From the NCBI GenBank assembly GCA_964522005.1, contig CAZFUK010000002.1, positions 1 to 26,182 on the forward strand: a DNA stretch of 26,182 nt, in the 5' to 3' direction. This document shows, in pieces, positions 1 through 26,182 of the stretch (position 1 is the first letter of the stretch; each line of letters opens with the position of its first letter). This DNA comes from an uncultured Anaerolineales bacterium. GTDB lineage: Bacteria > Chloroflexota > Anaerolineae > Epilineales > JAHCIE01. The notes beneath the pieces are model-generated. The model saw nothing but the letters and a program-made list of their open reading frames with translations, ran no database searches and was not told where the DNA came from. A program made the position numbers and the translations under genes.

Positions 1-4
1 CAAC

Positions 5-2101
5 CTAGGGTGTGGGGGTCACGGTCACTGTGACCACGACCGCCGATGGGGCCGAGGGTGTGCCGGACGGCGCGGTCGTTACCGTCGCAGAGGGCGGCGG
101 AGTCAATGTAGTGGGTGGCGCCAGGGTAGGGCTGCTAGTCACACCAGGGCCTGGGTAGGGCGCAGTTGTCCCTGTAGGCTGAGGCCCAGTCGTGGGGCTG
201 CTGGTCACGCTAGGCCCTGGATAAGGTACAGTCGTCAGCGTGGGGAACGGCGTCAGCGTCACAAGCGTAGGTGAAGGCACAGCGGTTGTGGTGGGCGGCA
301 GGCTGGGGCTGGCGCTCGGCCCGGGGTATGGGACGGCGTGCGTCGCCGTGGGAGACGGGAGGTACGGTGTCGTAGTTGGATATGGTATCCACGGGGTGAA
401 CGTCGGGCCAGGGAAGTAAGGTGTGGCGGTGGGATACGGGAAGATGGTGGGCGTGATGGTCCCGCCCGCGGACAACGAGTAGGACATCTGGTAGTAGCCG
501 CTCCGTCCGCCATAACCGCCCAATTGGAGATAGTACGTTTGCCCCGCCACGACAGGCGCACTGATATACGAGGTGAGGCCGTTGGTATCGTCGTTGCAGG
601 CAAGCGGGGTCAGGCTGGACAGTGAGGTACCGCTGTACAGGGCGAGGACGGTATCGAAGCTGCTGCCAGAGGTCGAGGCGGTAAACTCACCGGAGGTGTT
701 GGGGATGATCTGGAACCAGATGGTGGCGCCAATCGCCCCACAGGGCTGCGGCTCGCCTGGCTCTAGCGTCGCGTCGAAGGTGGTCCCGCTCGTAAAGAGG
801 GGGTAGCCGTAGGAGTAGACATACAACTGACCCGCATTAGCAAAGTTATCATACTGAATACTGCTCGGGGTAGGCGTACTCGTGAGTGAAGGCGCGGGTG
901 TTTTGGGCGGCAACAGCGTGGGGATAGGCGTAGGGGTGGTGGCGTCGGGAGCGACCCGCCAGACGACGTCCAACGCCTGACTCGTCAACCACAGCCCGTT
1001 AGCGCTGGCAGCCAGGCCGTCGAGGCTACACCCATAGTAACCGCAGGCGCCGGGCAGGGTGTAAATGTTGGCGCCCCCGTCAGGGGTGATACGTCCAAGC
1101 GCAACGGTGTTCGAGCTATAGGGGCCGTTCGAGTAGGACGTGAGTGTAACCCACAGCGCGCCGTCTGGGCCGCTGACAATCTCAGCCACGCCGCACCCGC
1201 TTTCGCTGCAGGGAGCCGGTAGGGTGTACAGGGTGATGGCGCCAGCGGTCGTGATACGACCAACCCCACCGCCGGTCGACGTATCAGACGGATTGGTGGA
1301 GCAGGGGCGGTAGGTAAACCAGAGCGCGCCGTCCGGTCCGACGGTCAGGGCGCGCGGGTGAGCATCGTTGGGTGGCGTGTAATTGGTGAGTAGGCCGTCG
1401 GTGGTGAGGCGGCTAATTCTGCCCGGGCCAACAGGGCTGCTGCTGTCGGTGGAGCAGCCCGACTGGATAAACCAGAGCGCGCCGTCTGGCCCGACGGTGA
1501 TGTCACCGAGAGTAGCGCCAGCCCCTGGAATGGTGTACTCAATAATCTGACCCTGGCCTGTGATGCGGCCAACGCGCCCACTCCTTTCGGTAAACCAGAG
1601 CGCGCCGTCTGGCCCCCTCACCAGGCGCTGGGGGGCGCTGCCCGCCGCTAAGGAGAACTCCGTACTCTCGCCATCCGTCGTCAGCCGTCCAATACGGTCC
1701 ACGCCCGACTTGAGGTACCAGAGTTGTCCGTCAGGCCCCAGCGCCAGGCTGGTGATGGGGCAGTTGCTCGTCACAGGGTAGGGGGTGACGATGCCAGAGG
1801 GGGCGCATCCCCCTAGCACCGGGTACTCGATGACTGCGCCAGTGCGGGTGATGCGGCCGATACGACCGCTGCCCTCAGCGAACCAGACGGTGCCATCCGG
1901 GGCGACCAGAATGTCGGTCGGGTCACTACCGGCGGGGAGAGGGTAGACCGTGGGGCTTAGAGCGAGGGCCGCTGTCTCGGCCTCGGTGCCCTGGGCCAGT
2001 AAGCTACCCTGGGGGAGCAGAGCCAGGCAGGCAGCCACGACGAGGACGGCGCAGAGGAGACCATTGACGAGCCAGGGACGGACGTGACGGGAGGGAGCCA
2101 T
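5..2101 (-). CDS. Secreted Vgb (virginiamycin B lyase)-like beta-propeller repeat protein with a PPC-like beta-sandwich domain and a long Pro/Thr-rich tail (698 aa)
   Basis: Start moved to ATG 2101 (MAPSRH), which has an AGGAGG RBS. Hydrophobic N-terminal signal segment; about 7 repeats of type (I/L)xxGPDGALWF; domain NFANA...GATIWF...FDTVLALYSG...ACNDD...AGQTYYLQLGGY; P/T-rich C-terminus; TAG at 5-7. Function unknown. Confidence 0.75.
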   Translation of the reverse strand: MAPSRHVRPWLVNGLLCAVLVVAACLALLPQGSLLAQGTEAETAALALSPTVYPLPAGSDPTDILVAPDGTVWFAEGSGRIGRITRTGAVIEYPVLGGCAPSGIVTPYPVTSNCPITSLALGPDGQLWYLKSGVDRIGRLTTDGESTEFSLAAGSAPQRLVRGPDGALWFTERSGRVGRITGQGQIIEYTIPGAGATLGDITVGPDGALWFIQSGCSTDSSSPVGPGRISRLTTDGLLTNYTPPNDAHPRALTVGPDGALWFTYRPCSTNPSDTSTGGGVGRITTAGAITLYTLPAPCSESGCGVAEIVSGPDGALWVTLTSYSNGPYSSNTVALGRITPDGGANIYTLPGACGYYGCSLDGLAASANGLWLTSQALDVVWRVAPDATTPTPIPTLLPPKTPAPSLTSTPTPSSIQYDNFANAGQLYVYSYGYPLFTSGTTFDATLEPGEPQPCGAIGATIWFQIIPNTSGEFTASTSGSSFDTVLALYSGTSLSSLTPLACNDDTNGLTSYISAPVVAGQTYYLQLGGYGGRSGYYQMSYSLSAGGTITPTIFPYPTATPYFPGPTFTPWIPYPTTTPYLPSPTATHAVPYPGPSASPSLPPTTTAVPSPTLVTLTPFPTLTTVPYPGPSVTSSPTTGPQPTGTTAPYPGPGVTSSPTLAPPTTLTPPPSATVTTAPSGTPSAPSAVVVTVTVTPTP

Positions 2102-2158
2102 ACTGAGACCTCCTGGGGGTGACAACGGCTGTCCAGACGGGGGAAGGGCGAGTGAAGG

Positions 2159-2175
2159 ATGAATGAGTATTCATT
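2159..2175. promoter_or_regulatory. Operator-like palindrome overlapping the -10/+1 region
   Basis: ATGAATgagtATTCAT (2159-2174) and AATGAGTATTCATT (2162-2175, one mismatch) are overlapping inverted repeats. The cognate regulator is unknown. Confidence 0.45.
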
Positions 2176-2200
2176 ATAGCATTTCTTTTATATTTGTCAA
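2173..2200 (-). promoter_or_regulatory. Consensus sigma70-type promoter for the beta-propeller gene
   Basis: Minus strand reads TTGACA-16 nt-TATAAT with an extended -10 (TGcTATAAT), in an AT-rich patch about 70 nt upstream of the start. Confidence 0.8.
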
Positions 2201-2312
2201 TCGTCCTGCCATGAGTCATCAGGCCCGACTCTTGCGAGGGGTAGACTTGTCAGGGGTCACCGCGTCTAGAGGGTGTAGTACCCCGACAGCCACCTGGACA
2301 AGAGGGAGACGT

Positions 2313-3215
2313 ATGCGGTTCGGTTTTGCCTGTATCTCGACGCTTCGCCCCGACATTTCGTGTCAGCACTCGACCATTCTCAAGTACGCCCAGCCCGACC
2401 GCATTGAGGCGCTGGCGCGGGAGAACATCGCCGGCCTCGCCGCCATGCTCGACCACGTGGCCGGGCTGGGCCTGGGGCTGTTCCGCATCGGGGAGTCGTT
2501 TATCCCCTTCGCCTCGCACCCGGCGGTCCAGTTCGACTGGCGGCTCCACTTGGGGCCGGAGTTGCTGGCCGTCGGCCGCCACGCCCTGGAGCGGGGCATC
2601 CGCCTGAGCTTCCACCCGGGGCCGTACACCGTCCTCAACTCGACGCGGCCCGAAGTGGTGCGCCAGGCGGTCCGTGACCTGGACTACCAGGCCGGCGTGC
2701 TCGACATGCTGGGGCAGTCGGCCAACGGCAAGGTGATTCTCCACGGCGGAGGCTTGCAGCCATCGAAGGCCGAGGCCGCGCGGGCCTTCATCGCCCAGGC
2801 CAACGACCTGCCGGACTTCATTCGGCGGCGGGTGGTAATTGAGAACGACGAGCGGCTGTGGGGGGTGGACGACGTACTGGAACTCAGCGCGGCGACCGGG
2901 CTGCCCGTGATCTTCGATGCCTTCCACCACTCGGCCTACCCCGAACCCAAGTCCGCCGACCTGGCCGCCGTGATGCGCCAGGTGTTCGATACCTGGCCCG
3001 CCGACCAGACGCCCAAGATCCACTTCTCGTCCCAGGCGCCGGGCAAGCGGCCGGGCGCCCACGCCGACGATGTGGACCCGACCGAGTTCGCCCGCTTCCT
3101 GGACGCGACGGCGGGGGTGGGGCGGGACTTTGATGTGATGTTCGAGGCGAAGGCGAAGGACGCGGCGGTGATGAGGCTGCTGGAGGCGCTGCCAGAGCTG
3201 CGTAGCACCCTCTAA
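2313..3215 (+). CDS. uvsE: UV DNA damage repair endonuclease (UvsE/UvdE family, 300 aa)
   Basis: GFAC start, LFRIGESFIPFASHP, RLSFHPGPYTVLNS, VIENDE, FDAFHH, KIHFSSQ, GAHAD and VMFEAKAKD motifs. ATG 2313 follows a GAGGGAG RBS; the longer upstream ORF extension was not accepted. Confidence 0.92.
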   Translation: MRFGFACISTLRPDISCQHSTILKYAQPDRIEALARENIAGLAAMLDHVAGLGLGLFRIGESFIPFASHPAVQFDWRLHLGPELLAVGRHALERGIRLSFHPGPYTVLNSTRPEVVRQAVRDLDYQAGVLDMLGQSANGKVILHGGGLQPSKAEAARAFIAQANDLPDFIRRRVVIENDERLWGVDDVLELSAATGLPVIFDAFHHSAYPEPKSADLAAVMRQVFDTWPADQTPKIHFSSQAPGKRPGAHADDVDPTEFARFLDATAGVGRDFDVMFEAKAKDAAVMRLLEALPELRSTL

Positions 3216-3223
3216 CAAGCAAG

Positions 3224-3256
3224 ACACCTGACAGATTTTGGAAACCTGTCAGGTGT
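3224..3256. repeat. Palindromic REP-like element 1, likely part of a bidirectional terminator
   Basis: ACACCTGACAG-ATTTTGGAAAC-CTGTCAGGTGT inverted repeat between the convergent uvsE and amidase genes. Confidence 0.75.
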
Positions 3257-3271
3257 TCTTTAGGACGGAGC

Positions 3272-3304
3272 AGACCTGACAGGTCTTGAAGACCTGTCAG
3301 GTCT
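3272..3304. repeat. 33-bp double-palindrome REP-like element (AGACC-N5-GGTCT-TGA-AGACC-N5-GGTCT)
   Basis: AGACCTGACAGGTCT TGA AGACCTGTCAGGTCT; same architecture as 18538-18570. Confidence 0.8.
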
Positions 3305-3311
3305 CGTCTTA

Positions 3312-5219
3312 TCAGCGCACGTAGACGACGTCTACGTCGTCGGCCTTGACGAAGGCGAAGCGGTGGCCGAAGTAAATCTGGTAGAACTGGCTCACGCCCT
3401 TGACGACGCGGTGGTCGCTGGGGTCCAGGGTGAAGAGGGGCGCATAGTAGGCGTCGCTCACCACCTTGTCAATGACGACATATGCCTGGCCGGCCGGGAT
3501 GGTGTACTGGAGCGGGTTGCGGGCGCGCACCGGGATACCCGTGGGCCACTCGCCCGGGTCGGGGTAGGCCGTGCCGTAGACAGGGATGGAAGTTTTGCCC
3601 GCCTTGGGCGTGACGGCCATACCCGCGCTGGCGACGGCGCGCGGGCTGAGACGCGGGTTGTAGAGCCATGCCTTCTGCCCGCCGTAGAAAATGGCGTCCC
3701 AGTCGCCTCGGCTCTCGACGCGCCAGAACTGCTGGCCGGCGACGGCCTTGTTACCCCAGTTCTCAATCACGTCCGGGTCCACGCCCGTCTTAGCCGGGTC
3801 GGTGATGAGCGGCGCGCTCAGGCTCGGCTCGGTGTAGAGCGGGACGAAGTTCACGTTCTGGCGGGTCAGGGTCTGACACGGTTCGGGGTCGCAGCCGCGC
3901 AGCGGGGCCTGGTTGGGCGAGAAGTTGGGCTTGATGGTCAGGATGCTGCGCGTGCGCAGGTCACGGATGGTGGGGATGGGCGCGCCGAGTAGTTCCATGT
4001 AGTGTTCCCAGTCCCAGTAGGGGCCTGGATCCCAGTGCATGCCGCGTTGGGTCGCCGTCGAGACGCCGGGGATGTCGTCGTGGCCGATGATGTGGCCGCG
4101 ATCTAGGGGGATGCCGTACTTGGCGGCCAGGTAGCGCACTAGCCGCGCCGACGCGCGATACATGGCTTCGCTGTACCAGGCGGCGCCCTCGCGGGCGTGG
4201 CCTTCGTGCTCGATGCCAATGGAGTGGGTGTTGATGTACCAGTTGCCCGCCTGGTAAGCCACGTCCTTGGTGGGCACCATCTGGGTGATGTCGCCGTCGC
4301 TGGCGCGAATCACGTAGTGGGCGCTGACGTAGCTGAGCGGGTTGACGAAGATGTCAATAGCTTCCTGGTAGCTGGTCTCGGTGTCGTGGACGACGATGTA
4401 GCGGATGTCCAGGCCGTTGGCCTCGCGGTCGGCCAGGTCGTAGTTGCCGTAGTCCGAGGGATCGCCCGGTGTGTTGATCTGGTAGGCGGCGGGGATGAAG
4501 TGGCAGACTACGTCGGGCGGGCATTCGGGCGTGGTCGCCGTCGTCGGCGCCTGGTCGGTTGCCTCGACGCTCCGCGCCTGGGCCGGCGTGGCCGACGGCG
4601 TCGCCGCCAGCGTCACGCTGTCGCCGCTGCTCGTGACGCGGCTGACGCCCTGGCGCAGCGTGGCATACACGTCGGCGGCGAAGGCGCGGGCGACGGCCGG
4701 CCGGGGCGAGCCACTGAGGCGGGCGACGGCGGTTGCCCAGCTTCCCAGGTCCGACGCCGTCGCGCCACTCTCGCGCCCGTACTGGGCGAGCAGGCCGGCC
4801 GCGCCGCGAATGTTCTGATACGGGTCGCTCTTCAGGGCGTCGGACGACTGGCCGAGCAGCCGCGCCGCCGCGTCCAGCGTAGCGAGCTTGCCGCTGGGCG
4901 ACAGGCGCGCCGTCTCGGCGTCCGCCAGGCCCTTGGCGTCCTCGACCGCCACCAGGCCGTCGGTCAGGTGCATGAGGCCGTAGCCACCGCCCGCGCTCGG
5001 GCGGCCGGCGTGGTGTTCCCAGCGCGACTGGTTATAGCCGACGGCAAGGAGCACAGCTTCAGGGACGCCGAATTCGTGGGCGGCGGCGGCGAACATGGCC
5101 TGGAGGGAGGTGGGGGCGCCTTGGCCGACCGGCGCGGCGGCAGCGGGCAGCGTCAGCAGGAGCGCAAGGCTGAGGAGGAGGAGAACAGACAACCACAGCG
5201 AGTACCAACGACGGGGCAT
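3312..5219 (-). CDS. Secreted N-acetylmuramoyl-L-alanine amidase (Amidase_2) with an N-terminal lysozyme/transglycosylase-like domain (635 aa)
   Basis: Signal peptide (LLLLSLALLLTLPAAAA); N-domain FGVPEAVLLAVGYNQSRW...GYGLMHL...NIRGAA; amidase motifs IVVHDTE, SAHY, AGNW..NTHSIGIEHEG, IIGHDD, DPGPYWDW. AAGGAGG RBS before ATG 5219. Confidence 0.88.
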   Translation of the reverse strand: MPRRWYSLWLSVLLLLSLALLLTLPAAAAPVGQGAPTSLQAMFAAAAHEFGVPEAVLLAVGYNQSRWEHHAGRPSAGGGYGLMHLTDGLVAVEDAKGLADAETARLSPSGKLATLDAAARLLGQSSDALKSDPYQNIRGAAGLLAQYGRESGATASDLGSWATAVARLSGSPRPAVARAFAADVYATLRQGVSRVTSSGDSVTLAATPSATPAQARSVEATDQAPTTATTPECPPDVVCHFIPAAYQINTPGDPSDYGNYDLADREANGLDIRYIVVHDTETSYQEAIDIFVNPLSYVSAHYVIRASDGDITQMVPTKDVAYQAGNWYINTHSIGIEHEGHAREGAAWYSEAMYRASARLVRYLAAKYGIPLDRGHIIGHDDIPGVSTATQRGMHWDPGPYWDWEHYMELLGAPIPTIRDLRTRSILTIKPNFSPNQAPLRGCDPEPCQTLTRQNVNFVPLYTEPSLSAPLITDPAKTGVDPDVIENWGNKAVAGQQFWRVESRGDWDAIFYGGQKAWLYNPRLSPRAVASAGMAVTPKAGKTSIPVYGTAYPDPGEWPTGIPVRARNPLQYTIPAGQAYVVIDKVVSDAYYAPLFTLDPSDHRVVKGVSQFYQIYFGHRFAFVKADDVDVVYVR

Positions 5220-5286
5220 ACGGACGCCTCCTTGTCTGTGAGACCCTGGCGGTCTTCGGTTGTCCACAACCTGGGGGGATGCTATT

Positions 5287-5314
5287 AGCTTAGGCTATTT
5301 TGCGATGTTGTCAA
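5287..5314 (-). promoter_or_regulatory. Putative sigma70-type promoter of the amidase gene
   Basis: Minus strand TTGACA-16 nt-TAAGCT; perfect -35, weaker -10. Confidence 0.45.
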
Positions 5315-5342
5315 GTACGGCCTGCCCGCGCTTCGCCCCACC

Positions 5343-7082
5343 CTAGACCGGCTGAGGGTGGGGGAAGCGTTTGGACTGCTTGTAGGGGAAGATGTCCAGA
5401 ACTTCGCCCGCGCGGTGCCGGCCCTGCATATGCTGCCAGAACTCGGCGTCGAACAGGTAGCCGTGGTGGTCGTGGAAGACGCTCTGCAATGGCCTCGGCA
5501 GACCCAGGAAGCGCTGGAACTCCTCCGGGAAGATGTCATTCTCATGGACCGAGAACCAGGGTTCCTGGCCGAAGTCGCCCAGGCCGTCGTCGTAGACCGG
5601 GATGCGGCGGAAGTTGCAGTCGGTCAGCAGGCACAGTTCGTCGTAGTCGTAGAACACGACGCGGTGGTGGCGGGTGACGCCGAAGTTCTTGAGGAACAGG
5701 TCACCGGGGAAGATGTTGGTGGAGGCCAGGTCCTTGATGGCCTCGCCGTAGTCAATCACGGCGTCGCGCACTCCGTCCGCGTCCGACTCACGCACATAGA
5801 CATCCAGCGGGGTGACACGGCGCTCGGTGTAGAGGTGCCTGATGATGACGCGGTCGCCCTGGACGCTGACGGTGTTGGCGGCGAGGGTGGTCAACTCTTC
5901 GAGGAGCGACGGCGTGAAGCGCGCCTTGTCGAACTCCAGGTGCTCGAACTCCTGGGCGTCAATCAGGCGCCCGGCGCGGTCGTGGCGGAAGACGAGCTGG
6001 TAGCGGTAGAGCACGTCCTCGCGCGTGGAGGTCTTGGGCGGGGCGAAGCGGTCCTTGATGATCTTGAACACGACATCGTAGGAGGGCAGGGTAAAGACGG
6101 ACATGACCATGCCCTTGGTACCCTGCGCTTCCTCGAACAGGTCGTTGGAGTGGGCCAGGTGCTGGACCAGGTCACGGTAGAGTTCGGTCTTGCCGTGCTT
6201 ATTGTAGCCGATGGAGGTGTAGAGTTCGGCGATGTGCTTGCGCGGCATGATGGACTTGAGGAAGGCGATGAGTTCGGAGGGCCGCTCGGCCTCGACCTGG
6301 AAGTAGGAGCGGGTGACGCCGAAGACGAGCAGCGCGTCGTCCTCGGTCAGCAGCACCGTATCCACGAACACCCCGCGCTCGGTGTGCAGCAGGGGCAGGA
6401 TGATGGGCACGATGCGGCCCGCGCTGATGATGCGGCCGACCAGGTAGGCGCCCTTGTTGCGGTAGAAGACGGCCCGAATCATCTCCAGCGTGTCAATCCG
6501 TGCCACACCGCATTCGGCGAGCAGATGGGCCTCGATGGCGGCGGCGACCTGCTGGGTGTCGTAGTCCAGGGTCTCGTAGCCGCACTGGAAGGGGTGGTTC
6601 TGGAGCACGGCGCGAATCAGGTCGCGGATGCTGCCGCCCCAGTAGGTGTCATAGACGGGCGTGCCGGCCTGGAGGGGCAGGCGCGGGCCAGACGCGACGA
6701 ACTCAATATCCGGGTCCACCCCCACCGTCGTGAAGATGCGGCGCGTAATCGAGTTAAAGAAGGTCTCGGCCAGCTCGATATCGTCGCGCTGGGCAATGAG
6801 TTCGGTGTAGTGGCGCTTCATGCCCCGCCACACCGCGTGGTCCTGGGCATGGTCCTGGAGGATGGCGCGCATGATGGCGAGGGTGGTGTCAATGGTCTGT
6901 TTGTACAGGTCCAGCCGCTCGACCGAGTCTTGCTGGCCCCCGCGCCAGTCCCGCGCCTCGAACCGCGCCTGCGCGCGCCGCGCAAACGTCTTGAAGCTCG
7001 TGTGGTAGGCGACAAAACCATCGCGGATAGCGAGGGCGGCGCGCACCGCCAGGTCTGTGGGTCCGCTGCTCAACTGCATCAT
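5343..7082 (-). CDS. aceK: Bifunctional isocitrate dehydrogenase kinase/phosphatase (579 aa)
   Basis: AETFFNSITRR, VFYRNKGAYLVGR, SYFQVE, YNKHGKTELYRD, GMVMSVFTLPSYDVVFKIIKDRF, HDRAGRLIDAQEF, NIFPGDLFLKNFGVTRHHRVVFYDYDEL. AGGAGG RBS before ATG 7082. Confidence 0.95.
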   Translation of the reverse strand: MMQLSSGPTDLAVRAALAIRDGFVAYHTSFKTFARRAQARFEARDWRGGQQDSVERLDLYKQTIDTTLAIMRAILQDHAQDHAVWRGMKRHYTELIAQRDDIELAETFFNSITRRIFTTVGVDPDIEFVASGPRLPLQAGTPVYDTYWGGSIRDLIRAVLQNHPFQCGYETLDYDTQQVAAAIEAHLLAECGVARIDTLEMIRAVFYRNKGAYLVGRIISAGRIVPIILPLLHTERGVFVDTVLLTEDDALLVFGVTRSYFQVEAERPSELIAFLKSIMPRKHIAELYTSIGYNKHGKTELYRDLVQHLAHSNDLFEEAQGTKGMVMSVFTLPSYDVVFKIIKDRFAPPKTSTREDVLYRYQLVFRHDRAGRLIDAQEFEHLEFDKARFTPSLLEELTTLAANTVSVQGDRVIIRHLYTERRVTPLDVYVRESDADGVRDAVIDYGEAIKDLASTNIFPGDLFLKNFGVTRHHRVVFYDYDELCLLTDCNFRRIPVYDDGLGDFGQEPWFSVHENDIFPEEFQRFLGLPRPLQSVFHDHHGYLFDAEFWQHMQGRHRAGEVLDIFPYKQSKRFPHPQPV

Positions 7083-7205
7083 GCTTGCCTCCTGGGTCCA
7101 GCCCCCTCTCATGATAGCACAGGACATAGCACAGGATAGCCCCACAACCCGCTGTCCGGGTCCTTTCAAACACGAGTTACGCAGTCGCTCGGCCCGCGTC
7201 GCCCA

Positions 7206-7302
7206 GGGCTAAAGCCGCTGGGCTAGGCAAACCAAGCCCTTCGGGCTGACAGTCTTAGCCCCCCTGGGGGGCTTTGCCTGCCCAGCGCGGGCGCTTTAGC
7301 CC
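7206..7302. repeat. Long branched palindromic REP-like element (GGGCTAAAGC...GCTTTAGCCC)
   Basis: Outer stem GGGCTAAAGC/GCTTTAGCCC, second stem CGCTGGGC-T-AGGCAAA/TTTGCCT-GCCCAGCG, and two inner hairpins (AGCCC-TTC-GGGCT; AGCCCCCC-T-GGGGGGCT). Confidence 0.7.
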
Positions 7303-7352
7303 CGCGCAGCCACCACCGCGTAACTCCTGTTTCAAAGTCGTAGACCGCCCCG

Positions 7353-7450
7353 AACCCCTCCCCCGGCCCCTCCCCTACAAAGGGAGGGGTGACTTGGCCC
7401 TGACTGGCCCGCCCCCTTCCTTGGCAGGGAAAGGGGCAGGGGAAGGGGTT
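7353..7450. repeat. Inverted doublet (REPIN-like) of a CCCCTCCCC..GGGAGGGG hairpin unit
   Basis: AACCCCTCCCCCGGCCCCTCCCCTACAAAGGGAGGGG (7353-7389) and an inverted, related copy at 7408-7450. Relatives at 14240-14285 and 24008-24107. Confidence 0.75.
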
Positions 7451-7507
7451 GAGGACGAGTACGACCTTGAAGGAAAGTTCCTTGGGTGCTGATAGCGGAG
7501 GGTCGGC

Positions 7508-10500
7508 TCAGGGCGCGCGGCGGATGTGAAGCGGGACGGTGAGGACGGACGGCGCGACCGTCGGTCCCAGGAGTACCTGGCCGCGCACGGTCTGGCCCGG
7601 CGCCAGGGCGTGCTGGTAGCACACCTGGAGGGTCAGCGGCGTGTTGGCCGTCACGGGGCCGCTGGGCACGCCGCGCACCACAATGTCGTTACCCTGGACG
7701 ATGTCCAGGTCAAGGGTGAACGGGGCCGAGCCGCCCGGCACATCGTAGCCATGCACCCAGACCTGGTACTGACCGTCCGGCGGGCGGCGGACCAGGATGC
7801 TCTCCTGGGCGGTGATCGAGATCGAGCGGGCTACAATCTCATTCGTCGTGAATTGCCCGTCGCGGTTGGCGTCGTAGACCAGGTACAGGTCCAGGTCAGG
7901 CCCCCGCCCGCCGTCCAGGGTCAGGGAGATGGAGACGGCATGGTCCACGCTGAACTGCCGCTTGTAGCTGGCCGTGCTCCGATTATTCGGGTCGTCCTGG
8001 CGGGCAGTGGCCTGAACCCGCTCCGGCTGACTCAGGCCAAAGGCTTCCACCGTCAGACCCGGCAGGTCGAGATTGGCGCGCAGGGCGAGGGGCGCGCAGC
8101 CGCTGACCACGTCGCCAGCCGTGACCGTGGCCGTGATGTCGAAGGCCGGCGGGCTGACCGTCATCGCGCCCACAGTCGTCGTGAACGGCAGCGAGGCCGG
8201 CAGGCCCGGGTGCAGGACGTTGTGGAGCAGCACGGCGTGCAAGCCTTCGCGCGCCGGTCCCGCGATCCACTCGTCTGGCCCCTCGGTCGCCGTCTGGAAC
8301 CGCCAGCGGCCCTGGCTCATGTTCTCGTTGAGGCTCTTGCCGACCACGTCGAGGGTGTAGGGGCCGTAGAAGTCAGGATCGGCCAGGTTCGAGTTGGGCG
8401 GGCTGTTGTCGGGGTGGCCCGGGTCGCTGAACGGGTCCGACGTCGGGCCGAGCAGCAGGGTGTCAATGTCGCTTGTCTGATCCTGGCCCGGCCAGACGTT
8501 GCGCACCAGCCACGCGGCGCCCTCGGCGACCGTGGACGGCGTGTCCAGGAAGAAGAGCCGCCAGTCGCCTGCCTCTTCGCGCCAGGCCCAGTTCATGTAA
8601 CCGGCCAGCGCGCCGTTGTTGTACGGGGCGTTGGGGTCGTTGGCTGCCCGCCCGCCCAGGGTGGCCGAGGTCTGGAAGTCGTAGCGGGTGGCGACGTTGG
8701 CGACGACCGGGATACGGGCCTGGCGGTCGGGGTAGACGCTCGCGGCCCCGCCGCCCCCCGTCTTGCCCGCCTCCCCTCGCCCGGGGGCGCGGGAGATGTG
8801 GGGCAGGAACAGAGTGTAGGGGGCGCGGCCGCCATAGGTGGCGTAGAGCGCGCCCTGGTAGGCGCCGGGCGGGGTGTCGGCGGGGATGGTGAGGGTCGCC
8901 GTGGCAGTGACGGTGCTGTGCGGGTCAATCGTCAGGCGGGTCTGGCCGAAGCGGACCCAGGGCCAGTCCTCGTAGCGGAAGAAGTCGAGCCGAATCTGCA
9001 TCTGGGTGCGGGGTATGGCCTGGGCACGGTTGTTGTGCTGCAAGCCGATGAACAGGCCATCGTGCATGCGCCCGTGGGGCGAGTGCATCTGGACGCGCAG
9101 GGTATTGTTGACCGAGTTGTTGTACATGACGCGCACGTACTCCCAGCGCTGGATCTCGGAGCGGCTCCAATCCAGGTCAGGGAAGCCGTCAATGTTGCTG
9201 CTGCGGGTCGGCAGGAGGTTGGCATGGTCCACCACGCCGTCGCCGTCGCGATCTTCCCACAGCTTGCCGTCGCCGTTGATGTCCGTCCAATCGTAGAGCA
9301 GCAGCCGCCAGGTCTGGTCCTCCTGGTAATCGCGGCCGGCGTCCAACTGGCCCAGTGAGAAGTTGGCCGAGACGACCATCAGGTCGGTGCCCTGGGGGAT
9401 GGCGCCCACCGGGATGAGGTAGTCCGGCGCGTTGAAGTTGTACTGGCTCTCGGCCGAAGCCGCCGCGCTGAAGAAGGGGATGATGCGGCTGTCGAAGCGG
9501 CGCAGCGTCCGGGCGGCGAGGTTGACCTCGACCGCCGCGTCGCCCGGGTTCGACAGGCGGAACGACTGGGTGTCGCTCTGGCCGGGGTAGATGATGTTGG
9601 CGAAGCCGGGGTATTCGCGGCCTCGGTAGTCACCCGCCCGCCACTCGTCCGGCATCGCCAGCACGCCCTGCCGACCGCTGGCGATGTCGGTGGCGTAGTC
9701 GGCGTTGACCGCGCCCGCCCCTTCGCTGAGGGTGTCCGCGCCGGTAGGCGTCGCGCCCGACTTGAGCAGGGCGCGCGCCTCTTCATACGTCGGCCAGCGG
9801 CCGTGCCCGGCCTTGAAGGCCTGGTAGACCAGGGCCAGGTTGCCCGCCGTCACGGGTGTCGAGCGGCTGGTGCCGCCCCATGTTTCCCAGGCGGTCGCGC
9901 CGTCGCCCACCCGGTTGAGTTGTGTCGCGCCCGCGCCTCGGTCGCCGTTGGCGACCACGTCCACCCCTACCTGCCCGCGCGCCGTCAGGCCCCGGTTCGA
10001 GAAGCTGGTCGTGTCACCGTACTGGATCTGCGTGGTGCGGGTAATCGAGTCATAGCCCGTTGTGCCGAACATGGTAGACGCGCCGACGGCGATGCCGACT
10101 TCCGGACCGTTGGGCGTGTCCGTGCCATAGCCCGGCCCGCCGTTGCCCGTGGAGTTGAGGTAGGCGACGGTGGGGTTCTTCTCGCGCACGTAGCGGTCAA
10201 TCCAGCGGCTCAGGTAGTCCCAGCCATCGTTGTCCACCTCGGACCGCCCGTAGCTGTTGCTGGGAATCTGGATGTCGTCGTCCGTGCCGGCCTGGCCGTC
10301 GTAGCCGAACAGCGTCAGGTAGTAGGCGTCGCGGGTGGACACCTCGAAGTTCATATAGGTGTTGCCCACCGGCACCAGGCCGGCCAGGGGCGCCGCGCCG
10401 AGATCGGCGCTGGCCGGCTGGTCGCGCGGGGTCAGGTCGGAGAAGCGGGGCACAAGCCCGCTGGTGCGGCCCTGGCCGACGACGGCCGAACTGCACAGCG

Positions 10501-11836
10501 TGCCGTGGAAGCCGGCTTCAAGGTCAAAGTCGCCCATGAACGCGACGAGCGAGGCCTTGGCGGGCGGCGGGGCGGCGCTCTCGCTAAAGAGCGTGGTGAT
10601 GCCGGGGATGGCATGCTGGCCGTCGGCGATGAAGTAGACCATGCCCCCCGACAGGTCGGCCAGGCCGTCGGCGTCCAGGTCGCGGTACGACGCGGGTGAC
10701 TCGCGCGTCACCGGCTTCTCATCGGTGAAGTCGTGGTCGCCGTCCAGGTCCACGTAGACCGTGTCGTAGACGCCGGCGGTGTGTTCGTCCACCAGGAGGA
10801 CGGCGACGTGCTCCTCGTTGTCCTGGGCCAGCACGCGGTCGGGGTGATTGCCGATGTGGTAGACGCCGCTCTGGCTGCGCGCCGGCAGCGTGTACTCGTG
10901 CTCGTCGCCCGGCTCCCGACCGCCTCGCCCGAACGAATCGGCGAACGGCGCGAACTTCAAGCGCACGCGGCCAGCCGCCTCGTCGCCCGCGTTGCGGTAG
11001 GTGGCGGGGGTGGCGCTCGTGTCCACGTACCAGGCGTCGCCAGTGGCGATAAAGTTCGAGCCGAGGGTGTAGTCGGCCACGTAGAGCAGCATGGAGTAGG
11101 GGTCGAAGGCCATCGGCCAGCCATAGTAGGGCGACTGGGGGTCGGTGACGCGCGCCCAGGTGCCGACCAGGTCGGGGTGGCCCATGTCCGCGCCGCTATC
11201 AATGACGGCGACCTTCACGCCTTGCCCCTGGTAGCCCTTGGCCCAGGCGTTCTGGGTGCCGTGCCCCTCGCGGATGTCATACCAGTCCTCGGCGCGGAAG
11301 ACGCCCGCCGTCGCCTGGCTCGCGTTCCAGCCCTGGTCCAGGGCGCGCAGCGCCTTGAGCCTCTCGCGCCGCTCGGCCAGCGACGGGAGGGGCCGCCGCT
11401 CGGGGTCAATGGCCGGCGCGGCGGTCGCCATGCTGTGGTCCACCATCTCCACGCGCTGCACGCCCGGCAGGGAGGCCAGCTTCTCCAACAGGCTCGCGCG
11501 GACCTGGGCCAGGTAAATCTTCTCGCCCAGCGCTCGCTCGCCCACCAGGAAGCCTCGGCCGGCCACGGCCGACAGGTCCACGGCGCGGTCGGCTTCGACG
11601 CGCACCATCACGCCTTGCTCGCCGCCGGCGGCCGCGACGGCCTGGGTGGCCGAGGACAGGCGGCGCAACGTCACCCCGGACTTGGTGATGGAAGTATAGG
11701 GGGGGTTGGTGGCCCGATCCTGGGAAGGTTGTTGGGCGGAGACGGGGGTAAGGGGAGTGAACCAGATGAAGCAGGTACTGGCGATGGCGAACATGGCCAG
11801 ACACGACAGCATCAGGCGTCGCGTCTTGTGTCTCAC
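7508..11836 (-). CDS. Large secreted S8 (subtilisin/pyrolysin-like) serine peptidase with a C-terminal PPC-like domain (1442 aa)
   Basis: Signal peptide; catalytic Asp VAVIDSG, His FHGTLCSS, oxyanion NSTGNGGPG, Ser WGGTSRSTP; several DxDxDG Ca-binding-like motifs; C-terminal DLDLYL...GQYQVWVHGY. GTG start with GAGGAGG RBS. Confidence 0.9.
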   Translation of the reverse strand: MRHKTRRLMLSCLAMFAIASTCFIWFTPLTPVSAQQPSQDRATNPPYTSITKSGVTLRRLSSATQAVAAAGGEQGVMVRVEADRAVDLSAVAGRGFLVGERALGEKIYLAQVRASLLEKLASLPGVQRVEMVDHSMATAAPAIDPERRPLPSLAERRERLKALRALDQGWNASQATAGVFRAEDWYDIREGHGTQNAWAKGYQGQGVKVAVIDSGADMGHPDLVGTWARVTDPQSPYYGWPMAFDPYSMLLYVADYTLGSNFIATGDAWYVDTSATPATYRNAGDEAAGRVRLKFAPFADSFGRGGREPGDEHEYTLPARSQSGVYHIGNHPDRVLAQDNEEHVAVLLVDEHTAGVYDTVYVDLDGDHDFTDEKPVTRESPASYRDLDADGLADLSGGMVYFIADGQHAIPGITTLFSESAAPPPAKASLVAFMGDFDLEAGFHGTLCSSAVVGQGRTSGLVPRFSDLTPRDQPASADLGAAPLAGLVPVGNTYMNFEVSTRDAYYLTLFGYDGQAGTDDDIQIPSNSYGRSEVDNDGWDYLSRWIDRYVREKNPTVAYLNSTGNGGPGYGTDTPNGPEVGIAVGASTMFGTTGYDSITRTTQIQYGDTTSFSNRGLTARGQVGVDVVANGDRGAGATQLNRVGDGATAWETWGGTSRSTPVTAGNLALVYQAFKAGHGRWPTYEEARALLKSGATPTGADTLSEGAGAVNADYATDIASGRQGVLAMPDEWRAGDYRGREYPGFANIIYPGQSDTQSFRLSNPGDAAVEVNLAARTLRRFDSRIIPFFSAAASAESQYNFNAPDYLIPVGAIPQGTDLMVVSANFSLGQLDAGRDYQEDQTWRLLLYDWTDINGDGKLWEDRDGDGVVDHANLLPTRSSNIDGFPDLDWSRSEIQRWEYVRVMYNNSVNNTLRVQMHSPHGRMHDGLFIGLQHNNRAQAIPRTQMQIRLDFFRYEDWPWVRFGQTRLTIDPHSTVTATATLTIPADTPPGAYQGALYATYGGRAPYTLFLPHISRAPGRGEAGKTGGGGAASVYPDRQARIPVVANVATRYDFQTSATLGGRAANDPNAPYNNGALAGYMNWAWREEAGDWRLFFLDTPSTVAEGAAWLVRNVWPGQDQTSDIDTLLLGPTSDPFSDPGHPDNSPPNSNLADPDFYGPYTLDVVGKSLNENMSQGRWRFQTATEGPDEWIAGPAREGLHAVLLHNVLHPGLPASLPFTTTVGAMTVSPPAFDITATVTAGDVVSGCAPLALRANLDLPGLTVEAFGLSQPERVQATARQDDPNNRSTASYKRQFSVDHAVSISLTLDGGRGPDLDLYLVYDANRDGQFTTNEIVARSISITAQESILVRRPPDGQYQVWVHGYDVPGGSAPFTLDLDIVQGNDIVVRGVPSGPVTANTPLTLQVCYQHALAPGQTVRGQVLLGPTVAPSVLTVPLHIRRAP

Positions 11837-11920
11837 GGGGGACCTCCTCGACTCATACGGGGGATGAGATGTTAAGGCGGCGGGGACAATGGCTCAGCCG
11901 GGAGCCAGATAGGGCAGACG

Positions 11921-11949
11921 ATTCTAGCACACACAAGCAGGGGCTGCAA
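11921..11949 (-). promoter_or_regulatory. Putative sigma70-type promoter of the S8 peptidase gene
   Basis: Minus strand TTGCAG-17 nt-TAGAAT with extended -10 (TGcTAGAAT). Confidence 0.55.
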
Positions 11950-11986
11950 TTTGGCAGGCGCTAGACGTGACGGGCCGGTCCTGCCT

Positions 11987-13285
11987 CTAACCCGAGGAGC
12001 TACTCTCTGACACCTGCGGCGCCAGGCCCACGCGCGAGACGCGGGCATAGCCGTAAAAGGCGAGCGCCAGGAGGGCGGCGAGCGCGCTGTAGAGATACCA
12101 CGGGCCATTTGGCAGGCCCGCGAGCCGCGACTGGTCGAACAGCCAGCCGCCGAGCGCGTTGCCGATGCCGCCGCCGAGGGCGATGCCGAACGAGCTAAAG
12201 CCGAAGTAGCTGCCCAATGCTTCGGGCTTGGCGAGGTCACCGGTGATGGCGGACAGCGTTGGCTGGACCAGCAGGTCGCCCAGGGCGTAGAGGATGACCG
12301 GCAGGGTGAGGACGGCCACGAACAGGCCGCTACCGGCGACGGCGGCGCCCAGCGAGAACAGCCCCAGCCCGACGGCCATGACGCCGAAGCCGCCGATGAT
12401 GATGGGCAGCGCGGCGGCGCGCCGTCCCACCCAGGCGATGATCGGGTACTGGGCGACCAGGGCGAAGGCCGAGTTGACCGCGAGCAGCGCGCCGACGGCG
12501 TTGTCGCTACCCGTGAGGTAGCTGACGTAGAGGGGCAGGGTCAGGAAAATCTGCGAGAAGATAAACCAGTAGCCCGCCGTGAGCGCGGTGAACACCACAA
12601 AGGGCTTGTCGGCCCAGACGAGGCGGAACATGGCCGGGATGACGCCGACGGCCGCGCCCCAGCCGCCCCTGACGGCGTCGGCCCCAGCCTCGTTGGTCGG
12701 CGTGGGCAGGGCGCGGGTGGCGGGCAGGCAGAGGACTGTGGCGAGAAACGCGACGACGTAGCACGCCGCCGAGACGAGGCTGAGGGTGGCGAAGCCGATG
12801 GGCAGCAGGGCCACGGCGATGAGCGGGCCGAGCATGGTGCCAATGCGGCCGACGGTGCTGACCAGGGAGAAGGCGACGGCCCGCTCACGGGGCGGCACAA
12901 ACGAGGCCAGGGCCGCCTTGTGCGTCGCCTCGAACAGCGCGCCGCCGAGCGCCGCCACCACCGCCGCCAGCAGCAGGCTGGTAAAGTCGTGGGTGAAGGC
13001 GAACAGGGCGAAGCCGATGGTGCGGATGAAGATGCCGGCTGCCAGGATGGGCTTGTAGCCCACACTGTCGGCGACGATGCCGCCAAACATGGTCAGCCCT
13101 TGCTGGACGACGATACGCACGGCCAGCACCACCCCCACCGCCGCCGCGCTCAGCCCTAGCTCGCGCGTGCCGTAGACCGACACAAACGGGATGAGCATGA
13201 AGAAGCCGGCGTACATCAGCACGGCGTTGACCAGGATGACGGCGACGCCCGCGCGGCGCGTCACCTGCCAGGCGCTTGAAAACAT
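11987..13285 (-). CDS. Major facilitator superfamily transporter (MdtH/DHA1-like, 432 aa)
   Basis: About 12 hydrophobic segments; motif A-like GGIVADSVGYK, RTIGFALF, motif C-like GTMLGPLIA; second-half GSYFGFSS..IALGGGIGNALGGWLFD. Confidence 0.88.
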   Translation of the reverse strand: MFSSAWQVTRRAGVAVILVNAVLMYAGFFMLIPFVSVYGTRELGLSAAAVGVVLAVRIVVQQGLTMFGGIVADSVGYKPILAAGIFIRTIGFALFAFTHDFTSLLLAAVVAALGGALFEATHKAALASFVPPRERAVAFSLVSTVGRIGTMLGPLIAVALLPIGFATLSLVSAACYVVAFLATVLCLPATRALPTPTNEAGADAVRGGWGAAVGVIPAMFRLVWADKPFVVFTALTAGYWFIFSQIFLTLPLYVSYLTGSDNAVGALLAVNSAFALVAQYPIIAWVGRRAAALPIIIGGFGVMAVGLGLFSLGAAVAGSGLFVAVLTLPVILYALGDLLVQPTLSAITGDLAKPEALGSYFGFSSFGIALGGGIGNALGGWLFDQSRLAGLPNGPWYLYSALAALLALAFYGYARVSRVGLAPQVSESSSSG

Positions 13286-13292
13286 ACCCCCT

Positions 13293-14102
13293 CTACAGCC
13301 CCCTCCCCGTCAGATAGCGGTCGGCCGCCTCCGCCAGTGTCATCTGCTCGGCGTCCACCAGAGGGCGGTGGGCCAGGTAGGCCGGAATCAGGTGGTTGTG
13401 GCCGGTCGCCACTTCCAGGCGGAACAGCCGCGCCATCGGCCCGGCCGCCGCCAGGTAGTCGCTCTGGTCAAAGGCGCGCAGCGTGGCCGCCACATCGTAG
13501 TCCACGCACACGACCTCGGCCTGCCACTGCCCGCCCCGCCGTTCCAGCCAGGCGTAGCGGGCGCGGGTGTCGCCCTCGAACGTGTTGCCGGCCGAGCCAG
13601 CGTTGACGATCAGCCCGCCCTCGCGCCAGGGTCGCACCAGCGACAGGTGGGTGTGGCCGCAGACGAGGTGGGTATGGCCGTTGAGCTTCTCCGCCAGTTC
13701 ACCCTCCCGTGTCTTGGGGAAGATGCCGTCCTGGTCGCCGCGCGGCGAGGCGTGGACGACCAGCACGTCCTCGACCCACACCGAGAACGGCAGGCCGCGC
13801 AGGTAGCCCAGTTGGTCCGGGGTGAGTTGGCCTAGCGTCCAGCGCGACGGCGCGTAGGTATCACCCCCCGCGTTGGGGTCGGCCGCCTGGGCGGCTTCCA
13901 GCACGTACCGCTCGTGGTTGCCCTGGACGGTCGGCCAGCCTAGCGGCTGGAGCCGCGCCACGACCTCGGCCGACTGGGGGCCTCGGTTGACCAAGTCCCC
14001 CGCGACGACGACCTGGTCGGGCCGCCGCGCCTCGATATGGGCCAACACCGCTTCGAGAGCGGGCAGGTTGCCGTGGATATCGGAGATAACAGCCAGCCGC
14101 AC
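13293..14102 (-). CDS. Calcineurin-like metallophosphoesterase (YfcE-like, 269 aa)
   Basis: ISDIHGN, AGDLVNRG, GNHE, VHASP, CGHTH and NAGSAG motifs. GTG 14102 chosen because of the GAGGGAG RBS (ATG 14126 is an alternative). Stop lies 7 nt before the MFS start, suggesting an operon. Confidence 0.88.
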   Translation of the reverse strand: MRLAVISDIHGNLPALEAVLAHIEARRPDQVVVAGDLVNRGPQSAEVVARLQPLGWPTVQGNHERYVLEAAQAADPNAGGDTYAPSRWTLGQLTPDQLGYLRGLPFSVWVEDVLVVHASPRGDQDGIFPKTREGELAEKLNGHTHLVCGHTHLSLVRPWREGGLIVNAGSAGNTFEGDTRARYAWLERRGGQWQAEVVCVDYDVAATLRAFDQSDYLAAAGPMARLFRLEVATGHNHLIPAYLAHRPLVDAEQMTLAEAADRYLTGRGL

Positions 14103-14215
14103 GGCGCACTCCCTCAAGCTCGGCATAGATAAAGCAGGCCCGTTGGCCCGCCATGAAATCTAATTATGCGTTGGGTCGTGCGAATCTGGCAACAATTCCG
14201 CGCAGCCCGACGGTT

Positions 14216-14238
14216 GTAGGGGCGCGGTTTCCGTGCCC
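14216..14238 (+). repeat. GTAG-type REP hairpin
   Basis: GTAG tetranucleotide followed by the hairpin GGGCGCGG-TTT-CCGTGCCC, the layout of REPs associated with RAYT tyrosine transposases. Confidence 0.6.
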
Positions 14239-14239
14239 G

Positions 14240-14285
14240 CCCCGCCCCCTTGGCAGGGAACGGCCCGGAGAGGGGGCAGGGGGTT
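14240..14285. repeat. Partial copy of the CCCCTCCCC/GGGAGGGG repeat family
   Basis: CCCGCCCCCTTGGCAGGGAA...GGGGGCAGGGGGTT closely matches 7408-7450 (CCCGCCCCCTTCCTTGGCAGGGAAAGGGGCAGGGGAAGGGGTT). Confidence 0.6.
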
Positions 14286-14300
14286 GTGACATAGTTCACA
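14285..14300. promoter_or_regulatory. CRP-type binding site upstream of the V8-like protease gene
   Basis: TGTGA-catagt-TCACA, a perfect core consensus; an extended -10-like TGgTACACT lies at 14342-14350. Confidence 0.55.
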
Positions 14301-14409
14301 CCTGCTGTGTGCCCTGTCTCGCAGCGCCGCGCCGCCTTTCCTGGTACACTGGGGACACAAGTGACAAGCACCACCGATGTTAGACAGGACGCAGGAAAGG
14401 ACACTCGCC

Positions 14410-15519
14410 ATGATGACCGAGACTCGTCGCCCCATTCGTTTGCTCTCGCTGATGACCGCCTTCCTCCTCATCGTCGCCGCCCTCGTCGCCTCCACGGCTG
14501 AGACCCGCGCCGACAGTGGGACGCAAGATACCCAGGCCAAGCATCCCATCGTCATCCAGGGCACCAACGCCAGCTCCGGAACACTCGATGTGACGGCCAA
14601 GCGCCTGTGGACGCGCGACGAAATGCTGAGCGCGCAGAGTGAGGACCTCATTGAAGTGGATGACGTGACGTTCAAGAGCATGACCCAGGACGCCCTGAAG
14701 GAAATCGTCGGCACGCCGGGCAGCGACACGGCGGGCCGGCCAGACGGTCAGGCGCTCAAGGAAGCTCTGGTTAACCCAACCGACGCCCTCCCCAACCTTA
14801 ACGGCGTGTTCGGCTACAGCTATCCCGGCCCCTTCTCCCGCTATGAGGTCAACGCCTCGTATACATCGTACCCGTACATCACCGTGGGCAAGGTCTTCTT
14901 CCGCAAGAACGGTGTCGGCAAGGTGTGCTCGGCGTCGTCTATCGGCAACTACGCGGTGTGGACGGCGGGCCATTGTGTGCACGGCGGTCAGGGTGGCACG
15001 TGGGTGACCGACTTCGTGTTCGTCCCCGCCTACAAGGACGGCAACGCCCCGCTCGGCCAGTGGACGGCGAATCACTTCTGGGCCAAGACCGACTGGATGA
15101 ACAACAGCAACTTCCGGCGCGATATGGGCGGCGCGGTGCTCAACACCCGCAACGGCCAGAAGATCAGCCAGGTGGTGGGGTGGCTCGGCTTCTCCTGGAA
15201 CTACCCCTACGAGCAGAACTGGACCGTCCTGGGCTACCCGGCCGACCCGCCCTACAACGGCCAGCGGATGTGGCGCTGCAACGCTCCCTTTGCCTACCAG
15301 CTGAACCCGAGTGGCGGCGGCCCCTCGACCCAGGCGATTGGGTGTGACCTGACGGGCGGCGTGAGTGGTGGCCCCTGGATCCGCGACTTCCTGACCGGCA
15401 ACCACGTCAATGGGCAGGCGAGCTACCGCCGCACGGGCTACTCGAAGGAACTGGCCTCCCCGCACTACACCGACGAAGCCAAGAGCCTGAAGGATGCCCT
15501 GGTCAACGACCATCCCTAA
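14410..15519 (+). CDS. Secreted trypsin-like (V8/glutamyl endopeptidase-type) serine protease (369 aa)
   Basis: Signal peptide, propeptide WTRDEM, TVGKVFF, CSAS, catalytic His TAGHCVH, Asp RRDMG, Ser GGVSGGPW. ATG 14410 follows AGGAAAGGA. Confidence 0.88.
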   Translation: MMTETRRPIRLLSLMTAFLLIVAALVASTAETRADSGTQDTQAKHPIVIQGTNASSGTLDVTAKRLWTRDEMLSAQSEDLIEVDDVTFKSMTQDALKEIVGTPGSDTAGRPDGQALKEALVNPTDALPNLNGVFGYSYPGPFSRYEVNASYTSYPYITVGKVFFRKNGVGKVCSASSIGNYAVWTAGHCVHGGQGGTWVTDFVFVPAYKDGNAPLGQWTANHFWAKTDWMNNSNFRRDMGGAVLNTRNGQKISQVVGWLGFSWNYPYEQNWTVLGYPADPPYNGQRMWRCNAPFAYQLNPSGGGPSTQAIGCDLTGGVSGGPWIRDFLTGNHVNGQASYRRTGYSKELASPHYTDEAKSLKDALVNDHP

Positions 15520-15554
15520 GCCCTAACGGCCCAACAACCGAATACTCAACACTG

Positions 15555-15584
15555 AAACACCCCCAGGTTAGCCTGGGGGTGTTT
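15555..15584. terminator. Bidirectional intrinsic terminator
   Basis: AAACACCCCCAGG-TTAG-CCTGGGGGTGTTT perfect hairpin between convergent genes. Confidence 0.85.
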
Positions 15585-15604
15585 GTTGTGTGGACGTTCG
15601 TCCC

Positions 15605-16360
15605 TCAAGGCAGGAACGCGAAGCTCGCCAGCATCTGCGGCCCGAACTCGCCCATCATCGTCAGGCGATACACATAGCCGCCGTGGGCGACGACGACGAA
15701 CTCGTTGGGCGCCATCAGCAACGGGCTGACCAGCCGCGCGCCCGCCACGCCGCCGACCTGCACAGGCTGCCGCTCCCACTGGTCCGCCTGGGGTAGCGTC
15801 TTGAGCCACTGGTCCAGGCTCTGGCCGGCCGGCAGGGCGTAGACCTCCACGGCGAACTGCGGCGGCTGGAGGGCCGCCGTCTCCGAGCGGGCCAAAGCCC
15901 CGTCCTGGAACCAGACCTGAGCCAGCGGGGCGGGCTGGGGCTGAGCCGTGGCGGGAACCACGACAAAGCCGTCGGGGTAGTTGAGGGTGAACTTGTAGGT
16001 CTCGTTGCGGTAGACCTGCCAGTTGACCGGGGCCGACTGGGGAGTCGCGTTGGTCGGGGGAACCTCGGGGCCTGAAGTGGCGGGCGCGGGCGAGGTCTGA
16101 TTGGGCAGACCGCCCGGCTCGTCGCCGGCGCCTGGCTTGGACACGGGAGCCTCCTTGAGTTGACCACTGGAGGAGCTATCGCTGCTCCCGCCACTGCTAC
16201 CGGCGACACTCGCGGCCGTCGGGGACGGCGGGCCGCTGAGGGGAGACGCGCCGACCCGAGGGCCGGCGCAACCCGTCGCCAGCGCCAGACCCGCGATAAC
16301 GATCCACCGCGACCACACCACCCGCTGCCCCTGGAGAGGGCTAATCCTGTACGCGCCCAT
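15605..16360 (-). CDS. Putative lipoprotein with an S/G/P-rich linker and a PsbP-like C-terminal domain (251 aa)
   Basis: Lipobox LATG-C after a hydrophobic stretch; WQVYRNETYKFTLNYPDGF and GGVAGARL...HGGYVYRL pattern. AGGAGG upstream of ATG 16360. The domain call is tentative. Confidence 0.65.
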   Translation of the reverse strand: MGAYRISPLQGQRVVWSRWIVIAGLALATGCAGPRVGASPLSGPPSPTAASVAGSSGGSSDSSSSGQLKEAPVSKPGAGDEPGGLPNQTSPAPATSGPEVPPTNATPQSAPVNWQVYRNETYKFTLNYPDGFVVVPATAQPQPAPLAQVWFQDGALARSETAALQPPQFAVEVYALPAGQSLDQWLKTLPQADQWERQPVQVGGVAGARLVSPLLMAPNEFVVVAHGGYVYRLTMMGEFGPQMLASFAFLP

Positions 16361-16435
16361 ACGCCTTGACCTCCTGCTCTGCGCCACATGGTTAAGATTG
16401 GGTCATAGACGTGGCAGGCGGGCCGAAAGTTCCCG

Positions 16436-18004
16436 CTAGGCGCTCAAATTGGGCCGCAACCGGCCCAGGCCACGGCGCAGGATGGCCTGCACCGTCAGCA
16501 TCTCGGGCGCGCGCAGGAGCAGGGCGGCCAGGATGAAGCTCAGCGCGCCGACGCTGATGCCGACCAGCGCGACCAGCGTGCCGGGCAGGGGCGGCAGCAC
16601 CATCAGCAGGCCTATCAGGACAACGGCCATGACCGCCGACGCGCTCAGGGTGCGGGCCAGGGAGTTCCATAGCTCCTCGCCCAGCCCGCCCAACCGCCGG
16701 CGGAGGATGGCGACCAGGATCGCCATCTCCAGCGTCGTCGCCAGGGTGTTGGCGAGGGCCAGCCCGCCGTGGTCCAGCGCGCCGATGAAGACCAGGCTGA
16801 GGCCGATGTTGGCGAGCATGGCCGCCGCGCCGTAGATGACCGGGGTGAGGGTGTCGTGGAGGGCGTAGTAGGCGCGGGTGACGATTTCCAGGGCGGAGTG
16901 GGCGAACAGGCCGAGGGCGTAGAACTGGAGGGCGTAGGCCGTGATCTCGGTCGAGGCGGCCGTGAACTCGCCGCGCTGGAACAGCAACTGGATGAGGGGG
17001 GTGCGCAGCAGGAACAGGCCGATGCTAGCCGGGATGCTGACGAACAGCACCAGCCGCAGCAGCGTCGCCAGCGTCTCGCGCAGGGCGTCGCGATCGCCCC
17101 GCGCGGCCTGGGCCGAGAACGTGGGGAAGACGGCGTTGGCGATGGACAGGGCGAACACACCCTGGGGCAGCAGCATGAGCAGCCAGGCGTAGTTGAGGGC
17201 CGTCACGCGGGCCGCACCGTCGGGCAGCCGCGACGCCAGGTTGGTGTTCATCCAGAAGTTAAGCTGGACGGCGGCCATACCCAGCACGCGCGGGCCGAGC
17301 AGGATGGCGACCTTGCGCACGCGGGCGTTGTGGAGGCCGAGCGTCCAGTAGTAGTGGCTGGGCAGGCCCCGCAGACCCGGCAATTGGACGGCCAGGTGGA
17401 GCGCGGCCCCCACCACAGCGCCCACCGCCAGCCCGCGCACGCCGAAGCCCATGGGCGCGAGGAACAGCGCGCCGAGGATAATCGCCAGGTTGTAGAAGAT
17501 GGGCGCCAGGGAGGGCAGGAAGAACTGCTGGTGCGAGTTGAGGATGGCGGTGAGCAAGCCGCTGACGCCGAACAGGATGGGCGACAGGAGCATGACCCGC
17601 GCCAACTCGGCGGTCAGCGCCTGCTCTTCGGGCGTGTAGCCGGGGGCGAGCAGCGTCCGCGTCAGTTGCGGCGCGGCGATGGCGGCCGCCGACGCTGTGA
17701 CGAGGAGCACCAGGGTCAACAGGTTCATGATGCCGCTCGCCAGCCGCCAGGCTTCGGACTCGTCCCCCTGGGCTGTCGCCTCCACGAAGACCGGGATAAA
17801 GGCCGAACCGATGGCCCCGGCGCCGATGACGTTAAACAGGAAGTCGGGGATACGAAAGGCGGCCTGGTACGCGCCCAGGTCCGGGTTGGTGCCGAACTGG
17901 AAGGCCAGCACCGACTCGCGCGCCAGCCCCAGCACGCGGCTGACGACAAACGCCCCCATCATGATGACCGCCGCGCGCGCGATGCCGCCCGTCCGTTGAC
18001 TCAC
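16436..18004 (-). CDS. murJ: Lipid II flippase MurJ (MviN, 522 aa)
   Basis: SRVLGLARE, AFRIPDFLF, AFIPVF, LSPILFG, LAPIFYNL, LPQGVFALSIANAVFPTFS and RAYYALHDTLTPV motifs; GTG start with GGAGG RBS. Confidence 0.93.
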   Translation of the reverse strand: MSQRTGGIARAAVIMMGAFVVSRVLGLARESVLAFQFGTNPDLGAYQAAFRIPDFLFNVIGAGAIGSAFIPVFVEATAQGDESEAWRLASGIMNLLTLVLLVTASAAAIAAPQLTRTLLAPGYTPEEQALTAELARVMLLSPILFGVSGLLTAILNSHQQFFLPSLAPIFYNLAIILGALFLAPMGFGVRGLAVGAVVGAALHLAVQLPGLRGLPSHYYWTLGLHNARVRKVAILLGPRVLGMAAVQLNFWMNTNLASRLPDGAARVTALNYAWLLMLLPQGVFALSIANAVFPTFSAQAARGDRDALRETLATLLRLVLFVSIPASIGLFLLRTPLIQLLFQRGEFTAASTEITAYALQFYALGLFAHSALEIVTRAYYALHDTLTPVIYGAAAMLANIGLSLVFIGALDHGGLALANTLATTLEMAILVAILRRRLGGLGEELWNSLARTLSASAVMAVVLIGLLMVLPPLPGTLVALVGISVGALSFILAALLLRAPEMLTVQAILRRGLGRLRPNLSA

Positions 18005-18098
18005 CCCGCCTCCCCGTAGCCGCTAGCTGTCCAGCGTAAGTCCAGTATAAGATGAGATTGTACTCTGAAATAGCTAGCGAGGCTACTTCGCCCGAAAT

Positions 18099-18127
18099 TG
18101 GACAGATCAGCCCTTTTAGAGTAAGAT
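18099..18127 (+). promoter_or_regulatory. Putative rpsT promoter
   Basis: TGGACA-17 nt-TAAGAT about 70 nt upstream of the start. Confidence 0.55.
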
Positions 18128-18194
18128 TAACGGTCGCACAAGCACTTATTCCGTGCATCACTGCATGGGTCTCGTTTCCAGGGAGGATTAGAAG

Positions 18195-18494
18195 TTGGCC
18201 AACACCAAGGCTGCCGAAAAAGCCATTCGCCAGAACGAGCGGCGCCGCGCCCGCAATCGCTGGTTTGTCTCACGCACCCGCACCTTCGCCAAGAAGGCTC
18301 TCAAGGCGATCCAGTCGGGCGACGCTCAGGCCGCCCAGGCCGCCTTTGTCGAGGCGCAGAGCGCGTTCGACAAGGCCGCGGCGAAGGGCATCATTCATAA
18401 GAACAACGCCGCCCGCCACAAGGCGCGTCTGGCCGCCCGCCTGAAGGCGATGACCGGCTCGGGTGCGCCCTCGGCGTCCGCGACCTCGCGCTAA
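18195..18494 (+). CDS. rpsT: 30S ribosomal protein S20
   Basis: ANTKAAEKAIRQNERRRARN...DKAAAKGIIHKNNAARHKARL; TTG start with GGGAGG RBS. Confidence 0.97.
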   Translation: MANTKAAEKAIRQNERRRARNRWFVSRTRTFAKKALKAIQSGDAQAAQAAFVEAQSAFDKAAAKGIIHKNNAARHKARLAARLKAMTGSGAPSASATSR

Positions 18495-18537
18495 ATCGCC
18501 TCTAGCGCTGCATCCTAACACTGCATCTCTTTGCCTT

Positions 18538-18570
18538 AGACCCTAAAGGTCTTGAAGACCTTTAGGGTCT
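18538..18570. repeat. 33-bp double-palindrome REP-like element, probably also the rpsT terminator
   Basis: AGACCCTAAAGGTCT TGA AGACCTTTAGGGTCT followed by TTCTT; same scaffold as 3272-3304. Confidence 0.8.
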
Positions 18571-18634
18571 TTCTTGCTACCACTACCCCGCGCTGCCAAA
18601 TTCCCCAGCCACTCAAAAATAATAGGATTTCCCC

Positions 18635-18663
18635 TTGACAAAGAACGCCTGTTCTGATATACT
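18635..18663 (+). promoter_or_regulatory. lexA operon sigma70-type promoter
   Basis: TTGACA (18635-18640), 17-nt spacer, TATACT (18658-18663), with an A-rich UP-like region upstream. Confidence 0.88.
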
Positions 18664-18694
18664 CTAGAACAAGGGTTCTAAGAACAATCGTTCT
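18642..18694. promoter_or_regulatory. Three tandem LexA (SOS) boxes, AGAAC-N4-GTTCT
   Basis: AGAACgcctGTTCT 18642-18655 (in the promoter spacer), AGAACaaggGTTCT 18666-18679 (over +1) and AGAACaatcGTTCT 18681-18694 (next to the AGGAGG RBS). This matches the Gram-positive/Chloroflexi GAAC-N4-GTTC type. Confidence 0.92.
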
Positions 18695-18708
18695 GTAGGA
18701 GGGGTTAG

Positions 18709-19359
18709 ATGTACGCCGAGATGACGTTTGAAATGACCGAGCACGACACGCGGATTCTAGACTTTGTCGAGGACTACCTGACGGACAAGGGACGCGCGCC
18801 GTCCATTGAAGAGATACGCCAGGCGACCCAGATGGCTTCCAAGGACCACGTCCACCGCGACCTCAAGCGCCTGGAGCAGTTGGGCTTCCTGCGCATCACG
18901 CGCGGCATCGCCCGTGGCATCGAGTTGCTGCGCTGCGCCGACGGTATGGACTACCGCAGCGGCATCCTGGCCGTGCCCATGTGCGGCGTCATCGCCGCTG
19001 GTCAGCCCATCCCCGTTCCCGAGCCGTCCCCCAACGCCTACGACTCGCTCGAACTGACACGCGACATCGTGCGCGACACGCGGGGCGTCTACGCCCTGCG
19101 CGTCAAGGGGACCTCGATGATTGACGCGCTCATCAACGACGGCGACATCGTGATTATGCGCCGCGTGGCGAGCGCCGACAACGGGGACATGGTGGCGGTG
19201 TGGATCAAGAGCCAGGAAGCCACGACGCTCAAGCGTTTCTTTGACGAGGGCGAGCGCATCCGCCTCCAGCCCGAGAACCGCGACATGCAGCCCATCTTCG
19301 TCAACCCTGACGATGTGGAAATCCAGGGTAAAGTGATTGCGGTTATCCGCCACGTCTAA
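18709..19359 (+). CDS. lexA: LexA-type SOS repressor (216 aa)
   Basis: N-terminal wHTH; Ala-Gly cleavage site in GVIAAGQP; catalytic Ser in VKGTSMIDALINDGD; catalytic Lys in TTLKRF; RLQPEN and IQGKVIAV. Confidence 0.93.
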   Translation: MYAEMTFEMTEHDTRILDFVEDYLTDKGRAPSIEEIRQATQMASKDHVHRDLKRLEQLGFLRITRGIARGIELLRCADGMDYRSGILAVPMCGVIAAGQPIPVPEPSPNAYDSLELTRDIVRDTRGVYALRVKGTSMIDALINDGDIVIMRRVASADNGDMVAVWIKSQEATTLKRFFDEGERIRLQPENRDMQPIFVNPDDVEIQGKVIAVIRHV

Positions 19360-19360
19360 A

Positions 19361-19454
19361 ATGACTAATGATTAAAGACTGATGATTGAAGATTAACATC
19401 AGCATCAGTCTTTAATCATCAATCTTGAGTCTTTAGTCATTAGTCTTTTGTCTT
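19361..19454. repeat. AT-rich heptamer tandem-repeat palindrome (STRR-like)
   Basis: Five heptamers ATGACTA ATGATTA AAGACTG ATGATTG AAGATTA, a 10-nt spacer, then seven reverse-complement heptamers CAGTCTT TAATCAT CAATCTT GAGTCTT TAGTCAT TAGTCTT TTGTCTT. Confidence 0.85.
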
Positions 19455-19466
19455 TAGGGAGTGCGT

Positions 19467-20645
19467 ATGGGCAAGCGAGTTGACGAATTGCACTTCCAGG
19501 CCGACCAGATTGAATCAGTGCTCGCCAGCCACCGGCTCCACGGTCGCATCACCGGTGGCTCGGTGACCCCGCAGATGGTGCGCTTCCACCTGTCGCCCGC
19601 GCTCGGCACCCGTGTCAGCCAGATCGCCCGGCTGTCCGAGGAACTCGCCCTGACCCTCGGCGCAGCCACGTGTCGGGTGGTGCGGCGCGGCCAGACCATT
19701 GACCTGGAATTCCCCCGCAGCGACCGGGGCATGGTTCGCCTGTTCGACCTGTCGCGGCGTCTGAACGGGGTGCCCGCTTGCACGGCCATCCTGGGCCTCG
19801 ACGGCGAGGGCACGCCCATCCTGTTGCGGCTCGCCAGCCCCGAAGTGCCCCACGTGCTCATCAGCGGCACGACCGGTTCGGGCAAGACGGCCCTGGCGCG
19901 CAGCATGATCGCCAGTCTGGCCGCCCACAACACGCCGGCCGACCTGGGCCTGCTGCTCATTGACCCCAAGGGCCGGGGCTACGCGCCCTTCGCCAAGCTG
20001 CCCCACCTGCTCGCGCCCATCGCGCAGGACCCGACCGAGGCCATCGCGGTGCTGGAGTGGCTGGTGGGCGAGATGGAGCGGCGCGACCGCGAGCAGATCA
20101 CCCTGCCGCGCATCGTGACCTTTATTGATGAACTGGCCGACCTGGCCCTGGTGGGCGGGCCATCCGTCACGGCGGCCCTGACGCGCCTCTCGCAGCGCGG
20201 CCGCGAGGCGGGCATCCACCTCGTCTGCTGCACGCAGAAGCCGAGCAGTTCCATTATCGGCTCGCTGGTCAAGGCCAACTTCCCGGCGCGGCTGGTGGGC
20301 AGCGTGGCGAGCGCGGAGGACGCGAAGGTCGCCACGGGCATCCCCAAGAGCGGCGCGGAGCGGCTGGCCGGTCGCGGTGACTTCCTCCTGGTCGTCCAGG
20401 GCATCACTCACCGCCTCCAGGCGGCCTACTGCTCCGAGGCGGACATCGCCGCCAGCCTCCCCAAAGGCGAGACGCCGCGTCCGCTCAAGAGCCAGCCGGC
20501 TCTGCCTCCCATTGTCACCCCCGCTGTCACACGGCGGGCGCAGGCTGTCGCCGCCCCGCTCGTCCCTGCCGAAGACGAGCGCAAGGTGGTCAACGCGCCG
20601 TTGCCCCTGCCAAGGCAGCGTCCACACCTGGTACGGGTGAAATAG
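19467..20645 (+). CDS. Soluble FtsK/SpoIIIE-family ATPase: alpha+beta motor only, no TM and no gamma domain (392 aa)
   Basis: Alpha domain (SVTPQMVRFHLSPALGTRVSQIARLSEELAL), Walker A HVLISGTTGSGKT, LIDPKG, Walker B IDELADL, QRGREAGIHLVCCTQKPS, NFPARL, AERLAGRGDFL. ATG 19467 follows AGGGAG. Confidence 0.88.
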   Translation: MGKRVDELHFQADQIESVLASHRLHGRITGGSVTPQMVRFHLSPALGTRVSQIARLSEELALTLGAATCRVVRRGQTIDLEFPRSDRGMVRLFDLSRRLNGVPACTAILGLDGEGTPILLRLASPEVPHVLISGTTGSGKTALARSMIASLAAHNTPADLGLLLIDPKGRGYAPFAKLPHLLAPIAQDPTEAIAVLEWLVGEMERRDREQITLPRIVTFIDELADLALVGGPSVTAALTRLSQRGREAGIHLVCCTQKPSSSIIGSLVKANFPARLVGSVASAEDAKVATGIPKSGAERLAGRGDFLLVVQGITHRLQAAYCSEADIAASLPKGETPRPLKSQPALPPIVTPAVTRRAQAVAAPLVPAEDERKVVNAPLPLPRQRPHLVRVK

Positions 20646-20667
20646 GGTACGACCCTGTCGAGGTCCT

Positions 20668-21063
20668 ATGCAATTGGTCACGCGGCTCTGTCTCATTGCG
20701 TTCTCCGCGGCCCTCGGAATTGCCGTCGCCTATCGGCTCACGCCCGAAGCGATGGCCGTCGTGGTCGGTGTCCTGATGGGCGTCCTGGCGAGCCTGCCCA
20801 TCGCCCTGATTGTGATCTATGCCATGCGCCGCCCGGTCGCGGCGCGAGAGCCGGAAGCCCCCGCCCGGCCCGAACCGCCGACCGTCCACCCGACGGCGTA
20901 TCCCGCCCCGGCGCACGGACTGCCGCAGGGCGCGCCCGCGCCGCAGATTGTCGTGGTGCCCATGCCGCAGGCCGCGATGCCGCGCCAGATGGCAGGCATG
21001 TGGTCCCAGGCGATGCCCGCCCCCGCCCCGCGCGACTTTCATATCATTGGCGAAGACGAGTAA
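20668..21063 (+). CDS. Hypothetical membrane protein: two N-terminal TM helices and a Pro/Ala/Gln-rich tail (131 aa)
   Basis: Hydrophobic LCLIAFSAALGIAVAY and AMAVVVGVLMGVLASLPIALIVIYAM; GAGGT RBS; 22 nt after the ATPase stop; codon usage like neighbouring genes. Confidence 0.78.
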   Translation: MQLVTRLCLIAFSAALGIAVAYRLTPEAMAVVVGVLMGVLASLPIALIVIYAMRRPVAAREPEAPARPEPPTVHPTAYPAPAHGLPQGAPAPQIVVVPMPQAAMPRQMAGMWSQAMPAPAPRDFHIIGEDE

Positions 21064-21086
21064 CGGTTACCCCAAGGAGTTGTAGT

Positions 21087-21401
21087 ATGCAGGTCGGCCT
21101 GCTCTGGTTTGACAAAGACCCCCGTATCCCCTTTATGCAGAAAGTGCTTGAGGCGGCGGAGCGCTATCACGAGAAGTTTGGCGTCGAGGCGAACACATGC
21201 TACGTTCACCCGTCCATCCTGCCCGCCGGCGTGATCGTCCCCGGCTTCGAGCTGCGCACGCGCGCCACGATCCTGCCCCACCACTTCTGGGTGGGCTTCG
21301 CCGAGGACGCCCAGCCCGTGGCCCGTATCACCCCCATCGAGACGGCCGCCCCTCCGGTGGAGGAAGAGCCGCGTCCGCGCCGCAAGCGCCGCGCCGCTTA
21401 A
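21087..21401 (+). CDS. Small hypothetical soluble protein (104 aa)
   Basis: AAGGAG RBS before ATG 21087; MQVGLLWFD...AAERYHEKFG...CYVHP...ILPHHFWVG, ending in a basic tail (PRRKRRAA). Confidence 0.78.
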   Translation: MQVGLLWFDKDPRIPFMQKVLEAAERYHEKFGVEANTCYVHPSILPAGVIVPGFELRTRATILPHHFWVGFAEDAQPVARITPIETAAPPVEEEPRPRRKRRAA

Positions 21402-21427
21402 CCCGAATTTATCCTCCTACCCCTCCT

Positions 21428-21467
21428 CCGTCGCGCTGGTAAGCTCCCACCAGCGCGACGGGCTTTT
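21428..21467 (+). terminator. Intrinsic terminator closing the lexA unit
   Basis: CCGTCGCGCTGGT-AAGCTCCC-ACCAGCGCGACGG perfect 13-bp stem followed by GCTTTT. Confidence 0.75.
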
Positions 21468-21517
21468 GAGTCCCCAAAGTTAAACCAAGACAGGCGAATG
21501 CCGTATACTTGCAGCCT

Positions 21518-24500
21518 ATGCGTCGCCTCTTTGCCTGGGCCGCGTCGGCCCGCCGTCTCCTGCTGCGCGAGGGTCTGGTCCCCCTGGCGCTGCTGGTCTT
21601 CCTGCTGGCTATGTTCGGCCCCGTCACCCTGGGCGGCCGCAGCCTCGTGCCCTTCGACGCCCTCTACCAGTTCGCGCCCTGGTCGAGCTTCGCCGCCCAG
21701 CAAGGCGTCGGCCCCCCCCACAACGCCCTCGTCACCGACCTGCTACTCCAGAACTACCCCTGGAAAGCCTTTATTGTGCGCCAGCTTGGAGCCGGGCAGG
21801 TTCCGCTGTGGAACCCCTACCTGTTCGCCGGTGTGCCCTTCCTGGCCGCCGGGCAGCACTCCGCGCTCTACCCCCTGAGCCTCCTCTATTACACCCTCCC
21901 GCTCTGGCTGGCCTTTGGCTGGTTCACCGTCGTCCAGGTCTGGCTGGCCGGCCTGGGCACGTATGCCTACGCCCGGACGCTCGGTCTGGGGCGCGCGGCG
22001 GCAGGCGTGGCCGCGTTCACCTTCGCCCTGGGCCAGTTGTTCCTGGTCAACCCGGTCCACCCGATGATTCTGGCCGGCATGAGTTGGCTGCCGGTGATTC
22101 TGCTGGCCCTGGAGCATCTCATGCGCCGCCTGGTGCGCGGTGACGGGCTGAGCCTGGGCGTCACGCTCTCCGCCAGCCTGGCCGCCGGGGCAATTACCCT
22201 CGTCTTCCTGGCCGGGCACATCGAAATCGCCCTCTATACCCTCCTCGTCGCCGGCTTCTACGCCCTGTGGCGGCTGGTCAGTCTTACCACAGAGGCACGG
22301 AGGGGTGGAGCCTCAATAGCCTCCGTGTCCTCCACCCCTCCGTGGTTTAGCGCCTTCCTCCGTCACGGTGGAATACTCATGGGCGTCGTGGTCCTCGGCC
22401 TGGGGTTGGCGGCGGTGCAGACTGTCCCGCTCTACGAGCTGGTCAGCCGCAACTTCCGCGAGGGCGGCGCCACCCTGGCCGAGGTCTACCAGTACGCCTT
22501 CCCGCCGCGCCACGTCCTGGCCTTCGTGATGCCCGACGTCTACGGCAACCCCAGCCACCACGGCTACTATGACATTGTCGAGGGCCGCTGGACGGCCGAC
22601 CCGCGCAACCGCCAGGGCCAGTCGGTGGCCGACATGGCCTGGGGCGTCAAGAACTACGTCGAAGGCGCCGTCTACGCCGGGCTGCTGCCGCTGCTGCTGG
22701 CTCTGGTGGCGTTGTGGTCTGCCGTGAGGCGACCACGGACGAAGGATGAAGGACCAATCCAGTCCGGGACGTCCCGCCCACCAGCCACCCGCCCCTACAT
22801 CCCCCTGTTTGCGACGCTCGCCCTCCTATCGCTGGCGTTCGCCTTCGGCACGCCGCTCTACGCCCTGCTGTATGCCCTGCCCGGCTTCAGCCAGTTGCAC
22901 ACCCCCTTCCGCTGGATTTTCCCCTACGCCTTCAGCCTGGCGATGCTGGCGGGTCTGGGCTGGGACGCCGTCCAGCGCCACCCCGTGGCCGCCCGGCGGC
23001 TGGGTGCGCTGGCCGCGCTGGCGGGGGGCCTGGCGCTGGTCGGCGTGGCCGTGGGCTACGCCTTCCGGCTGCGCCTCGTCCCGCTGGCCGACCGGCTGGT
23101 GGACCGCCTGGCCCGCGCCGGCGAAGTCTTTAGCGGTGGCGCGGCCTTCCTGTCCTACGAAGGCCGCGCCCTCCTGCTCTTCGCCGTGTTCCTCACGCTG
23201 TCCGGCCTGGCCCTGGTCGTCCTGGCGCGCTCCGGCTCCTCGAAGGAAGAGGGGGGAATGCGTAGGACGACGGCCTTCGCCCTGGCCGTCCTCGCCCTCG
23301 ACCTGTTCGCCGCGTCGTGGGGCTTCAACCCGGCGGTGGACCCGCGCCTGGGCGACTTCACGCCGCCCGCCGTCGCCTGGCTCCAGCAGCGCCGCGCCGA
23401 GGAAGGCCCCTTCCGCCTGACCGTCCTGGGCGACAAGGGCCTGCTGCCGCCCAACCTGGCGATGCTGTACGGCCTGGAAGATGCGCGGGGCTACGACTCG
23501 ATTATCCCGCGTCAGTATGTGGACTTCGCCCGGCTGATTGACGACCAGGATCTGCTGCTCTACAACCAGGTCGCGCCGCTCCACCGCAACGAGAGCCTGG
23601 CGTCGCCCCTGCTCGACCTGCTCGGCGTCCGCTACGTCCTCACCACGCGCCGCCTGGACCGCCCTGGCTGGACGCTGGCCTACGACGGCGAGGTCAAGAT
23701 TTACCGCAACGAGGACGCCGCCCCCCGCGCCTACTTCGCCACGAACATCCTCAACCATGAGGTGTTGGACCCTGCCGACGTGCAACGGCTGAGCGCCTTA
23801 CCCGGCCCGCCGTTGCTCGCGGCCCTGCGTGTGGACCCGGGCCAGGCCGTCCCCTTCAGCAGCGCCGTCTCCCCCTCCGATGCCGTCACCCTCACCCACT
23901 ACACCCCCTCCACCGTCGAGCTAGACGTGCGCCGCGCCGAGCAGCCCGGCCTGCTGGTGCTCAACGACAGCTACTTCCCGGGCTGGCAGGCATTCATCCG
24001 GCCCCTGAACCCCTCCCCCAACCCCTCCCCTAACAAGGGAGGGGGGGACAGCGGGGGTAATGCTCTTCCCCCCCTCTCCTCTCCGGAGAGGGAGACGGGG
24101 GGTGAGGTCGCTGTTCCCATCGTCCGCGCGACGGGGGCCTTCCGCGCCCTGTCCATCCCGCCGGGCGCGTGGCACGTGCGGCTGACCTACTCGCCCATGT
24201 CGGTCAAGGTCGGGCTGTACCTCTCCTTCCTGGCCGCTGCCCTGCTCGCCTTCCTGGTCGGCTTCGCCCTGTGGCGGAGGGTCTACGGCCCCGGCCACGA
24301 GACCGACACGGTGCGCCGCGTGGCCCGCAACTCGCTGGCCCCCATGCTGACCACCCTCGGCAACAAGGTCGTAGACTTCGCCTTCGCCGCGCTCATGCTG
24401 CGCATCCTGGGGCCGACGCTGTCCGGCCGCTACTACTTCGCTGTGGCCGTGGTCGGCTACCTGGAAATCTGGAGCAACTTCGGGCTGAACCTGTACCTGA

Positions 24501-26182: not shown

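Follow-up and report, generated by a model that had tools for sequence, protein, structure and literature searches.

The window analysed here, a stretch of 26,182 nt of forward-strand DNA from an uncultured Anaerolineales bacterium, contains a set of four genes on one strand in the order lexA, FtsK-like motor, two-transmembrane-helix (2-TM) protein and a small protein designated HHFW, followed by a terminator. The features of this region are given below.

18635–18663, plus strand: sigma-70-type promoter with a 17-nt spacer between −35 and −10 and 11 of 12 consensus matches
18642–18655, no strand assigned: SOS box 1, exact AGAAC-N4-GTTCT, inside the −35/−10 spacer
18666–18679, no strand assigned: SOS box 2, exact AGAAC-N4-GTTCT, beginning 3 nt past the −10 element, over the likely transcription start
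18681–18694, no strand assigned: SOS box 3, exact AGAAC-N4-GTTCT, in the leader directly 5′ of the Shine-Dalgarno sequence AGGAGG
18709–19359, plus strand: lexA, 216 aa, of an operon-embedded, fast-evolving paralogue type ('LexA-B'), with TIGR00498, LexA_DNA_bind and Peptidase_S24 matches
19361–19454, no strand assigned: AT-rich heptamer-repeat palindrome (hairpin), fold energy −38.9 kcal/mol, a dispersed repeat
19467–20645, plus strand: soluble FtsK-like motor with alpha and beta domains only, 392 aa from ATG 19467 (394 aa from GTG 19461)
20668–21063, plus strand: 2-TM protein, 131 aa, with two helices in residues 5–52, Arg-Arg, a tail of 24% Pro and the C-terminal sequence RDFHIIGEDE
21087–21401, plus strand: HHFW protein, 104 aa, with about 75 aa of conserved core followed by an acidic/Pro linker and the tail RRKRRAA
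21427–21472, plus strand: intrinsic terminator, a 14-bp stem with 10 GC pairs at 21427–21462 and an 8-nt loop, then CTTTTGAG

The preliminary description of this DNA had proposed a single-strand unit with short gaps, ribosome-binding sites and one terminator, and this layout was confirmed: gaps of 22 and 23 nt lie between the last three genes, each of which has a Shine-Dalgarno sequence 5′ of it. The gap between lexA and the motor gene is 20–35 nt in most relatives, and a metatranscriptome contig of 104 nt, which points weakly to an operon, joins the 3′ end of lexA to the 5′ end of the motor gene without the hairpin. Given these short gaps, the single terminator, the spacing in relatives and the metatranscriptome contig, we read the unit as a real chromosomal operon whose four genes are probably co-transcribed. 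The upstream flank consists of murJ (minus strand) and rpsT and the downstream flank of a polysaccharide-synthesis/flippase membrane protein; this synteny (murJ, rpsT, cell-envelope genes) is stable and common to relatives. No integrase, relaxase, rep or structural gene was seen among the window ORFs scanned, in agreement with the chromosomal setting first suggested. The module is present across many families of the class and is conserved in Anaerolineae, where the related loci with a named source all come from uncultured metagenome-assembled genomes (MAGs). A 2-TM gene comes directly after the motor gene in 59 of 60 loci, and in several of them the stop codon of the one overlaps the start codon of the other; lexA adjoins the module in 38 of 61 unique related loci. 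A literature search found no paper describing the operon, consistent with the earlier impression that a system of this layout was undescribed.

The promoter was as near to consensus as initially claimed, with −35 TTGACA at 18635–18640 and an extended −10 (TG-n-TATACT) whose TATACT occupies 18658–18663, and all three AGAAC-N4-GTTCT boxes were found; three promoter-like sites were present in the region against 0.3 expected in shuffles. Strict boxes number nine in the genome (6.07 Mb), compared with about 1.5 expected from composition, and three of the nine lie in this promoter. GAAC-N4-GTTC is the Gram-positive box type. At least one perfect box of this form was found in the leader, 5′ of lexA or of the motor gene, in 55 of 61 unique related loci and at least two in 41, the background being 0.05 per kb (19 boxes in 393 kb). 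Three boxes recur in G005, the nearest relative, and most relatives have two. The boxes accompany the motor even without an adjacent lexA, also in other classes of the phylum; at the second lexA locus of the genome two of them lie 5′ of the motor gene, and the recA box is a one-mismatch form, GGGACAATTGTTCT. The boxes therefore have the properties of SOS boxes of the Gram-positive/Chloroflexota type, namely overlap with the promoter, conservation at orthologous promoters and presence at lexA, and their frequency in related loci, together with the adjacency of lexA, supports the suggestion of a conserved LexA-box unit as opposed to a chance neighbourhood. Exact boxes overlapping a near-consensus promoter, the excess of boxes in the genome and their conservation make it very probable that the operon is under SOS control by LexA, which would be expected to bind these operators.

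The product of the first gene scored 167.1 bits against the TIGR00498 equivalog (cut-off 110.95), with domain scores of 46.9 bits for PF01726 and 92.1 bits for PF00717, and it retains the Ala-Gly cleavage site (AAG at 96) and the catalytic dyad, Ser in GTSM (from 134) and Lys in LKRF (from 174). The assignment of a genuine lexA to the head of the module was therefore correct, with one refinement: by its position in the tree, among the fast-evolving operon-proximal LexAs and outside the clade that holds the conserved LexA type, the window LexA is of the operon-embedded paralogue type. Conserved operators stand 5′ of lexA in 38 loci; autoregulation through them and RecA-dependent cleavage are predicted. 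The conserved LexA type is encoded in the same genome on contig C152, together with a second motor and a second 2-TM protein.

For the motor, ATG 19467 is the better candidate start than GTG 19461, since it lies 8 nt after AGGGAG. The protein matched FtsK_alpha (PF17854, 1.7e-10, residues 8–85) and FtsK_SpoIIIE (PF01580, 3.3e-38), its closest solved structure was P. aeruginosa FtsK (2IUU, 5e-52, motifs aligned), and it carries the motifs GTTGSGKT, IDELAD, TQKPS and PARLVG, the Walker A, Walker B and arginine-finger motifs being intact. It thus has the alpha/beta domains and catalytic motifs of an FtsK/SpoIIIE translocase motor and would by homology be predicted to pump DNA, as the name 'DNA-translocation machine' given earlier to the whole unit implies. 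No transmembrane helix was found in it (maximum 19-residue hydropathy 1.34), so that the N-terminal 4-TM division domain of canonical FtsK is missing; the gamma domain PF09397, responsible for KOPS reading and XerD activation, gave no match at E ≤ 0.1, and from about residue 326 onward the tail has low complexity and is rich in Pro. The soluble FtsK motor anticipated at the outset was in this way upheld. Against canonical FtsK (PRK10263) the score was 156 bits, below membership at a cut-off of 1566, and since the genome also encodes two canonical gamma-bearing FtsKs, the motor is an extra FtsK.

The 2-TM protein had no match in Pfam, NCBIfam, PHROG or PADLOC families. All products of the 2-TM genes that follow the motor end in R-x-F-x-[VI]-[VI]-G, and the tail is predicted to be cytoplasmic from the Arg-Arg after TM2, by the positive-inside rule. 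These features suggest an anchor that would contact the motor. Neither the 2-TM protein nor HHFW contains a LysM domain or other Pfam domain, and neither has the architecture of YneA/ChiZ-type proteins, a single TM helix with an extracytoplasmic LysM domain.

HHFW matched no family in any library searched and no fold in PDB or BFVD, and it matched 2,878 clusters in a library of 1.84 billion proteins, which indicates a large unannotated family. Its AlphaFold2 model is a confident one (mean pLDDT 85) and has the order strand-helix-strand-strand-strand; in the alignment the RRKRRAA tail, with its linker, is confined to the window's family of genomes. At seven loci HHFW stands at the same murJ–rpsT position without the motor, and five of these seven have an SOS box within 150 nt upstream (30–40 nt in the cases read). 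At six loci it lies in the division/cell-wall (dcw) cluster, between mraY and murD-ftsW. These dcw and murJ copies form small derived clades in a poorly resolved tree of 82 columns. Conversely, family f5 and the second module on C152 have the motor and anchor but no HHFW. HHFW is therefore a separable unit, and the module consists of two such units, motor plus anchor and HHFW, sharing one promoter. Four relatives of HHFW were found in phage-like contigs of IMG/VR, where an FtsK-like gene also occurs and where HHFW has a DnaB helicase and a DNA methyltransferase as neighbours; in this setting it fits a role in DNA metabolism as well as one in division.

From these observations we propose a functional model, a damage-induced, membrane-tethered DNA pump with a division or cell-wall effector, to which we give close to an even chance. 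In the undamaged cell LexA would occupy the three operators, which reach from the promoter spacer across the transcription start into the leader. Upon damage, RecA-stimulated self-cleavage of LexA would release one transcript with four products, of which the new LexA would reset the switch. The motor would act as an alpha/beta hexameric dsDNA motor without its own membrane or gamma (KOPS/XerD) domain, and the Pro-rich cytoplasmic tail and C-terminal peptide of the 2-TM protein would tether it to the membrane or septum, forming a 'split FtsK'. HHFW, small and soluble, may target the division or peptidoglycan machinery independently of the motor. The role we consider most likely for the module is to keep closing septa from harming the damaged, unsegregated chromosomes of these filamentous bacteria: DNA would be pumped out of the way, and septation would be delayed or modulated. 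Among the options raised in the preliminary description we tentatively favour a division or chromosome-clearing role, on the grounds that HHFW copies lie between mraY and murD and next to murJ. It should be added that without a gamma domain the pump would read no chromosome polarity, so that directed clearance is not obviously achievable. Chloroflexota, a large phylum whose members are mostly uncultured, comprise filamentous bacteria often found in wastewater sludge, and we know of no experimental knowledge of how DNA damage is coupled to chromosome handling and division in them. The operon is the most consistently LexA-boxed gene set adjoining lexA across the class and joins a familiar motor to two unannotated protein families, HHFW among them. 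It is a candidate for the phylum's missing SOS division checkpoint and, as a natural 'split FtsK', could serve to dissect how a motor is targeted without membrane and gamma domains of its own.

The same genes could be read differently. The 2-TM protein could be an SOS division inhibitor, a counterpart of YneA, ChiZ, SosA, DivS or SidA, with the motor as a soluble remodeller of DNA or nucleoprotein that, for example, strips proteins or moves recombination intermediates. Its gene is next to lexA as in the known cases and stands behind SOS boxes, its product is a small membrane protein, a soluble motor is predicted, and B. subtilis offers, in SftA, an example of a soluble FtsK relative. However, the near-obligate linkage to the motor gene and the overlapping codons are more typical of subunits than of independent effectors, and most of the protein, its conserved C-terminal peptide included, is predicted to lie in the cytoplasm. 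YneA and ChiZ, by contrast, work via extracytoplasmic LysM domains, which the 2-TM protein lacks. We regard this explanation as unlikely, although it deserves consideration. A different split of the unit would follow if the hairpin ended lexA transcription and left the three downstream genes silent or on another promoter, with SOS control lost in this strain. The hairpin is very stable and its insertion is specific to the window strain and G005, being absent from most relatives. Yet no U-tract follows the stem, no promoter-like site was found between 19360 and 19467, and the downstream genes are intact and 93–95% identical to those of G005, which indicates that they are under selection. Palindromic repeats of this kind are moreover common in the intergenic spaces of the genome, with dozens of partial copies of the hairpin repeat on other contigs and 119 AT-rich islands. 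We consider such a loss of control most unlikely, and since the hairpin is a dispersed repeat missing in most relatives, it is not part of the design of the module. It could attenuate read-through in the window strain.

Two further readings concern the movement of DNA between cells and mobile elements. In Streptomyces TraB/Spd and in the UV-induced Ced system of Sulfolobales, FtsK/HerA ATPases with small membrane proteins move dsDNA between cells, and a damage-induced ATPase of this superfamily with a small membrane protein is reminiscent of both, Ced itself being damage-induced. The motor and its membrane partner might analogously move dsDNA across filament septa or import DNA as repair templates. 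The hosts, here from activated sludge, are reported to be filamentous, multicellular bacteria; the motor does not read chromosome polarity, and the HHFW relatives with an FtsK-like gene in phage-like contigs hint at kinship with mobile elements. Nevertheless, the motor is far nearer to cellular FtsK than to TraB (30 bits against NF041214, cut-off 800) or CedB (11.7 bits against NF041017, cut-off 700), scoring far below membership of either; no DNA-recognition (wHTH/clt) domain, Spd-like gene set, pilus gene or pore-forming polytopic protein was found, the partner has two helices only, and the locus is stable and chromosomal. DNA exchange is in our opinion improbable. We are similarly doubtful of a broader version, in which HHFW would represent a new, phylum-wide class of small SOS effectors, borrowed by phages, with a direct action on the lipid II/divisome machinery, and motor and anchor a trans-septal pump sharing chromosomal DNA among the cells of Anaerolineae filaments for recombinational repair. 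The module might also be a domesticated prophage or mobile-element remnant or an anti-phage defence system, its LexA-like repressor being a CI-type switch outside the host SOS response. The fast-evolving, operon-embedded window LexA matches phage repressor PHROGs, the motor has a match to SspH, a defence protein, in the FtsK-like C-terminal part of that protein, and the IMG/VR relatives of HHFW point the same way. On the other side, that LexA exceeds the equivalog cut-off, the operators carry the GAAC-N4-GTTC motif of the conserved LexA paralogue with a near-form at recA, the window ORFs scanned and the shared flanks bear no sign of a mobile element, and many families of the class have inherited the module. 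Searches of PADLOC and PHROG gave no family for either the 2-TM protein or HHFW, and tblastn with HHFW found no match in 50,697 phage records. In the PADLOC search the motor alone matched, through the generic FtsK-like part of SspH, mad8 and HerA, and the other three operon proteins matched nothing, so that the defence ATPase system suggested at first found no support there. We judge an origin or function of this kind very unlikely.

The membrane-tethered pump of our model has partial parallels in known systems. One is E. coli ftsK, whose expression rises in the SOS response from the LexA-regulated dinH promoter (PMC4080785, citing Wang & Lutkenhaus 1998 and Dorazi & Dewar 2000). The two cases share an FtsK-family dsDNA translocase with homologous motor domains and SOS-raised expression, which is predicted here. 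E. coli FtsK, however, is a single polypeptide of 147 kDa that carries an N-terminal membrane domain, a linker and a gamma domain of its own, and it is the essential housekeeping protein, whereas the motor here is an extra alpha/beta-only paralogue whose 2-TM partner is encoded separately in the lexA operon. Streptomyces has an operon, smeA-sffA, in which SmeA, a small membrane protein, brings the translocase SffA to septa (PMC6428758, citing Ausmees et al. 2007). This operon is under developmental (BldC/BldD, sporulation) and not LexA control, and it has no HHFW partner. The two-part logic proposed for motor and anchor resembles this pair in organisation. A motor of FtsK type without transmembrane helices is also found in B. 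subtilis SftA, a soluble paralogue acting beside a membrane-bound one. SftA keeps the gamma domain and has no dedicated membrane partner gene, the opposite of the motor here on both points, and to our knowledge it is not LexA-regulated. YneA (B. subtilis), ChiZ (M. tuberculosis), SosA (S. aureus), DivS (C. glutamicum) and SidA/DidA of Caulobacter are small membrane or soluble proteins, LexA-boxed, that couple damage to division. As with YneA, ChiZ, SosA and DivS, small proteins are encoded here next to lexA behind LexA boxes. Unlike that group, the 2-TM protein has no extracytoplasmic domain and is tied to an ATPase motor, and HHFW is soluble and similar to none of them; division inhibition by either is putative. 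Another promoter with two boxes in the same genome, on contig C17, drives a protein with a weak LysM match, which could be the true division inhibitor of the YneA/ChiZ type.

Re-reading of the sequence at 18635–21472 matched exactly the layout given in the preliminary description, in which lexA is followed by genes for a soluble FtsK-like motor, a protein with two transmembrane helices (the anchor) and a small protein, HHFW. The terminator proposed there was also confirmed.

Elements of the SOS-boxed operon and its flanks
Upstream flanks: murJ (lipid II flippase), minus strand; gene for ribosomal protein S20 (rpsT)
Promoter: TTGACA, 17-nt spacer, TG-n-TATACT; 11 of 12 consensus positions matched
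18642–18655: box 1, exact AGAAC-N4-GTTCT, in the promoter spacer
18666–18679: box 2, exact AGAAC-N4-GTTCT, in the start-site region
18681–18694: box 3, exact AGAAC-N4-GTTCT, in the leader
18709–19359, plus strand: lexA, with Shine-Dalgarno sequence
19361–19454: AT-rich palindrome of 94 nt between lexA and the motor gene, −38.9 kcal/mol
19467 (or 19461)–20645, plus strand: FtsK-like motor gene, with Shine-Dalgarno sequence
20668–21063, plus strand: anchor gene, 131 aa, with Shine-Dalgarno sequence
21087–21401, plus strand: HHFW gene, 104 aa, with Shine-Dalgarno sequence
21427–21472: terminator, a 14-bp GC-rich hairpin and then CTTTTGAG, closing the operon
Downstream flank: gene for a large polysaccharide-synthesis/flippase membrane protein

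The last three genes are separated by gaps of 22 and 23 nt, and for the motor the ATG at 19467 is better positioned behind AGGGAG than the GTG at 19461. The three palindromic boxes overlap the operon promoter; a scan of the region detected 3 promoter-like sites, compared with 0.3 expected from shuffles. Strict AGAAC-N4-GTTCT boxes occur nine times in the genome (6.07 Mb, 67% GC), where composition predicts about 1.5, and this promoter holds three of the nine. The organism originates from activated-sludge and wastewater samples. A sludge metatranscriptome contains four contigs, unrelated in other respects, that match the terminator hairpin of rpsT (18538–18570, 15-bp stem) at 90–95% identity, so the sequence of this hairpin recurs in other organisms or loci.

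The relatives provided strong comparative evidence that the module is under LexA control through the predicted operators. Usable upstream sequence was available for 61 unique motor loci: 55 had one or more perfect GAAC-N4-GTTC boxes in the leader and 41 had two or more; the background elsewhere in the same loci was 19 boxes in 393 kb. In loci with no adjacent lexA, including those from other classes of the phylum, the boxes stand directly in front of the motor. Conservation of the gene neighbourhood, which the preliminary description had proposed as a check across Chloroflexota and phages, was borne out in Chloroflexota: lexA adjoins the motor in 38 of the 61 loci, an ORF of 108–164 aa with two transmembrane helices follows it in 59 of the 60 loci with enough downstream sequence, and most motor-bearing relatives carry HHFW downstream on the same contig. 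Four IMG/VR contigs have HHFW in phage-like contexts. About 35 of 60 relatives, from most families of the class, encode the soluble motor, which was absent from all 17 genomes of the large family f3 and, across the rest of the phylum, turned up in just 4 of 150 sampled genomes. Scanning 185,579 species genomes for HHFW returned 75 loci, all in MAGs. Seventy-three bear the label Chloroflexota, Anaerolineae or one of their sublineages; the two exceptions are an unclassified bacterium and a MAG labelled Myxococcales.

The motor consists of FtsK alpha and FtsK/SpoIIIE beta domains and ends in a Pro-rich tail. Its closest solved structure is P. aeruginosa FtsK (E 5e-52), and it retains the Walker A (GTTGSGKT), Walker B (IDELAD) and TQKPS motifs as well as PARLVG, which we take to be the arginine-finger motif with its Arg as the finger. 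Neither a hydrophobic segment nor a gamma domain was present in the protein. With alpha and beta domains and neither of these parts, it belongs to the FtsK/SpoIIIE motors and is not a canonical FtsK, in agreement with the soluble FtsK motor described from the sequence earlier. Two gamma-bearing FtsKs are encoded elsewhere in the same genome.

The anchor has its two transmembrane helices within residues 5–52, followed by Arg-Arg and a tail (24% Pro) that ends in RDFHIIGEDE; by the positive-inside rule this tail would be cytoplasmic. The motif [RKQ]-x-[FLY]-x-[VIL]-[VIL]-G ends all 59 of the anchor ORFs following the motor, several of which overlap the motor stop codon. Conservation extends to the inter-helix loop (QRMS-T/D-D/E-AMAVV); from the second helix to the motif, the sequence varies and has many Pro and Gln residues. 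Anchor and motor thus recreate on two polypeptides the parts of a canonical FtsK, namely membrane domain, linker and motor, which is why we read the anchor as the putative tether of the motor. The two form one unit and HHFW a second, independently behaving one. Family f5 and a second module of this genome have motor and anchor but no HHFW. At two loci of other genomes (L097 and L104) an operon variant has a far more divergent FtsK-like gene (31–39% identity) with HHFW only about 210 nt after it and no 2-TM gene; there HHFW seems to have persisted where the anchor was lost.

Neither the anchor nor HHFW belongs to a family in Pfam, NCBIfam, PHROGs or PADLOC. A profile built from 23 HHFW relatives and searched against 1.84 billion proteins clustered at 50% identity matched 2,878 clusters, nearly all of them stand-alone proteins of 75–130 aa; seven longer members (130–421 aa) had no Pfam domain. 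A protein atlas search with HHFW returned only unnamed Chloroflexota clusters. AlphaFold2 confidently predicted a core of strand-helix-strand-strand-strand (about 75 residues; mean pLDDT 85, pTM 0.70), for which Foldseek gave no significant or usable match in either the PDB (best E 0.5) or BFVD (best E 0.02, unnamed proteins). An apparent HHFW-MurD fusion of 595 aa (L128:5192–5318) was rejected as an artefact, since a masked N run bridges two genes.

HHFW also occurs outside the operon. Six loci place it between mraY and murD-ftsW, within the division/cell-wall (dcw) cluster, and no FtsZ or MraZ gene was found within 5 kb of HHFW loci; the link with this cluster is specifically mraY-HHFW-murD-ftsW. 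In one clade nothing but an SOS box and HHFW is present at the murJ-rpsT locus, with the box at most 150 nt upstream of HHFW in 5 of 7 such loci, and at one locus HHFW directly follows lexA. One of the phage-like contigs encodes a DnaB-type helicase and a DNA methyltransferase beside HHFW and another has it near an FtsK-like gene; the surrounding ORFs on the remaining two had no match. In a tree of HHFW, based on 82 columns only, the dcw and murJ copies form small clades nested among the operon copies, so the operon context looks the older one. Several lineages (L062, L093, L109, L114, L116, L118, L121 and L124) have a DUF6504 gene between anchor and HHFW, encoding 86–112 aa and scoring up to 37.7 bits against a cut-off of 24.2; full-text searches found no paper mentioning this family. 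This genome's two DUF6504 matches lie on contigs C137 and C136, the latter about 1.2 kb from a RecA-like gene (possibly ImuA) on the same strand.

The LexA of the operon clears the NCBIfam equivalog cut-off (167 versus 111 bits) and retains an Ala-Gly cleavage site together with both catalytic-dyad residues, Ser and Lys. A second full-length lexA, of the conserved type, lies on contig C152 (L015:8151–10258), and two tandem lexA genes precede the motor in many other Anaerolineae. In the LexA tree all 12 distal copies, the C152 copy and its orthologues form one short-branched, well-supported clade (97/91), and the operon copy, whose DNA-binding domain scores lower (46.9 versus 64.2 bits), groups with faster-evolving copies placed immediately before the motor. 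The operon thus has a LexA paralogue of its own. Downstream of the C152 lexA, a separate TTGACA promoter with two boxes (9008–9050) is followed by a Cys-rich ORF of 167 aa (9076–9579), which matched no Pfam family and is missing at the orthologous locus of a congener, and then by a second FtsK-like motor running off the contig end. In relatives this second module has the 2-TM gene and lacks HHFW. One genome thus combines a triple-operator promoter and an embedded LexA paralogue with a second module, and because both promoters carry the same box, cross-regulation between them is likely.

The anatomy of the module, its motifs, the conserved operators, the linkage of motor and anchor and the contexts of HHFW were all observed. 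We infer that LexA represses the operon promoter and that damage would derepress a single transcript. The anchor would hold a hexameric dsDNA pump, which would not read polarity, at the membrane or septum, and HHFW would act on division or peptidoglycan synthesis; damaged, unsegregated DNA would thereby be kept from septal trapping in filamentous cells. Two systems offer precedents: E. coli ftsK is SOS-induced from dinH (PMC4080785), and the Streptomyces small membrane protein SmeA recruits the translocase SffA (PMC6428758). It is highly improbable that the hairpin formed by the palindrome between lexA and the motor splits the operon in this strain. The stem has no U-tract after it, nor is there a promoter-like site downstream of it. 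Partial copies occur on dozens of contigs, and palindromes built of AT-rich heptamer repeats recur across this 67% GC genome (e.g. C591, C791, C724 and C241), which has 119 windows of 60 nt with less than 35% GC, many made of GATTTAC, AATCTTT or TAATCAT units. Most relatives have a lexA-motor gap of only 20–35 nt. We rejected a designed attenuator because the hairpin belongs to a dispersed repeat and is absent from most relatives; it is a strain-level insertion outside the design of the module, and might dampen read-through in this strain. Transcription evidence comes from one sludge metatranscriptome only, holding about 5% of the sampled words. It yielded one 104-nt contig, from a strain lacking the hairpin, in which the lexA end runs straight into the motor start; the evidence is weak, as the contig could stem from carried-over DNA.

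Other readings of the module were weighed against that of a tethered pump. The 2-TM protein could itself be the division inhibitor and the motor a soluble remodeller, which we consider rather unlikely. An exchange of DNA between cells, TraB- or Ced-like, is less likely again, as the motor fell outside both groups when tested for membership. Very little probability attaches to a mobile-element or defence remnant, tests for defence-system membership having been negative. A defence ATPase system, one of the options raised in the preliminary description, was dropped: no partner protein matched a defence family. The same description knew of no characterised system with this layout, and our full-text literature searches likewise found no account of an operon in Chloroflexota that links lexA to a soluble FtsK. 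The parts are of known kinds, namely LexA operators, FtsK motors and small membrane recruiters; the module itself is undescribed, as are the families of the anchor and HHFW. A LexA box of Dehalococcoides was reportedly described by Fernandez de Henestrosa et al. in J Bacteriol in 2002.

Boxes elsewhere in the genome (G000) were also inspected. On contig C17 (16464–16510, L131) an ORF of 516 aa is driven by a promoter close to consensus that has two GAAC-N4-GTTC boxes, with an XRE-type HTH gene divergent upstream; the sole family match of this ORF, a weak C-terminal LysM (E 8e-4, below cut-off), makes it a possible candidate for a YneA/ChiZ-like SOS division inhibitor. The AGAAC-CCCC-GTTCT box at C32:4690 (L137), about 90 nt upstream of ftsZ (TIGR00065, 436 bits), is centred in an AT-rich heptamer palindrome and may simply form the loop of a repeat hairpin instead of serving as a LexA site. 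Two further sites have one box each: C456:3377 (L138), between mraZ (TIGR00242, 107 bits) and a gene that looks SSB-like by eye, and C63:12439, upstream of an ORF that looks MutS-like by eye; these genes are possible further regulon members. Of the ORFs chosen downstream of other boxes, most lacked a family or were probable shadow frames in the 67% GC DNA. For recA on C833 (TIGR02012, 535 bits) the only box, GGGACAATTGTTCT (L140:1133–1146), has one mismatch and lies about 70 nt before the start codon.
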